Of a stretch of 64,000 nucleotides of DNA, positions 1-64,000 are shown one piece after another. Under the pieces are notes generated by a model. That model ran no database searches. It worked only from the letters and a program-made list of their open reading frames with translations, and was not told the DNA's origin. Numbering within the stretch: the stretch's first letter is position 1; each line of letters starts with the position of its first letter. Made by a program: the position numbers and the translations under genes. Source of the stretch: Planctomycetota bacterium (lineage in GTDB: Bacteria; Planctomycetota; PLA2; JAEUHO01); assembly GCA_965222115.1 (NCBI GenBank), contig CBDCTJ010000007.1, forward strand, positions 1,824,001 to 1,888,000. Reading direction: 5' to 3'.

Positions 1-203
1 GAAGCATCGAACGCAACGCCATCGATGACGACCGATCCATCTTGTTCAATGACGCCGGTGCGAAATGTGGGCTTTCCCGTACCGCTAATGCCGCCGCCGA
101 ATGTAGCGCCGCCGCCGCCACCGCCACATCCGGACACCATTAAGAGACTTGTGGCCAACACGGCAACACGAAACAAAACGTTGTGAAAATGGATGCTACT
201 CAT
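1..203 (-). CDS. DUF5666-like lipoprotein, N-terminal part (runs off the window)
   Basis: Not in the ORF track. Manual translation from ATG at 203 gives MSSIHFHNVLFRVAVLATSLLMVSGCGGGGGGATFGGGISGTG...GSVVIDGVAFD: lipobox plus the GGIxGTG/GSxxIxGVxFD motifs typical of DUF5666 proteins. Its start overlaps the DUF6502 stop (ATGA). Confidence 0.7.
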   Translation of the reverse strand, partial: MSSIHFHNVLFRVAVLATSLLMVSGCGGGGGGATFGGGISGTGKPTFRTGVIEQDGSVVIDGVAFDA

Positions 204-1057
204 TGCGAATCCTCGGGATCTTCACTGGTATTGGATTGATTGTCTCGATGCGACACAGGGCGGTTGTCAAAGTAGAAGACACCCATGCCCGCCGTATGGC
301 GGCCTGTTCCTTCTGCGCTGGGGTTGGCGTCGCGATCGTGCTTTGCCATCTCAGCATCTAGGCGCTCAAGCAACGTTTGTCCATGTTTAACAATGAACTG
401 ATGAATGATCGGAAGCGACTCTTCCGGAAGGTTGTCATACAGCACGCGTCGCTGAAATTTGGGTGCGGTACCCTGTGTGAGATTGTGTTGAATGGTCTGA
501 ATTAGACCGCCGACGTCGGTACCCAAGACTTCCAATGCCTGGGGTTCGCTCGTGCGGGGCACATACGCACGCGCCAAAAGTTTGACGCGCTTCTTGTCGA
601 TGACTTGGGCGGTTTCGACGCGCTCCAATTCATCAAGTACAGCTCGCGTGGGCACATCGCCACCGAACTCTCGCACAAGTGAATCGAAACTTGGCTCGTC
701 TCCATCGATTGGAAGTTCGAGGGGTAGACCGCAGTCATCGGTGTAGCGGTCCTCGCGAATCCAGCCCGTAACCACACGCGCCGCGCGGTGGTGGCGAGAT
801 CGTTCTGCCTTCGCCGTCGGTCGTTGGGTGTCACGAATGCGAGCGATGTCTTTGCGTGTCAAACCCGTGAGTACCGACAGGCGAGACGTTGACATTTTGC
901 GGCCTTCCACCGGTCCCTGCGCTTCACCCGCCTCGACGAATGCAAATTTCGCCCACTCCGAAAACGTTCGGAACGGGATGCCGTGCTCAACGAGAAGTCC
1001 AGCCAATGGCTTGAGCAGGCGAACTACGGCGTCGGCCAGGGGATCGCTCGAACTCAT
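200..1057 (-). CDS. DUF6502 family protein (probable HTH regulator)
   Basis: Motifs LLKPLAGLLVEHGI, SRLSVLTGLTRKDI (HTH-like), GDVPTRAVLDEL, FQRRVLYDNL; adjacent to a DUF5666-like gene as is usual for this family. Confidence 0.8.
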   Translation of the reverse strand: MSSSDPLADAVVRLLKPLAGLLVEHGIPFRTFSEWAKFAFVEAGEAQGPVEGRKMSTSRLSVLTGLTRKDIARIRDTQRPTAKAERSRHHRAARVVTGWIREDRYTDDCGLPLELPIDGDEPSFDSLVREFGGDVPTRAVLDELERVETAQVIDKKRVKLLARAYVPRTSEPQALEVLGTDVGGLIQTIQHNLTQGTAPKFQRRVLYDNLPEESLPIIHQFIVKHGQTLLERLDAEMAKHDRDANPSAEGTGRHTAGMGVFYFDNRPVSHRDNQSNTSEDPEDSQ

Positions 1058-1058
1058 G

Positions 1059-1119
1059 TTGGGAAAATAATCCCAAAATTTATCTTGGCAAGTCCTATAT
1101 TTTGGGATATTTTTCCCAA
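1059..1119. promoter_or_regulatory. Two palindromic operator-like sites TTGGGA-N6-TCCCAA
   Basis: ttggga-aaataa-tcccaa (1059-1076) and ttggga-tatttt-tcccaa (1102-1119) lie in the AT-rich divergent intergenic region. Confidence 0.7.
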
Positions 1120-1161
1120 ATATGGTCGCGTCTCGGTGACTCGGCCCTGAAAGGAGCCCAA

Positions 1162-2328
1162 ATGAACTGTTCGAGCCTCTTGAATGTCACGGTTGGCTTA
1201 GCACTTCTCCTCGCGATCCCCGGATGTGGAGGATCGGGCGGAGGCGGTAATGGCGGACCATCTGGAACACTCTCCACACTGACGCGTGGCAACATCACGT
1301 CGGTCGATGGGGACTCGGGAAACGTCGCAGACGTACTTGTGCACGTGCCCATGCTGGGCCGTTCGGCGCGCAGCGCCATCGATGGGACTTTTGATCTGGG
1401 CGCGCTGCCCGCCGCGGTCGTGGAATTGACGTTTGCTGCTCCCAATGGAACGACGGATGCAGTTCCCGTTGATCTGTCACGCGGTGGGAGCGCAGTGATT
1501 CGCGTAGCGCTAGACCGACGGGACGGCACCCGAACCAGTGTCGAGTCGTGCGATGGCGAAGACGGTGAGAATGAAACGCGCGCCGCGTTGCAGTCGATCT
1601 CGCCTCCCGTGACCGGCCACGTAGACATTCGTGCACGTACAAGCGGCGACATGAAACTGGAGATGGAGGCAGAGCATCTCGTGCCCGGTCAACTAGTTGA
1701 GTTCTTTGTTGCCGATGCGAGCGGTGCTGAGGTCAGTCTTGGTGTTGTCGCGGCTAACGCATTGGGTGATTCGGAAGTCGAGATCGAAACCGAGCACGGA
1801 GGCGTTCTTCCATTTGGCGTGGACGACGTGCGCGACCTCGAAGGTTTCGATGTAACCGTACGCGATGTCTCGTCCGGGAGCGATCTGCTTACAGGCGAGA
1901 TTCCCGCTCTGGGGATCGTGCCTTCGAGTTGCGGCAATGGGGGTGGAGGCGGCGACGATGATACCGACAACAGAGGGCGTCGGCGTCTAACCAATGCACC
2001 GGGCGTGACGGGCGAAGCCGATGTTGAACTCGAAAGTCGACCTGATCGCGGTGAAGAGGAGTTCGAAGTGAAGGTGGAATTCACCAATGTGACCGGCGGC
2101 TTGGAAGTATTCCTAGAGGGTGATTCCAGAGCACTGGAAAGCATCGGCGTGCTCACGTTGGACGACGACGGTGATCTCAAACTTGAGTTCGAAACCGACG
2201 ACGGCGATACGCTGCCCTTTGGCGTTTCGAGTGTGTCTGAACTTGTCGGACGCGCGATCGAGATTCGTCGCGTGAGTGACGGTACAGTTGCTTACAGCGG
2301 AATTACGCCTCCCATGAATCCATCGTAG
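1162..2328 (+). CDS. Acidic lipoprotein with two internally repeated beta domains
   Basis: AAGGAG RBS at 1151-1156 before ATG 1162; lipobox LLAIPG-C, Gly linker; duplicated segment (ETEHGGVLPFGV / ETDDGDTLPFGV). Confidence 0.65.
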   Translation: MNCSSLLNVTVGLALLLAIPGCGGSGGGGNGGPSGTLSTLTRGNITSVDGDSGNVADVLVHVPMLGRSARSAIDGTFDLGALPAAVVELTFAAPNGTTDAVPVDLSRGGSAVIRVALDRRDGTRTSVESCDGEDGENETRAALQSISPPVTGHVDIRARTSGDMKLEMEAEHLVPGQLVEFFVADASGAEVSLGVVAANALGDSEVEIETEHGGVLPFGVDDVRDLEGFDVTVRDVSSGSDLLTGEIPALGIVPSSCGNGGGGGDDDTDNRGRRRLTNAPGVTGEADVELESRPDRGEEEFEVKVEFTNVTGGLEVFLEGDSRALESIGVLTLDDDGDLKLEFETDDGDTLPFGVSSVSELVGRAIEIRRVSDGTVAYSGITPPMNPS

Positions 2329-2420
2329 CCATCGAATCCTTGGCCGTGCCCGACGCGAAGATCGTGTTGGGCACCGCTCTAATTTCGCGTGAGCGTCGCG
2401 GCGATCGTTAGAGTGATCTC

Positions 2421-4397
2421 ATGTCGAGCCGATCGTCGCCACGCCTAAGAAGAGCAGTACTCTTGGCGTTAGCGCTGTTGGGTGTGTTGCTGTTGGTTTG
2501 GTTGCTCGTTGTTCTGCCCGAGCTTGAGCAGTCTGAAGTCGAACTCCAAGACGACACTGCAAATGCAGCCACGAGTGACAACCAGAGCTTGAGCGCCGGT
2601 GACGGTGGCCCCCAACTCAAGGGCCAAGATGCTTCACTTACCTCGACGCGAAACGACGAATCGGAATCCAACTCGAAATCAACGTTAGCTCGTCGTGTAT
2701 ACGGCACGGTCAAAGACGATGAAGGTCGGCCCGTCGTTGGTGCGCGCATCGATGTTAGAGTACATTGGAGTGATTGGGCCGCGATGCCCCTGAGCATGTA
2801 CGAACTCGCGCCTCCAATTTTGACCAATCAAGACGGCGGTTATTCGGTTGATCTCAATCGAATCGCAGATATTTCACCTCGCGTAGAGTGGATTTCAGTA
2901 CAAGCGATTGCGTCGGGCCATATCTGCAAGTCACGAACGTTCGTGTTGAAAGTCTCGCCGCATCAAGTCCAGTGTGATTTCGTAGCAGATTGCCGCGGCA
3001 TTGGTTTACGTGGGAGGCTTCTTGACAATGACGGTCGTCCTTTACCGCACACCTCGTTTAGAGTCGTCAAGCTGCCACGCTTGCCTACTTCAGGAGGCGA
3101 ACACGTTGTATGGCGTATAGTCGGAAAATTGCGGCCCGATAGTGCAGGTCGATTCATGTTCACATTGGACGAGTCAGGTAGCTACGCGATTTTGTATGTC
3201 TTGGACAAACGCTGTGTGCACATTCACCCGTTCGAGGTTTCCAATATTCAAGCGGGCGTCGTTGATCTTGCAGAGATTCGGAGTCCCGATGCACACTCAC
3301 TCGATGTGAATTGCTACGCATCGGGTGTCCGATTTGACCCATTACTTCAAATTGAGCCATTGGGGGTGAAGGCGAGCGCGGGGCCAAGCGAATCTTCCAG
3401 AGTGGCCGTCTTAGTCAATGGTGTATGGCGAGTTAGTCCAGCTAAGGCGGTAAGTGAGTCGGCGGGCAAAGAGGACGGGCCATCGGCAAGCTTCTATCCT
3501 CTATACGACGCCTCCTATCAAATACGTGCTTCAGGGTCACACGTGCACGCAAGCTGCCAAATGCAACGCAGCATCAATCCGCCGTTTCCAGCTAACATCG
3601 ATCTTCAGCTGACTGGATCCGTAGTTGCATTTCGCTGGAGTCGTAAGCCTATGGCTTGGAAGCTTCCAGGGTTGATTGTTCACGAGAAAGGTCGGTGGCG
3701 TGACCTGGTCGGCTATGACAACTATTTAGCACCCGCGAACACTGAACTGACCGTTGGTGTCAAGTGCGAAGGAGGGAAGTACGTGCTACACGAGTTCGTT
3801 TCCCCGCCGGAGGGCAGCCGCATGACTTGGAGCGTACCCGATTTGAAATTCGGTGGGTCCGTTTCCATTCGCGTAATTGATGAGCACGGGAAGCCGATAC
3901 CCGCTGAACTCGAAGTGCACCGCGTCGGAGATCAGGCGCGCACGCAAAAATCGCTGAGTTATCACGGTAGTCCTGAAGATCTGGTCTTTGACCGAGTTCC
4001 TATCGGCCGTTATCTGCTTAGAAATCGTGTATACGATGAGGCGAACTACTCAATTGAATCGTACACAGAGTTTGAAATTGAAGCGAGCCAGCGCTCCGAC
4101 GTGGTGCTTGCCTTAACGCGCGGCGGCCGCGCGCGGTTTGAGATCACTCCTGCGGTTGCGGACTCAGTTCCTTATGTAGATCTGCGCATGGTTCCACGTT
4201 TGCCTGACGAGCACGAGCATTGGGTTCATACAGATTCGGGGAGATTCCTGACGAGGACGAGGGATCCTGTGCCCGCTGGAACTTACGTTGCAACTATTGG
4301 CCTCAATGGAACTCGAGAGATTCAGCGTGAGGTAGTAGTCAAGAAAGGAGAGATCACTGTCGTACGCGTGGACTTGCGCGAGAAGTCGGCCAAGTAG
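2421..4397 (+). CDS. Carboxypeptidase-regulatory-like (transthyretin-like) domain membrane-anchored protein
   Basis: N-terminal TM helix; repeated GxVxDxxGxPV motifs (GTVKDDEGRPVVGARI, GRLLDNDGRPL, VIDEHGKPI). Confidence 0.65.
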   Translation: MSSRSSPRLRRAVLLALALLGVLLLVWLLVVLPELEQSEVELQDDTANAATSDNQSLSAGDGGPQLKGQDASLTSTRNDESESNSKSTLARRVYGTVKDDEGRPVVGARIDVRVHWSDWAAMPLSMYELAPPILTNQDGGYSVDLNRIADISPRVEWISVQAIASGHICKSRTFVLKVSPHQVQCDFVADCRGIGLRGRLLDNDGRPLPHTSFRVVKLPRLPTSGGEHVVWRIVGKLRPDSAGRFMFTLDESGSYAILYVLDKRCVHIHPFEVSNIQAGVVDLAEIRSPDAHSLDVNCYASGVRFDPLLQIEPLGVKASAGPSESSRVAVLVNGVWRVSPAKAVSESAGKEDGPSASFYPLYDASYQIRASGSHVHASCQMQRSINPPFPANIDLQLTGSVVAFRWSRKPMAWKLPGLIVHEKGRWRDLVGYDNYLAPANTELTVGVKCEGGKYVLHEFVSPPEGSRMTWSVPDLKFGGSVSIRVIDEHGKPIPAELEVHRVGDQARTQKSLSYHGSPEDLVFDRVPIGRYLLRNRVYDEANYSIESYTEFEIEASQRSDVVLALTRGGRARFEITPAVADSVPYVDLRMVPRLPDEHEHWVHTDSGRFLTRTRDPVPAGTYVATIGLNGTREIQREVVVKKGEITVVRVDLREKSAK

Positions 4398-4518
4398 ATC
4401 GGGGGCCGGGCCTATCAAGACCCGCCGGCTTGGCAAGGGGCCTTGCCACTCATGGGAAACCCTGCGGTTCCGTGTTTGAATCCTCGCGCTCCGCAGTGGG
4501 GCCAGGATCCAGATCATT

Positions 4519-6690
4519 ATGTCCAACGCCGATGCACGACCCGAGAGCAGCCTCGATGAACAACGTCAAGTTCGTCTTAGCAAGCTTGAGCTGTTGCGCG
4601 AGGCGGGTATTCAGCCCTATGCCGATCGCTTTGCGCGCAATCACTGCATGGTGTCGGCGCGCATGCAGGCTGAGCAGCAGGAGAGTGAAGATCCCAGTGG
4701 GGACGAAGTGCGCGTCGCCGGGCGTGTGATGACCGTGCGCAAATTTGGCAAGCTCCTCTTTTGCCATATGCAGGATGCGTCGGGACGTTGTCAGATTGCA
4801 ATGGATGAACGCACGATTGGCAAAGAGAGCATGGCGCTCTTTGATCGAGTTGTAGATCTCGGCGATCATATTGGCGTAGTAGGGAAGACCGGTCGCACGA
4901 AAAAAGGGGAGCCCACCGTGTGGGCCGATTCGTGGACCTTCCTCAGCAAGACGCTGCGACCGCTGCCCGAGAAGTGGAAGGGCCTCTCCGATATTGAAGC
5001 GCGTCAACGCGAGCGCTACCTCGATCTCGTATCAAATCCCGAGACGCGCCAACGATTTCGATTTCGCACCAAGTTCATCAAGGCGCTGCGTGCCTACCTC
5101 GATGCGCATCGGTTCGAAGAAGTGGATACGCCGGTCCTGCAAACCAAGGCAAGCGGCGCGCTTGCAAAGCCGTTCATTTCCCATCACAACGCACTCGATA
5201 TGCAAGTTGTGTTGCGCATTGCACCCGAGACGTGGCTCAAGCAATGCGTGGCCGGTGGACTCGATCGTGTTTACGAGATTGCGCGTTGCTTTCGCAATGA
5301 GGGCATGGATCCAAGCCATCTCCAAGACTTCAGCATGTGTGAGTGGTACGCGGCCTATTGGAACTTTCACGACAATATGGATTTCACCGAGGGGTTGATT
5401 CTTCATCTCCTCGATGAGTTGCTTGGCACCCGCAAGATCACCGTGGGCGAGAACGAGATCGACTTTGCACCACCTTGGCCTCGCGTGTCTATGCGCGACT
5501 TGATCAAAGGCGACTCCGGCATTGACATCGCGATGTTCGAAACGGCCGAAGCACTGCGCATCGAAGTCGCGTCGCGCGGCATTCAGTTGGAACGGGACGA
5601 CCTGGAGAAGCTTGGCCGCGGCACGTTGATTGATTTGCTTTACAAGAAAGTGAGTCGTCCCAAGCTCGTTTCGCCTGTGTTTGTCATGGAGCACCCGGCC
5701 GATCTGTCGCCCCTCGCGCGCAAAAACGACGAGGATCCCACTAAGACCGACCGCTATCAGCTCGTCGTGAACACGTGGGAAGTGGTCAACGCCTATTCCG
5801 AGTTGATTGATCCGCTTGATCAGCGCCAACGTTTTGAGCAGCAGGCCGATGCACGCGCAGCGGGCGACGACGAAGCGCTGGAAGTTGATGAGGACTACTT
5901 GCTATGCATGGAGCATGGCATGCCGCCCATGTCCGGGTGGGGGATGGGCATCGAGCGCTTTGTCGCGTTGCTCACTGGGCAAGAGAACTTGCGCGAAGTT
6001 GTTCTCTTTCCGCTGATGAAGCCGATCGCCAAGACGCAAGTCGACGCGCGCGACACGAGTTCATCGAGTGGGGGAGATGGCCCGGAAACGATGTCGGCTG
6101 AGTGGCGCGAACTGCTGGGCACACCCGCCGACGATGTTGATGATGTTGGCCTCACCATGGAGCAGGCGCGCGCGCTATTTGACGAGTGGGTCGAGACACC
6201 AAGCCTCCGTCGCCAAATGGAGATGACGTCTACGTTGATGGGCGCACTTGCCGAACACCGCGGCGCGAACGTGGAAGCCTGGAAGATCATTGGTCTGCTT
6301 CACAATCTCGACTTCGATCGCGAGAAGTCACCTGAGAAACACTGCCTTGTAGCGGCCAAAGTACTCAAGGAAGCTGGGATGCACCCTTCGGCGATTCACG
6401 CCATTGCCGCTCACAACGACAAGAACTTGCATGCTGAAACCGGCATCAAGTGCATTTCAGCGCTCGACCACGCGGTTTCATGTTGCGAAGCCGTTGTCGG
6501 CCTTGCGCATGCAGCAGCGCAAGTGCTCCCCAGCAAGTCGATCAAGGACTTAAAGCTAAAGAGTCTCCGCAAACGCTTCCGCAACGCCAAGTTCGCCGCC
6601 AACGTTGAGCGCGATTTGATTGAGCGTTGTTCGGGGCTGGGGTTGGAGTTGGATGCGTTCTTCGACATCGTGCTCAAGGCGCTTGCATAG
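4519..6690 (+). CDS. lysS: Lysine--tRNA ligase (class II) with C-terminal HD-like domain
   Basis: OB-fold AGRVM..R..GK, RERYLDL, LRIAPE, motif 2 FRNEG, motif 3 GWGMGIER, VVLFP; about 200 extra C-terminal residues. Confidence 0.95.
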   Translation: MSNADARPESSLDEQRQVRLSKLELLREAGIQPYADRFARNHCMVSARMQAEQQESEDPSGDEVRVAGRVMTVRKFGKLLFCHMQDASGRCQIAMDERTIGKESMALFDRVVDLGDHIGVVGKTGRTKKGEPTVWADSWTFLSKTLRPLPEKWKGLSDIEARQRERYLDLVSNPETRQRFRFRTKFIKALRAYLDAHRFEEVDTPVLQTKASGALAKPFISHHNALDMQVVLRIAPETWLKQCVAGGLDRVYEIARCFRNEGMDPSHLQDFSMCEWYAAYWNFHDNMDFTEGLILHLLDELLGTRKITVGENEIDFAPPWPRVSMRDLIKGDSGIDIAMFETAEALRIEVASRGIQLERDDLEKLGRGTLIDLLYKKVSRPKLVSPVFVMEHPADLSPLARKNDEDPTKTDRYQLVVNTWEVVNAYSELIDPLDQRQRFEQQADARAAGDDEALEVDEDYLLCMEHGMPPMSGWGMGIERFVALLTGQENLREVVLFPLMKPIAKTQVDARDTSSSSGGDGPETMSAEWRELLGTPADDVDDVGLTMEQARALFDEWVETPSLRRQMEMTSTLMGALAEHRGANVEAWKIIGLLHNLDFDREKSPEKHCLVAAKVLKEAGMHPSAIHAIAAHNDKNLHAETGIKCISALDHAVSCCEAVVGLAHAAAQVLPSKSIKDLKLKSLRKRFRNAKFAANVERDLIERCSGLGLELDAFFDIVLKALA

Positions 6691-6936
6691 AGCGAACGTG
6701 GTGTTGGTTCGTTGTCCAGGCGACTCACACGCGTCCTCGCGCACCGGCGCTCAAACTATTATAGCATGTTGAGTGCGAGCCCTGGCGCGAGCGCATTCCG
6801 AATGAGTTGAGCCTCACTTCGTTTAGGTCTTTGTCTCTCGTTTGCAGGGTCGGATCTGACGTGGAACTTCATTGTGTGTAGCATGGTGAAGAGTTGGCCG
6901 CAAAGTCGCGTAGACCTTCGTGCTGGGAGCATGCGA

Positions 6937-9900
6937 ATGAACAATCGTCTCGCGACTGCTGATCTCGGCTCCGTGATCTTTGAGAATCCTATTTTTCGAA
7001 TGTACAAACTTCGCGGCGAGCAGCAGACGCCGCTCGTTGCTTGTGTGCTTCGACCCTCGCTGTTTCGACGGGTTGAGGATGTGTGGGTGGCAATTGAGCA
7101 CATTGAGTCCATTCCACGTGTGTTTCATCCCGCCGTCTTGCAGGTGGTGCGTACCGGCCACATCGAGCTTCCGGAAGGGGATGTTCCCTACTTTTTGGCG
7201 CCGGATCTCTGTCAGTTTAAGTTGTCCTCTCGCCTGTCACGGATCGTGCAAGCACCTATGCACGCCAAGTTGGATGTTCTTATTCAGGTGACGGAGGGTT
7301 TGGCAGAACTCCATGACGCGGGCGTCCTGCATGGAAATCTCTCGCCCGACGAGATTTACGTCGATGATCAGACACGGCCCCTAATTGCTGGTTATGGCCT
7401 ATCGTTTCTACTCGAGCATCCACTTACCGCAGCGTCCGATGGCGTAACGCAAGGACTACGACCGATCCGATCGATTCGATATGCCGCGCCAGAGCAACTC
7501 TGCGTAGGGGCGCCGATAGACTCACGCGCTGACATGTTCGCGTTGGGACTGATACTGTGCGAAATTGTCTCGGGACGGCATCCGTTTGATTCAATCTCGC
7601 CTTCAATCCAGATACAAGCGAGGCTCCATGAGCCACAGGCGGGGATTCGGTTCGGCTCGTCCGAACTCGCCACTCGACTGAGTGCAATCGCCCGTGCGTT
7701 GGTCCACCCCGATCCATCTCGTCGCCCGTCAACGCTACTCAGTGTCCTCAAGCAATTGTATGAACTCAAGAAACACAATAAGGAGCTAGCGCGATCCATT
7801 CAGTCTGGCGACGAATGCGCTACCGATGAGCTACCCCTCGGACGCGAAGGAGCGTTTTCCACGATGCTTCGCGTTGCGCTCGCGCCGACGCCTGCGAACG
7901 CCCCTCTTGTAGAGGTACGCGGCGATTCGGGAATGGGCAAGACGTATCTGCTGGATGCTCTACAACGCTCGCTTCGGTCGCGTGGTCGTAAGGTTGTGTA
8001 CTGCGTGTTCGATGATCTTGGTAGACAGGACATGCTGCAGGCCCTACGTCGCGGAATGCACGGGTCGGGCATCGATGTTGAGGGCGCATCCGATTTCGTC
8101 GGCCATATGCACGCACTTCAGCGAGCGTCCGGGGTCACAATTGTCGTCGACGATGCGCAGTGGGCCCCTCCTCATTCGATTCGGACACTGCACAAGCTGC
8201 TCAGGCGACACGGGCCCCGGAATGCATGTCTCGTGGTTGCTCGACGTGGAGAGGGCGACGATGGCGCGCAGGGTGGCGATGCGATGAAAGATCTGACCTC
8301 CGCGGATGGTCCCATATCTATTCCATTGCTACCGTGGAGTTCGTCAACCTCGTTGCGTTTTCTCCAGCGCCACTGTCGTTCCAGGGAAACGGCGCGTATC
8401 TTGCTACGCGCGTTTCTTCGATCGACTCGCGGCATACCACTACTCGCCGTGCATTGGTTGCAGGATCTCATCAGCGAAGGCGTAGTTAGGTCCAACGAGG
8501 ATGGAAATTTCCGCGTGGACAGCCTGGTTGAGCTTGAGCGGCATGTAAGTTCCACGTCCGGAGATGATGATGGGTGGATCTTGCGCCGCATTGTCCCCAA
8601 GCATCGTGCAATGCTTGACGTTGCGGCGTGCGATGGAATGGACTGGGACGTGGACATTGTTGCGCAGGCGATAGGCGTACCGGTGGATGATGTTCACGAC
8701 GCATTGGCGGATCTTCGTCGCGAGGGGATCGTTACGTGTGTCGAAGATGAGGTCTATCGATTCGCACACTACAGATTGCGTGATGCCGTTGTCTCTGAGC
8801 TTCCGAGTCACGCGAAGACAAGCATCCATCTTGCTCTAGCCGGCCTATACTCGGATCGGCACAGCCGTCAAGGGGATACAGGCGCAATGGCCAAGACGCA
8901 GTCCTTGGAGCATTGTTTGACTGCGGGTTCGCGGGCAATCGATCAGAATGACGTGCTCCCAGCTGCTCACTATCTCATGGGTAGCCAGCAGGGTAGGCGC
9001 GCGCTGATGCTCCTCGACGCGTCTTTATCGATGTCTAATCTGCTTACTGGTCGTGTGCGGGTCGAGGCCATGTTGTTTCAAGCCGATGTATACCAATTCT
9101 TGGGACAACTGAATGATCTGCCGCAGCGTCAGCTACAAGCCGCCGAGGTCGCTCGCGGCATCCCGGCGCGCGATCTTGAAGCTGTGTCTATCCAGCGTGC
9201 ATTTTGCGGGCAGATGGTGAAACTGAAATACGAGGCGCTACACCCGTTTGCGAAACGCGTCATGAAGACGGCGCGTGATTCTCACGTTGATCGCATCGAA
9301 TGCGGCGCCCTCTTGGCACTTACGCGCTCGGATCAGCTCTTGGGGAATCCGAGAGGCGCTGTGAAGCGTGCGGCTCAAGTTTTGCGGCGAAGTGACCAGC
9401 GAATTGGAAACGACTTGCGATTGAGTGCTCGTGTCCAAATGATGGAATCGTTGAGCTATATGGGAGCCGCACATCAGGCTGCGTGCTTGGCCCCAGAGGC
9501 GATTGACGCTGCCTGCCAATGGCAGGAACCCACATGGGAGGTAATTCTTCGAAATCAGTTGGCAACAAACCTATCCACGCTTGGCCGAACTCGCGAGGCC
9601 ATCCACCAAATTGCACGTTCCGCGTTGGCGTGTGAGCGTTGTGGCTGGCATACCGCTCGCTCCGCGATTGCTACAGCGCGCGCGTCTGCGCTCGCCGTCA
9701 TGGGACTTCACGAACCATGTCTGAGATTGCTAAAACAGTCTCGCGCGCGCACGGAAGCTTCGGGCGACGAAATGGGTGTGCGAGACATCGATGGTTTGAT
9801 TGCAAGTGCGCACTTTAGAGTTGGCCGTTACGGAGACGCCCTTGAGTTAATGGGTCGTGTCATTAAGGGCGATGAGGAGCATGGACAGTCCCTTCTCGCG

Positions 9901-10515
9901 CTAGATTTGTGTGTCGAGTTTGGGCGTATGCTCGACGCGGTCGGCGAGACGGCAAAGGCATTGGAAAGGCTTGCACAGACCGTCAAGAAGGCGAAGCGCG
10001 CATCTCGTCATCGTGTGCGAGCGGCAGCGAATGCGGCGCGTGCAGAAATACTTTGGCGCGCAGGTGAACGCCAACCCGCGTTGGACTTCAATGCGTCGGC
10101 ATTGGCTTGCTATGAGCGCATTGGCGGAGACGTAAGTCGCCACGTTCGCGCCCTCTCTCTTCGTGCAAGCGATGCGTCGCGTCGTGGTAATCATGAGTCG
10201 GCTCACCGCGACTGGCAGTCGGCCATGGATCTCGCAGAAGTAGATGGGATTCGCCATATAGCTGTTGCCCCTCGCGTCCGCCTTGCGCTCTGTGGCGTCG
10301 GCAATCTTGAGGACGCGCTCAATTCGTATCGATGCAGCGCGGGACGAATGTCTATGCACGACCGAGTTGACCTGTTGAAGGAGGTCGTGAACTCGACACG
10401 TGACGAAGAGTTTAGAGACGAACTATCGAGTCTCCGTGCGTGCATTCAAGGTCGCCTGCCGGTCGAGTATCGCACGGTTCGGGTGCCCGTATTCGTTTCG
10501 CCTACATTTGCATAG
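6937..10515 (+). CDS. Pseudokinase-STAND (AAA) NTPase-winged helix-TPR protein
   Basis: Kinase fold (YAAPEQ, DSRADMFALG) with degenerate catalytic motifs; Walker A GDSGMGKT, Walker B IVVDDAQW, YRFAH, helical TPR-like C-terminus. Start uncertain (6874/6931/6937). Confidence 0.75.
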   Translation: MNNRLATADLGSVIFENPIFRMYKLRGEQQTPLVACVLRPSLFRRVEDVWVAIEHIESIPRVFHPAVLQVVRTGHIELPEGDVPYFLAPDLCQFKLSSRLSRIVQAPMHAKLDVLIQVTEGLAELHDAGVLHGNLSPDEIYVDDQTRPLIAGYGLSFLLEHPLTAASDGVTQGLRPIRSIRYAAPEQLCVGAPIDSRADMFALGLILCEIVSGRHPFDSISPSIQIQARLHEPQAGIRFGSSELATRLSAIARALVHPDPSRRPSTLLSVLKQLYELKKHNKELARSIQSGDECATDELPLGREGAFSTMLRVALAPTPANAPLVEVRGDSGMGKTYLLDALQRSLRSRGRKVVYCVFDDLGRQDMLQALRRGMHGSGIDVEGASDFVGHMHALQRASGVTIVVDDAQWAPPHSIRTLHKLLRRHGPRNACLVVARRGEGDDGAQGGDAMKDLTSADGPISIPLLPWSSSTSLRFLQRHCRSRETARILLRAFLRSTRGIPLLAVHWLQDLISEGVVRSNEDGNFRVDSLVELERHVSSTSGDDDGWILRRIVPKHRAMLDVAACDGMDWDVDIVAQAIGVPVDDVHDALADLRREGIVTCVEDEVYRFAHYRLRDAVVSELPSHAKTSIHLALAGLYSDRHSRQGDTGAMAKTQSLEHCLTAGSRAIDQNDVLPAAHYLMGSQQGRRALMLLDASLSMSNLLTGRVRVEAMLFQADVYQFLGQLNDLPQRQLQAAEVARGIPARDLEAVSIQRAFCGQMVKLKYEALHPFAKRVMKTARDSHVDRIECGALLALTRSDQLLGNPRGAVKRAAQVLRRSDQRIGNDLRLSARVQMMESLSYMGAAHQAACLAPEAIDAACQWQEPTWEVILRNQLATNLSTLGRTREAIHQIARSALACERCGWHTARSAIATARASALAVMGLHEPCLRLLKQSRARTEASGDEMGVRDIDGLIASAHFRVGRYGDALELMGRVIKGDEEHGQSLLALDLCVEFGRMLDAVGETAKALERLAQTVKKAKRASRHRVRAAANAARAEILWRAGERQPALDFNASALACYERIGGDVSRHVRALSLRASDASRRGNHESAHRDWQSAMDLAEVDGIRHIAVAPRVRLALCGVGNLEDALNSYRCSAGRMSMHDRVDLLKEVVNSTRDEEFRDELSSLRACIQGRLPVEYRTVRVPVFVSPTFA

Positions 10516-11746
10516 ACAGCTTATCAGTCGAAGGTGGTGTGTGCTTCAGCAGCGCTATGCGAACCTCGGGGCTTACAAAGGTGCAGCCACGTTCATGCCA
10601 TTTGACCGTGTCCGTTGTGCGCGCAATCTGAAGTAGTCGCGCTGTCACAACGCCAAGGGGCAGTCCCGCTTCCTTTGCCAACTCAAATGTGGAGAACTCA
10701 TTGCCGATTCCGGACGCGGTACAAAGAAGCTCTAGGTCTGACGCAGAGAGAGAGTCAAGTACGGCGTGGACGTGATCCGCACCTTCGCGATTCGTTGCAT
10801 TAACGCACGGTTGCATCTTGCCGTCCGCTCGGAAATGCATCGCATGCAGGGGAATCAGATTCGTAGATCCAAGTGCATTCCGCGCGTCGTCTGCCGTGGC
10901 GAACCTGCGATCGGCATCTGGCATGCAGCATCTCTCGATCCAGCGAATGAACGCGGTAGAGATTCCCGGCGGAAATTGGCGAAGCCGTGAGTTGCCGCGT
11001 CGCGTCATGCGATTGCTTGCAACTTGATTCGATGTGTCACGGGAATGTCCCGTGATCAGGTCAAATAGGGTGGCACCCAATGAAAACAAGTCCGCACGTC
11101 CGTCAACGCTTGCGTGCGAATGGAGCTGTTCCGGAGCGGCGTAAGGGAATGAGCCCCCCGCGCGGTAGGGTCTCAGTGCTCCCTTTCGAGCAGCGGTTCG
11201 CTGAGATAGCCCAAAGTCGACGAGTCGAATACGGTTGTCATGTCCCCACAAAATGTTGGATGGCTTAATGTCAAGATGAACGACCTGCATTAGGTGGAGC
11301 GCGCTTAGTCCTTTGAGTACTTCATCTGCGATCCACTTGAGCGCCGGCTCCGTCCACTCACATCCACACTTAATCATCTTTCGGAGACTCGCTCCGTGTA
11401 CATAGCGAGATATTGTGGCCAGTCCCGTTGCCCCCGACAGGCGCCCAACAAAAACTTTGTGTGGCGAAATGAGATTGATGTGAGTAATTCGATTGCCCAA
11501 TGTTGCTTCGCGCAGCGCGCGCGCCATGCCATGGCGTTGCCGTACAGCTCGCGCGGCGTGCCACTTGAGTGCCACGGCCACACTGCGTCGTGCGCTATGG
11601 TCTCGAGCAAGAAACACTGTTCCCCCGGTGCCCGCGCCCACGGTGCGAACGAGTCGATAGTGTCCGATCCACTGAGCGGGACGCAGCGCAGCCGACAGCC
11701 ACGCCTCAAGTGACTGCCGTGTAGCTTCGCTTTGGGATGTGTACAC
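10502..11746 (-). CDS. Ser/Thr protein kinase with C-terminal winged-helix-like segment
   Basis: GAGTGGTV, VALK, HLDIKPSN, DFG, YAAPEQ, ADLFSLG are all intact. Confidence 0.85.
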   Translation of the reverse strand: MYTSQSEATRQSLEAWLSAALRPAQWIGHYRLVRTVGAGTGGTVFLARDHSARRSVAVALKWHAARAVRQRHGMARALREATLGNRITHINLISPHKVFVGRLSGATGLATISRYVHGASLRKMIKCGCEWTEPALKWIADEVLKGLSALHLMQVVHLDIKPSNILWGHDNRIRLVDFGLSQRTAARKGALRPYRAGGSFPYAAPEQLHSHASVDGRADLFSLGATLFDLITGHSRDTSNQVASNRMTRRGNSRLRQFPPGISTAFIRWIERCCMPDADRRFATADDARNALGSTNLIPLHAMHFRADGKMQPCVNATNREGADHVHAVLDSLSASDLELLCTASGIGNEFSTFELAKEAGLPLGVVTARLLQIARTTDTVKWHERGCTFVSPEVRIALLKHTPPSTDKLSMQM

Positions 11747-11903
11747 GCCGTAGATGCTGCCTCACATAGCTTGCTTGCCCAATGAAGTTGCTTTTTCAGC
11801 GTACCATATTTTCCGCGTCCGGTTTTGTGATCTCGCGCGATTTAGACAAACGCGAGTTACGGCGGATGGACCGCTAGGTTGGCTCGCACTGGGAGTCAAC
11901 TCT

Positions 11904-12746
11904 ATGAGAATCAAAACGACGACGCTGCTGGCGATTTGTGGCGTAGCGGTTGGGGTACTTCTCGCACCGCGTGTAATGGCCGGGAACGTCAATACCTCGA
12001 GTGCAAAGTACTTTGACGCCGAACTCCTTCCGGGGCAGTCGCTGTCCGTCACAAACTCGCGAATTATCCTCGTTGATGACATCACGTATGCGGCCGAATT
12101 TGAGCCTTGCATTTGGAGTGATGCTTGCAAAGTGTTCAGTGAGGATATGTTTCCCGATTGGGCATTTGACGTGCCGCCCGCGTCGCCGGGAATACAATTT
12201 TGGGCGCCGGCTGGCGCGGGACCCGGGTCTCCGTCTCCTCCTCCGCAGAACGGTCAAGGCCCCTTCTGGTCTGGAGGTGCGAGTGGATTTGTTACTGCGG
12301 CCACACTTCCCTCCTACATGCATGCGCGCTCCGCTCACATGCATTTGATCGTGAACGATACAGGGATCAATGGGACGAAGACCATCGATCGATACAGCGT
12401 ATCGTCTTACTTCCAGATGGGGTTCCACGGCGCGGGATCTTCCTGGGCGCAGTTCCGGAATACGTCGAGTCTTGACTCGTTGTTGGATCCACTCGATCCT
12501 GCGTATCCTGAGTTCCGCATCAGCGGTGCCGGCGCCGGTGGTTCAGCGGCAATGTCTGACATGCCAGCCTATGGTATCGCAACGCCGACATCGGCCTCGC
12601 GCCACTACCAGAGTCCCCACTTCGTGTACTACGGCTCAGTATCGTTTACCGCGACCGGGACATCCACTGCGTATGCGATCATAAAGGGGCGTACGCTTGA
12701 GGGCATCGATGTTCCTGCCCAAGAGACGGCGATCACGATTCAGTAG
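11904..12746 (+). CDS. Hypothetical secreted protein
   Basis: GGAG RBS before ATG 11904, signal peptide MRIKTTTLLAICGVAVGVLLAPRVMA; followed by a terminator. Confidence 0.6.
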   Translation: MRIKTTTLLAICGVAVGVLLAPRVMAGNVNTSSAKYFDAELLPGQSLSVTNSRIILVDDITYAAEFEPCIWSDACKVFSEDMFPDWAFDVPPASPGIQFWAPAGAGPGSPSPPPQNGQGPFWSGGASGFVTAATLPSYMHARSAHMHLIVNDTGINGTKTIDRYSVSSYFQMGFHGAGSSWAQFRNTSSLDSLLDPLDPAYPEFRISGAGAGGSAAMSDMPAYGIATPTSASRHYQSPHFVYYGSVSFTATGTSTAYAIIKGRTLEGIDVPAQETAITIQ

Positions 12747-12777
12747 CTGAAATCGATGGGCCTCGAACCATAGAGTG

Positions 12778-12807
12778 CGGAGGGCGTCCATCGCGCCCTC
12801 CGTTTTT
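12778..12807 (+). terminator. Rho-independent terminator
   Basis: cggagggcg-tccatcg-cgccctccg followed by ttttt. Confidence 0.7.
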
Positions 12808-12862
12808 CAAATTGCTTCCTGCCAGTTCGAACCAAGATTCAACGGAGACGAGGAGGATGCAT

Positions 12863-13966
12863 ATGAGCGCAATGGCTCGCAATGGACTCGTGGTTGCCTT
12901 CTTTGCTGTACTGACGGTACTCGTGTACAGGAAGGCACAGACGAATGGGCACACGAGTAGTGATGCGGGAACGCTCGGAATCGTTGATGTGTTGAGCGAT
13001 TACGTCCTTAACGATTCCGTCGTGTTCGATGGTCCTGAGCCCGGCGAGATCCACTTCAACCTTCCTCCGGCGTACAAGCTCTCGGGCATCGTGTGTGCTT
13101 GGTATGCCCCGTTGGATGAGCAACACGGACGCCCCCGACTCGATCATGCGAAGGAACTCGCGCTGCTGCAACTGGATGACGGTCATTTGAGCCTGTCGTC
13201 CTGGTTGTCGGCGAACGAGAAGCTTCCCAATGGTGTACTCTTCTATTCGCTTCGCGTAGGTGCTGAACAGGATGCTACATTTGTCGTAGGGACCGCCGTG
13301 ATCGACCGTTGGCGATTGGATGCACGCGGCACTACGATCCATCCCACCATGCATGCGGCACATTCAGTTCACGTGAATACGTCGAACGGGTCGCCCCTGC
13401 CCGGGGCCCATGTGGCATTTCAACGTCGCGGCCTCCCTGTGGGTCCGGGCGCTGTCTCAACGATGACGGGGCCGCGCGGCGTCGTGAGGGTGTTCGGACT
13501 CCACCCCAAAGTGTCGTGGGACGTTGCCGTGCTCGGGAGTGGTGGGCCGATTCAATCTGCTGAATCGCGAGTGGACGATACAAGAAACGTCACGACCATA
13601 ACGCTGCCTCTCCGAGGTGCGTGGAGCTTTACGCCGATTTCGATTCGACGAGTAGGTCGTGGTCAGTCTATCTCCATCATTCAAATAGAGCAGCAGGGTG
13701 GCAAGAAGCTCCATGCCTGGCCTGTGAGTACTTTGGTGTTTCCTGGGCTACAAGAGTTCTCGACGAGCTATGTCGCCACACCCACGTCCACACCGCCGCA
13801 AGATGCTGATACTTGGACATTGCATACACACGGCCTGCAACCTACTGACGTCGTGAGAGACGACGGAGGCCGGTACGTCGTTCGCTACGATTTTGGCAGC
13901 TTCGTATCCGCGAATACGGAGTCGGCGATTGATGCACCGCGAACGACTCGAGTCTCGGGAAACTAG
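12863..13966 (+). CDS. Hypothetical membrane-anchored protein (carboxypeptidase-regulatory-like segment)
   Basis: AGGAGG RBS at 12851-12856; N-terminal TM; NGSPLPGAHV motif. Confidence 0.55.
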   Translation: MSAMARNGLVVAFFAVLTVLVYRKAQTNGHTSSDAGTLGIVDVLSDYVLNDSVVFDGPEPGEIHFNLPPAYKLSGIVCAWYAPLDEQHGRPRLDHAKELALLQLDDGHLSLSSWLSANEKLPNGVLFYSLRVGAEQDATFVVGTAVIDRWRLDARGTTIHPTMHAAHSVHVNTSNGSPLPGAHVAFQRRGLPVGPGAVSTMTGPRGVVRVFGLHPKVSWDVAVLGSGGPIQSAESRVDDTRNVTTITLPLRGAWSFTPISIRRVGRGQSISIIQIEQQGGKKLHAWPVSTLVFPGLQEFSTSYVATPTSTPPQDADTWTLHTHGLQPTDVVRDDGGRYVVRYDFGSFVSANTESAIDAPRTTRVSGN

Positions 13967-14092
13967 TCGAAGGGCGCGAGCGCCCTTTCCTCCGTTTGCT
14001 GCACGATTCGACAAACGATTCCCATGCTACAATCCAACCATGACTACGCTTGATGAACATTGCGACGGCTGATTGAGCCGTGTGGAGGAACC

Positions 14093-14662
14093 GTGGATCG
14101 CGAAGATATGTCGGAGCTTGAATCGTTAGTCGCGTCAGCTCAGGCAGGTGAGCAGGCGGCACTGGAACTTTTGATCCAGCGACATGTTCCTTCGATCGCA
14201 TCCCACGTTCGTTCTCGTTTAGGAAGAAGCCTGCGTCGCCAGTTTGATACCGACGACATCGCTCAGTCAATTGTTCGAGAAGTATGTCGTGATCTTGGCG
14301 CATTGGAGTATCGCGGTCGCCATGCGTTTCATGCGTGGCTCCGAGTCAAGGCGAAGAACAAAATTAATTCTATCTATCGCAAGCACTATCGACGGGCAGA
14401 GCTACGTCGCCAACACGTGCAGCGATACGCCTGTGGGTACGAATCACGCGCCGATCAGGCAGATGCCGCTGAACACTGTGCTTTGGCTCATTCGCTGCTC
14501 GATTCGCTACCACCCACGGGGAGACTTATTGTGTGGATGCGTATCTATGAGGACCGCCCGTTCGCTGAAATTGCGAGTGAGCTAGCACTTCCCGGGGCCG
14601 ATGCAGCTCGTAAGCGATATCGACGTGCATTGGATCGTCTAAAGGAATCGCTCCGACTCTGA
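14093..14662 (+). CDS. ECF RNA polymerase sigma factor
   Basis: AQAGEQAALELL, DTDDIAQ, FHAWL region 2; LDSLP..FAEIASEL..ARKRYRRAL region 4. Confidence 0.85.
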   Translation: MDREDMSELESLVASAQAGEQAALELLIQRHVPSIASHVRSRLGRSLRRQFDTDDIAQSIVREVCRDLGALEYRGRHAFHAWLRVKAKNKINSIYRKHYRRAELRRQHVQRYACGYESRADQADAAEHCALAHSLLDSLPPTGRLIVWMRIYEDRPFAEIASELALPGADAARKRYRRALDRLKESLRL

Positions 14663-14756
14663 TTGCCGAAGCATTCTGATCGAAAGCGCGGGAAATCTCC
14701 CTCGTATTCGAGAACCAGCCGTCGCCGTGCCTGGTTAAGCAAGCATGTCGCCGCCT

Positions 14757-15218
14757 TCACTCCTTGATCGGCCACACAATCCTCGTCAGTAGCTCTTCTG
14801 CGGGCGTGACGGAACAGTCGGAGTGGTACTCCTCCCAGGGAGCCACGCCTTGCTCACCTTCTGCGGAGGCGTGGCCATTGGCTTCAAGCCACTGCTTGAA
14901 CTCGGTCCACGCGCCGGGAAGGCCTTCGTAGGAACCGATGTAGTCGGCAACGACTGCGCGACCGCCGGGGAGGGAGCCTGCTGTGCACTCGCCTTCTGGA
15001 TTCAGTGGTTGCTTGACGGGCACACACACTTCCATGTCGCCCGCGTCGTTTTCCCATGCGTGCCAGCGCGAAATGACGGGGCCGTCCATATGCTCACCGG
15101 CGGCGGCCATGATGGTGGGCATGACTTGGCCGATAACTTCGCCGATTTCGGCTTGCTTGACGGTTCTGCGAATGCCGACTGTGTGACGTGCTTGGATCTC
15201 TTGTATGGATGGCTTCAT
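14757..15218 (-). CDS. GyrI-like small-molecule-binding domain protein
   Basis: LPGGRAVVADYIGSYEGLPGAW, PWEEY, ELLTRIVWPI. Confidence 0.8.
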   Translation of the reverse strand: MKPSIQEIQARHTVGIRRTVKQAEIGEVIGQVMPTIMAAAGEHMDGPVISRWHAWENDAGDMEVCVPVKQPLNPEGECTAGSLPGGRAVVADYIGSYEGLPGAWTEFKQWLEANGHASAEGEQGVAPWEEYHSDCSVTPAEELLTRIVWPIKE

Positions 15219-15395
15219 GGGGGCGAGCCTACTCGTTTGGGATACACAACACAATTCTCGTACGCATTGGTGCCGCTCGATTCGATTTTCTTTTCGGAGG
15301 TTTGGGCGTCAGAACGGCGATTCGATGACCGTATTGATTTTCGTCAAATACAATGAACTGGCTGTAACGGCCCATGGAGAGTACGAGGCGCGGCT

Positions 15396-16340
15396 TTGAC
15401 GCATGAAACACCAGTAGGAATGAGGGTGGGGCTCGCACTACTCGTTGTGCTCGCCGGAGCTTTGTGTGTCTTTCTGTATGTGAGTCTGGTGGATTCTGGG
15501 GAGCAGTCTGGTACGAGCGCAGAAGTTCCCGAGGACGTGTCCTTACGTACGTGGCGAAACGTGTCTCCAAGCCAAGCAGAGGCAGCGTCGCGACTCGGCA
15601 TTCCCGCGGCATTTGAGAATTCATTAGGGATGCGATTCGTCTTGATTCCGCCCGGAACGTTTGACATGGGTTCGCCCGAGAACGAAGTGGGGCGCGACGA
15701 TGACGAATCGCTGATTAGCGATGTGGTCATAAAGCACCCTTTCTATCTTCAGATTACAGAAGTAACGAACGCTCAGTGGCGCGCTTTCGACGCCCATCAC
15801 GTTGGCACGTTTTCCGGTCCGAACCAGCCCGTGGACTCCGTGTCCTATCGAAATGTTGTGGGAACTGGTAGTGATCGTAAGCGCGGATTTCTACGGTGGC
15901 TGAATGACCGGCTCATGTCTCCCGAAGAGCCCGTAGGTATCGTGTACACGCTACCAACCGAAGTGCGTTGGGAGTACGCGTGCCGGGCGGGAACGACAAC
16001 GCCGTTTCATTTCGGCGAAACCATCTCTACCGAACAAGTGAACTTCGCCGGGGACGCGATCTTTGGCACTGTCGCAGCGCATGGATACCGTGAACGTACA
16101 TTAGACGTGGGAAGCTTCTTGCCCAACGCGTGGGGTCTCTATGACATGCACGGCAATGTTTATGAATGGTGTCAACTGTCATTGAGCTACGACTCGCAAT
16201 CCGTCCCAGGGTATGCCGTTATGCGCGGTGGATCATGGTGTAGCTACCTCCAGCACGTGCGAACGGCCAATCGTCGCAAGTTCCTCTCGCACGTTCGCAC
16301 GGACTGTTGCGGCTTTCGTGTGTGTGCTGAGATTCGATAG
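15396..16340 (+). CDS. Formylglycine-generating enzyme (SUMF1/FGE-sulfatase) family protein
   Basis: NSLGMRFVLIPPGTFDMGS, TEVTNAQW, LPTEVRWEYACRAG, PNAWGLYDMHGNVYEWC, RGGSW, GFRV. Confidence 0.9.
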   Translation: MTHETPVGMRVGLALLVVLAGALCVFLYVSLVDSGEQSGTSAEVPEDVSLRTWRNVSPSQAEAASRLGIPAAFENSLGMRFVLIPPGTFDMGSPENEVGRDDDESLISDVVIKHPFYLQITEVTNAQWRAFDAHHVGTFSGPNQPVDSVSYRNVVGTGSDRKRGFLRWLNDRLMSPEEPVGIVYTLPTEVRWEYACRAGTTTPFHFGETISTEQVNFAGDAIFGTVAAHGYRERTLDVGSFLPNAWGLYDMHGNVYEWCQLSLSYDSQSVPGYAVMRGGSWCSYLQHVRTANRRKFLSHVRTDCCGFRVCAEIR

Positions 16341-16367
16341 GCACGATGCACGTCGCGTCCGCGTTGT

Positions 16368-17414
16368 CTACCCCTCGAGTTTCTCCACGCGCGCTTTCAA
16401 GCGCCGTATGTCCTTTAGTAAGGCCGGCAGCTTTCGAACGGCTGCGAATTGACGTCCCATTTCCCGCAACTCGGCCGCAGGAGCACCGGCATACTGTTTG
16501 CCACCCGGCAGATCGTCGATGATGCCCGCTTGGGCGGCGACTTGGGCGCGGTCACCAACCGAAATGTGACCCGCCATGCCGACTTGACCACCCATGATGA
16601 CATTGTTGCCAACTTCGGCGCTTCCTGCGAGGCCAACCTGGCCGCAAAGCAACGTATTGTTGCCGACACGTGAGCCGTGACCGATTTGTACAAGGTTGTC
16701 GATGCGTGAACCGTTGCCAACGACCGTTGTGCCGACAGCCGCGCGATCAATACAGGCGCCAGCCTGAACGTCGGTGTCGTCGCCGATGGTGACAGTGCCC
16801 ACCTGAGGAATGCGCTTCCACGTTCCGTCTCCAACCGGAGCGAAACCAAACCCGTCACCGCCAATGACGACGCCACTTTGAATGATGGCGCGCGCGCCGA
16901 CGGTGCACGCTTCGCGAATCGTCGCGTGGCTATGAACGATCGTGTCGTCACCAATTGCCACGCGCTCGTAGATCACAGCATGGGGGTGGAGCTGAACGCG
17001 TTCGCCCAACGTGACATGCTCGCCAAGTACCACATAGGCGCCGATGGTGACGCTGTCGGGGACTTCGCAGCTCTTAGGAACGATGGCCGTGGCGTGAATG
17101 CCAGGTGTTGCCGGTGATGTTGGATGAAAGAGTTCCAGTGCGTGTGCGAACGCAAGGTATGGATTCTCGATCGTGAGCGCGACCATACCGTCCGGAAGCT
17201 CGGCTTCGGCGTCGGGTGCGATCAATACCGCGCCTGCCTGAGAATCTTTGAGTTTGTTTGCATACACCGGATTGTTGAGAAACGTGACCTCGGTCTTCGT
17301 GGCTCGCTCAATGCTGCTGACATCCGTAATGTGTAGATCGCTCGACGTGGCGAGTTTGGCGCCGAGTTGCTCGGCAAGCTCAGCGATGGGGATCGTGCGG
17401 GGTATGGCCGACAT
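16368..17414 (-). CDS. lpxD: UDP-3-O-(3-hydroxyacyl)glucosamine N-acyltransferase
   Basis: Hexapeptide repeats, GGDGFGF, IPQVG, IDNLVQIGH; start set at MSAIPR. Confidence 0.92.
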   Translation of the reverse strand: MSAIPRTIPIAELAEQLGAKLATSSDLHITDVSSIERATKTEVTFLNNPVYANKLKDSQAGAVLIAPDAEAELPDGMVALTIENPYLAFAHALELFHPTSPATPGIHATAIVPKSCEVPDSVTIGAYVVLGEHVTLGERVQLHPHAVIYERVAIGDDTIVHSHATIREACTVGARAIIQSGVVIGGDGFGFAPVGDGTWKRIPQVGTVTIGDDTDVQAGACIDRAAVGTTVVGNGSRIDNLVQIGHGSRVGNNTLLCGQVGLAGSAEVGNNVIMGGQVGMAGHISVGDRAQVAAQAGIIDDLPGGKQYAGAPAAELREMGRQFAAVRKLPALLKDIRRLKARVEKLEG

Positions 17415-17776
17415 GATGGCTCCGTATCTGCTAGCCCGGATGTTGCACGAAGCGCGCGTCTGGGGCAATGCAAGGAGTTGTGGTTTGGCGACTTGTGATC
17501 GAACTCCATGCGAACGAAGAATGACAAGGTGTTCTCGGTGAGGATTCGGGTTCAAGCTCGAAGCGGTGGTTCCGAGGCGATGCCAAAAGCATCGCTGAGC
17601 GGTTCTCCGCAATGAGATTGGGGACGAAGACCAGCGAGAACCGCGCGATTTACCTTGGTTCGTGCAACATCCGGGCTAAGCTCAGACACGCGGGTGTCGC
17701 GGGAAACCATACGCGGGAAATGCGTCACTGAGGTGTGTTCCTCTCCCACACCGTCCGGGGTGATAGGCTGCGCACA

Positions 17777-18436
17777 ATGGTCGATCCAGCCGCCCCACAG
17801 AGCCCGCCCGCTGAGCCGCGCGACAGGCACGATTTGATTCGCCTGGCGGTGGGTTTTTACGGACTCGTGCTGCTCTTTGCCGTGGGATACGCGCTCTTCA
17901 GCAAGCACCCCATGAGCGTACTGCTGGGCGAGAACGCTCCCACGGTGCTCCACATCCTTGCCGCCGTTGGCCTCGGACTCGTGATTGTTGGGCTCACGCG
18001 CGTGGCCATGCGCATGTGGTCGAGTGTGGACGAGGCGTCGCGCATCTTGGCGAGCATCATCGGCCCGCTCACTTGGAAGCAGGCCATTATCCTCGCGGCG
18101 GTTTCTGCGATCGGCGAGGAAGTGCTGTTTCGCGGTGCCCTTTTCGCTACCCTCGGTTTCATCGGGAGCAGTCTGCTTTTCGGTCTGGTTCATGTCGTGC
18201 CGCGGCGAGCCCTATGGATGTATCCCGTCTTTGCGGCTGGCGCAGGCTTTGTGTTGGGTTTGTTGCGCGACGGTACCGGCAGCATCATTCCGCCCATCAT
18301 CACGCACTTTGTGGTTAATGCGATCAACCTTCATTTCTTGGGGTCCTTGGTCGCAAAGGACGGCACAGCAAACGAACCGGAAACACCCGAGCCCGCGAAC
18401 GATTCAAGCGACGGTGATTCGAAGGATCCTGCGTGA
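17777..18436 (+). CDS. CPBP (Rce1/Abi-like) intramembrane metalloprotease
   Basis: EEVLFRG, FGLVH, HFVVN motifs in TM helices. Confidence 0.85.
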   Translation: MVDPAAPQSPPAEPRDRHDLIRLAVGFYGLVLLFAVGYALFSKHPMSVLLGENAPTVLHILAAVGLGLVIVGLTRVAMRMWSSVDEASRILASIIGPLTWKQAIILAAVSAIGEEVLFRGALFATLGFIGSSLLFGLVHVVPRRALWMYPVFAAGAGFVLGLLRDGTGSIIPPIITHFVVNAINLHFLGSLVAKDGTANEPETPEPANDSSDGDSKDPA

Positions 18437-19839
18437 ACGAGCCCACGAGCGAACGTCGCTCACCCGCGTTGCCCAAGCCCTCACTTTGGGATCACGTGCG
18501 CGTGTTTGGCCTGTTGATTCGATCCCTCGTTGAGGGTGTGCCGTATTTGCTCGTGTTACCGATCTGTGTACCGCTGCGGCTATGGTTGCGCAGCCGCACG
18601 CGAAAGAAACTGCGTAGCCGCGACCGCACCACATCGCTCGACGAACCGCCAACGATCGACGAGCTAGCGACGAGCCCAACCGTGTTTGTCGTTGTCGGTG
18701 AGGCGTCAGGTGACACACTGGCTGCACCACTCGTTGCAGACATCTTGCGTCGGGTGCCCCTTGCACGCATCCGTGGCTATGGCGGGCCCAAGTGTGAAGC
18801 CGCCGGGATGTGCGTGGACCGCGACATTACGAGTCATGCGGTGATGGGCACCTGGTCGGTGATTGCAACGCTCGGGGTGTGGTGGCGCATCTGTGTGGAA
18901 TTCTTGGCGATCCTTCGAACGGACACGCCCGATCTCCTGCTCACTGTTGATTTTCCCGGGCTCAATGGACGCTTTGCGCAGTGGGGTAAGAAGGCGGGCG
19001 TTCGAACCGTTCACATGGTGGCCCCGCAAGTGTGGGCCCACGCCCCATGGCGTGCGGGTCGTTGGCGGAGAGCCGTCGATCTCATGTTGAGCGTGTTTCC
19101 ATTCGAGCCCACACTTCATCGCGCGGGTGGTATGCGCAGTGTGTATGTGGGACATCCATTGTTCGAGGCGCCGCTCAGCTCGCCACGTACCGGCGAAACA
19201 CGCCCCACGCCAGGCGCCGCCGAGATCGAGTTGTGGCCTGGGAGTCGAAATCGCGAATTGCAACACCACGCGCGTATGACCTTTGATGCAGCCAAGGCAC
19301 TTCGCGAGCAATACGATGGGCTGCAGTTTTCGATTCGGCTTGCAAAGTCCGATCACAAGCGCTACTACGAATCGCTTGATGGCTTTGCCGCGGCGGCAGA
19401 CGGCGACGCATGGATTCGATTTGCCAAGGGCGACGAACCGCACACGCGACCACTGCTCGGTGCACTCGCGTGTAGTGGAACTGCGACAGCAGAACTCGCT
19501 GTAGCACTTGTGCCCACGGTCGTGTTCTATCGAATCAGTTGGTTGCAGCAGCTCGCGGCGTGGGGCTATTTGAATGCGCCGTGGTTCAGCCTGCCGAACG
19601 TCATCGCGGGCCGTGAACTTCTTCCCGAGCATCTCGTGGTGCGCTCATCGGGCGGAGCCGAGCTCGCCGCTTCGTTCATCGACAAGATTGCACCCGAAGA
19701 TCGTTGGCGCGAGGTCCGCCGCGAACTCACATCCATCCGCAACGAACTCGAAACCCATAACGTCACCCCCCGCGCTGCCGGATGGGTCTGCGCGGAACTA
19801 AACTCCACAATTGGTGCCGGGAGCGAATTGGTAAGTTAA
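18433..19839 (+). CDS. lpxB: Lipid-A-disaccharide synthase
   Basis: VGEASGD, VDFPGLN, APQVWA, FPFE, YVGHP, PGSR, SGTATAE, SLPN. Confidence 0.88.
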   Translation: MNEPTSERRSPALPKPSLWDHVRVFGLLIRSLVEGVPYLLVLPICVPLRLWLRSRTRKKLRSRDRTTSLDEPPTIDELATSPTVFVVVGEASGDTLAAPLVADILRRVPLARIRGYGGPKCEAAGMCVDRDITSHAVMGTWSVIATLGVWWRICVEFLAILRTDTPDLLLTVDFPGLNGRFAQWGKKAGVRTVHMVAPQVWAHAPWRAGRWRRAVDLMLSVFPFEPTLHRAGGMRSVYVGHPLFEAPLSSPRTGETRPTPGAAEIELWPGSRNRELQHHARMTFDAAKALREQYDGLQFSIRLAKSDHKRYYESLDGFAAAADGDAWIRFAKGDEPHTRPLLGALACSGTATAELAVALVPTVVFYRISWLQQLAAWGYLNAPWFSLPNVIAGRELLPEHLVVRSSGGAELAASFIDKIAPEDRWREVRRELTSIRNELETHNVTPRAAGWVCAELNSTIGAGSELVS

Positions 19840-19888
19840 CAATTGGTGCCGGGAGCAAACGAGTGACCCACGACTTGGTGCCGGGAGC
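19807..19888. repeat. Three-copy repeat with exact 32-bp period (core TTGGTGCCGGGAGC)
   Basis: Core at 19811, 19843 and 19875; different 18-nt intervening sequences. Confidence 0.8.
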
Positions 19889-19899
19889 GCATTGGGGAG

Positions 19900-20424
19900 T
19901 TAGAGGGCGTGGGCCGCGGTGCGGAGGAGGGAGATGGCTTCATCGCGGGTGGCGAGGGCGACGCGACCGAGGGCGCCGGCCATGACGCGGCAGAGTTCGA
20001 CGTCGAAGATGAGCGAATCGGCCTGCTCCTCTTGCATCATGGTAGTGAGTACGGGGAAACGTTGTTCGAGCCAGCGCAGGTAGGGAACAAACATGCCGTC
20101 GCCGCGTTCGAGATCGTCGGCGAGTTGTATGGCCCATGCCACGAGAAATGCGCGCAGTGGGCCGTCTTCAGAGGGCTCGCCCAGGGCTTGCAGCGTTGTG
20201 GCGAGATTGTCAAAGACCGATGCGCCCGCGCCGCTCCAGAGTTTTGTGGTGTGAAAGAATCCGCTGCCTCGTTCGCGCCAAAAGACAAGGGTGCGATAGA
20301 AGTGATACAGCGTTTGACCCACGAGACGTCGTTGTTCGTTTGTCCCGACAAGCAGACGCTTGAGTTCGTCGTCAAGCGCTTCGTTTGACGCGGCGGGATC
20401 CGAAGATGCATCGAAGGATGACAT
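19900..20424 (-). CDS. Hypothetical protein
   Basis: 174-aa ORF directly downstream of the uvrA paralog on the same strand. Confidence 0.55.
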   Translation of the reverse strand: MSSFDASSDPAASNEALDDELKRLLVGTNEQRRLVGQTLYHFYRTLVFWRERGSGFFHTTKLWSGAGASVFDNLATTLQALGEPSEDGPLRAFLVAWAIQLADDLERGDGMFVPYLRWLEQRFPVLTTMMQEEQADSLIFDVELCRVMAGALGRVALATRDEAISLLRTAAHAL

Positions 20425-20439
20425 ATAGCGTTTCTGTCC

Positions 20440-22854
20440 TCACTTTCGAGACGTGGCGCGCTTGCGGGGTGGTCCTTCGTAGATCACCGTTCCGCCTTCG
20501 TCCGCCGCGCCGGGTCCGAGCTCAATCTGCCAATCGGCAGCCGCGAGTAGCAGAGGATGATGATCGGCGGCGATCACCGTGCTGGTGGTGTCGGCCAGGT
20601 CGCGTAAGACCGTCACCAAATGCGCAACGTCTTTGGGGTGGAGTCCTGTACACGGTTCTTCCAGGAGGTAGAGGGTGTCACCGGGCGAGCCCTTCGCAAG
20701 GGAGGCCGCGAGCTTTAGGCGCAGCATCTCGCCGCCGGACAAGTGTGACGTGGGTTCCCCAAGCGCTGTGTACCCCAAGCCCACATTGTTGGCCGCATGC
20801 AGCGGGCGATGCACATTGGGAACATGCTTAAAGGTCTCCATGGCTTCTGCGATCGACATGTTCAACACATCAACTATTGTGTAGCCCTTGACTCGCACAC
20901 GCGACACTTCATCACGGAAGCGCGTGCCCTCGCACTCTTCGCAGGCGACGCGGAAGGATGGCAGCTGGCGCAACGAGACTTGCTGAACGCCGGATCCATT
21001 GCAAGCCGAGCATCGACCCTGTTTGGTATGGGGCGAAAAATAACTGGCCGTCCAACCCCGCGCGCGCGCTTCGAGCGTAGAGGCAAAAAACGTTCGCAGA
21101 TGGCCAAATACACCCAAGACACTTGCGGGTGTGGAGCGCGCGTGGCGCGTTGCCAATCCTTCGGCGACCGCAAGTCGCGTGGGAACTCGATCTAATTTGA
21201 GTGTGGGCGTACTCGTCGCGTCGCGCGTATCGAGAATGGTCCGTGTATGCCGACCAATCACGTGCCGAAGCAATGCCGACTTGCCTGCTCCACTGGGTCC
21301 TGTGATGACCGTCATGGCTCCCAAGGGGATCTTGCAATCGACGCGCTTGAGATTCTTCGCCGCTGCCCCGCGAACATGGATCCATTCCGCATGATCGGTA
21401 GCGCTTCGCGTCGATGTGACGAGTCCCATTTCCCGTCGTTGTTCCAAGTAGGCCTTGGATGTCCCATGAAACACAAGCTCGCCGCCAAGACGTCCTGCGC
21501 CCGGCCCCAACTCCACGACCGTGTCTGCGTGCGCCAGCATGCCAGGATCATGGTCGACGCAGATCACGGTGTTGCCTTCCTGAACCAACTCACGAAGTTT
21601 CTTCCAGAGCGGAAGTCGGTCGCGTTCGCTGAGCCCGGCCGCCGGCTCGTCGAGGAGAAAGAGCAGTCCGCTCATGCGCGACGAGCAGAGATTGATAAGT
21701 TCCGCGCGCCGACGTTCTCCACGCGAAAGCATGCTTGCGGCGCGTCCCATCGAGAGGCCGCCCATGCCGAGATCGCACAGAAAGCTGAGTCGCTCCGTGA
21801 GGTCGTGGCGGATGGGTGCAACCAGTGGTGCAGCGGCATCTTCAAGTTCACGAATCCACGTACGGAGTTGCGCTGCGGGCAGCGCGTCCAACTCCGGTAA
21901 GGTCCGACCGTTGAGTCGCGCAGCGGCGCCCACTGCGGATCGACGATGGCCATCACACGCCGGGCACGTCAACGCATCGTTGTCGTTCTCACCCTCAACA
22001 ACACCCAGACCTTCACAGGTTTCACATGCGCCTTGGGGACGATTGAAGTGAAACGTAGCCGGCGAAAGGGACGGGCGAAAGGCGTCACACGACGGGCAAA
22101 ACGGGCGCGTACTGTAGCGCGCTTCCGTTTCTTCACCCTCTGGCGACCTCGTACGACATACCACACGCTCGTTACCCAGCGAGAGTGCCTGATCGATCGA
22201 GGCGCGAAAACGATCTTCGGCACCCTCCGACACAATGAGTCGATCCACGATGGCTTCGACGGACTCGCTTGGTTGAATGGGTGCATCGATGTCGTCTACG
22301 CGAACTTCATGCTTGCCACCCAGTCGCACGCGCACAAGTCCCTGCTCGCGAACCTGCTCAAGCGCATCCGGTCCCTTGCCCATGGCGATCATGAGCCAAA
22401 TCTTGGTCCGTTCCGGGAGCGCCAGCAGGGCTTCGCCTATTTGACGGCGACCGGTTGCGGGTGTGGCCGTGCCACATACATGGCAATACGACTTTGCAGC
22501 TCGCGCGAACAAGTACTGAAGCCCACGGGCGATATCGGTGAGTGTTCCGAGCGTGTCGCGTGAACGACCGTGAGCATGTTTGGGCGCATAGAGAACGGCA
22601 GGGGGAAGTCCGTCGATGGCATCCACATCCGGCCTCGGCAACAAATCCACACCGCGCGTTGCATGACGTTGGGTGCCCGCAAAGCGTCGTTGCGACTCCA
22701 CCGCCAAGGTGTCGATCACAAGCGACGATTTTCCCGAACCCGACACGCCGCAGACAGCAATCCATGTGCCGAGAGGCAACTCGAGATCGAGGTCGCGAAG
22801 ATTGTGTGTCCGTGCGCCACGGATTCGAATCTGGGGGGATGGCGAAGAGGTCAA
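20440..22854 (-). CDS. uvrA: Excinuclease ABC subunit A-like ABC ATPase (short, divergent paralog)
   Basis: GARTHNL, GVSGSGKSSL, zinc fingers (GACETCEGLG, GRCSACNGSG, CEECEG), LSGGE, two NBDs; 804 aa. Confidence 0.8.
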   Translation of the reverse strand: MTSSPSPQIRIRGARTHNLRDLDLELPLGTWIAVCGVSGSGKSSLVIDTLAVESQRRFAGTQRHATRGVDLLPRPDVDAIDGLPPAVLYAPKHAHGRSRDTLGTLTDIARGLQYLFARAAKSYCHVCGTATPATGRRQIGEALLALPERTKIWLMIAMGKGPDALEQVREQGLVRVRLGGKHEVRVDDIDAPIQPSESVEAIVDRLIVSEGAEDRFRASIDQALSLGNERVVCRTRSPEGEETEARYSTRPFCPSCDAFRPSLSPATFHFNRPQGACETCEGLGVVEGENDNDALTCPACDGHRRSAVGAAARLNGRTLPELDALPAAQLRTWIRELEDAAAPLVAPIRHDLTERLSFLCDLGMGGLSMGRAASMLSRGERRRAELINLCSSRMSGLLFLLDEPAAGLSERDRLPLWKKLRELVQEGNTVICVDHDPGMLAHADTVVELGPGAGRLGGELVFHGTSKAYLEQRREMGLVTSTRSATDHAEWIHVRGAAAKNLKRVDCKIPLGAMTVITGPSGAGKSALLRHVIGRHTRTILDTRDATSTPTLKLDRVPTRLAVAEGLATRHARSTPASVLGVFGHLRTFFASTLEARARGWTASYFSPHTKQGRCSACNGSGVQQVSLRQLPSFRVACEECEGTRFRDEVSRVRVKGYTIVDVLNMSIAEAMETFKHVPNVHRPLHAANNVGLGYTALGEPTSHLSGGEMLRLKLAASLAKGSPGDTLYLLEEPCTGLHPKDVAHLVTVLRDLADTTSTVIAADHHPLLLAAADWQIELGPGAADEGGTVIYEGPPRKRATSRK

Positions 22855-22987
22855 GGGCGCAGTCTAGCCGTCAACGGAAGTGAATGCCGCCGCTCCCCCG
22901 CCCAATATGGAAATCGCCTGGCGGCGCGAGTGGACTATCGCCGTGACTGACGCGGCAGATCCCATATACCAGTTTCGCCGCGGACAC

Positions 22988-25726
22988 ATGGGGCTGGTGT
23001 GCCTGCTTAGTTTCGTATTCCTGATGGGCGTCGGCAATCTCGCGATACTTGCGTGGCTCCATCGACCAACGCCTAGGTCGCTACCGGAGATCGGCGCTCG
23101 TACCGAAGAGGCGTCGCCCTTCTTCTTGGCCGTCATTGATGGATTGCGCGAAGGTTCAGCGTGGGCAATCGACGACTCACCCATGCCGTGGCTTCGGGAG
23201 TTCGCCAAGCAGGGTGTTTGGGGGGTGTCGATTACCGGTGAACCTACGCTCACGGCGCCGTGCGTGCGCTGCATCATTTCCGGTCGCCGTCCCGACTTGA
23301 TTACTGGCTTTCAGAACTTCGATGCACCCAAGGCGCCCGGTTCGATCATTGAGTATCTCGTGAAGCGTGGCGCACGCGCGGCCCATGGCGGCGATGCGGC
23401 CGTGTACCAGATGTGTCGCGACTATTACCAACCCGAGTCCGCTTATCAAGTACCCGATCGCGGGCCCGTGGATCAAGGGGAGACCGATCGCATTGCGGTC
23501 CCGTTCGTGTTGGCGCGTATTGAAGACGGACACGATCTCATCACGCTGCATCTCACGTCGCCCGACCACGCGGGTCACAAATATGGCGCAACGGGTCGGC
23601 ACTACTGGGAAGCCTGTCGATTTGTTGATGACAAGCTCAAGGCTTCCGTCAGTGCATTTCGCGTCAAGTATCCCAACGGGACGGTGTGTATCGCTTCTGA
23701 TCACGGCATGTCCGACATGGGAACGCACGGCGGTGGAGAAGAAGTCGCACGGCGTGCGCCGTTCTGCTTGGTTGGTCCTGGGTTCCTGCCACGCGGTCCC
23801 GTGGAAACCAATCAGAGTTCGATTGCGCCCACGATTTGTGCCGCACTGGGCTTGCCACAACCTCCCCTCGCCGATGCTCCACCGGAAGTGGATTGGCTAC
23901 AGGAAAGCCCCACGGAACAGCGTGCGATCTTGCGCGACTACTTGGAAGCGCGTGCGCAGGTGGCGCGTGATGTGAGCGGGCTGAACGTGGACTTTGTAGA
24001 ACGGCGGCGCGCGCTTCGAACGGTCCAAGATAGCGACATGACCGATCGTCTGCGTATCGAGTCGCTCATCGCCGAAGTCGAGAACATGGTGAATCCGAGG
24101 CATACGTTGCCTTCGGTGATGGCGCTACTTGTTTCGCTGCTCGGTCTCATATGGCTTGTATATGTTCATCACGCGAGTCGCCTGACGCGAGGAACGTTGT
24201 GGATGTGTGCCATCGCAGCGCTGGCCGCGGCGCATTTGCTGGGTGCGATTCCCGGAGTCTCCCCCGCGTCGGTGTGGCTGGCGAGTGGGGTAAGCCTATT
24301 GGTAATTGGGGGTGCGGCGTGCCTGGCACCGAGGCGTATGCAATTTTCGGTGATCGCCGTGGCGTGTGCCGCTGTGCTGTTCGCGATTCCGGTGCTTGCA
24401 GGCACCGGACACACGTTTCAATCCACATGGGAGCGATTCACGGTTCGAACGCCGGCCACGGAACACGTCTTGTTCGCCACGCTGGTGGGTTCGGCGCTGG
24501 TCTTCTTCTTGGCTCACGGCATATGGAGAAGTCACAGACGGAACGGCGCAACTGCGCGAGGCCGTGCCAAACCGGTTCTGTTGGCTATGCTCGGTGGTGC
24601 GTCTGTGGGTGGGCTCCTCTCGCTGCGGCCATTCGTTCAGCCGATTCTGACTACGAAGGAGTTCATCGCCATTGCCGCGAGCATCATGCTTTGGCTGTGG
24701 TTGCGACGCAGTGGCGCAGGCAAATGGCGTCAAGCGTTCGTACTCGGCGGATCATTGCTTGTGATTTGGGTGCCGCGTATTGCTGAGCGCAGCCTAGATG
24801 ATCACTGGATTGGCGCTGTACCTGCGAAAGACACCCTGTGGTTGCTTGCGGGATTGATTGTTACATGCGTCGTTGTGGCCCTCGCCTGGACTCGTAAGAC
24901 AGGTTGGCGTCTTACAGGATTTGCGGTGAGTTGTCTCACGCTGGTCTTCCTGTTTCGGTTCACCAACGATGTGTGTCGTCAGGCGTGGTTTGGCGAAACC
25001 GGTGCTATTACCGCTGCGCTCTTGACCACCGCTTTGCCCTTGATACTTTTGCTCATTTCTTTGCGCGTAGCGTCGCCAAAGGTCCAGTGGTGGTTGCGTC
25101 TAGTTGCTGCCCTGGCGCTCGCCCGCCGACTGTCGGTCAAGGACGCGGAGTTCCTAGTGTATGCGTGTGCGGGCTGCATTGCGCATGGCGCCTCCGCGCT
25201 ACGTTTGCCGCACGCTCGTTGGCGCATCGCGTGGCTGGCGATCGTCGTGATTGTGATTCGCACGGCGCTCTTTCATGCGATGGGATTCATTGAGAGCTTC
25301 AGCACCCTGGACGTGGGGCAAGCATTCGAGGGACTGGGCACCGCGCGCAATACCGTGCCCAATCGTGTGGGGGGTATGACGTGGCAGATTGTTGTTGCCA
25401 CTGCACAAATGGTGATTCGCATGGCGTTGCCGTGGGTGTTGTTGTTGGGTGTGCTCGTACGCATGGCATCGAACTCAGGTAAGTACGGACTCAACACGGT
25501 GCGTACATCGGTTGCGGATATTGCAGTGGGACTTGCCGGTCGCGGCGCATTCATTGTGTGGGCGATTTGGGTGTGGTGGCGCAATGCGTGGTGGACCGGG
25601 TATGCGCAAACCGTCTACGCCTATGCCGCCGCCGACATCCTACTCATCGTAGGTGTCGCGTTCCTCATGGGCGTGTTTGCGCGCGATGACTATTCGTCAA
25701 GCAAGGCTGGGCTTTCGCCTGCCTGA
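22988..25726 (+). CDS. Alkaline-phosphatase-superfamily multi-TM protein resembling GPI ethanolamine-phosphate transferases
   Basis: VIDGLR, PTLTAP, DHAGH, SDHGM..G.HGG followed by many TM helices. Confidence 0.7.
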   Translation: MGLVCLLSFVFLMGVGNLAILAWLHRPTPRSLPEIGARTEEASPFFLAVIDGLREGSAWAIDDSPMPWLREFAKQGVWGVSITGEPTLTAPCVRCIISGRRPDLITGFQNFDAPKAPGSIIEYLVKRGARAAHGGDAAVYQMCRDYYQPESAYQVPDRGPVDQGETDRIAVPFVLARIEDGHDLITLHLTSPDHAGHKYGATGRHYWEACRFVDDKLKASVSAFRVKYPNGTVCIASDHGMSDMGTHGGGEEVARRAPFCLVGPGFLPRGPVETNQSSIAPTICAALGLPQPPLADAPPEVDWLQESPTEQRAILRDYLEARAQVARDVSGLNVDFVERRRALRTVQDSDMTDRLRIESLIAEVENMVNPRHTLPSVMALLVSLLGLIWLVYVHHASRLTRGTLWMCAIAALAAAHLLGAIPGVSPASVWLASGVSLLVIGGAACLAPRRMQFSVIAVACAAVLFAIPVLAGTGHTFQSTWERFTVRTPATEHVLFATLVGSALVFFLAHGIWRSHRRNGATARGRAKPVLLAMLGGASVGGLLSLRPFVQPILTTKEFIAIAASIMLWLWLRRSGAGKWRQAFVLGGSLLVIWVPRIAERSLDDHWIGAVPAKDTLWLLAGLIVTCVVVALAWTRKTGWRLTGFAVSCLTLVFLFRFTNDVCRQAWFGETGAITAALLTTALPLILLLISLRVASPKVQWWLRLVAALALARRLSVKDAEFLVYACAGCIAHGASALRLPHARWRIAWLAIVVIVIRTALFHAMGFIESFSTLDVGQAFEGLGTARNTVPNRVGGMTWQIVVATAQMVIRMALPWVLLLGVLVRMASNSGKYGLNTVRTSVADIAVGLAGRGAFIVWAIWVWWRNAWWTGYAQTVYAYAAADILLIVGVAFLMGVFARDDYSSSKAGLSPA

Positions 25727-28299
25727 CTCGACGTGGCTTTCCGCCACGCCTCATCCACTTTGCCGGTTTCGATGTCGAAGTCGTCGCCAAAGAGATCGGG
25801 AATGTCGGCCATGCGGGATGTGGCTTCGTCTTCGTTGGGTGCGCCGGATACATAACGAAGTGTGTGGCGCCCGGTGCGTATGGCCAATCCATCCACGAGC
25901 AATCGACGATCGCGGCTGCCCGACTCGCTGCGCGACACAATCATGGGGCCCACGCGTGTGGGTTGAATCGTTGCAACCGTTTCACCGGCTCCGCCAATCG
26001 ATAACTTGCCGCGTTTCGTCGCGTGCAACGTTGCCTTTCTGCGGCCAATCGAATCGAGGGGGAGTCGTCCCACCGCACGATCCACACCGTCCACGGTGTA
26101 AAGCAACGTGCCCTTGACGGGTGGGGGACGAAACTGCATCACCGTGACCAGTCCAAGCAGCGCTGCCAAGGCACCCAGCCCCAAGAACAGCCAACCGGTG
26201 GACTTCACCTTGGCCGGCGTCGAAACCGTGGCGGTGGCGCTTTCGTCCACGTCCTGGCCCCGCCATGCAAACGAAAAGGACGCAGTTTCGTTGCGTGCCG
26301 AAAACGAATCCGGCTTTGCGCCCTTCCATGCACCGCTGGGTTCTAGCTGCCACTTGCCCGGCGAAAGCAGGCGCAACGTCCAGTCCTGTAGGGTTCGGGG
26401 CGTGGCGGTCACCGTGGGCGAAATCTCCATCAGGCGCAGTAGCGCATCGCCGGTGATGCCGTCGGGGTCCAGCGACAGCCGGATCGCATGAATGCCGGTG
26501 AGTTTGCCCTCGGCCACATCGTACGCCGCATGATTTGGCTCCACGACGATGCGCGGAGAACGCAACCCAATTGAAAACGTCACGGTTCCGTCAATCGAAA
26601 TGCCCGACGGATACATGGCTGTAACCGTTACCTCCGCGGATCCGCTCAAATCGGGCAGCGCCTTCGCATTTTTGAGCCTTGCAGACAATGCATAGCGGAT
26701 GTCGCGCGAGAGCTTAGTTCCTCGGTCCCAGGCAATCGGTCTAGCGCGCTTCGCTTCGCTCATTGCTGTAAACGCGACGTGCGGCTTCCATGCTTCCGGT
26801 GACACGGTTGCTCTCAACTGGATGAAATCGGGTGTCATGCTATTCAGATCGCGCACCACGAGGTTGATCTCCTCGGGCGCATCGCCCTGGGGCAACAATT
26901 GAGGCGTGGCTCCACCGATCAAGACAAGTCGAGCGCGTGGATCGGCGGGTGCGCACGCATACGAGATTGATAGTGTGCCTTTGTATTCGCTCTTCGTGAC
27001 AAGCGAAATCACGCCTCTGCTCGCTCCCATGTAGCCGCGTTTCGGGTGATACGAAACGGTTAGAGGTAGGCCGCGTACGCCAGGGCGGAGCAGCTTCGGT
27101 GACCCTAACTTTACTTTCATACCGGCCTTTAGTTGATTGCCCACGTGCCACGTTGGGGCTCGTTCACCCGTGTCCGACGGAATGTCGGTGTATGCAATGA
27201 CATAGTCGGCCGTCGCAGGTGACGCGGACGTAACCCCCGTAGCTTGGAACGCCGTTGGGGCCGAACCATCCGCACGTTGGAGTACTGCCTCGCGCTTGGG
27301 CTCCGGCCATGACGCTTCAACCGAATCTGGCAACTGCCCGAAAAACAACACGCGTTCCGTTGTTTGCTCTTCGTCGCGAGTGACGCTCACCGAAAGTTCC
27401 GTGGCCGCCATGTCGTCGCGTGTGATCTGTGCATTGATCATTCCCGTGTCGGGGTCAATCGTTGTTCTGAGCTTGTCGCCGTCGCGATTCGTGGCTATCG
27501 AAATCGGAATGGGCGGTGGGCGGTCACCCCATGTAACGGACGAGGTTGCCACCGAGACGTTGGCAAGCAGTCCGCGGATGTCGCTTCTGCTGGTCCCCAT
27601 TAACGACGCAGGCGGATCACACGTTACCTGCGGCGAACCAACTTCGGTCACGATCCGTCCGGCAGGTTGCCAGCCGCGTGCTGGTGCATCCTCGTTCTCA
27701 AGCACGGCCCGCGCGTCGTCGCTCAATCCGAACGCGATGATCTTGGTCCCTTTGGGCGCATCCTCGTTCCATTTCTCGACACCCGCTTCGAGTTCCTTGC
27801 GATCGTTCTTGCTCTGCCCAGCCGTCGTAAACGGACCGACCAAGACAAGCCATTGCGCAAGTGATTTGCCGCGCCTTCGTCGGGCGACACCAAGTGCGAT
27901 ACCCACGCCGGTGGGTCGCTTGAAATCGAAGTACTGGCTTTCCTCAATGGACGCGAGCCCTTTGTCGTCGAATGCGATCTCGCGCAGTTGCGCCAAGTTG
28001 TCGGACGTGGAGGTGACGGCTACGGCCTTGGCCCGCATGCCCAGTGCGATGAGTGGGTCAACGAATGCGCGCGCACGGGCGAGGTGTTCTTTCGCATCGT
28101 CTTTGGCGGCGATACCACGATCGATCACAACAAGGATCTGCGCCTTAGGGACATGGACCTTGTTCTCGTCCTCTTTCTTCTTGTCTTCGTCGGCCCAAAT
28201 CGTGCCCAGTAGATTCGCTGCGAAAATGAGGCAGAGCATCCATCGGATCGTTACTTGGCCTGCCATGCAGGCATGGGACGGGGATGCGCGCGAGGTCAT
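25690..28299 (-). CDS. Large hypothetical exported protein with C-terminal TM and cytoplasmic tail
   Basis: Signal-like N-terminus, long beta-rich body, TM GWLFLGLGALAALLGLVTVM; start uncertain. Confidence 0.6.
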   Translation of the reverse strand: MTSRASPSHACMAGQVTIRWMLCLIFAANLLGTIWADEDKKKEDENKVHVPKAQILVVIDRGIAAKDDAKEHLARARAFVDPLIALGMRAKAVAVTSTSDNLAQLREIAFDDKGLASIEESQYFDFKRPTGVGIALGVARRRRGKSLAQWLVLVGPFTTAGQSKNDRKELEAGVEKWNEDAPKGTKIIAFGLSDDARAVLENEDAPARGWQPAGRIVTEVGSPQVTCDPPASLMGTSRSDIRGLLANVSVATSSVTWGDRPPPIPISIATNRDGDKLRTTIDPDTGMINAQITRDDMAATELSVSVTRDEEQTTERVLFFGQLPDSVEASWPEPKREAVLQRADGSAPTAFQATGVTSASPATADYVIAYTDIPSDTGERAPTWHVGNQLKAGMKVKLGSPKLLRPGVRGLPLTVSYHPKRGYMGASRGVISLVTKSEYKGTLSISYACAPADPRARLVLIGGATPQLLPQGDAPEEINLVVRDLNSMTPDFIQLRATVSPEAWKPHVAFTAMSEAKRARPIAWDRGTKLSRDIRYALSARLKNAKALPDLSGSAEVTVTAMYPSGISIDGTVTFSIGLRSPRIVVEPNHAAYDVAEGKLTGIHAIRLSLDPDGITGDALLRLMEISPTVTATPRTLQDWTLRLLSPGKWQLEPSGAWKGAKPDSFSARNETASFSFAWRGQDVDESATATVSTPAKVKSTGWLFLGLGALAALLGLVTVMQFRPPPVKGTLLYTVDGVDRAVGRLPLDSIGRRKATLHATKRGKLSIGGAGETVATIQPTRVGPMIVSRSESGSRDRRLLVDGLAIRTGRHTLRYVSGAPNEDEATSRMADIPDLFGDDFDIETGKVDEAWRKATSSQAGESPALLDE

Positions 28300-28363
28300 G
28301 ATGATGCCGATCTTCCCCCGAGACGATGGGAAGTCACATAACTTTGACCTGGAACCGACCCAC

Positions 28364-29317
28364 TTACGCAGACGATTGGCGACCGCAGAGCTCGCGAAAC
28401 GTGCAGACGGCACACTTGCTAAGGTCATCGGTCATCGGGAAGTCATCCGAACGCGCGACGTTGACATCGGGGTTTGCGAGCTTGGCTTTCATGGCGCGAA
28501 TGCTCGTTCGCATGAGGTCGCGCGTTTCCGCGATATCGTCCTGCGTCACCTGAAAGGGAAACACCTGACAGTCGTCGCCCAAGTAGACCAAGTGATTGGT
28601 GACGTGATTTGGGTTCGCACCGTATGCGGCTTCGACATAGAGCGTGTAGCAAACAAGTTGCGCTCGATTGCCGTCGGGTGTCACAGCGCCCGTCTTCCAA
28701 TCGTAGATGTTGACGCCATCCCCGTCGGTGCGACTCGCGAAGTCAAGCACGGCCCACACGTCTACGCCATCGAAGCGGAAATTGTCGAGCTTCTCAATGG
28801 GGAGCCACATCCGGGTGTCACTGGTGCGAATTTCATTGAATAGCGGACTGCGTAGAAACGCTTGAAGCGCGCGAATCGCCTTCGCATTGACTGCGGCCCA
28901 ATCATCTCGCGTTAGCGGTTCATCGTAGTGATGCTCGGCCAGCCCCACTTTGTGCTTGGGCCTTCGGCGGTAGTCGCCGTCGCGACTCTCGAGCCACTGA
29001 CGTCGCATCGTTTCCGTTAGGCGCTCGACTTCTTTGTTGGGATCGATATCGGCAGACTCAAAGAGCAGGCCGTCGCCGCTCCCGCCCTTCTGTACTTGCC
29101 GCAATATGCCTTCAATAGCTTCGTGAACCACGGTGCCGACCCACGTCCATCGCGTGTGAAGGTTCTTGAGCATGTATGCGCGGCGTGCTTCGGGATCGGC
29201 ATCATGACTCCAGCCGCCCCACGATCCGTAGTACGTCCACCAGTACTGCCGCGCGCAGTAGTCAAAGGTGCGTCCGCGTGAGACGGACCACGTGAAATTG
29301 TTCTTGAGCTCGGCCAC
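28364..29317 (-). CDS. PD-(D/E)XK nuclease family protein (AddB/Cas4-like Fe-S staple)
   Basis: WSVSR..FDYC, GTVVHEAIE, LDF..IYDWKTG, QLVCY, CAVCTFRELC. Confidence 0.8.
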   Translation of the reverse strand: MAELKNNFTWSVSRGRTFDYCARQYWWTYYGSWGGWSHDADPEARRAYMLKNLHTRWTWVGTVVHEAIEGILRQVQKGGSGDGLLFESADIDPNKEVERLTETMRRQWLESRDGDYRRRPKHKVGLAEHHYDEPLTRDDWAAVNAKAIRALQAFLRSPLFNEIRTSDTRMWLPIEKLDNFRFDGVDVWAVLDFASRTDGDGVNIYDWKTGAVTPDGNRAQLVCYTLYVEAAYGANPNHVTNHLVYLGDDCQVFPFQVTQDDIAETRDLMRTSIRAMKAKLANPDVNVARSDDFPMTDDLSKCAVCTFRELCGRQSSA

Positions 29318-29627
29318 CGTGGAAAGATAGTCCGAAAGCGTGGGGACCAAGCGCATTGCCTTGACCATCCGCCGCGCCGTGTGACGGCTTGCGCCCAATC
29401 TGCCTACACCTCATGCCCACCGTAGGGGCGTTGGCGCCTGCCGCAAAGGTGGATGTCGCGTTTCACGCGTCGTCCCAATGACTCATGGTGTCCGCATCAA
29501 TTCCATCCAAGGATCCGCAAATGGTGGCGGAACCATGAACGCGGGCTAGATTGGTGCGCGACGGTCAGAGGCGCCGCAGGGTTGTGTTGAGGCTGGCGGC
29601 GTTTCACTAGATGGGAGATTATGCCGG

Positions 29628-30638
29628 ATGACACATCGCATAAAGACAATGCGCCGGATGACAAGGCAGGGTGTAAGTCGATCGTTGATGACCGTTGGAA
29701 TGGGACTCGTTGTTGCATGCTCCTTGACCGCGCTGGCGGGTTCAGCGCATGGCGAGGATTATGGCGGTGGGGGGTATGGACCGCCGGTCATGAAGAAGCG
29801 CAAGGTCAATAAGGCGTTCTACTTGATCAACAAGACCAAATACGATATGTGTTACTGGCTCGCGTGGGACAGCATTCACACGCGTGACACCGTTGACTAC
29901 TACGGTGAGAAGAAGCGTTCTGAACATCCCGTCTACAAGGTCGAGGGTCGCCACCGCATCAAGCCGTGGGGCAAGGTACTCATTCGCCACGTACCCAAGC
30001 GCACCGCCTACCTATTTGTCATGCTTCAAAAGGACGGGGCGTGGACGCCGTACCCCATTGGCGTGGGCGGCCCCACGCTGCCCGTGATTCAATCCGATCA
30101 AAACACCTACAAGGTGATGAAGAAAACGGGCAAGCTCCTAAAGGCAGCGCCTCGGCACGTGGCGATGTCCAACGGTGCGTTCAGTGCACACCGAATTGCA
30201 AAGTGGGAACCGCCAAACGAGATCGAGGTCGTCTGGAAGAGCGACGAGGCCGACGAAGTCGTTCACGAGCATAAGGGTCCCCCCGCCCATATGCCCACCC
30301 CGTGGACGCAAACCGCCAAACTGCATGAGTACCGCGGGTTGTCACACAAGGAAGTTGAGATCGCTTTCAAGCATCTCAAGGCAAAGGGTTGGCGACCGAC
30401 CGACTTCAAACCCAAGCAGGGCACCACGTCGGTCACGTACGACATGACGCTCGTTAAGAAGAAGGGCCCCGATTGGGCGTGGTCGATTCACGTGGAGCCT
30501 GCGCGCTGGTCTGGCATTGACCGTGCATGGAAAGACAAGCACTACAAGGACGACATGGCGGGTGCCTACAAGGTGGCTGGCAAGGCCTACCGCTGGGCGA
30601 TCTGGATACAGGACGTACCCAAGGTCGTACGGCGATAA
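29628..30638 (+). CDS. Secreted Lys-rich protein with C-terminal BTRD1-like tandem repeats
   Basis: Signal peptide ending AHG; GLS..E...F..L...GWRP and ..YRWAIW repeat-like segments. Confidence 0.55.
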   Translation: MTHRIKTMRRMTRQGVSRSLMTVGMGLVVACSLTALAGSAHGEDYGGGGYGPPVMKKRKVNKAFYLINKTKYDMCYWLAWDSIHTRDTVDYYGEKKRSEHPVYKVEGRHRIKPWGKVLIRHVPKRTAYLFVMLQKDGAWTPYPIGVGGPTLPVIQSDQNTYKVMKKTGKLLKAAPRHVAMSNGAFSAHRIAKWEPPNEIEVVWKSDEADEVVHEHKGPPAHMPTPWTQTAKLHEYRGLSHKEVEIAFKHLKAKGWRPTDFKPKQGTTSVTYDMTLVKKKGPDWAWSIHVEPARWSGIDRAWKDKHYKDDMAGAYKVAGKAYRWAIWIQDVPKVVRR

Positions 30639-30659
30639 TCGCGTCGAACCGCGACGGTA

Positions 30660-31652
30660 CTAGCCGAGCGCGAGCATGCGATCCACGGGAATACGTGCGC
30701 GTTCGGCGATGTCCTTGGGGACGGTGACCTCGGGTTTGAGATCGCGCAAGCAGAGGTAGAGCTTTTCCATGGTGTTGAGCCGCATGTAGGGGCATGTGGC
30801 GCATAAGCAGCCCGACGCGGGGGGCGCACAGACGATTTCCAAATCGGGTCGTTTGGTTTCCATCTGATGCTGTACGCCCATCTCGGTGGCAACGATAAAC
30901 TTGCCGCCCTTCGGGCTGGTCACCACGTGGTTGATGAGCTTGGAGGTGGAGCCGATGAAGTCGGCAATGTCGAGCACGGCCTGTTCACACTCGGGATGAG
31001 CGACCAACTTGGCGTCCGGATGTGCGTCCTTGAGCGCCAAGATGCGGCGAGCCGTGTACTGCTCGTGCACTACGCAAAAGCCCGGCCACTTCACCATCTC
31101 GCGACCGGTTTGCTTCTCCACCCAACGCCCAAGGTGTCGGTCCGGACAAAACACGATTCCCTTGTCCTTGGGGAGGCTCTCAACAACACGCACGGCGTTG
31201 CTGGACGTGCAAATGATGTCGCTCATGGCTTTGATAGCGGCCGACGTGTTGATGTAGCTCACCACCAAGTGATCGGGGTACTTCGCAAGCCACTCACCGA
31301 ATAGATCGGGCGGGCAACGATCGGCGAGACTGCAACCCGCGTCGGTGTCGGGCATAACGACTTTCTTGTCGTAGTTGAGAATCTTGGCGGTCTCCGCCAT
31401 GAAGTGCACGCCACAAAAGACAATCACATCCGCGTCGGTCGCTTCGGCTTGCTGGGAAAGGCCCAGGCTGTCTCCCACGTAATCGGCCAAGTCCTGAATC
31501 TCGCCGTCCTGGTAGTAGTGCGCGAGAATGATCGCATTTTGCTCTTTTCGAAGACGTGCAATCTCGGCGTCGATGTCGATGGACGGGTCGATGGATTCCC
31601 GCGTGGGAATCTCAGTAGGGAGCGGCATGGAAGGAATGTCGAGTTCGGGCAT
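30660..31652 (-). CDS. nadA: Quinolinate synthase
   Basis: ILAHYYQ, GDSL, FCGVHFMAETAK, AGCSLA, YINTSA, CTSSNA, AHPEC, CPYM. Confidence 0.95.
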   Translation of the reverse strand: MPELDIPSMPLPTEIPTRESIDPSIDIDAEIARLRKEQNAIILAHYYQDGEIQDLADYVGDSLGLSQQAEATDADVIVFCGVHFMAETAKILNYDKKVVMPDTDAGCSLADRCPPDLFGEWLAKYPDHLVVSYINTSAAIKAMSDIICTSSNAVRVVESLPKDKGIVFCPDRHLGRWVEKQTGREMVKWPGFCVVHEQYTARRILALKDAHPDAKLVAHPECEQAVLDIADFIGSTSKLINHVVTSPKGGKFIVATEMGVQHQMETKRPDLEIVCAPPASGCLCATCPYMRLNTMEKLYLCLRDLKPEVTVPKDIAERARIPVDRMLALG

Positions 31653-31773
31653 GACAGGGCGTCTCCGGGCGTGAGCACGAACGTTTACACCGCGTCGAGC
31701 TCAGCACAGGGAAGCATAGCGCAGCGTCGACGATCGGCGAGGGGGTAGCTGTTTCGCAACCTCGAAAATGACG

Positions 31774-32433
31774 CTAATCGGACGCCTCGCGGCGTTCTGG
31801 AAGCGAGCCAGCAACAAAGGGTCCCTCGGGGAGGATCGCGGAGGCGTGACGAACAAGATGAGGCACTACCTCAGAAATGTTCACGGGGCGATTTAGGCAC
31901 TCAACCATCGAGGTCATCACGCCGCCATCGAGGCCGCACGGGCGAAACTGACGAAAGACGGCCAAGTCGGTTGACACGTTGAGCGCCAGGCCGTGCCACG
32001 TGATCCACTTACGGACCGCAATCCCCAAACTTTGAATCTTCTTCCTGCCAACCCATACGCCCGTGCCGCGCTCCGACCGTTCGCCCTCGATCCCGAACTC
32101 GGCCAGTGTGCGAATGCCAATCTCTTCGAGATCGCGTTGAAACGCGTGCAGGTCTTTGCGGCTCTCCGTGAGATGCACAATCGGATAGGCCACCAGTTGA
32201 CCCGGTCCGTGAAACGTGGCTTCTCCGCCGCGCTCGATGGCCACCACGGGAATATCGCCATCGTAGGCATCGGTACTCGGTGTTTTTCGCCCCAGCGTGA
32301 TCACGGGCGGGTGTTCGCCCGTGAGCAAGACGTTGGGAATCTCGTCTTGAGCCCGTTGTTGAACGAGTTCCTGCTGCCAGGTGTGCATGTCGGCGTAGTC
32401 GCGCATGCCCCAGTGAATATGGATGCCACTCAT
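31774..32433 (-). CDS. lipB: Lipoyl(octanoyl) transferase
   Basis: EHPPVITLG, RGGEATFHGPGQLVAYPI, KIQSLG, HGLALNV, PCG. Confidence 0.93.
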   Translation of the reverse strand: MSGIHIHWGMRDYADMHTWQQELVQQRAQDEIPNVLLTGEHPPVITLGRKTPSTDAYDGDIPVVAIERGGEATFHGPGQLVAYPIVHLTESRKDLHAFQRDLEEIGIRTLAEFGIEGERSERGTGVWVGRKKIQSLGIAVRKWITWHGLALNVSTDLAVFRQFRPCGLDGGVMTSMVECLNRPVNISEVVPHLVRHASAILPEGPFVAGSLPERREASD

Positions 32434-32445
32434 GCGGGTTTCACG

Positions 32446-33522
32446 CTACGCAAGCACACGCTGTTCAAGCGATCGGCCGTGGGGGAACGCCACGCGTTCG
32501 ACTTCGGTTACAAATTCATCGGCGAACGTGCGCGCATTGCCCGCCGCAACACCCAACGTGTCGCGCACATAGCGCATGCCCACTTGGTTGTCTGTGGCAG
32601 GCCCGGCGATCACGTCAGGCTCCACGTCTCGCGCGCGCATCCATTCCAGACCGCCCCACGCCGCCACCAAGTCATTGGCGGTCAGGACGTGTGCACGAAT
32701 CCAAGAGCGAAACTCGGCGTCTGTAAGGATCGATTCAACGCCATAGCGACCAATAATGCCATCACCCATTTCGACAACGATGGCATCCAACCGTTCGCCT
32801 GCTTCGCGTTCTACGCAACGCAAGACCTTCTTGGCGACGGGTGCAAGATTCTCCACGCCCGCGGTACTTGGAAGCCCACAATCCAAGAAGGTGAGCGTTA
32901 CAAGAGCGCCGTGATCATCCATGTTTAGCGGATCGCGTACCGCGGCGACTCCTGTGAGCTTGGCTGCGCCCAACCGATACCCGCGCTGAGTCAATCGAGC
33001 GATGATCTCGCACGCAGCCACGGTCTTTCCCGAGTCCATACATGTACCGGAAACGACGATCACGGGCGGTAGCGGCGTGTCGTCGGGCGCATCGGCCATG
33101 GCGGCATCGGCAATATTCACGCCCTTTCCATCACGGGTGACCATCCCGATCACTTCAACGCGAAGCGGATGGCCCACGTCGCGGTTCTCGCTGACCGCGT
33201 TGCCAAGCACACCGCCCAAATTAAGCAGGTGAATCACGTCGCCCGCATGCAGCGACTCCGGAACGCGACCGACAAACCCGCGCAGTGCGTCGCGGCGCCC
33301 GAGCGCGCCTACAAGCATGTCGCCCTTACCAACGTGGGCCATGCGTCCCGTAGTGAGTTCCACGACGTCGTATACGCGCTTCTGTTCCAATGCCTTGACG
33401 ACCAAGACTTGCCCGCTTCGGCACTCGATGGTCGTTGAATAATTGACATCGGGGCCCAAGGCCAAGCGACTCACCACACTTGAAATTTTGTGGGGGCGTA
33501 CGGAGTCAAATGTCTGCGTCAC
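32446..33522 (-). CDS. DUF1611-like P-loop protein
   Basis: GTCMDSGKT P-loop, AAKLTGVA, DCGLPST, VVEMGDGI; GTGA overlap with the argG stop. Confidence 0.65.
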   Translation of the reverse strand: MTQTFDSVRPHKISSVVSRLALGPDVNYSTTIECRSGQVLVVKALEQKRVYDVVELTTGRMAHVGKGDMLVGALGRRDALRGFVGRVPESLHAGDVIHLLNLGGVLGNAVSENRDVGHPLRVEVIGMVTRDGKGVNIADAAMADAPDDTPLPPVIVVSGTCMDSGKTVAACEIIARLTQRGYRLGAAKLTGVAAVRDPLNMDDHGALVTLTFLDCGLPSTAGVENLAPVAKKVLRCVEREAGERLDAIVVEMGDGIIGRYGVESILTDAEFRSWIRAHVLTANDLVAAWGGLEWMRARDVEPDVIAGPATDNQVGMRYVRDTLGVAAGNARTFADEFVTEVERVAFPHGRSLEQRVLA

Positions 33523-34769
33523 TTTGCATCTCCCGCTGAGGCATCGGCTCGTTCGCGCGCGCGGTTGGCCAATGCGGCACCCATGCCGTAGAGCTTGGCA
33601 AACCCGGCCGCGTCATTACCGGACCATGCCCCGGCCTCTTCGCCGTACACCGCGACGTCACTGTCCATCAACGAATGCGGTGAACGCGTTCCGACCGTTG
33701 TTACAGCGCCTCGCGACAACCGCAGACGCACCTCGCCGGTAACGCGTTCGTTGACGCTATCCAAAAATGCTTCCAAGTCGCGCATGACAGGATCGTAGTA
33801 AAGGCCTTCATGCATGAAGTTGCCGTAAAACGTTCCCAACATCTGTCGCCAATAGGCCTGCCAGCGTGACTGCACCAGTTTTTCGAGATCGCGATGCGCT
33901 TGAATCAACATGAGCGGACCGGGTGCTTCGAAGGCGAGCCGACCTTTGACGCCCAAAATCGTGTCGCCAATGTGCATACCGCGTCCCACGCCGTGGGGTC
34001 GTGCACGCTTATTGAGTGCACGCACAATGTCAACACCCTTCATGGAAGAGCCGTCGAGTGCAACCGGCAAACCATGTTCGAAACCGATGGTGACCTCTTC
34101 GGGCGCGGCCGTTGCTTCCTCGGGCGACGTCGTCATGGTGTAGGCCTCTTCGGGAGGCATGGCCCATGGATCGTGCGTTTCCTTGCCACCAATTGTTGTG
34201 CCGAAGAGTCCCTCGTTGACGCTGTACGCCACAGTCTTCGGATCAATCTTGATACCGTGCTCGGCGAGCCAGTCGGACTCTTGTTCGCGCGACCAATTCA
34301 GCGATCGAATGGGTGCATGAATCGCAAGGTCGGGTGCCAACGCTCGAACAGCGACATCGAATCGGATTTGATCGTTGCCCGCACCGGTGGAGCCGTGTGC
34401 GATTGCAGTTGCACCCACCTCACGCGCCACACGTACGACCGCTTCTGCCTGCGCAGTACGTTCCGCGCCTACGGACACGGGATAGGTGCCGCCACGCAAG
34501 CAGTTGCCCTTAATGAGGTAGGCGACGAAGCGATCCCATACATCATCGCGCGCGTCGATGTGGCGATGATCCTTGATGCCCAACTCGGCCGCGCGGGCGG
34601 CAATGGCCTTCACTTCCTCATCGCGAAACCCGCCGGTATCCACAAATGCCGTGACGACTTCGGCGCCCAACTGTTCGCGCAACCAAATCGCACAAAACGA
34701 TGTATCCAGTCCACCGGAGAACGCAAGCACGACCTTCGCGTCACTAGTCTTTGTTACTTCACGTGTCAA
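33519..34769 (-). CDS. argG: Argininosuccinate synthase
   Basis: VLAFSGGLDTS, AHGSTGAGNDQIRF, HGVGR, FEAPG, AAGF. Confidence 0.95.
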   Translation of the reverse strand: MTREVTKTSDAKVVLAFSGGLDTSFCAIWLREQLGAEVVTAFVDTGGFRDEEVKAIAARAAELGIKDHRHIDARDDVWDRFVAYLIKGNCLRGGTYPVSVGAERTAQAEAVVRVAREVGATAIAHGSTGAGNDQIRFDVAVRALAPDLAIHAPIRSLNWSREQESDWLAEHGIKIDPKTVAYSVNEGLFGTTIGGKETHDPWAMPPEEAYTMTTSPEEATAAPEEVTIGFEHGLPVALDGSSMKGVDIVRALNKRARPHGVGRGMHIGDTILGVKGRLAFEAPGPLMLIQAHRDLEKLVQSRWQAYWRQMLGTFYGNFMHEGLYYDPVMRDLEAFLDSVNERVTGEVRLRLSRGAVTTVGTRSPHSLMDSDVAVYGEEAGAWSGNDAAGFAKLYGMGAALANRARERADASAGDAK

Positions 34770-34922
34770 TCGACGATCTCCTCGCGCACCGAAACCAGGA
34801 ATGGGCGCGTGCAGCGCGGCGCATCTTACGCGCGACGGACCGATGACGACTCAACACTCGAACCAATTCGGCACTGGCGGTGGAATCAATGCGTTGAAGA
34901 TGTCGCGGCGCGAAACGAACAG

Positions 34923-35519
34923 CTAACGCGTGCGCCGCCAATAAAGACGAATCACCGCGCCGCGGGGTGCTGAGCTGCCGGGCTTTCGCGACTGGTGGTT
35001 AACGGTGGCAAGTACGCCCCGCGCAGGAACGCCGGTGGGAAACTGCGCGCTGAGGCCGCGGGCACGTAGCAGATTCTGCGCGACGTGGGGGGCCAGCCCA
35101 ATGAGATTGGGTACGACGACGCGCCGGGGCTGTTGCCTAGGCGGAGGTAGTTGGCGAGGCGGTTGAGCCCCGTGAGATGGTGGAATCACACGACGTGGAT
35201 TTTTGGGGGCCTGGACGTAGCGAAAGCTCAGCCGAATCTGGGCGCCCCGAACCATAAGCGTGCCGGCCGCTGGGTGTTGGCCGTGAACGTATCGCTGGCC
35301 GTGCCCCCGCGTCTTGCCCACCAATCGCGCGCGAAGGCCTACCCGGTGAAGCACTTGCGTGGCTTGGTGAACCGGTTGCCCTACCACGGACGGTACGCGC
35401 ACCTTTTTTCGGCGATTCTTTGCTTCTGCGGTCGCGCTTCCGAAAACACCGCTCGCGCAGAAAACAAGCGTGGCGATCAAGGTCACGAAAACCGACGTGC
35501 TACGGAAACGGCTGTTCAT
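34923..35519 (-). CDS. PASTA domain-containing secreted protein
   Basis: Signal peptide; two PASTA-like units (VRVPSVVG..., VVVPNLIG...). Confidence 0.75.
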   Translation of the reverse strand: MNSRFRSTSVFVTLIATLVFCASGVFGSATAEAKNRRKKVRVPSVVGQPVHQATQVLHRVGLRARLVGKTRGHGQRYVHGQHPAAGTLMVRGAQIRLSFRYVQAPKNPRRVIPPSHGAQPPRQLPPPRQQPRRVVVPNLIGLAPHVAQNLLRARGLSAQFPTGVPARGVLATVNHQSRKPGSSAPRGAVIRLYWRRTR

Positions 35520-35593
35520 GCGGCCATACTATCATCCTCTCAGCATCCGACTGCGCGTCGCAGTCGAGAGCGCTTTGAAGGGATTTCAGTGCC

Positions 35594-36523
35594 TTGACGC
35601 AAACGGATACCGCTTCATCATCGTCGCCTGAAAGCGGCAGGACGAGCACGTCGCGGAGTATAGGCCTGCTTGTTGTTCGCCTCGCTGGGCTGTGGATCTT
35701 CCTCGGCGGCGTAGCGAAATGGTTATTCGGCGCTCCCGGAGATCTTCCCCGCTTTCTGTGGGATCTGCCCATCGAGCGCGCCACGCTCTTTCCACTTGTG
35801 ATCTCATTTGAGATGGCGCTGGGACTCTTCGCGTTTCTTCGACCTACGCGCGGCTGGTTGCCGATCATTCCGGTGTACCTAGCATTTGTCGCTGTGCTTC
35901 TTACGCAGATTGCGTCGGGTGCCACGTCGTGTGGCTGTATTGGAAGTCAAATCCCGGTGCCGCCATGGCTGATGTTGTCCATTGACCTCGTTTGGCTCGG
36001 ATTGATTTTATTCGTTGCGCGGCCGTGGCGGTGGGGGCGACGCGCGCTTCGGCCACTGCCCCTATTGCTCCCGCTCGTTCTATTGGCGGCCGCATGTCCT
36101 TGGATCTATTCGCGCACCGCGAGCGCCGACGATCCATCCAAGGCGGGTATTGCGTGGGTGGAACCCTCGACGTGGAAAGGCAAGCGTTTCGAAGAGATTG
36201 ACATCTACAAGTGGTTCGACAAGCAAGACATTGAACCCACGGCACTGTACCTGCTCTATGTCGAGAGCTGCGAAGTGTGCGCCGAGCACTTGGATTTGCT
36301 CTACATGCGCGAGCAGGGCGAACGCACGGTGTACCTCATGAAAGTCTGGGAAAAAGATGCGTCCGAGGCCACGCGCAAGGTGCATAAACTACCTAGCGCG
36401 CCCTACATCGAGCCGCGTGAACTGCGCGAGGGCGTCCCCTTTTCTGTTACACCACCTGTCGAGATCGACGTGCGCGACGGCAAAGTCGTGCGGGTCATGG
36501 AGGCGGGGGAGGAGCTTCCATGA
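35594..36523 (+). CDS. MauE/DoxX-family membrane protein with thioredoxin-like CxxC domain
   Basis: TM helices with SCGCIG (MauE-type CGC); C-terminal CEVC and VTPP. Confidence 0.7.
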   Translation: MTQTDTASSSSPESGRTSTSRSIGLLVVRLAGLWIFLGGVAKWLFGAPGDLPRFLWDLPIERATLFPLVISFEMALGLFAFLRPTRGWLPIIPVYLAFVAVLLTQIASGATSCGCIGSQIPVPPWLMLSIDLVWLGLILFVARPWRWGRRALRPLPLLLPLVLLAAACPWIYSRTASADDPSKAGIAWVEPSTWKGKRFEEIDIYKWFDKQDIEPTALYLLYVESCEVCAEHLDLLYMREQGERTVYLMKVWEKDASEATRKVHKLPSAPYIEPRELREGVPFSVTPPVEIDVRDGKVVRVMEAGEELP

Positions 36524-37863
36524 AACGCATTTCCTCTCGATCTGTCGTATCCTCTCGATCAAAGTACGTCCCGATTGCAACACTTGCGGTCGTGGCGTTT
36601 GGACTCGCCTTGGCTCTTGCCAAAGAAGATCCCTCGACGAACAGAAAGAAGGGAGGAGCGGAAGCGAATCCCCTCGTGTGGCATGCCGATCTCTATGAAG
36701 CCCACGCGCTGGCGGCAAAGCACCAACAAGCGCTATTTGTCGTCTTTACTTGACAGCCCTGAAAGGACTGCAAGCAGTTTGCCGAGCAGTTTGTTCGGCC
36801 CACGCCCGAGGTCACGAAGCTTCTCTCCGATATGGTGTGCGTGCGCGTCACGAATATGCGCGGCGTCGATCTCTCGGTTTACCACTTCAACTATGATCTT
36901 ACATTCGTGTCGCTGGTCATGCGGGCTGACGGACACATCTACTGCACCTATGGCGACCGCAACGCGCATTCGCCCGATGCCCATTTGAGTATGGAGACAT
37001 TGGCGGCCGCGCTAAAGGCTGCGAAGGCCCTTCACGATGCTTCGCCGATCGCGGATCGAAGCAAGCCCCTCAAGAGGGATCCCAAGACGCACGTCGAGTC
37101 CTTGTCTTCATACGCTAAGACGTTCGCGCCGAAGAAGCGAAACGAATGTGTCCATTGCCACACAGTCAACGATCTTCAGCGGACCCACTTCGAGGCCAAG
37201 GGCACGTGGAAGCGCATTGACAACTTCAAGTGGCCCGATCTCGCCCAGCTTGGCCTCGAGATGAGCACGCGTGATTCACTGGAAGTCACGCGCGTATCTC
37301 CGAAGTCCATCGCATCGAGAGCAGGCGTGAAAATTGGCGACCGACTTGTGAAGGTTGGCGAGCGCGAGCCGCAGAGCTACGGCGATCTCAAGCGAGCCCT
37401 AGATGAGCTTCCGAAGCGTACGGGAACAGCCACCATCGCCGTCAATCGATCTGGGACAACGAAGACGCTCACGGCGAGACTCAACAAGAACTGGCGAATC
37501 CCCAATGCGGCGACCTTTGCGTGGCGCGGCATGAAGTGGCGCATGGTGCCGCAACCGGGATTTGGCGGTCGTCCTCTATCCGTGGTCCAAAAGCGGAAAC
37601 AGGGCATCGACACCAAGAACTTTGCCTTTCGCGTGGGCTACATCGTGAACTGGGGGCCGCGCGCACACGTAGGTCGAGCGGTTGCCGTTGCGGGGCTGCG
37701 AAAGCACGACGTGGTTGTCGCCGTGGACGGAAAGCAGGATTTCGGAAGCGTTTCCGAGTTCCACGCATGGGTGAGACTCAACAAGAAGGTGGGTGAGACG
37801 TTGCGTGTGGACGTACTGCGCAAGGGACAGCCAAAAACGTTTCGCATCCCCATGGTCAAGTAG
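36520..37863 (+). CDS. Trx7/PDZ-type exported selenoprotein with two predicted Sec (UQPUKDC) and CxxCH heme motif
   Basis: ORFs 36520-36753 and 36832-37863 are in the same frame, interrupted only by TGA at 36751 and 36760 (FVVFT-U-QP-U-KDC). Signal peptide, Trx-like VCVRVTNMRGVDL, ECVHCH, two PDZ-like segments. Confidence 0.8.
36765..36799 (+). promoter_or_regulatory. Candidate bacterial SECIS hairpins
   Basis: ggactg-caag-cagttt (36765-36780) and gccgagca-gtt-tgttcggc (36781-36799) directly downstream of the TGA codons. Confidence 0.5.
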
Positions 37864-37866
37864 CCG

Positions 37867-38889
37867 ATGTCAGAGGCATCGTCCCAGCCCCAACGTACGT
37901 GGCTTGCGCCGGGTCAAATCGAGACGCGAAAATTTCCGGTTACCGGCGAGTCTGCGCCATCGGTAGAGGCCCTTGACCTCGCTTCATGGCGCTTAGTCGT
38001 TGAGGGCGATGTCGAGAATCCCATCTCGTGGACCTACGACGCCCTGTTGGCGTTGCCGCAAGAGACGATCGTGTGCGACATTCATTGCGTTACGGGGTGG
38101 TCGCAGCGCGCCATGTCCTTTCAAGGCGTCCGGTTGTCGCGCGTGCTCGAACAATCTGTGCCTACGCCAGATGCTGCGTTTGTGCTGCTTCGCGCCTATT
38201 CCGATCGCGGGCACGCAACCTCGTTGCCGCTGTCACTTGCATTGGACGACACATGGCTCGTCCATTCGAAGGATGGGAAACCGCTTGCTGTCGAACACGG
38301 GTATCCGCTACGCACGCTTACGCCGTCTCGCTTTTTCTTCAAGAGCCTCAAGTGGGTCCATGAAGTGGTTCTGGCGTCAGACGACCAGCTCGGGTACTGG
38401 GAATCGGAGTTCGGTTACCACAACGATGCCGATCCGTGGCAAGAGCAACGCTTCGTTACCGGCGATGTCAATCGCAACAAGGCCGAAGCGTTCTTTCAAG
38501 CACGATCCCTTGATGCGTTTCGAGGCAAGACGCTGCTGGGCGTAACGTGCCACGCATGGACGCCGCGTTCAAAGGACTTGCGTGATATTCATCTTCGAGC
38601 CTGCGATCTACGCGGCGCCAATCTGCAGGGTGTCGATTTGCGGGGATCGAATCTCACGCGCTGTGACCTTCGAGGCGCCAATCTCACTGGGGCGGATCTT
38701 CGGGGCTGCGATATCGAAGGCGCCAACTTGGGAGGTGCAGTGTTGCGTGACTGCGATTTGCGCGGCGCATTGTTATACGCAGTTCAATTGGAACCGGGCG
38801 CCGACGTTGCCGGCGCCCGATGGGATAATTCAACGCAGTTGCTTGAAGGGGCGCGGCGTTACATGGAACGCCACGCACCACTTGATTGA
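37867..38889 (+). CDS. Molybdopterin-dependent oxidoreductase (sulfite oxidase/MsrP-like) fused to pentapeptide repeats
   Basis: DIHCVTGWS Mo-ligand Cys, HGYPLR, KSLKWV, GYWE; C-terminal (A/C)DLRGANL repeats. Confidence 0.85.
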   Translation: MSEASSQPQRTWLAPGQIETRKFPVTGESAPSVEALDLASWRLVVEGDVENPISWTYDALLALPQETIVCDIHCVTGWSQRAMSFQGVRLSRVLEQSVPTPDAAFVLLRAYSDRGHATSLPLSLALDDTWLVHSKDGKPLAVEHGYPLRTLTPSRFFFKSLKWVHEVVLASDDQLGYWESEFGYHNDADPWQEQRFVTGDVNRNKAEAFFQARSLDAFRGKTLLGVTCHAWTPRSKDLRDIHLRACDLRGANLQGVDLRGSNLTRCDLRGANLTGADLRGCDIEGANLGGAVLRDCDLRGALLYAVQLEPGADVAGARWDNSTQLLEGARRYMERHAPLD

Positions 38890-38927
38890 CGACTACCTTG
38901 CGTGACGACTACTTTTTTGATTGAAGA

Positions 38928-39557
38928 CTATGGCGTTGGATTCCGGAAGAACATGGCCGTCCAGTACACGTTGCCGCCACCCGCGTCACACACGCCAATG
39001 GTGCAGTGTGTCCATGCCGGGCTGGAACTTCCCGCCACCTGATTGGGGGCCACGATTTGGCGCAAGTGGCCATCGGAGGCCACCCAGCCGTTCATGATGC
39101 CCTGATCCGAGGTGTTGAGGCCCCATGCAACGTTCTCGCCCACAAACGGGTGGGCCGACGTCGTGCACGTGAATCCACCAGGGTCGTTGCTGATGCCCGC
39201 ATCAAACGCTCGCGTGCATGAGTCTTTGCCCGTGACGGGATCCACGTGAAAGATATTGCCTTCTGCGGCCTGACGACCGCTGTGCGCAAAGGCGACGTCC
39301 GCGGCCGGGGCATACCACTGCAACGCAGGTAGCGGAACTGCCAGGCCGGCTCGGTAGCTGTTGTGGAGCGCAAGCATATTTTGCGCGCGTTGAAGCTCGG
39401 CTGCTGACATGGACGTGCCCGCGTGATTGCCACCTCCACCACCGCCACCACCAACGATACCGTCGCTCCCGCCGCCACCACCACCACACGACGAGAGCAT
39501 GAGCGCCGCCGCTAACGATAGACACGCGGACACCAATTTGTTTGTCAAGACTTTCAC
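38928..39557 (-). CDS. CAP (SCP) domain lipoprotein
   Basis: Lipobox LMLSS-C, HNSYR, GENVAWG, W..SDGH, YWTAMF. Confidence 0.8.
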   Translation of the reverse strand: MKVLTNKLVSACLSLAAALMLSSCGGGGGGSDGIVGGGGGGGGNHAGTSMSAAELQRAQNMLALHNSYRAGLAVPLPALQWYAPAADVAFAHSGRQAAEGNIFHVDPVTGKDSCTRAFDAGISNDPGGFTCTTSAHPFVGENVAWGLNTSDQGIMNGWVASDGHLRQIVAPNQVAGSSSPAWTHCTIGVCDAGGGNVYWTAMFFRNPTP

Positions 39558-39778
39558 GGCGGCTACCTCCCGAACGGCTGGTACGGCATACCAGGCTGTT
39601 CAACGTTGTGTTTTCTCAGTCTTCAATCTACCTCGGACGACACATCCGGCAACCCTTGGGTATCGGTTCCAGTACGCAGGATCTATGAATCGCCCATTGC
39701 GAGAGGCGTCATACCCAATCGGCTTCGGACGATTCTCCCTCCATCGCGGTGTCGAGCCATTCGCGCTACCCTGACGCC

Positions 39779-40999
39779 ATGAGTGACTTCGATCCTGTCC
39801 GTTCTCTGGCCGATATGCGACACGAATTTGGGGAGCATGGCGGCGTCAATATGTCGATTGAAACCAGCACCACCTTCACGGTGATGGATTCCGACACGAT
39901 GCCGGAGATTTTCACCGGCTCGCGCGGACCCGACTTGGGCGGCTGCTATCTTTACGGACGCCACTTCAATCCGACCGTGTATGTCCTGGGGCGCCAAATC
40001 GCGGCACTTGAAGGGGCGGAAGCGGGTTATTGCACAGCCAGTGGCATGAGCGCCATCAGTGCGGCCGTACTGCACTATTGTTCGAGTGGCGATCACATTG
40101 TTTCGGGGACAACGATCTACGGCGGGACGTTTGCGCTCTTTCACGAGTACTTACCGGCAAAGACCGGCATTCGTGTTGACTTCGTCGACACATCCGATCT
40201 CGATGCGGTACGCGCGGCATGTACCGAGAAAACGCGCGTGCTGTACGTCGAATCGATGGCGAACCCCACGTTACGTGTGGCCGACATTCCTGCGCTCGCC
40301 GACATCGCTCACGAATGCGGTGCAGTGCTGATCGTGGACAACACGTTCTGTCCGCTCATCCTTTCGCCCATTCAGCTTGGCGCTGATGTTGTCGTACACA
40401 GCCTTACGAAGTTCATGAGTGGTGCATCGGATTACATTGCGGGCGCGATTTGCGGGACGTCGGAATTCGTCACAGGTCTCATGGACCTCCATATGGGCTC
40501 GCTCATGATGTTGGGGCCAACGATGGATCCACGTTCGGCCTACGAGATCAGTGTACGCTTGCCGCATCTTGCGCTTCGGATGAAAGAACACGCACGCCGC
40601 GCGTCGGTGTTTGCGAAACGGCTGGCCGATCGCGGATTGGACGTGACCTACCCGGGCCTGAGCACGCATGAAGACTATGCACTTTTGAGTCGCCAAATGA
40701 ACGACGGCTACGGGTATGGCGGGCTCATCTGTGTGGATCTACAAACAACGGATCGCGCGGGGCTCTTTATGGAGACGCTGCAGAATCGAGATCGATTCGG
40801 TCTGATGGCCGTAAGTCTCGGCTACTTCGAAACATTGATGTCGTGCTCCGCTTCATCGACGTCAAGCGAGATGAGTGAGGACGATCTCAAGCGCGCGGGC
40901 ATTCGCCCCGGCCTCGTGCGTCTTTCGATTGGCTACACCGGCACCCTCGAGCAGCGATGGGACCAGTTGGAACGGGCGCTATCGGATATGGGGCTCTAG
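39779..40999 (+). CDS. Methionine gamma-lyase / Cys-Met metabolism PLP enzyme
   Basis: FGEHGGVNMSIE, YGRHFNPT, ASGMSAI, VDNTF, HSLTKF, AVSLGYFETL. Confidence 0.88.
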   Translation: MSDFDPVRSLADMRHEFGEHGGVNMSIETSTTFTVMDSDTMPEIFTGSRGPDLGGCYLYGRHFNPTVYVLGRQIAALEGAEAGYCTASGMSAISAAVLHYCSSGDHIVSGTTIYGGTFALFHEYLPAKTGIRVDFVDTSDLDAVRAACTEKTRVLYVESMANPTLRVADIPALADIAHECGAVLIVDNTFCPLILSPIQLGADVVVHSLTKFMSGASDYIAGAICGTSEFVTGLMDLHMGSLMMLGPTMDPRSAYEISVRLPHLALRMKEHARRASVFAKRLADRGLDVTYPGLSTHEDYALLSRQMNDGYGYGGLICVDLQTTDRAGLFMETLQNRDRFGLMAVSLGYFETLMSCSASSTSSEMSEDDLKRAGIRPGLVRLSIGYTGTLEQRWDQLERALSDMGL

Positions 41000-41166
41000 T
41001 TCCTCCAAACCGCTCTCAGAGTCTGGGCTTACGTCCCAAAGCGTGAGATCTCGCGGCTTACGGTTACGAGGACTATTTTGGGGGGGCGCCTGGCGGTTGA
41101 GGGCGTCTTGGGATAGACTCCCTGTGTCGACAAGTCTGAAGTGCCCTCGATGAATGGGAGTCCCGT

Positions 41167-43062
41167 ATGCGCAACCTTGCACTGGCCACACTTACGATTT
41201 GCTCACTCACGATCGCTGGCTGTGGCGGTGGCGGAGGAGGCGGAGGCGGCGACACCACAGCACCGGGCACCATTGCCAACTTCCTGGCAACCGACTTGGC
41301 GGAAGCGATTGGATTGACCTGGACCAACCCGGGGGATGCCGACCTTGCAGGCATTCTCGTCGTTGTTGGCGAAGACGCGCCGGTCACATTCACACCCACC
41401 AACGGTATGGCCTACGCCGCGATGGATGTTGTCGGGCCGAATCAAACGGTGCTGTCCTCGGGTCCCGGCGCGGGCGGCATGTTGCCCGATATTATTCCCG
41501 GACTTGAGTACACAGTTTGCGCGTTCGCGTATGACGCAGCGCTCAACTACAGCGCGCCTACATGCGTGGTTCACACCAACAACAATCTTGGTGCGCAAGC
41601 GGGAACGATTTCTGTCGATCTTGGGTCAGGCGCAGTAACCGTCAACAGCCAGCCCGACAATCTCATGTTGTCCTCTCCGATTGCCGCTGTCTACAACGCC
41701 GGTGCGCAAACGCTCACGATCGATCTCGATGTGTTGAACAACGCGAATCGCCTCCTATTCAATCTTAAGGCCCTTGGCGTCGCGGTAAACGAAGGGACCG
41801 TCGCTGGACCCACGATGCCCTTTGGCGGCCAGCCCTACACCTACTATGGTCCGGAATCGCTTGATGTGGGTGCCAACCGTACTGAGCAGATTGTGATTAA
41901 TGGCGTTACGGGAGCTGTGGATCCCATCAACCTTGGTCTCAACTTCGTTGACGCCCCGATGTTGTATGGCGGCAGCTCAGGTGGCGATCTCACCTGCACC
42001 GACTCGTCGCTGAGTGGGGAGACTACTAAGTTTGATCTGACCGGGCCGTTTGATTCGTTAAACGCGTGGCGTCAAGGCGCAATGAGTCCCGATGGGAAGT
42101 TTATCTTTAGCGGCGGTAAGGACGCAACCGCCTTGGGGGCTGTCGATACACGTACGTATACAACAGCGGCAACCGTGGACTTGTCGGCAGGCGGAGGCCT
42201 CGGCAGCGTAGGCGGCGTGGCGGTGTCGCCCGATGGCACTCACGTGTACGCCCTCTACAACGACGGCGCTCATTATCATGGAGGTGATGACAATTCCAAT
42301 GGTGCGGTGTCGGCGGAATCCGACGTGCATCTCATCGAATTTGACGCGGTCACGCTCGTCGAAACAAGGCGGCTGACATTGATTGCAATGGACGGCACGT
42401 TCCGTTCGGGTTGCAGCATGGCGTTGTCCCCCGATGGGTCAGAGATCGCAGCGATCACGGCCGCCGGTGACACGTCGCACAATAGTTGTTGGTTCGTTGA
42501 TGTGGCGTCATTCACGGTCATCGACGCCGACGCGGTGACAGCGGGCGATCAGCCTGTCGAACTCCCCACTGGCGACGGATTCTCAGACCAAATCGTGTGG
42601 TCAGATGATGGGACGACGGTCTATTTGGGGCAGATGTCGGATAACAAAGGAAGTGACACATCGATGCCTGTCGATGTCATCGATCGTGCGACGTTTGCGG
42701 CAACCACACTCGTACCTACGGGGCACGGCGAGAATGCCGGAGTCATGGCCTTTCATGACGGCAAGCTCTATTATCCATCTCGTGAGAATTCAACATCACC
42801 TTGCACGGTATTCGACATTGCCGGAGCAACTCAGGTGCAGCCTGCAATGGAAACTGGCGGCACTGCCGAAGAAGAAGGAAATGGAGTTCTGATTGATCCC
42901 AATGGAACGCGCTACTACGTCATGTTCCAGGAAGAGATCTATGTCATGGACATGGCGACGGACACGCAAATCGATGCCGACAACAATGGTGGAAACGGTA
43001 TGTCAGCGATTGTCGCTGACGACGACTATCGCGCGCACATGATTCTCATTTCGCCCTTCTAG
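41167..43062 (+). CDS. Acidic lipoprotein, FN3-like N-terminus plus YVTN-type beta-propeller (copy 1)
   Basis: Lipobox LTIAG-C, DTTAPG..LTWTNP FN3-like segment, SPDG blade repeats. Confidence 0.75.
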   Translation: MRNLALATLTICSLTIAGCGGGGGGGGGDTTAPGTIANFLATDLAEAIGLTWTNPGDADLAGILVVVGEDAPVTFTPTNGMAYAAMDVVGPNQTVLSSGPGAGGMLPDIIPGLEYTVCAFAYDAALNYSAPTCVVHTNNNLGAQAGTISVDLGSGAVTVNSQPDNLMLSSPIAAVYNAGAQTLTIDLDVLNNANRLLFNLKALGVAVNEGTVAGPTMPFGGQPYTYYGPESLDVGANRTEQIVINGVTGAVDPINLGLNFVDAPMLYGGSSGGDLTCTDSSLSGETTKFDLTGPFDSLNAWRQGAMSPDGKFIFSGGKDATALGAVDTRTYTTAATVDLSAGGGLGSVGGVAVSPDGTHVYALYNDGAHYHGGDDNSNGAVSAESDVHLIEFDAVTLVETRRLTLIAMDGTFRSGCSMALSPDGSEIAAITAAGDTSHNSCWFVDVASFTVIDADAVTAGDQPVELPTGDGFSDQIVWSDDGTTVYLGQMSDNKGSDTSMPVDVIDRATFAATTLVPTGHGENAGVMAFHDGKLYYPSRENSTSPCTVFDIAGATQVQPAMETGGTAEEEGNGVLIDPNGTRYYVMFQEEIYVMDMATDTQIDADNNGGNGMSAIVADDDYRAHMILISPF

Positions 43063-43224
43063 ACTCTCGTATTCAAGGCAGTACGACTCGACGGGGACGT
43101 CTCCGAGTTCTCCGTGAGTGTCACCGAGGAACCCTTTTGGGGGTAGAGGCTGGCGCGTGAAGGCGTCATGAGGTAGGCTCTCATGCCCGTGGCGCACTAT
43201 CGCCACGAGATCATGGAGTCTCCA

Positions 43225-45117
43225 ATGCGCCTACTCGCACTTTCCGCGCTAGCAATTTGTTCGCTCTTCGTCGCCGGTTGCGGCGGGGGGGGTGGTGGCG
43301 GAGGAGCCGGCGACACCACAGCACCGGGCACCATTGCCAACTTCCTGGCAGCCGACTTGGCGGAAGCGATTGGATTGACCTGGACCAACCCAGGGGATGC
43401 CGACCTTGCAGGCATTCTCGTCGTTGTTGGCGAAGACGCGCCGGTCACGTTCACTCCCACCAATGGTATGGCCTACGCCGCGATGGATGTTGTCGGGCCG
43501 AATCAAACGGTGCTGTCCTCGGGTCCCGGCGCGGGCGGCATGTTGCCCGATATTGTTCCCGGACTTGAGTACACGGTTTGCGCGTTTGCGTACGACGCGG
43601 CGCTCAACTACAGCGCACCCACATGTGTGGTTCACACCAACGACAATCTTGGTGCGCAAGCGGGAACGATTTCAGTCGATCTTGGGTCAGGCGCAGTAAC
43701 CGTCAACAGCCAGCCCGACAATCTCATGTTGTCCTCGCCGATTGCTGCTGTCTACAACGCCGGTGCGCAAACGCTCACGATCGATCTCGATGTGTTGAAC
43801 AACGCGAATCGCCTCTTGTTCAATCTGAAGGCCCTTGGCGTTGCGGTAAACGAAGGGACCGTCGCTGGACCCACGATGCCCTTTGGTGGTGAGCCCTACA
43901 CCTACTATGGCCCGGAATCGCTTGATGTGGGTGCCAACCGCACGGAACAGATCGTAATCAATGGCGTAACGGGCGCTACAGACCCAATCAACTTGGACCT
44001 AAACTTTGTAGACGCGCCAATGGTGTTCGGAGGCAACTACGGAGGAGACTTTACGGGATTCGACACGTCGTTGAGTGGTGAGACGTTCGATATCCAGTTT
44101 GCTGAAGCGAATGATGCGGCGGAGCAGGTTCGGCAGGCCGTGATTCACCCCGACGGCACATTCATCTACTTGGCCGAAAAGCGGTCGCCGTTTCTAGCGG
44201 CGATCGATACCCGCACGCACACGGTTACGTCCGGCCCCGATCTGTCGGGCGGTGGAGGTCTCGGAAACATTGGGGGCGTAGCCATATCGCCGGATGGTCG
44301 TTTTGTGTACGGTGTGTATAGCGACGGAGCCCATTATCACGGTGGCGATGGCGCAAGCGGCGACGTGGTGTCGGCACCTGCCGATGTTTCGTTGATTGAA
44401 TTCGACTCCACGACGTTGGCAGAGACTCGGCGCGTCGATCTTCTCATTGCGGACGCACGTACCGGGTGCGAGATTGCGTTGTCGCCGGATGGAGCCGAAC
44501 TCGCCGTACTGACATCTGCGGGGGACTCGTCCTCGAATAGTTGCTGGTTTATCGATGTCGCGTCGATGAGTATCATCGATGCCGATCCCGTTACGGCGGG
44601 TGACCAGCCGGTCGATCTTGCAAATGGTGATGGCTTTGCGCAGTACGTGGTCTGGGCCACGGATGGAGCGTCTGTCTTTGTCAGTTCAAACACGTACAAC
44701 AAGGGGACGGGTACGCCTCTTGACGTCGAGGTCATCAATCGCGCAACATTCGCGACGACTACGCTTACGCCCACTGGGCACGGCGAATCATCGTCTATCA
44801 TGGCTACACACGACGGGAAGCTCTACTACACGACCCGCAATAGCTCCACGTCGCCGCTAACCGTGTTCGACATTGCAGGCGCCACGCAGTCACAGCCCCC
44901 TATGGAGAACAACGGGGTTGCGGAAGACGAGGCATCAGCTGTTGTGTTCGATCCTGTTCAAGCGAGGTACTACGTCATGGATGACGACAGTGTCCACGTT
45001 ATGGACGTGGCAACCGACGCCCAAATCGACGCCGACAACAATGGGGGCAACGGCATGTCGATCCTCGACTTGCCCGAAGATATTCGTGCCCATTTCGTTA
45101 CGGTTTCGCCGTTCTAG
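43225..45117 (+). CDS. Acidic lipoprotein, FN3-like N-terminus plus YVTN-type beta-propeller (copy 2)
   Basis: Tandem paralog; lipobox LFVAG-C; N-terminal ~230 aa nearly identical to copy 1. Confidence 0.75.
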   Translation: MRLLALSALAICSLFVAGCGGGGGGGGAGDTTAPGTIANFLAADLAEAIGLTWTNPGDADLAGILVVVGEDAPVTFTPTNGMAYAAMDVVGPNQTVLSSGPGAGGMLPDIVPGLEYTVCAFAYDAALNYSAPTCVVHTNDNLGAQAGTISVDLGSGAVTVNSQPDNLMLSSPIAAVYNAGAQTLTIDLDVLNNANRLLFNLKALGVAVNEGTVAGPTMPFGGEPYTYYGPESLDVGANRTEQIVINGVTGATDPINLDLNFVDAPMVFGGNYGGDFTGFDTSLSGETFDIQFAEANDAAEQVRQAVIHPDGTFIYLAEKRSPFLAAIDTRTHTVTSGPDLSGGGGLGNIGGVAISPDGRFVYGVYSDGAHYHGGDGASGDVVSAPADVSLIEFDSTTLAETRRVDLLIADARTGCEIALSPDGAELAVLTSAGDSSSNSCWFIDVASMSIIDADPVTAGDQPVDLANGDGFAQYVVWATDGASVFVSSNTYNKGTGTPLDVEVINRATFATTTLTPTGHGESSSIMATHDGKLYYTTRNSSTSPLTVFDIAGATQSQPPMENNGVAEDEASAVVFDPVQARYYVMDDDSVHVMDVATDAQIDADNNGGNGMSILDLPEDIRAHFVTVSPF

Positions 45118-45169
45118 CTACGAGGTCTTGAATCGAAGTGGTCTAGCACCGAAGCACCCGAGTAGCTTT

Positions 45170-46039
45170 GTGCGAACTCTGTGCCTTTGCCTTGCCGCGG
45201 CGTTCCTATGGTTTGCAGCCGGCTGTGGAAGTGACCAGCGGGCGGTAACCGCACCCGCCACCGTAACTGTCCGTCTCGACGGGCAGGAGATTGGGAAAAT
45301 CACCGGCGGCGAGGCATCGAATCGACCCGACATTCGCTCGCTGATCGGCGATCGCGCACCCGCCTTCGAGTCGTGGTTACGGGTCGAGTTTGGATCCGCA
45401 ACCCGTAGCATTGGCGTTGACAAGCCCGCTGAGAAGCTAAGGGGTCAGGACCTGACGCTGTATCGATCCGACGAGGGCGTTCCTACGTTTGCGGCATTTC
45501 GTCGCCCCCGCGAAGGCATGGCGCCTCATGTGCTGCGCCACATTAAGCAGCCCACCATGATCGTTGTCGATATCGACGAAATTCGAATCCGGACGAAGGC
45601 CGTGCCCAAACAGGACGCGAGCGAGCGTCTTCCCGCCTTCTTGGTTTCAGTGGATGGAGGCGATCTGGTGACGATTCCCGGAACATCGATCGGAGCGCTG
45701 AAGGCCGTTCGCTTCCTCCGGTCGGGCAAGCGTGGGGCAACAATGGATCGTTCAACGAAAAAGGGCGGCCGTCGTTTCATGAGTGGCTATGCGCTTGCCG
45801 ACATCATCGCGCTTGCGACCTCCGAACAGATCGAGTCTGCCCGTGCCCGCGGTCCCAACAAGGCCGTGCGTGAGATTCCCAAGACCGCTCTCGCAGCGGG
45901 CGCCGACAAGCGATTCGTGGTTCGTGCCAACAAGCGTGATCAGTGGGTGCTCCAGGAAATCGAAGGGGATCCAGGTCGTCCTCTCAAGGGGCGACTGCGC
46001 GGCATTCTTCGAGTCGAGGTAACGACGTCAGGGAAGTAG
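45170..46039 (+). CDS. Hypothetical lipoprotein (two repeated domains)
   Basis: Lipobox WFAAG-C; start placed at GTG 45170 after the preceding stop. Confidence 0.6.
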   Translation: MRTLCLCLAAAFLWFAAGCGSDQRAVTAPATVTVRLDGQEIGKITGGEASNRPDIRSLIGDRAPAFESWLRVEFGSATRSIGVDKPAEKLRGQDLTLYRSDEGVPTFAAFRRPREGMAPHVLRHIKQPTMIVVDIDEIRIRTKAVPKQDASERLPAFLVSVDGGDLVTIPGTSIGALKAVRFLRSGKRGATMDRSTKKGGRRFMSGYALADIIALATSEQIESARARGPNKAVREIPKTALAAGADKRFVVRANKRDQWVLQEIEGDPGRPLKGRLRGILRVEVTTSGK

Positions 46040-46042
46040 CAG

Positions 46043-47038
46043 CTACCGCTTCTTCTTCGGTGCCAGCCGGGTCGGTCGCTCGAGGCCAAAGCGCTTGGCG
46101 ATTCGCTTCCGTGCTTTGTCCACTCGTTTGAGAACGCCGCGCTCCGAAAACTGCGACGACCACGCCCCCAACGTTTCGATGTAGCTCACATCGCCGTGCC
46201 GCCCAATTGCATCAAGGCATGCCTCACGAACTTCCGCGTGGTCTTCGCGGGTCAAGTGCTCGTAGACGACCGCTGCACAATCATCCCATCGCGTAAGGAG
46301 GCCAATGGCCGTTTCACGTACCGACGCAAGTGGGTCGCGGAGTGCCTCTTCAACCAAAATTCGCGCGCGATCGTCCGTTGAAGCACCGACGGCATCCTTT
46401 AGCGCCTTTGAGCGCGCACGCTCATCCGGGGTCGTTCGTTTGGCCTTGCGGCGTCGAGGGCTGGCTGTTGAATTACCGATTACAATGCGAGTTAAGTCGG
46501 CAACGAGAATCTGGCTTGTGGGCGCACTTGCTGATCGAACGACCCACGTCCCATCTCGTTCATAGAACAACGTCGCGCCGTCAAGTCCATCCAATCGCGA
46601 CAACGACCGCGCGACGCCGTTCTCGCCTTGCATCACGACCGTCTGAATATCACTCGGTGGGTGAAGGGTACCAATTGCACGCAGGAGTGGCCACGCGTGT
46701 ACATCGCTCGCCACGTTGCGCAGCGCGCTGACTTGAAGCGTACCAATGCGTCCACGACCCGCGCGTTCGATGGCGATACCTCGTTCCGTGGGTGTTGGAT
46801 GCGCACGTGGCGGTGCGTTCGTCACGGGAGGGGACACGTCGGTTTCGTGGGCCGCGAGGCGCGATCCAATTGTGTTTGTCGCACTTCGCGGCACGTTCGA
46901 TTCGAATCCCTCCGATTCCCCTTCGTTCAAGAGGTTCCATGCGCCAACCAACAGCGCCGCTAGCGCGGCAAGGGGAAGTAGCAAGCGTATGGCCAAGGTG
47001 TTGGGTCCTCGAGGGATGTACCTCTCGAATCCTACCAC
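46043..47038 (-). CDS. Membrane-anchored HEAT-repeat protein
   Basis: N-terminal TM; ALRDPLASVRETAIGLL and EDHAEVREACLDAIG HEAT/PBS repeats. Confidence 0.65.
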   Translation of the reverse strand: MVGFERYIPRGPNTLAIRLLLPLAALAALLVGAWNLLNEGESEGFESNVPRSATNTIGSRLAAHETDVSPPVTNAPPRAHPTPTERGIAIERAGRGRIGTLQVSALRNVASDVHAWPLLRAIGTLHPPSDIQTVVMQGENGVARSLSRLDGLDGATLFYERDGTWVVRSASAPTSQILVADLTRIVIGNSTASPRRRKAKRTTPDERARSKALKDAVGASTDDRARILVEEALRDPLASVRETAIGLLTRWDDCAAVVYEHLTREDHAEVREACLDAIGRHGDVSYIETLGAWSSQFSERGVLKRVDKARKRIAKRFGLERPTRLAPKKKR

Positions 47039-47180
47039 CTCAGATCGAGTGGATGCGTGGAAGACAAGCCTCGGGGAGGACGGCGTCCTCGTCTACGTGT
47101 CGAGTACCTTGTCGGCCCATGCCGCTCCCGATGTTGCTATCCGCCTTCGACCGCTCACTACGTGGGACTGAGGCATCCCG

Positions 47181-48398
47181 TTGAGCTCGCGCAACGTAGA
47201 TGCGCGCCTGCGTGTGCTTTATGTGCTCATCGTTGCCGTGGGCGTGTTCTTCATACCCTCGCCCCTATGGGTGGGCATCGTGCTGGCAGCGCACATCGCA
47301 TTGTGGTTTGTGGTTGGGTACCGTGCGAAGCGACTTGTACGCCAACTTCGTAAACTCTGGATCTTCTCCGCGATCATATTGTTGAGCTATGCATTTACAT
47401 CGATCGACCCCGATCGCGACGTGTGGAAGACGATTAATCTTTTTGGGTGGCGTCCCGAAGTGAACTTGACCGGCCTATGGGACGGGCTGGCGATGGTCCT
47501 TCGGCTGATCACGGTCGTGCTTGCATCTCAGATTGCGCGCGCCGGTGATCCGCGCGCGATTGCGCAAGGCCTACATCGTTTGGGCCTGCCCAAGATGGCA
47601 TCCGTGGCCATTGACACGGTACTCGCACTGTTCGGTTCAACGGGCCGCAAGCCTGGGGGTGGCCGCGGCAAAGGTCGCGGACGTGGTGATGGGCGCGGTG
47701 GGGGCCGCGGCCGTGTCGATGAACCTGCCGGTGGGTTTTGGGCGTCGATGAAACGCATCATGCGAGGTGATGTGGGGCCGTTGCTCGGACGACTCGAAAC
47801 GCAGATTCAATTCGCGTCCTCTCATGCGTCCAAAGAACTGGGCGATGACAAGCCTGAGCTGGCGCGCGATGTGGGTATTATTGCAGGCTGTGCATTGACG
47901 ATGCTCGGCATCAAGGTCCTCAAGTTGCTCCCGAGTATTCCATTTGCACCCGGACACAAGGGTGTGCTCATGCTGCCGCTCTACATTGCGGCGTCTCGGC
48001 TCACGTCTACGCGCTTCGGCGGCACGGTCACGGGCCTCACCATGGGCACGGTGGCCTTTCTCATGGGGGACGGCCGCTACGGCATATTTGAGATCGTCAA
48101 GCACGTGGCACCCGGCGTGATGTGTGACGTGTTTCTGCCCCTGTTGCTGGGCGGTGGGCGTCGGCCAGGGCCACTGTTTTGGTCGCTATTCGGACTTGTG
48201 TTGGCCGTTGCTCGCTTTGCCATGATTTTCGTCATCACTTTGGCGGTACAGGCTCCCGCGATTGCATACGCGTTCCTTGTCCCCGGCCTTACGATCCACT
48301 CCCTATTCGGATTTCTGTCGGGCTATGTCTCGTTTCACCTCATTCGAGGGCTGGATCGTAGGCACGAATTGGCCAATCAAGAGGAGACGAGCGTATGA
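47181..48398 (+). CDS. ECF transporter T-component-like domain fused to S-component-like domain
   Basis: DARLR, MVLRL, AQGLHRLGLP (EcfT/CbiQ-like); G/R linker; 5-6 TM C-terminal domain with PGHKG. Confidence 0.6.
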   Translation: MSSRNVDARLRVLYVLIVAVGVFFIPSPLWVGIVLAAHIALWFVVGYRAKRLVRQLRKLWIFSAIILLSYAFTSIDPDRDVWKTINLFGWRPEVNLTGLWDGLAMVLRLITVVLASQIARAGDPRAIAQGLHRLGLPKMASVAIDTVLALFGSTGRKPGGGRGKGRGRGDGRGGGRGRVDEPAGGFWASMKRIMRGDVGPLLGRLETQIQFASSHASKELGDDKPELARDVGIIAGCALTMLGIKVLKLLPSIPFAPGHKGVLMLPLYIAASRLTSTRFGGTVTGLTMGTVAFLMGDGRYGIFEIVKHVAPGVMCDVFLPLLLGGGRRPGPLFWSLFGLVLAVARFAMIFVITLAVQAPAIAYAFLVPGLTIHSLFGFLSGYVSFHLIRGLDRRHELANQEETSV

Positions 48399-49222
48399 GC
48401 GGATTGCTTGCCGACGACGGACGAACCCACGTGCGTTCGACATTGATGAAGGAATCGCTTCAAGACCGCGATGTAACCGCCCAGGCCTTCTCCGAACGCG
48501 AACTTGAAATCATGCCCGACGTCACCATGGTGAGCATCGGCGGGCAGTCGATATTCGATCGCGGGGCGGATGCAATCATGCCGTTGGTCAACGAGCTCGC
48601 GGAAAACATCAAAAAGCACAAGTTGCTCATTGGCGTAGGCGGAGGGACCCGCGTTCGACACACGTGTTCCATCGCGCTCGATCTCGGCCTGCCTACCGGT
48701 GGGGTCGCCCAGTTGGTTGGTGCCATGGAGGAGTGCAACGCCGTGTTCCTCAATGCGCTCTTGGCCAAGCACGGTTCGATTCCCATGCAACGCGATCACT
48801 TCTGGGATCTCCCGCTTTATTACAAGTCGGGACTCACGCCCATCGCGATCAGCGTTCCGCCCTACCATTTCTGGGAACCGCCCACCGACGAAGGGCCGCT
48901 TCCCGCCCACGGTTCCGATTTCGGCTTGTTCATGCACAGCGAGGTGCTCGGCATGGAACGCACCATCTACGTCAAGGACGAAGACGGGCTGTACGACAAA
49001 GACCCAAAGCGTCATGGCGATGCAACCATGATTCCCAAGATCACCCTTTCCGAGCTCAACGCCAACATGCCCGAAGAGATGATTCTCGACAAGCAGGTAT
49101 TTGCTGCTTGGAAGGACACACGTCACGTGAAGCGCATTCAGATCGTCAATGGACTCGTCCCCGGTCAACTCACGCGCGCGCTTGCTGGCGAAGACGTGGG
49201 CACAGTGATCACGAAGGAGTAG
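48395..49222 (+). CDS. mosA: Molybdenum storage protein subunit (alpha-like; amino-acid-kinase fold)
   Basis: SLQDRD, DRGADAIMPLV, GLPTG, PPYHFW, IQIVNGLVPG.LT.AL.GE.VGT match the MoSto pattern as I recall it. Confidence 0.7.
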   Translation: MSGLLADDGRTHVRSTLMKESLQDRDVTAQAFSERELEIMPDVTMVSIGGQSIFDRGADAIMPLVNELAENIKKHKLLIGVGGGTRVRHTCSIALDLGLPTGGVAQLVGAMEECNAVFLNALLAKHGSIPMQRDHFWDLPLYYKSGLTPIAISVPPYHFWEPPTDEGPLPAHGSDFGLFMHSEVLGMERTIYVKDEDGLYDKDPKRHGDATMIPKITLSELNANMPEEMILDKQVFAAWKDTRHVKRIQIVNGLVPGQLTRALAGEDVGTVITKE

Positions 49223-49224
49223 TC

Positions 49225-50028
49225 ATGGCTGAACGACGCACCATCGACAGCCCTCTCGCGGGTTCCACCATGACTTCGGGTGGCGCCGAAGGGTTTAACT
49301 ACGATCCAATTTCCATGGATCCCGACGTCAAGGTGATGAAGATTGGCGGTCAGTCGATTCTTGATCGCGGACGTGAAGCGCTCTTTCCGGTGCTCAACGA
49401 GATCGTCGCGGGGCGAGACAAGTACAAGCAGTTGATCATGTGCGGTGGCGGCACGCGTGCGCGCCACATCTATTCCATCGCATCGGAGTTGGAGCTTCCG
49501 ACCGGCGTCCTTGCGGCGCTCGGCGGTTACGTGCCCATGCAAAACGCGCGCATGGTGCAGATGTTGTTGGCCAAACACGGCGGCATTTTCGTATTGCACG
49601 ATGACTTCGAAAAGTTGCCGCTCTACTTCCGTCTAGGCTGCCTGCCGGTCATGACGGGTATGCCGCCCTTTGAATACTGGGAAAAGCCCGTTGAAGGCAC
49701 ACGCATCCCCAGCAACCGCACCGATGCCGGTGTCTACCTATCGGCCGAAGTGATGGGGTGCCCGCGCGCGCTCTACATCAAAGACGAAGAGGGGTTGTAC
49801 GAGCATGACCCCAAGAAGCATCCCGACGCGAAGTTGATCAGGCGAATCAGCCTGAACGAACTCAATGAACGGGACCTACCCGACCTTGTGATTGAGCGAT
49901 CGGTGCTGGGTCACATGGCGAACGCCAAATTCTGCCGTGAGATTCAAATTATCAACGGACTGGTGCCAGGCAACATTACGAAGGCGCTCGCCGGTGAGGA
50001 TGTGGGGACCATCATTTATGCCGATTAG
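49225..50028 (+). CDS. mosB: Molybdenum storage protein subunit beta
   Basis: AAGGAG RBS; KIGGQSILDRGR, GTRARHIYSIA, GMPP, RTDAG, KDEEGLY, NGLVPGN. Confidence 0.8.
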   Translation: MAERRTIDSPLAGSTMTSGGAEGFNYDPISMDPDVKVMKIGGQSILDRGREALFPVLNEIVAGRDKYKQLIMCGGGTRARHIYSIASELELPTGVLAALGGYVPMQNARMVQMLLAKHGGIFVLHDDFEKLPLYFRLGCLPVMTGMPPFEYWEKPVEGTRIPSNRTDAGVYLSAEVMGCPRALYIKDEEGLYEHDPKKHPDAKLIRRISLNELNERDLPDLVIERSVLGHMANAKFCREIQIINGLVPGNITKALAGEDVGTIIYAD

Positions 50029-50836
50029 GTGCGGGCATTCCGCGCCAGACGTTCGACGTGCGTGTGCCCGTGGTACTCGCTTCCGCATCCTAAGCATCGT
50101 CGTCCTGCTTGCTTCCGTCGTGGGTTGTGGTCGTTCCGGTGACCCTGAGAACGAGGCCCATGTTGCGGCAGCGGCAAGTTTACGGCGCGTACTGCCGCCG
50201 TTGATCAAGGCATTTGAATCATCGTCGCCCGGCGTTCCGCTGGTGGTGAACTACGCAAGTTCCGGCACACTGCGTAGGCAGGTGGAGGCGGGGGCGCCCG
50301 TCGCCGGCGTGTTGTTTGCGAGCGGTGACCATGTGGATCGGCTCATTGAACGTGGGTTGGCTAGTCAGGACTCGCGCCGCGTATTCGCTCGCAACTCGCT
50401 CGTACTCATTACGTCCGATGACGCGACACGAACAACATTTCAATCACTGAAGGACATCGACGTTCGCGCGCGCATTGCGATTGGTGACCCGTCCTACGTA
50501 CCCGCTGGTCGCTACGCAAAGCAAGCGCTGGAGGGTCTCGGTCAATGGGAGCGGCTTCAAGCATCTCTCATTTTTGCTCAAGACGTTGCGGGCGTAGTTA
50601 CGTACGTCCGTCGGCGTGAAGCAGCGCTGGGCATTGCTTACCGGACCGATGTGCGGGCCATCGCGTCGATGCGTACGTTGGATGTGGCCGAGGGGCCATG
50701 GGCGCCGAAGCCGGCCTACGTTGGCGCTGCGATACAACACGATGCCCATGCCGCCCGCTTTTCCGCGTTGTTGAAATTTTTGGTGTCTGACGAGGCGAGA
50801 GCGGTTTGGACCGAACACGGCTTTGCCTCTCCGTAA
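50018..50836 (+). CDS. modA: Molybdate ABC transporter substrate-binding lipoprotein
   Basis: AAAASL, YASSGTLRRQVEAGAP, NSLVLI, VPAGRYA, YRTD, HGF; start uncertain. Confidence 0.88.
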   Translation: MPIRCGHSAPDVRRACARGTRFRILSIVVLLASVVGCGRSGDPENEAHVAAAASLRRVLPPLIKAFESSSPGVPLVVNYASSGTLRRQVEAGAPVAGVLFASGDHVDRLIERGLASQDSRRVFARNSLVLITSDDATRTTFQSLKDIDVRARIAIGDPSYVPAGRYAKQALEGLGQWERLQASLIFAQDVAGVVTYVRRREAALGIAYRTDVRAIASMRTLDVAEGPWAPKPAYVGAAIQHDAHAARFSALLKFLVSDEARAVWTEHGFASP

Positions 50837-50883
50837 CCCTGGCGAGCGTGGCACCACGGCGCGATACGGCGTAGAGTGAAGCC

Positions 50884-51591
50884 GTGAACGAACATATGGT
50901 CACTGTCCTTGCTTCCGGCGCCGTCGATTCGGGCTTTCCGATTCGCTTGTCGTTGGTCGTGTCACTGTGCGCCATGTTGATCGTGACACCGCTCGGTCTT
51001 GCATTGGCATGGCTTCAAGCCAAGCGTCAATACAAGGGCAAGGCGCTTATGGATGGATTGATTCTCCTTCCCCTGGTTTTGCCGCCATCCGTCATTGGGT
51101 TCTTTCTCGTGATGTCGCTCGGTCGCGAAGGAGCTTTGGGCTCCGTACTCGAATCGTGGTTCGATGTGCGATTGATCTTTTCGCCCGCGGGTGCCGTCAT
51201 TGCGTCGGCCCTGGTGGCCTTGCCGCTTTTTGTGAAAACGGTGCAGTCGGCACTTTCAAGCGTGCCCGACGACTTGGAGCGCGTGGGTCGCTCGTTGGGT
51301 CTCGGGCCGCTAGCGCTTTTCCTACGAGTCAGTCTGCCGTCCGCGTGGCCCGGCGTGCTTGCTGGTTTCGTCTTGGCGTTTGCGCGTGCCATCGGTGAGT
51401 TTGGCGCCACGCTCATGTTCGCGGGAAACATTCCTGGACGAACCAACACCATGCCCTTGGAGATATTCGCCGCGTACCAAGCGGGCGACGATGATCGCGC
51501 AATCATGTACGTTGTCGTTCTAACGAGCCTATCGCTTATTGTTGTCGTGATCGCATCCATACTCGATGCACGCAAGAGGCGCTACGCATGA
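50884..51591 (+). CDS. modB: Molybdate ABC transporter permease
   Basis: LPLVLPPSVIG, FARAIGEFGATLMFAGNIPGRT.TMPL. Confidence 0.92.
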   Translation: MNEHMVTVLASGAVDSGFPIRLSLVVSLCAMLIVTPLGLALAWLQAKRQYKGKALMDGLILLPLVLPPSVIGFFLVMSLGREGALGSVLESWFDVRLIFSPAGAVIASALVALPLFVKTVQSALSSVPDDLERVGRSLGLGPLALFLRVSLPSAWPGVLAGFVLAFARAIGEFGATLMFAGNIPGRTNTMPLEIFAAYQAGDDDRAIMYVVVLTSLSLIVVVIASILDARKRRYA

Positions 51592-52481
51592 CGTGCCACG
51601 CCTTGGATGCTCAGTTTTCGCTCGCCGTAGGCCGGGGAAGCAGTCGTTTCACCGTGGATGCCGCGCTCACGCTTGAACACGGCGTCTTGGTACTCTTTGG
51701 CCCGTCGGGCAGTGGCAAGTCGCTTACGTTGCAAGCCATTGCAGGCATCCTGCGTCCCCTCGACGGACACATTCGTGTGCGTGGCCAATCGTTGTTTGAT
51801 GCCGCAACGCGTACCCATGTTCCTGCCCACCGCCGTCGTATTGGCTACGTTCCACAGCACGCTTCACTATTTCCCTTTCGGAGCGTTGCCGACAATGTCG
51901 CCTTTGGTCTGCCACGTCGTGCCCGTCGCAAAGGAAACCGCGACGTCGTTCAGCTGCTTCATGAGTTAGGCATCGACCATCTGGCAGAGGCACGACCCAC
52001 CGATTTGTCGGGCGGCGAGCGCCAGCGCGTCGCGCTTGCCCGCGCGTTAATTGTGCGCCCGCATCTGCTTTTGCTCGATGAACCGTTTGCCTCCATCGAT
52101 CACACAGGTCGTCGAGCACTTCGCGACGTTTTGGTTGCAACGCTAAATGCCCACGGCACCCCCGCCGTTTTCGTTACGCATGATCCTGAAGAAGCGCGCC
52201 AATTGGGTACACGCATTGCGCGGTTTGCACGCGGCCGCACGCTGGGGATCGAATCGCCTCAACAGTTTCGTGCGCGCGCGCGAGTTCGCGTGACCGGACG
52301 CACGGAGGGGCGAATGGAGTCATTGGCCGATGGGCGACGGCGGCTGACGGTAACGGAGGCGACGGTTGATGCGCCGTCCGAACTCTTGGACCCTTGCAAT
52401 GGCACCATCGATCTTCGACTTGTCTACGATGGGAACGCCGCGCAGGGCCAGGATACATCAGATGATGGTGACCATGCTTGA
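51588..52481 (+). CDS. modC: Molybdate ABC transporter ATP-binding protein
   Basis: GPSGSGKS, RRIGYVPQ, LSGGERQRVALARAL, LLLDEPF, VTHD; ATGA overlap with modB. Confidence 0.85.
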   Translation: MTCHALDAQFSLAVGRGSSRFTVDAALTLEHGVLVLFGPSGSGKSLTLQAIAGILRPLDGHIRVRGQSLFDAATRTHVPAHRRRIGYVPQHASLFPFRSVADNVAFGLPRRARRKGNRDVVQLLHELGIDHLAEARPTDLSGGERQRVALARALIVRPHLLLLDEPFASIDHTGRRALRDVLVATLNAHGTPAVFVTHDPEEARQLGTRIARFARGRTLGIESPQQFRARARVRVTGRTEGRMESLADGRRRLTVTEATVDAPSELLDPCNGTIDLRLVYDGNAAQGQDTSDDGDHA

Positions 52482-53415
52482 CGCGGCCCGACAATGTTCG
52501 AATCGAATCGTGGCGGTCTGCATCGTCGTGGTTGTGCTGAGTATCGCGTGTGCGTTGCAAGGTTGCGGGGATGACGGCGGCGCCACGCCCATCTCGTTTC
52601 CTTCCATTCCTATTCAGGTTCGAGCAGCCGGCGATCCACCACGAATTCGTACGCTTTCGTTATCCGCCACATTGAAGCCGTCGTATCAGTCCCAAAGCCA
52701 TGTTGCGTGGGGACTGCGAGAAGTGTTTGGTTCCGCGCTAGACAAGCCCGCCACACCTGCGTTCCCGCAATCGAGCTTAAACCGACTTGCGGTACGGCAG
52801 TCCGATGGCAAGGTCGTTGACATTGACCGACCGTTTGTGACGCGCGAAGACGGTCGCGTGTGGATCCTCCGCACCAATCGCAAGGCGGAACACCAACTTG
52901 CACTGATCGATCCCAAGCATCCCTTTCCCGCCTATCACGGGCGGGGCGGCAATCGCGGTCGCGCCAAGGCGATCAACCAACAAGTTCGCCGCGTCGCGGG
53001 CCTCACGCTTTATCTCGGCGATACAGTACGGAAATCAAAGAGGCGGGAGTCCCCTATGCTTGAACTGGCCATCACGGTTGACGGCGAGAAGCGCACGTTA
53101 TCCGACGAGCAATTGCTCGAGTTGCAACCTCTGGAGGTATCCGGCGACAGTGGCAAGGGTGCGCGTGATGCATGGGATCTCCGATCGTTTGCCGAGGCCA
53201 TCGCAGGCGACAACGCGCGCGTGTTATCGGTCAAGAGTCGATCCGGCGACGTGGCGACGATTTCTCCTGAGGAATGGGTACGAGACGATCGCGTTCCTCT
53301 CCTCAAGCTGAATCGACGTGGTGCGTTCAAGTTTCATTGGGCCGATGCGAAGTATGTGCCCATCGAAGACGGCGCGGTGCGAGATGTTGTCGAGTTGGGA
53401 ATTGTGGCGAAGTAG
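52474..53415 (+). CDS. Hypothetical lipoprotein (two repeated domains)
   Basis: Lipobox ALQG-C; overlaps the modC end; domain pattern similar to 45170-46039. Confidence 0.65.
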   Translation: MLDAARQCSNRIVAVCIVVVVLSIACALQGCGDDGGATPISFPSIPIQVRAAGDPPRIRTLSLSATLKPSYQSQSHVAWGLREVFGSALDKPATPAFPQSSLNRLAVRQSDGKVVDIDRPFVTREDGRVWILRTNRKAEHQLALIDPKHPFPAYHGRGGNRGRAKAINQQVRRVAGLTLYLGDTVRKSKRRESPMLELAITVDGEKRTLSDEQLLELQPLEVSGDSGKGARDAWDLRSFAEAIAGDNARVLSVKSRSGDVATISPEEWVRDDRVPLLKLNRRGAFKFHWADAKYVPIEDGAVRDVVELGIVAK

Positions 53416-53620
53416 GGGATTGCCGAATCCAACGCTGGGTCTTTCGCCAGTTAGCTGAATGAGCTTCCTCATCCGTATCCGAAGCTGAATCTTTCACCTG
53501 ACCTCGGCCTTCGAAGCCAAGAATGCGCACATCGACATCGGAGCGAGCGTCTGCAGGATAGGGCTGACGAAGAATAGGAGTGAGACAGGAAAGGAATCAG
53601 ATTCAGAAAGGGGAAGCTCT

Positions 53621-54102
53621 CACGCACGTCGCATGCTGCGCATGCAACTTTGCTACCCCACCAACCCGGTTAGGGGGTCTCCTTTGTGAAGCGGAACACG
53701 GGTACAGAAGTCGTTCGATTATTATGAAGTGGTACGGGCGAGAGGATTCGAACCCCTCTAAACTCCGCGCCAAAGGCGCTACGTTTCTCGGGGTGTACCC
53801 CTCGCCTTTGTCAGGGGAGGTCTGTGTAGACCTCCCCTACGCACGTCGCATGCTGCGCATGCAACTTTGCTACCCCACCAACCCGGTTAGGGATCAACAA
53901 CTGGTTGCGGAACACGGGTACAGAAATCGATCGACAATAGATGGTGGTACGGGCGAGAGGATTCGAACCCCTTCGTTCGTTGTGCCTTCGGCACATCGAG
54001 TCTCGGGGCAACCTCTCGCTTTCGTCAGGGGAGGTCTGTGTAGACCTCCCCTACGCACGCTGCATGCTGCGCATGCAACTTAGCTACCCCTCCAACCCGG
54101 TT
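53621..54102 (-). repeat. tRNA-Arg-linked ~215-bp tandem repeat units with hairpins
   Basis: 28-bp tRNA 3' end copies at 53730-53757 and 53945-53972; hairpin aggggaggtct-gtgt-agacctcccct at 53813-53838 and 54027-54052; gcatgctgcgcatgcaact block in three copies. Confidence 0.9.
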
Positions 54103-54307
54103 GAGAGGCGGAATACAGGCGCAGATTTGACAAGCTATGTGAGTGCTCACAGCGCGACGGGCGTTTTGGTGGCCCTCTTTTAGCCCTATTCGCGACTTAG
54201 GGCATCTCCGTCGCTATAAGTGATATAGGTGCGTTGTCGGCTTACCCAAGAGTTTGTAAGTAGCGCCTTCTTTGTCCAAACACGTTCCGTATTTTGGGAG
54301 TCACTCC

Positions 54308-55285
54308 ATGGCCCGAATCCTTATTGCACTCCTGGCGCTGCTCACGGCAGGCGCTTTGCTCGAGGACTCACACGCGATGCCCGGCGGTCAGCCACTCAGC
54401 TTTGAAGCACGCGCTGATAAAGACGATGAGCATGAGCGAGAGAAGGAAGAGCGCAAGAAAGCCAAAGAAGCTGAAAAGGAAGCTCGCAAGCGTGAGAAGG
54501 AGGCCGAGAAGGAGCGCCGAGAGCGTGAGCGAGAGGCGCGCAAGGAGCGAGAGGAGTCCGAGAAGGAACGGCGCAAGGACAAGGAAGACAAGAAAGAGAA
54601 GTCTGACAAAGGTGAAGCGAGCGAGACTGAGCGTGCACGAAGTGAGCGCGATCGGGAACTAGCCAAGCTCCAGAAGGAACTCGATCGCGAGATCAAGAAG
54701 GCTCAAGCCGAAGCCGCGCGTGAGAAGAAGCCCGAGAAGGCGGCGGCCAAGGAGGCCAAGCTGCGCGCCAAGTTTCAGTCGAAAAAGATGCATGTGGAGC
54801 GCAAGTACGCGGAGGCTTTAGAAAAGGCTGCGCGTAAGAAGGGTGGAGGAGCCGGAGGAGAGAGCGGCGATAGAGGCAAGCGACCCGGAGGTGGCAATGC
54901 GAAGGGTGGCGGTAAAGGCAAGCACAGGGAACCGACAGAGGAGGAGAAGCGAGCCATGAAGATCGAAGACGAAATCAAGCGCGCTCAAGAAGAGCGAGAT
55001 CGCGAAATGAAGCTGCTCGATGCAGAGTACGAACGTGAAATGAAGCAGGCTGCTGAGGAAGCGAAACGCGAAAACGATCCGGACAAGGTCGAGGCCAAGG
55101 CCGCCAAGCTCCGCGAACGTATCGAAAAGCGTCGATCCGAGATCCTGCGCAAGTATCAGAAGAAAATGGAGAAGCTCAACGCCAAGTTCGAGAAGAAGGG
55201 CGGTAATCAGAATGGAAAGGGCAATGAAGGGAATCGCGGCGGTCGAGACGGACGCGAGAATCGAGGCGGACGAGGGAATCGATAG
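54308..55285 (+). CDS. Secreted E/K/R-rich helical protein
   Basis: GGAG RBS, signal peptide MARILIALLALLTAGALL, two ~60-aa repeated helical modules (ERDRE...RKY). Confidence 0.75.
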   Translation: MARILIALLALLTAGALLEDSHAMPGGQPLSFEARADKDDEHEREKEERKKAKEAEKEARKREKEAEKERREREREARKEREESEKERRKDKEDKKEKSDKGEASETERARSERDRELAKLQKELDREIKKAQAEAAREKKPEKAAAKEAKLRAKFQSKKMHVERKYAEALEKAARKKGGGAGGESGDRGKRPGGGNAKGGGKGKHREPTEEEKRAMKIEDEIKRAQEERDREMKLLDAEYEREMKQAAEEAKRENDPDKVEAKAAKLRERIEKRRSEILRKYQKKMEKLNAKFEKKGGNQNGKGNEGNRGGRDGRENRGGRGNR

Positions 55286-55288
55286 AAC

Positions 55289-55549
55289 ATGGAATTTGAA
55301 CTTTGGACTCTTCTTGTGTGGGCGCTTATCGGAGCGCTCGCCGGAATCTTTCTGGTACGTGGCCTCACCATGGGTTCCACCACCCGTGGATTCCTCGGCG
55401 CTGCTCTGGGCGTTTTGGGGGGCTACATCTTTGCTCTAACGGGTGTAGCAGGTACTTCATCCGTAGCGGTTTCATTCGCCGTTGCTGCATTGGTCGCCTA
55501 CGTAGGTCTCCTCGCGATAGGACGGATCAGACCTGGGAACGCGTCATGA
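55289..55549 (+). CDS. Small membrane protein, GlsB/YeaQ/YmgE-like
   Basis: Three TM helices, IGALAG...LGVLGG pattern. Confidence 0.6.
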   Translation: MEFELWTLLVWALIGALAGIFLVRGLTMGSTTRGFLGAALGVLGGYIFALTGVAGTSSVAVSFAVAALVAYVGLLAIGRIRPGNAS

Positions 55550-55872
55550 CTGCCTCCGATGCAGAGCCCAAGAAGCCGGGCTTCCTTGAGCGTGTAATCA
55601 AGATCCTTCGCAGCCCTCTTCCTGGTACCAGTACCGCGGAGAAGCGAAAGGAAGAGGAGCAGCAACGCCGCAAGCACAACGAACGTCAGAGCCAACCCGG
55701 TGACACCGGCGGTGACGTATCGGGTGAAACAGAGGGCCTCTCTCTATCCGACCTACTTGAACGCCAGCGTCGTGAGCGTGATGAGCAAACACAGCGCCAT
55801 CTCAGCGAGCGAAAGGAACTCGACGACCGCCATGAACGCGAGCGTGGGGAAGCGAGGGCGCGGCTTTCGTAA
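55546..55872 (+). CDS. Hypothetical charged protein
   Basis: ATGA overlap with the previous gene; MTASDAEPKKPG... Confidence 0.55.
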   Translation: MTASDAEPKKPGFLERVIKILRSPLPGTSTAEKRKEEEQQRRKHNERQSQPGDTGGDVSGETEGLSLSDLLERQRRERDEQTQRHLSERKELDDRHERERGEARARLS

Positions 55873-56171
55873 GAGCTGTATGTTCTGAGTTTCCTCTCTT
55901 ACCTACTCATACGAAAGAGGTTGCGCGTCGGTGGCTCGTATGCCTCCGCGTTTATGTTCCATTCGCGCGCTGAGTGTGGGTGACGAGTGTGTCAACTGGC
56001 GCAGTCCTCAGAAGTGTCGCGCAGGCAGGCGTATTTTTTTGTTCTCTGGTGTGGCCACAACAAGCCGTTGAAATGTGCTGGCTTCACTTTGGCGCTTGAA
56101 GCTCATCGCTGGCAGAGGGGTGGATGTGCCAGCACGAGTTGGCTTCCCTTAGCTCTTGGACTTGCCTTCAG

Positions 56172-56468
56172 TCAGCGAGAACTGGGTAGCTCTAAATCCG
56201 AGTCCCGAATGAGTCTTCGAAGCTTCCACCGGTAAACCTTGGACACGCGACGATGACCGTGCTCCCAGCGAGAAAGGGAGAGCCTTGCGACGCCGATTCG
56301 ATGTGCAGCTTCAGTGAGCGTCAGGCCGAGTTGCTTTCTTTGCTGCTGAATCCACGCGCGCTCTTGTTGTGCCGACATCTCTTGAAACGCAGGTATTCGC
56401 TCCCTGAGCGTCGCGTTCCAACAACGCTCCAACCCGGTTAGGGGGTCAACTTTCGTGAAGCGGAACAC
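56172..56468 (-). CDS. XRE-family HTH protein
   Basis: RKQLGLTLTEAAHRIGVARLSLSRWEHG is a classic HTH_3 motif; start uncertain. Confidence 0.6.
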   Translation of the reverse strand: MFRFTKVDPLTGLERCWNATLRERIPAFQEMSAQQERAWIQQQRKQLGLTLTEAAHRIGVARLSLSRWEHGHRRVSKVYRWKLRRLIRDSDLELPSSR

Positions 56469-56497
56469 CGGTGAAGAAATCGATCGATAACAGATAG

Positions 56498-56574
56498 TGG
56501 TACGGGCGAGAGGATTCGAACCCCTAACCTCCTGATCCGTAGTCAGGTGCTCTATCCAGTTGAGCTACGCCCGC
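56498..56574 (-). tRNA. tRNA-Arg(ACG)
   Basis: Reverse complement GCGGGCGTAGCTCAACTGGATAGAGCACCTGACTACGGATCAGGAGGTTAGGGGTTCGAATCCTCTCGCCCGTACCA: cloverleaf, ACG anticodon, encoded CCA. Confidence 0.97.
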
Positions 56575-57216
56575 GGGGAGGGGGGATGATAGGGGCAGTG
56601 CGTGTTGGGTGGGACGGAGAAATGGGACGGTGGAGGAGCCGCGGGCCCATTTGTGGGTGACGAAGGGGTGACATTGCGTGTTAGGCCGTGGAGCAGGGGC
56701 GGCAGTACCGGTACTCTCCGATTTGCCGAATTGGGGAATATGACAGTCTTTCGGGGCTCGGCTCAATTCTGATCCATGTTGAACCAACGGATATCGCAAG
56801 AGATTGGCGATCCGAGCGGGTGGCCGCTAAATCGTATTCAGCGTGACGATGTCTTCAGGCGATGCGTCGCGTGTCATCAATGCAAAGGAAATGTAATCAA
56901 AGCCCATACTTTTGGGCTTTCCGGTCGTCGGGCTGTCACCGGAGGATCTTTACAGATACTCGAATTTCGGGGTCGTTTTGGGGCGACGCCGGAGTAATCT
57001 GTGGCCACGCAACGGCGTCATGAGGGAGCGCGAGGGTCATCCTCGCCGGCGACTAGGTCGCCCGACGTCAACGTGAACATCCATGGCTTGGGCAAACCTA
57101 TCCGTTAGGGGCGCTGGCCGTTGGGAGTGTCGGCGATTCGGCAATCTCAATGAGGCCCAGCAATCTCTGATGGTTAGGACGTTCGTGAGAGCCGAGGAAA
57201 CGCCTGGGAGGGCAGA

Positions 57217-58323
57217 ATGACACGCACTATTCGTACGCGCATTTCGTTTGTATGCGCAGCTGCTTGCATCGTTGTCGCTGGATCCACCGTCAATACATGG
57301 GCCGAAGAAGCCAAGTCCGATGCGCCCAATCGTGCGTCGGCAAAGGTTGAATCTACCGCCGAAACCGAGACCTATAGAGCCAAGCAGTTTGTGCCACCGG
57401 CCGCGCCCACGCTTCCCGGTGAGACCACCGCCCCCGATCGCAAGCCCATGTTCTTGTCCGATCAGTTCGCTCGCCGTACACATCGCGATCGCATTGAAGC
57501 GTTGCGCACCGCGAACATGGCGCCTCGCACGTCAACTGCGAAGACAGGCGCGATGGCAACTCCCACAAGTCGCGCACGTACGAATCGTTCCTCTCGCCGG
57601 TCCGAGCTTGAAGAAGTCGCAACTGGCGGATTCTATGAGCCTGAAGACGTAACGCCGAGCGACGTGGTCAACGAGTCGGCACGCGCCAATACAGGCATCT
57701 ACGAACCCGGTCCCGCAGAGGCCTATCTTCCGGGCGACGACGAACGAGTGGACGACGGCTCCGCACTCCTACCCGCGCCGTTCTCTACCAAGGATGGCCG
57801 CACCGTTCGCATGCGCTCGGAGCGCGAATTGGCTGAAGAGTCGTTGAAGTCCCGTCGCAACTTGGAGTCATTGCCAAACTCCGGTCACAAGCGCGCAGCA
57901 CCACTCAAGTCGTTCCGCGGGCATGAGCGCGACGCCCGCCGTTCCTCGCCTCGTTCGAGCGTGGCGAATCGCACATCACGTTCACCGTCGAACCGCCCAG
58001 CCAACCGTGTCGCCTCAACGCCTGCGCCACATTTCAGTGGTTCGAGCAGTGGGACCATCATTCACCGCAGCTCGCCGATCGATCTTGGTCTTGTGCAGCC
58101 GGCACCACGCGTCATTCGCCATTCAGCACCTACGTATGTTCGTCCCGTACCGGTTCGCCCAGCACCTCGCACGATTTATCGCAGTGGTGGCACCACGTAC
58201 AGCAGTGGTGGTGGCGTGACCTATAGCGGCGGAACCCATAACGCTGGAACCCATAACTCTGGAACAACATGGAGTAGTGGTGGGTCCACGTGGAGCAGTG
58301 GCGGATCGACCTGCTTCACCTGA
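57217..58323 (+). CDS. Hypothetical secreted low-complexity protein
   Basis: GGAGG RBS, signal peptide, S/R/P-rich, C-terminal T(Y/W)SSGG repeats. Confidence 0.6.
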   Translation: MTRTIRTRISFVCAAACIVVAGSTVNTWAEEAKSDAPNRASAKVESTAETETYRAKQFVPPAAPTLPGETTAPDRKPMFLSDQFARRTHRDRIEALRTANMAPRTSTAKTGAMATPTSRARTNRSSRRSELEEVATGGFYEPEDVTPSDVVNESARANTGIYEPGPAEAYLPGDDERVDDGSALLPAPFSTKDGRTVRMRSERELAEESLKSRRNLESLPNSGHKRAAPLKSFRGHERDARRSSPRSSVANRTSRSPSNRPANRVASTPAPHFSGSSSGTIIHRSSPIDLGLVQPAPRVIRHSAPTYVRPVPVRPAPRTIYRSGGTTYSSGGGVTYSGGTHNAGTHNSGTTWSSGGSTWSSGGSTCFT

Positions 58324-58460
58324 GGCTAGGACGATCGCTGGCCGGTGGCCAGCGCCATAACAATCACGTTTCGCCTTTAGCATTGTCGTCCCAGGAGCGG
58401 GTATGCCCTCATGGGGCTTCCTTCTTGACAAACCTCGTTCTCGCTGCGTTTCACTGCAAC

Positions 58461-58925
58461 TTAGTGAGCGTTCGCATCCTCGCCATCGGACTCTTCGATC
58501 GGTAGCGGGGCGGGTGCATAGCCCACCTCGTAGCCAATCTGGGGAAGCGGCGGGAGTGCATCGGAGGCCATGTCGGCGCCGTTGCTGACATCGAGCCCAT
58601 GCTGAATGAACGGCTCGAGCTGCTTCCGAAATGCGGGCCAATCGATGTGATCCGTTGAGCCCGTATACGGATCACATTTTTCCGTTGCCTGCTGCATGAG
58701 ACGCGCGAAACCTCGCGCATGAAAACCGCGCTTGAAGTGCACGAAGGCGGCCGCGTACTGAATCATGCCCTGGAGCCAGAGCCGATACGGGCCGTCCGCT
58801 TCGAGCCACAACGCTTCCCAGTCCTCATGGGCCTCATAGAACGCGCCCTGATTGAACAGTAGCACCGCACGATCGAAGCGACCTCGGTGCTCGGCTTCAT
58901 CGATGGTCATGTCCATGGGCGCCAT
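58461..58925 (-). CDS. DUF309 domain protein
   Basis: LFNQGAFYEAHEDWEALW..LQGMIQ.AAA..H. Confidence 0.85.
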   Translation of the reverse strand: MAPMDMTIDEAEHRGRFDRAVLLFNQGAFYEAHEDWEALWLEADGPYRLWLQGMIQYAAAFVHFKRGFHARGFARLMQQATEKCDPYTGSTDHIDWPAFRKQLEPFIQHGLDVSNGADMASDALPPLPQIGYEVGYAPAPLPIEESDGEDANAH

Positions 58926-59078
58926 CCTTGCGGGAAAGTGTTGCGGAAGGGGCCGATCGGGCGCTCCCTGCCCCGCGACCTACGGGTACTCGTACTATGA
59001 CACCCGTACTATGACACAGGCTGAACCCCGCGACCGGGGCTGCGTTTGGTCTCCCCGTCACCGTTTGGAGCTTCTCTC

Positions 59079-60449
59079 ATGACCGTCTTCCGCGCACTTT
59101 CCGGTCTCTTTGTCCCTCTGTTTGTGGTTTCGCTAGTTTTCGTTGGTTGTGGCGACTCGGAAACATCGAATGAGACGACCCAGGACGGTGCATCAAACGG
59201 CGTAACGAACGGCGCATCAAGCGGCACTGTAGCCAAGCCCGATGGCGACCAGTCGAAGGCAGCAGGGACGAGCAAGGGGGACGACGGTGGCGCGCGAGCC
59301 GGCGGTCTTGCATCCCATGCCGATCTCGGCGATGCGCTCACCAAGAAAGTTCACGCGGCGCTACGAAAGGCACGTCACGGGCTTGCGCGCGTTCAAGAAG
59401 ACGACGGGTCGTTTGGCGCGCCTTCGCTCGACATGCCGCCAAGTGTTGGTTTTACGGCCATGGTCACGATGGGGCTCATGGCAGCGACCACCAAGACGCA
59501 GGTTGCCAAAGATGAGGCCATCAACGAAGCGCTTGCGTTTATCGCATCCAAGCAGAAGGAAAACGGCGCCATCTTTGGAAACCCTCAACACATTACCTAT
59601 GAGACCAGTGTTGCCGTGGGCGCGTTCGCGCTAGCGCGCATACCCAAGTTTCGTTCGAATCAAATGAAGGCCCGGAACTACCTCGTTGAGAGTCAAATCG
59701 TGGCCGATGAGAGCGACGCGTCGCATGGTGGCTTTCCCTACAAACAAGACAAAGGACAGCCGGCCGATCTGAGCAATGCGCAGATGGCCGCGACCGCGCT
59801 CTACGACGCCGAGCTCGATAAGGACCACGCGCTTTGGAAGCACCTTCGCTCCTTTACCAAGCGCGTTCAAAACGACTCCGAGTCCAATACAACGGAACAG
59901 GAGATCGAGCACGACGGAAAGAAGATAGTTGTCGTGTCGGGACAAGACGGCGGTGGCATCTACGGGCCCGGGCTGGTGAAGGCGGGCGTCGTGAAACGCG
60001 GTGACGGAAAATGGGAGATTCGCAGCTACGGTTCCATGGGGTATGCGCTGCTCAAGTGTCTCCTGTTTGCGGGCGTCAAGCCCGAAGACCGCCGCGTACA
60101 GATCCTGGTGAAGTGGTTGAGTGACCATTGGACCGTCGATAAGAACCCCGGATTCGAAGCGCATGAGAATCCTGAGATGGCCGGTCAACAAGGGCTCTTT
60201 TACTACTACTTCACGTGCGCGCGCGCATTGGCCGAATACGAAAAGCACGCGGGCAAGCCCTTGGTCATTAAAGATCGCGCCGGAAAAGAGCACCACTGGC
60301 GTCGCGAACTTGCGGAGAAGATTCTTTCGCTCCAACAAGAGAACGGCTTGTGGAAAAACAAGGTCGATCGTTGGGGTGAGAGCGCCGAGACATTGGCGTC
60401 CGGGTATGCCATGCAGGCACTCGGATTCATCACAGGGCGGCTTCCGTAA
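59079..60449 (+). CDS. Prenyltransferase/squalene-oxidase repeat (alpha/alpha toroid) lipoprotein
   Basis: Lipobox VFVG-C; QEDDGSF, QKENGAI, ADLSN, YGSM, QQENGLW repeats. Confidence 0.75.
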   Translation: MTVFRALSGLFVPLFVVSLVFVGCGDSETSNETTQDGASNGVTNGASSGTVAKPDGDQSKAAGTSKGDDGGARAGGLASHADLGDALTKKVHAALRKARHGLARVQEDDGSFGAPSLDMPPSVGFTAMVTMGLMAATTKTQVAKDEAINEALAFIASKQKENGAIFGNPQHITYETSVAVGAFALARIPKFRSNQMKARNYLVESQIVADESDASHGGFPYKQDKGQPADLSNAQMAATALYDAELDKDHALWKHLRSFTKRVQNDSESNTTEQEIEHDGKKIVVVSGQDGGGIYGPGLVKAGVVKRGDGKWEIRSYGSMGYALLKCLLFAGVKPEDRRVQILVKWLSDHWTVDKNPGFEAHENPEMAGQQGLFYYYFTCARALAEYEKHAGKPLVIKDRAGKEHHWRRELAEKILSLQQENGLWKNKVDRWGESAETLASGYAMQALGFITGRLP

Positions 60450-60522
60450 GTCCTATTTGCCGCAGCGGCTCCCACCTTCTTTGGCGGATCCTATCGTCTT
60501 CGGCGGATAGGGTACTGACCTC

Positions 60523-61212
60523 ATGAACGCTCGCCATTTACGTACGTGTTTTCCGGCCCTCATTCCGGTGCTTCTTTGGACGATGCTTTACGCCGTTCAG
60601 TTCGCCGGAGGTGAGGACGGGGGGAGCGCGTCGCGCCGTGTCTTTCATGCCGACGTAATCGCGATGATTGCGATCTCGCTGGGTGCCTGTTTTCTTGTAG
60701 GCGCTCTGCGTAGGCGCTTAACCACCATCGCGTTGGCCATACTTCTCGTCACATTGATTCGAATGCTGTTCCTTGGCTTCGATGGGGCGCTCGCCTGGTT
60801 GGCGATCGCGTTCCTCGTGACATGCGTGGCACTTGGGTTGGCGCGTGTTGGATGGTTGGCAGGACTCAGCGCGGTGCAGGCGGGCGTTGCACCGTCGCTG
60901 GTATTGATCATCGCGAGCGTTGGCATCTACGGTATCGACGCCATTGGTGAAACGGCTGACGTGTCGGAACGTTTCCCAATCAAGCAGGCGCTCCTCAATA
61001 TGGATCCGGCGACGACGTGCGCCCACGAGGCATCACAGCACGATCGACTCCATGACCCCCTCATCTACGACCGCGTTGACGTTGCCTCGTCTCTGGTGAC
61101 ACCGCCCACCTTACGAAACTTCGTGTTTGCGTGGGGACCGTGTGCGCTCATTTTGCTCGTGATCGCGCTTCTTCCCGGCCGTCGTTCGGTGGCGAGGCCT
61201 GCTCATGAGTGA
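60523..61212 (+). CDS. Hypothetical membrane protein
   Basis: Multiple TM helices; overlaps the next gene. Confidence 0.55.
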   Translation: MNARHLRTCFPALIPVLLWTMLYAVQFAGGEDGGSASRRVFHADVIAMIAISLGACFLVGALRRRLTTIALAILLVTLIRMLFLGFDGALAWLAIAFLVTCVALGLARVGWLAGLSAVQAGVAPSLVLIIASVGIYGIDAIGETADVSERFPIKQALLNMDPATTCAHEASQHDRLHDPLIYDRVDVASSLVTPPTLRNFVFAWGPCALILLVIALLPGRRSVARPAHE

Positions 61213-62677
61213 TTCCGACCGACCTCTGGCGCTCGTTGTGGGGGCGGGTGGGATCGGTTGTCCGGCCGCATGGGCACTTGCTCGTTCTGGGCGGTGGCGC
61301 TTGCGACTTATTGACCACGATCGCGTCGAACTCAGCAACCTTCCTCGGCAAGTGCTCTATGGCCCCGACGACGTCGGTCGTCCCAAGGCAAAGGTGGCCG
61401 CGGAACGCTTGCGTACGCTCGCTTCGGTTGAAGGCATTCATGCGCGCCTCGATTCCGACACCATCGACAACGTACTCGATGGTGTCAGCGTCATGATTGA
61501 TGCCACCGACGGTGCGCAAACCAAGGACTGGCTCAATCAACTTGCCGTACGCACCCGCACGCCCTTCGTTCATGCAGCGGGCCTTCGCAGCGAAGCGCGA
61601 CTTATGGCCATCGCCGCGGGTGGCGCGCCGTGTCTTTCGTGTGTTTTTGGGCGACTGGAAGATGATGGCGGTCGATGCAGTGATCTGGGTGTATGGAATG
61701 GCGTCGTTGGCGCGATTGGGTGTCTAGCCGCGCATCGCGCCGACGCGTTGAGGCGCCATGCGTCGCAACCTGCCTATGAAGTGCTCGATATGGCAGCGGG
61801 CCGTGCACTGTCGTTGGGCGCACGTCCGCGCGCCGCGTGCCCTGTATGTGGCGCGTCGAGTGGCGACATGGCGGTGGAGCCCTTCCCCGAATTCGTTGCC
61901 TGCGATGTGCCAAATGGTCAGGCGTCGCCATCACCGACGGCTCCCGGTCCCATTGCACATCGTTTGGACCTATCCAGTGAACGTTGTCCGATGAACTTGC
62001 TTCGCGCCCGTCAAGCACTAGACGCACTCGAACGTGATGAACTGATCGAGTTCACGTTGGGGCAAGAGGGTGCCGCCACCGTTCCCGATGGCGTGCGTAT
62101 GCTCGGGCACGACGTCGTTGAGGTTCGTCGCCGCGCCGAGGACGAGGGCGTTCATGTGGTGGTGCGCGTATCCGCCGCGCCGTCGGCGTCCGAACTGCCG
62201 CGTCTCCCCTCCGAGATCGTGCAACGTTTCGCTCGACAACTTGTGCTCGAAGACGTGGGCAGCGCAGGTCAACAGACACTCTTTCGATCCACGGTTCGCG
62301 TTGTGTCGCAATCCTCGTTGCTTCTCGATACCGCCCTTATCTATCTTGCGGCGGCGGGCGTGGGCCGTTTTCAACTGGCGGCGTCGTATGCAACGAGTTG
62401 CTCTGCGCGTCACCGCACCCATCTTGAGCGAGTCGCTGTTGGCGTCTTCGATGAAGCCGACTCAGGCACCCGTGAGGGGTTCACTCTCGTTGTCGAGAAC
62501 CGTGAGCTTGAAGGCGTCGTGCCCGTCCCCAATGAAACGCGCGACCTCCCGCCGAGCATTGCGATGGCTCGCGGTGCACTTCTGGCGGACCACATTCAAC
62601 GGCGCTTGGTGGACTCTTCGGGAGCGGCACCCGCCTTGATCGGCGTGAGCAATGATGGCGCGCTTCAAAGTGTTTGA
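61205..62677 (+). CDS. ThiF/MoeB adenylyltransferase fused to TusA-like sulfur carrier and a degenerate second ThiF-like domain
   Basis: VVGAGGIG, DHDRVELSNLPRQ, DATD, CLSC, CPVC; LDLSSERCPMN (TusA); RFARQLVLEDVGSAGQ..YLAAAGVG. Confidence 0.8.
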   Translation: MSDSDRPLALVVGAGGIGCPAAWALARSGRWRLRLIDHDRVELSNLPRQVLYGPDDVGRPKAKVAAERLRTLASVEGIHARLDSDTIDNVLDGVSVMIDATDGAQTKDWLNQLAVRTRTPFVHAAGLRSEARLMAIAAGGAPCLSCVFGRLEDDGGRCSDLGVWNGVVGAIGCLAAHRADALRRHASQPAYEVLDMAAGRALSLGARPRAACPVCGASSGDMAVEPFPEFVACDVPNGQASPSPTAPGPIAHRLDLSSERCPMNLLRARQALDALERDELIEFTLGQEGAATVPDGVRMLGHDVVEVRRRAEDEGVHVVVRVSAAPSASELPRLPSEIVQRFARQLVLEDVGSAGQQTLFRSTVRVVSQSSLLLDTALIYLAAAGVGRFQLAASYATSCSARHRTHLERVAVGVFDEADSGTREGFTLVVENRELEGVVPVPNETRDLPPSIAMARGALLADHIQRRLVDSSGAAPALIGVSNDGALQSV

Positions 62678-62683
62678 GCGTAT

Positions 62684-63604
62684 CTAGCGACCCAGCTTGC
62701 CAAGACCCTGATAGATGCCGCCATAAAACGAGATGACTTCGTAGGCAACAAAGCCACCCACGACCAAAATAAACACGACGGGCAAGATCTGTCGAACCTT
62801 TGATCGGCGCAGGCGCACGCGCTCTTGCAGACCGAGGGCAAGGCGCGTGGCAACGTCGGGAAGATCACCGGCGCGTTCTCCCAGCGTGAGGGAGGTCGCA
62901 TGTTCCGTGGGGACGGCGTGCCACGATTCCTCCAGCGGCCTGCCGGTTGGAAGTTGCCGTCGCGCGGTATGGAGGTCGCTTGCGACGCGCCCCCCCGCAC
63001 CGGCTCGCGCGCTCAGCGAGAGAGTTTCCTCAAGCGGCACGCCCCCTTGTAAGAGATCGCCCATCGCTTGATAGGCCATGGCGTCTCTCGTTTCAATGAG
63101 GTTGCGATTTCCGAACCAAACCGTCGGTGCTTCTACGCTGGTAGTGCCCTTGTCGTAGGAACGTTTGGCGCGCGCGCGAAGAAACAACCAGATGTAGAGC
63201 GGTGCCAGCAACACGCCCGCCATCATGAGGCTGCGAAACGTTGATCCTCGAATCGCACCGAACACAAAGATCAACAGCGAAACAATGTGTGCGAGCAGAA
63301 TGGGATAGACGAGCGCGGCGGCTTCCTCACGACGATGTCGTGCTTCTTCGTCTTTGCGATCCGCGAGTTGAACCAGACGAGACTCCAGTGACCCGCTTGC
63401 CTCGCCCGCGCGAATGAGTGCTCGATCCAGGGGTGACACATGTTGCGCCAATGCATCGCTAAGCGGCGCACCGGCGCGCACCTCGTCCGTCGCCTGCTTG
63501 AGCGGTGCCTTGCCTGCAGCGGCTTGGCCGAGTGCCTCGGCCCACGTGACGCCCGCCCGATGAAAGGAGGCAAGGCTGCGAAAGAACTGCGAAGACACCG
63601 CCAT
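62684..63604 (-). CDS. Type II secretion system F / PilC family protein
   Basis: GAPLSDAL, AGEASGSLE, ALVYP, GERAGDL; two T2SSF domains. Confidence 0.8.
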   Translation of the reverse strand: MAVSSQFFRSLASFHRAGVTWAEALGQAAAGKAPLKQATDEVRAGAPLSDALAQHVSPLDRALIRAGEASGSLESRLVQLADRKDEEARHRREEAAALVYPILLAHIVSLLIFVFGAIRGSTFRSLMMAGVLLAPLYIWLFLRARAKRSYDKGTTSVEAPTVWFGNRNLIETRDAMAYQAMGDLLQGGVPLEETLSLSARAGAGGRVASDLHTARRQLPTGRPLEESWHAVPTEHATSLTLGERAGDLPDVATRLALGLQERVRLRRSKVRQILPVVFILVVGGFVAYEVISFYGGIYQGLGKLGR

Positions 63605-63812
63605 TGGCCCAGCTTACGCGCTAACGTGCGGCGCAAGTCGGCTTTCAACCCGCCCCTCGGTACGAATTCCCTCTGAAACGCGATAGACTGGCGTGGGCGC
63701 GCTGAACCAAGCCGGAATCCCCGCGTTTTTGACGATGTGGAAAGCCGTTCGTGTCTGCCGCCAACCCGCAACCCACGTTAGTTAACACGCCTGTGCCCAA
63801 AGGAATCAAGAG

Positions 63813-64000
63813 ATGAGCGACGCCAACGTCATTGCATGTCCAAGTTGCAATAAGCGCTTCCGGCTTCCTGCACGTCCACCGGCAACCTTCGCCTGCTCCA
63901 ACTGTGGCACCGTCATGGATCTCAGCGCATTTCAAGCAACCGCGCCTGCGATTGCACCGGCTGTCGTATCGGGTGGGCAATCTTCATCCGGAGGCTCGCC
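63813..64000 (+). CDS. Zinc-ribbon domain protein, N-terminal part (runs off the window)
   Basis: Manual translation MSDANVIACPSCNKRFRL...FACSNCGTVM. Confidence 0.6.
   Translation, partial: MSDANVIACPSCNKRFRLPARPPATFACSNCGTVMDLSAFQATAPAIAPAVVSGGQSSSGGS

Follow-up and report, generated by a model that had tools for sequence, protein, structure and literature searches.

A Trx7/PDZ domain-containing gene of a Planctomycetota bacterium with two in-frame UGA codons predicted to encode selenocysteine

The Prx-like selenoprotein SelL of eukaryotes has a UxxU diselenide and a SECIS element in the 3'-UTR. In bacteria, the Trx7/PDZ family is, as summarized in published reviews, a CxxU family with one selenocysteine (Sec), and a 'putative secreted serine protease MucD' with CxxU is listed in the GOS 2008 paper (PMC2398784). 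The UxxU hydrogenases outlined in PMC13582414 have two UGA codons, six bases apart, for both Cys of a CxxC motif; a downstream SECIS has been proposed for them, and in their tree CxxU and UxxU members are interspersed.

In the present study a gene is described that likewise carries two UGA codons six bases apart, in a 64,000-nucleotide stretch of DNA from a Planctomycetota bacterium (the window, meaning the whole stretch analysed). We consider it, with a probability of about 0.82, to be a single functional gene of the NCBIfam family NF041199 for an exported protein, in which both UGAs are recoded to Sec via a SECIS-type hairpin at 36781-36799 and which thereby encodes a U-x-x-U-x-x-C redox motif.

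Reading frame and domains

The initial annotation had joined two open reading frames into one frame reading VVFT-U-QP-U-KDC, and the local sequence is exactly as claimed. With TGA translated as U, the CDS (36520..37863, forward strand) stays open for 447 codons in one frame, two of them Sec codons. It runs from the ATG at 36520 to the TAG at 37861-37863 and is interrupted by TGA alone, in codon 78 (36751-36753) and codon 81 (36760-36762), while translation table 11 cuts it into ORFs of 77 aa (36520-36753) and 343 aa (36832-37863). A Shine-Dalgarno-like GGAGGAG (36508..36514, forward strand) is located 5 nt ahead of the start, and the TGA stop of the upstream gene (36521-36523) shares bases with the ATG as ATGA. 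According to the translation, residues 1-34 (36520..36621) form a putative Sec-type signal peptide with a basic n-region, a hydrophobic core at residues 17-34 and A-L-A before K35; hydrophobic N-termini are also present in the homologues of a 30-sequence alignment. The stretch 36520-37863 is thus confirmed as one frame and appears to be one intact gene for a Trx-like/PDZ protein that is presumably exported.

Both UGAs fall inside a Thioredoxin_7 (DsbD-gamma-like) domain (Pfam PF13899, residues 54-115, 36679..36864). UGA 1 (36751..36753, Sec78) and UGA 2 (36760..36762, Sec81) occupy the first and second positions of the C/U-x-x-C/U-x-x-C motif, the second being the one for which Sec is already recorded in the family (CxxU), and the third position is Cys84 (TGC, 36769..36771). 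The domain is followed by C-V-H-C-H at residues 210-214 (37147..37161), PDZ domain 1 at residues 255-295 (37282..37404, Pfam PDZ_6) and PDZ domain 2 at residues 389-443 (37684..37848, Pfam PDZ_2). Hence the Trx-like core, CxxCH and PDZ segments that had been named beforehand were all found; however, the Trx core had been placed in the second part only, which does not hold because Thioredoxin_7 spans both TGAs.

The proposed Trx7/PDZ type is borne out by the NF041199 profile ("Trx7/PDZ domain-containing (seleno)protein"), which the protein matches with 352.1 bits, above the curated cut-off of 300 bits, over residues 53-444 and profile positions 2-389 of 390. A six-frame profile search of the genome returned the same family at 335.8 bits, flagged '2 TGA'. 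All family features are present, namely Thioredoxin_7 with C/U-x-x-C/U after strand 1, a C-x-H-C-H linker and two C-terminal PDZ domains, the linker and the two PDZ domains being included in this list from our own reading of the alignment.

The AF2 model of the protein (pLDDT 92.4, pTM 0.89) was compared with known folds in a wide structural search, in which residues 1-126 matched 3f9u_B (Z 13.4, rmsd 2.4, 116 aligned) and the Trx domain also matched DsbH (2ju5, Z 9.9) and DsbD-gamma (1vrs, Z 8.8). PDZ domain 1 is structurally similar to the PDZ domains of DegS, DegP and RseP, and PDZ domain 2 to those of Deg2, DegQ and MamP. Sequence and Foldseek searches of solved structures retrieved PDZ-containing proteins only, so that the Trx matches are those of the wide search. 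In a Pfam search of the protein no protease family appeared, trypsin-like domains with a catalytic triad included; the degP_htrA_DO model reached 43.7 bits, far from its cut-off of 416.2, its match being limited to the PDZ part (residues 246-436).

Motif states and context of the homologues

In the alignment of 30 homologues the two TGAs coincide with two columns of the family motif at which Cys is invariant, and the relatives hold zero, one or two TGA codons in those columns, so that C or U stands at both positions as had been predicted. The same is seen in a wider set of 59 distinct homologous loci (22 UxxU, 26 CxxU and 11 CxxC), where both TGAs align with Cys of C-x-x-C-x-x-C and the TGAs of all 22 UxxU loci are motif positions 1 and 2. 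Such a placement of TGA on both invariant Cys columns is more than chance. The third column is nearly invariant; a few relatives have Gly or Ser instead. The protein sequence 5' of UGA 1 is conserved among the aligned homologues. The protein of the window shares 38-44% identity with the two-Sec relatives of a further alignment (A3) and 26-44% with all 30 aligned homologues, and it sits on a long branch (1.46) of a quick tree from which the short sequence L095 was left out. On this tree the CxxC, CxxU and UxxU forms are intermixed, and motif position 1 has repeatedly changed from Cys to TGA or back, with at least four changes forced by well-supported branches.

The family was matched in 26 of 41 relatives and in 133 of 401 sampled genomes of Planctomycetota, which places it among the more widespread predicted selenoproteins of this phylum. 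Among the 149 Planctomycetota matches listed (counted by hand; 26 further matches are not among them), 73 have two TGAs, 43 have one and 33 have none. The view that UxxU is rare therefore fails inside this family, where about half of the listed matches have two TGAs, and the predicted two-Sec form is common in its Planctomycetota members. It was also correctly anticipated that standard annotation would break the gene, given that all 54 database relatives are C-terminal pieces of 318-381 aa, two of which are named 'Trx7/PDZ domain-containing (seleno)protein' by NCBI.

Regarding the reliability of the two codons, Logan contigs of four sequencing runs carry both TGAs and none shows TGC; three of these runs (X1 and X3 of sample S1, X4 of sample S2) have no differences at all. 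The runs are not fully independent, because all come from one study, possibly the source of the present assembly. The visible error mode of the assembly is indels, not substitutions, a 328-nt contig overlap having 0 mismatches and 4 gaps.

The upstream neighbour is a MauE/DoxX-like gene (35594-36523) and the downstream one encodes a Mo-oxidoreductase with pentapeptide repeats (37867-38889). When both were sought by tblastn beside the homologues in 69 other loci (ten of them copies of the locus from the same species, and one, L091, in which the motif was not found), a single weak match was obtained (L027, Mo domain, opposite strand). Similarly, in a comparison of 128 ORFs flanking 26 loci, no family recurred in more than four loci. 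There is thus no conserved operon around the homologues, and the context gives no functional clue.

Decoding of the two UGA codons

The Sec machinery whose presence had been proposed as a check is encoded in the genome. A tRNA-Sec (selC) was found at 71.6 bits and is also called by aragorn as SeC(tca), and genome profile searches gave selB at 346.6 bits and selA at 480.7 bits, the latter split between the ends of contigs C7 and C1, which overlap. The selD gene scored 150.6 bits, above its cut-off, and has a TGA at the GGUAAK site; it is also disrupted by several frameshifts and stops, in a stretch no more than ~1.2 kb from the error-prone end of contig C1. We attribute these to indel errors in that last ~1.2 kb, genuine loss being the other possibility. 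A SelW-like selenoprotein gene with C-S-M-U is present as well. Otherwise TGA is an ordinary stop, which ends 410 of 1503 long frames and hence speaks against a change of the genetic code. The FdhA of the genome has no TGA and is therefore of the Cys type, and no TGA was found in any of its DUF1573 copies.

A hairpin of 8 bp, GCCGAGCA-GUU-UGUUCGGC (36781..36799, forward strand), lies downstream of both UGAs. It folds at -10.8 kcal/mol, and its apical loop GUU (36789-36791, G first) is located 26 nt after UGA 2 and 35 nt after UGA 1. The bacterial SECIS model, in the outline given by PMC13188914, has a loop of 3-9 nt, a G in the first two loop positions, a spacing of 16-37 nt and an MFE <= -7.5; the hairpin agrees with this outline in all four respects for both UGAs, the 35-nt spacing of UGA 1 being close to the upper limit of 37. 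It is found in all 20 aligned Sec-type sequences, with 86.3% of cells paired, and five of its eight pairs show double changes (0 of 500 shuffles reach the covariation score). Pair 41-51, for example, is GC in 12, CG in four, AU in three and GU in one of these 20 sequences, and broken in none. In contrast, the Cys-only homologues lack the main hairpin, retaining on average 0.9 of seven pairs. The fold of the whole region is not unusually stable (z -0.89), and the conservation of the hairpin is partly that of the protein, since it sits within the coding sequence. What we see downstream of both UGAs is a conserved, covarying hairpin of the SECIS type, and each of the two UGAs (codons 78 and 81) is very probably read as Sec.

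In most UxxU relatives a second, smaller hairpin is present directly 3' of UGA 2, with its loop starting 16 nt after UGA 1 and the G of the Cys84 codon first. At least five of the six pairs of this register are found in 17 of 22 UxxU, two of 26 CxxU and none of 11 CxxC loci, and the mean MFE is -5.58, -1.45 and -1.05 kcal/mol, respectively. Values of -4 or lower were obtained in 18 of the 22 UxxU loci, while the gene of the window and three other UxxU loci lie above -4 kcal/mol. The mini-hairpin probably helps to decode UGA 1 in most two-Sec relatives. One could go further and propose that each UGA, read as Sec, has its own SECIS, the mini-hairpin for UGA 1 and the larger hairpin for UGA 2, arranged in tandem. 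The mini-hairpin does follow UGA 1 across the loci, even in nested cases: L065, a UxxU locus among CxxU loci, has it with altered base pairs, and L032, L035, L064 and L049, CxxU loci among UxxU loci, do not have it. The 16-nt spacing is also the lower bound of the outlined model (PMC13188914). However, the counterpart in the window (36766..36779, forward strand) is weak and shifted, with 5 bp, -3.1 kcal/mol, a loop CAAG and three of six register pairs, and at -6.6 the typical mini-hairpin does not reach the MFE cut-off of -7.5. Moreover, a test of mini-hairpin against UGA 1 on independent pairs had four pairs (same direction 2.9 on average, opposite 0) and was not significant, since only these four are phylogenetically independent (sign test p ~0.25), and for the UxxU hydrogenases one SECIS for both UGAs is favoured in the outline of PMC13582414. 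A tandem arrangement is thus a tentative idea, which we hold to be the less probable one. Because its mini-hairpin is weak, the gene of the window is taken to use the main SECIS for both codons.

Proposed working and comparison with known systems

In the reading that we prefer, SelB and tRNA-Sec would recode codons 78 and 81 to Sec, directed by the SECIS hairpin 36781-36799 inside the CDS, which here would serve both UGAs. The product would then carry U-x-x-U-x-x-C where the active site of a DsbD-gamma-like Trx fold lies, and the mature protein may act outside the cytoplasm as a selenol/thiol-disulfide oxidoreductase, with tandem PDZ domains that would hold peptide or protein substrates. Sec81, at the position of the first Cys of the classical Trx CxxC, would be the attacking residue, and would pair with Sec78 and/or Cys84 as resolving residue in a diselenide or a selenenylsulfide.

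In the linker, the C210-V-H-C213-H214 sequence has the form of a CxxCH heme-attachment motif, and C-x-H-C-H is invariant in the 30 aligned homologues, that is at C210, H212, C213 and H214, with H172 nearly so. The related-locus search used an eight-sequence alignment as query and the Cys form of the motif and CxHCH as patterns, so its sample is unfit for counting CxHCH conservation because the latter was itself searched for. No cytochrome c or other Pfam family matched linker residues 138-250 at E <= 10, and the structural searches barely covered model residues 130-192. A CcsA/CcmF-type maturation protein is encoded in the genome (PF01578, 88.5 bits), which at most makes heme attachment possible. 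Our guess from the motif is that CxHCH may carry heme c or a metal.

If U-x-x-U-x-x-C, possibly together with CxHCH and His172, were mainly a metal or metalloid site (e.g. for Hg, Cu, As or Fe-S) instead of a centre of dithiol/diselenide exchange, the invariant linker residues would fit, three chalcogen residues at a spacing of three would resemble metal-binding motifs, and the absence of the third Cys from some relatives would be in line. On the other hand, DsbD-gamma, DsbH and other thiol-disulfide oxidoreductases have this fold with the motif in this position, no conserved metal-handling genes lie beside the homologues and the Pfam and NCBIfam searches matched no metal-binding family, so we regard such a site as rather unlikely. 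Somewhat less likely still, taken as a whole, is a new extracytoplasmic redox enzyme in which a Sec78-Sec81-Cys84 diselenide/selenenylsulfide relay on the Trx fold would trade electrons with covalent heme c at CxHCH, the tandem PDZ domains would bring in protein substrates and two stacked hairpins in the mRNA would recode the two UGAs; if true, it would include the first natural tandem bacterial SECIS, weakened in the gene of the window.

It has also been considered that UGA 2 alone encodes Sec and that UGA 1 is read as Cys, either by a SelB-dependent tRNA of the tRNA-ReC/SelC* type or by near-cognate read-through, which would return the protein to the catalogued CxxU form. According to the outline of PMC13582414, tRNA-ReC-like tRNAs are enriched in genomes with UxxU hydrogenases, where one or both UGAs may then be Cys; the repeated Cys/TGA changes at position 1 and the distance of UGA 1 from the SECIS loop point the same way. 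Yet a search of this ~90%-complete assembly turned up no further Sec-like tRNA: aragorn calls one SeC(tca) and one ordinary Cys(gca) of 74 nt, and each of the 13 Rfam tRNA-Sec matches below threshold coincides with a normal tRNA. Furthermore, the position-1 TGA is retained in 22 distinct loci, and the dedicated hairpin in 18 of them suggests selection for specific recoding of UGA 1. We thus believe that a Cys at codon 78 is improbable. As for a pseudogene or an assembly error, with the 343-aa downstream ORF as the real product or as a non-functional remnant, the split under table 11, the indel errors at contig ends and the public gene calls, which give the downstream piece only, might be cited, but this is extremely improbable given that the two TGAs are the sole interruptions and both lie on invariant Cys columns, that the state recurs in loci from many genomes and in the contigs of all four runs, that the protein is conserved upstream of UGA 1 and that the downstream ORF alone would have neither signal peptide nor active site.

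Recoding of both UGAs to Sec, which we favour, has consequences for the family at large. With about half of the listed copies having two Sec codons, as against the one Sec of the reviews as summarized, correction of the gene models alters selenoproteome counts. The public protein sets hold shortened pieces without the active site, and the same correction would give the signal peptide and the redox motif back to hundreds of gene models. With CxxC, CxxU and UxxU members scattered among one another on the tree and the extra hairpin tracking UGA 1, the family offers a natural series for study, in which one can ask how bacterial SelB decodes a pair of UGAs at a distance of six bases and what a Trx active site gains from the second selenium.

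With respect to known proteins, the best structural matches of the N-terminal domain, which is Pfam Thioredoxin_7 here, are periplasmic Trx domains of the DsbD-gamma/DsbH type (3f9u, 2ju5, 1vrs). These have a CxxC with Cys only and, unlike the protein of the window, neither a PDZ fusion nor a CxHCH linker. Its C-terminal half is matched by the tandem or single PDZ domains of HtrA/DegP/DegQ/MucD, RseP and MamP, whereas the protease domain of the HtrA/DegP/MucD proteases is absent. In MamP a PDZ domain is joined to minimal CxxCH heme units, and its match to the model is confined to the PDZ domain (295-397). SelL resembles the protein of the window in having UxxU in the redox site of a Trx fold, but it belongs to another Trx-fold subfamily, is eukaryotic and has no PDZ domain, and a diselenide in the protein of the window is our conjecture. 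The UxxU hydrogenases differ in family and fold context from this exported Trx7/PDZ protein, in which a third Cys follows three residues on, and also from most two-Sec Trx7/PDZ members in that these add a mini-hairpin tied to the first UGA. NF041199 comes closest, with a full-length match, the same Trx7, CxHCH linker and two-PDZ architecture and a shared Sec at motif position 2; relative to the form recorded in the summary of this family, the gene of the window has an extra predicted Sec at the first motif position (U-x-x-U-x-x-C). This second Sec would go beyond the one-Sec proteins of the reviews as summarized, and the full NF041199 description or the review supplements may already hold two-Sec members.

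Reading frame and protein family

Translation bears out the proposal of the initial annotation that two ORFs of the window belong together: positions 36520-37863 (+) form a single open frame of 447 codons from ATG to TAG, preceded by GGAGGAG at 36508-36514 (+). It has no internal stops other than two in-frame TGAs at 36751-36753 (+; codon 78, UGA1) and 36760-36762 (+; codon 81, UGA2), around which the translation reads VVFT-U-QP-U-KDC. That standard annotation splits the gene was also found to hold, as table 11 breaks the frame into ORFs of 77 and 343 aa, and all 54 public database relatives are short (318-381 aa, 71-82% of the query covered). Two NCBI records carrying the family name start downstream of the redox motif. 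With regard to assembly error, both TGAs are covered without any difference in the Logan contigs of sequencing runs X1, X3 and X4, which represent two samples of one study and possibly the source of the assembly itself. The gene is real and intact. A 700-nt contig of depth 2 from a further run, X2, is exact over 30 nt (window 36751-36780), from UGA1 past UGA2, and differs upstream of UGA1, yet still encodes ALFVVFT by synonymous codons; it probably derives from a strain or species that is related to this one, was present in the same sample and likewise has both TGAs.

With 352.1 bits, where the curated threshold is 300, and a match to 389 of the model's 390 positions, the read-through protein belongs to NCBIfam NF041199 ("Trx7/PDZ domain-containing (seleno)protein"), in agreement with the type initially suggested. 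According to Pfam, both TGAs fall inside a Thioredoxin_7 domain (residues 54-115), which is followed by PDZ_6 at 255-295 and PDZ_2 at 389-443; a C-V-H-C-H sequence is found at 210-214. The AlphaFold2 model of residues 51-447, built from 30 homologues, is confident (pLDDT 92.4, pTM 0.89). In a structural search with this model, the N-terminal domain was closest to DsbD-gamma/DsbH-type periplasmic thioredoxin domains (3f9u_B, Z 13.4, rmsd 2.4, 116 aligned; 2ju5, Z 9.9; 1vrs_D, Z 8.8), and the C-terminal half matched PDZ domains of Deg/HtrA, RseP and MamP. A protease identity was rejected, since HtrA/DegP models match the PDZ part only and fall far below their cut-offs.

Distribution and evolution of the redox motif

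A six-frame search with NF041199 was positive for 26 of 41 related genomes, the matches carrying 0, 1 or 2 TGAs. When 30 homologues were cut out and aligned, the two TGAs of the window coincided with Cys columns of a C-x-P-C-x-x-C motif, which appears as C-x-x-U-x-x-C in one-Sec and as U-x-x-U-x-x-C in two-Sec homologues. Together with 40 loci of named Planctomycetota MAGs, and with 10 duplicates removed, 59 distinct loci were obtained (22 UxxU, 26 CxxU and 11 CxxC), and both UGA positions are Cys or Sec columns throughout. Phylum-wide, 133 of 401 sampled genomes contain a match (E <= 1e-60); a hand count among the 149 matches listed, with 26 further matches beyond these, gave 73 with two TGAs, 43 with one and 33 with none. 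Given these frequencies, the two-TGA state is a common one in the family, not a product of chance or of misassembly.

A quick maximum-likelihood tree was computed from 58 rows, leaving out a single short one; in it, nearly all Sec forms fall into one 41-row clade (21 UxxU and 20 CxxU), with only a few outside. Well-supported branches force at least four changes of the UxxU state; motif position 2 is a stable Sec, while position 1 alternates between Cys and Sec. The branch of the window protein is long (1.46). Its sequence identity is 38-44% with the two-Sec relatives of a further alignment, 26-44% across all 30 homologues and 71% with a single fragment from the databases. The third motif Cys is absent in relatives L040, L051 and L048/L058 (C-V-P-U-G-P-G and U-D-A-U-G-D-S), leaving the first two motif positions as the only invariant redox pair.

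Decoding of the two UGA codons

We consider it very probable (about 0.8) that UGA1 and UGA2 are both decoded as Sec, as originally claimed, on the basis of the Cys-column alignment, a covarying SECIS hairpin and the presence of tRNA-Sec, selA and selB. Of the Sec genes that the initial annotation proposed to look for, the genome carries one tRNA-Sec (71.6 bits; SeC with anticodon tca according to aragorn), selB (346.6 bits) and selA (480.7 bits), the last divided between the ends of contigs C7 and C1, which overlap, while selD (150.6 bits, C1:654443-655201, -) was found with several frameshifts. The latter has a TGA at its own catalytic GGUAAK site and is thus a selenoprotein gene itself. It lies within the last ~1.2 kb of C1, and we attribute its frameshifts, without regarding this as proven, to indel errors at the contig end, because 4 indels, and not a single mismatch, separate the C1 end from the C7 start over their 328-nt overlap. 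Sec is used elsewhere in the genome too: a second selenoprotein gene, SelW-like (Rdx; C7:2324572-2324787, +; locus L098:1441-1740), has a TGA in frame within C-S-M-U, and table 11 would cut it short. TGA is otherwise an ordinary stop, ending 410 of 1503 long frames. As regards the assembly in general, contig C6 (48116 nt) has 39.7% G+C against 55-59% in the other six contigs and may be a foreign element or binning contaminant; aragorn also reported two abutting tRNA-His genes (C7:3040164-3040308, anticodons gtg and the unusual atg) and an 87-nt tRNA-Ala(cgc) (C7:756756-756842).

A less probable reading is that UGA1 is translated as Cys through tRNA-ReC, a tRNA that inserts Cys at SECIS-directed UGA and is described as enriched in genomes with UxxU hydrogenases (PMC13582414). 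However, tRNA-ReC was not found in this assembly (~90% complete), where SeC and normal Cys tRNA occur once each and all sub-threshold Rfam tRNA-Sec matches are ordinary tRNAs.

Decoding of both codons as Sec is in line with a hairpin that starts 18 nt 3' of UGA2 in all 20 aligned Sec-type sequences, typically GACGGGCA-GGU-UGUCCGUC and, in the window, GCCGAGCA-GUU-UGUUCGGC (36781-36799). Across these sequences 86.3% of cells are paired and five of eight pairs show both-sided changes; the 41-51 pair, for example, is GC in 12, CG in 4, AU in 3 and GU in 1, with none broken. The observed score was matched by 0 of 500 shuffles, slid controls were only 35-45% paired, and RNAalifold recovered the same stem. 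The hairpin is absent from Cys-only homologues. That of the window (-10.8 kcal/mol; 3-nt loop, G first; 26 nt 3' of UGA2 and 35 nt 3' of UGA1) lies within all four limits of a bacterial SECIS model as worded in a figure legend (loop 3-9 nt, a G among the first two loop nucleotides, spacing 16-37 nt, MFE <= -7.5; PMC13188914, Fig. 2 legend) for both codons, for UGA1 only narrowly.

Directly 3' of UGA2 there is also a mini-hairpin, typically AAGGACU-GCA-AGUCCUU, whose loop starts 16 nt after UGA1 with the G of the Cys84 codon. At least five of its six register pairs are present in 17 of 22 UxxU, 2 of 26 CxxU and 0 of 11 CxxC loci, the mean MFE being -5.58, -1.45 and -1.05 kcal/mol, respectively. 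One UxxU locus nested among CxxU loci carries it with altered pairs, and CxxU loci nested among UxxU loci are without it. Only four phylogenetically independent pairs are available (same direction 2.9 on average, opposite 0, p ~0.25), and the association with UxxU is consistent though statistically not established. The window's own mini-hairpin (36766-36779) is displaced and weak, at -3.1 kcal/mol with three of the six register pairs, so that here the main SECIS would probably have to serve both codons; that one SECIS may do so was proposed in 2026 for UxxU hydrogenases (PMC13582414).

Putative function and relation to known selenoproteins

By eye, the N-terminus runs from a basic stretch into a hydrophobic core, with A-L-A ahead of K35, and thus looks like a putative Sec-type signal peptide. 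From this leader, the periplasmic DsbD-gamma/DsbH-kind thioredoxin fold, the tandem PDZ domains and an invariant C-x-H-C-H, we infer that the protein is exported and acts as a selenol/thiol-disulfide oxidoreductase, with PDZ domains that would hold substrates. Compared with classical thioredoxins, Sec81 and Cys84 presumably occupy the CxxC positions, Sec78 being an extra upstream residue. Since 78 and 81 are the family's two invariant motif columns and Cys84 is absent in a few relatives, the 78-81 pair may be the core redox couple, here a putative diselenide. The initial annotation would couple this diselenide to a heme c. CxHCH is a possible site for one, because a CcsA-type maturation protein is encoded in the genome; the linker resembles no cytochrome family in Pfam, and a metal site is an alternative.

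Gene context offers no functional help, as the neighbours are not conserved beside homologues. The upstream gene (35594-36523, +; 309 aa) shows weak similarity to a MauE/DoxX-like membrane domain (22.2 bits, under the cut-off). Its TGA stop overlaps the selenoprotein ATG (ATGA), which suggests translational coupling; the gene is not conserved beside homologues. The downstream gene (37867-38889, +), beginning 4 nt after the selenoprotein stop, combines in an unusual manner an Oxidored_molyb (sulfite-oxidase/MsrP-like) domain (residues 33-178) with C-terminal pentapeptide repeats (~237-322); it was not found beside selenoprotein homologues.

A "PDZ domain-containing protein, pfam13899, CxxU" is catalogued in a 2022 review (PMC9312934), and the GOS study of 2008 mentions a CxxU motif for a "putative secreted serine protease MucD" (PMC2398784). 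NF041199 itself was named in the full text of a 2026 review only, according to a full-text literature search. The UxxU form of the family was not found in the partly accessible literature on UxxU and selenocysteine, and supplements or the NCBIfam description may record it; other bacterial families with UxxU have been described, e.g. hydrogenases (PMC13582414). The catalogued Trx7/PDZ family is thus CxxU with one Sec, whereas the window protein is UxxU with two, representing a variant of a catalogued selenoprotein family that is missing from gene models and from the accessible text of published reviews, and that is common in Planctomycetota.
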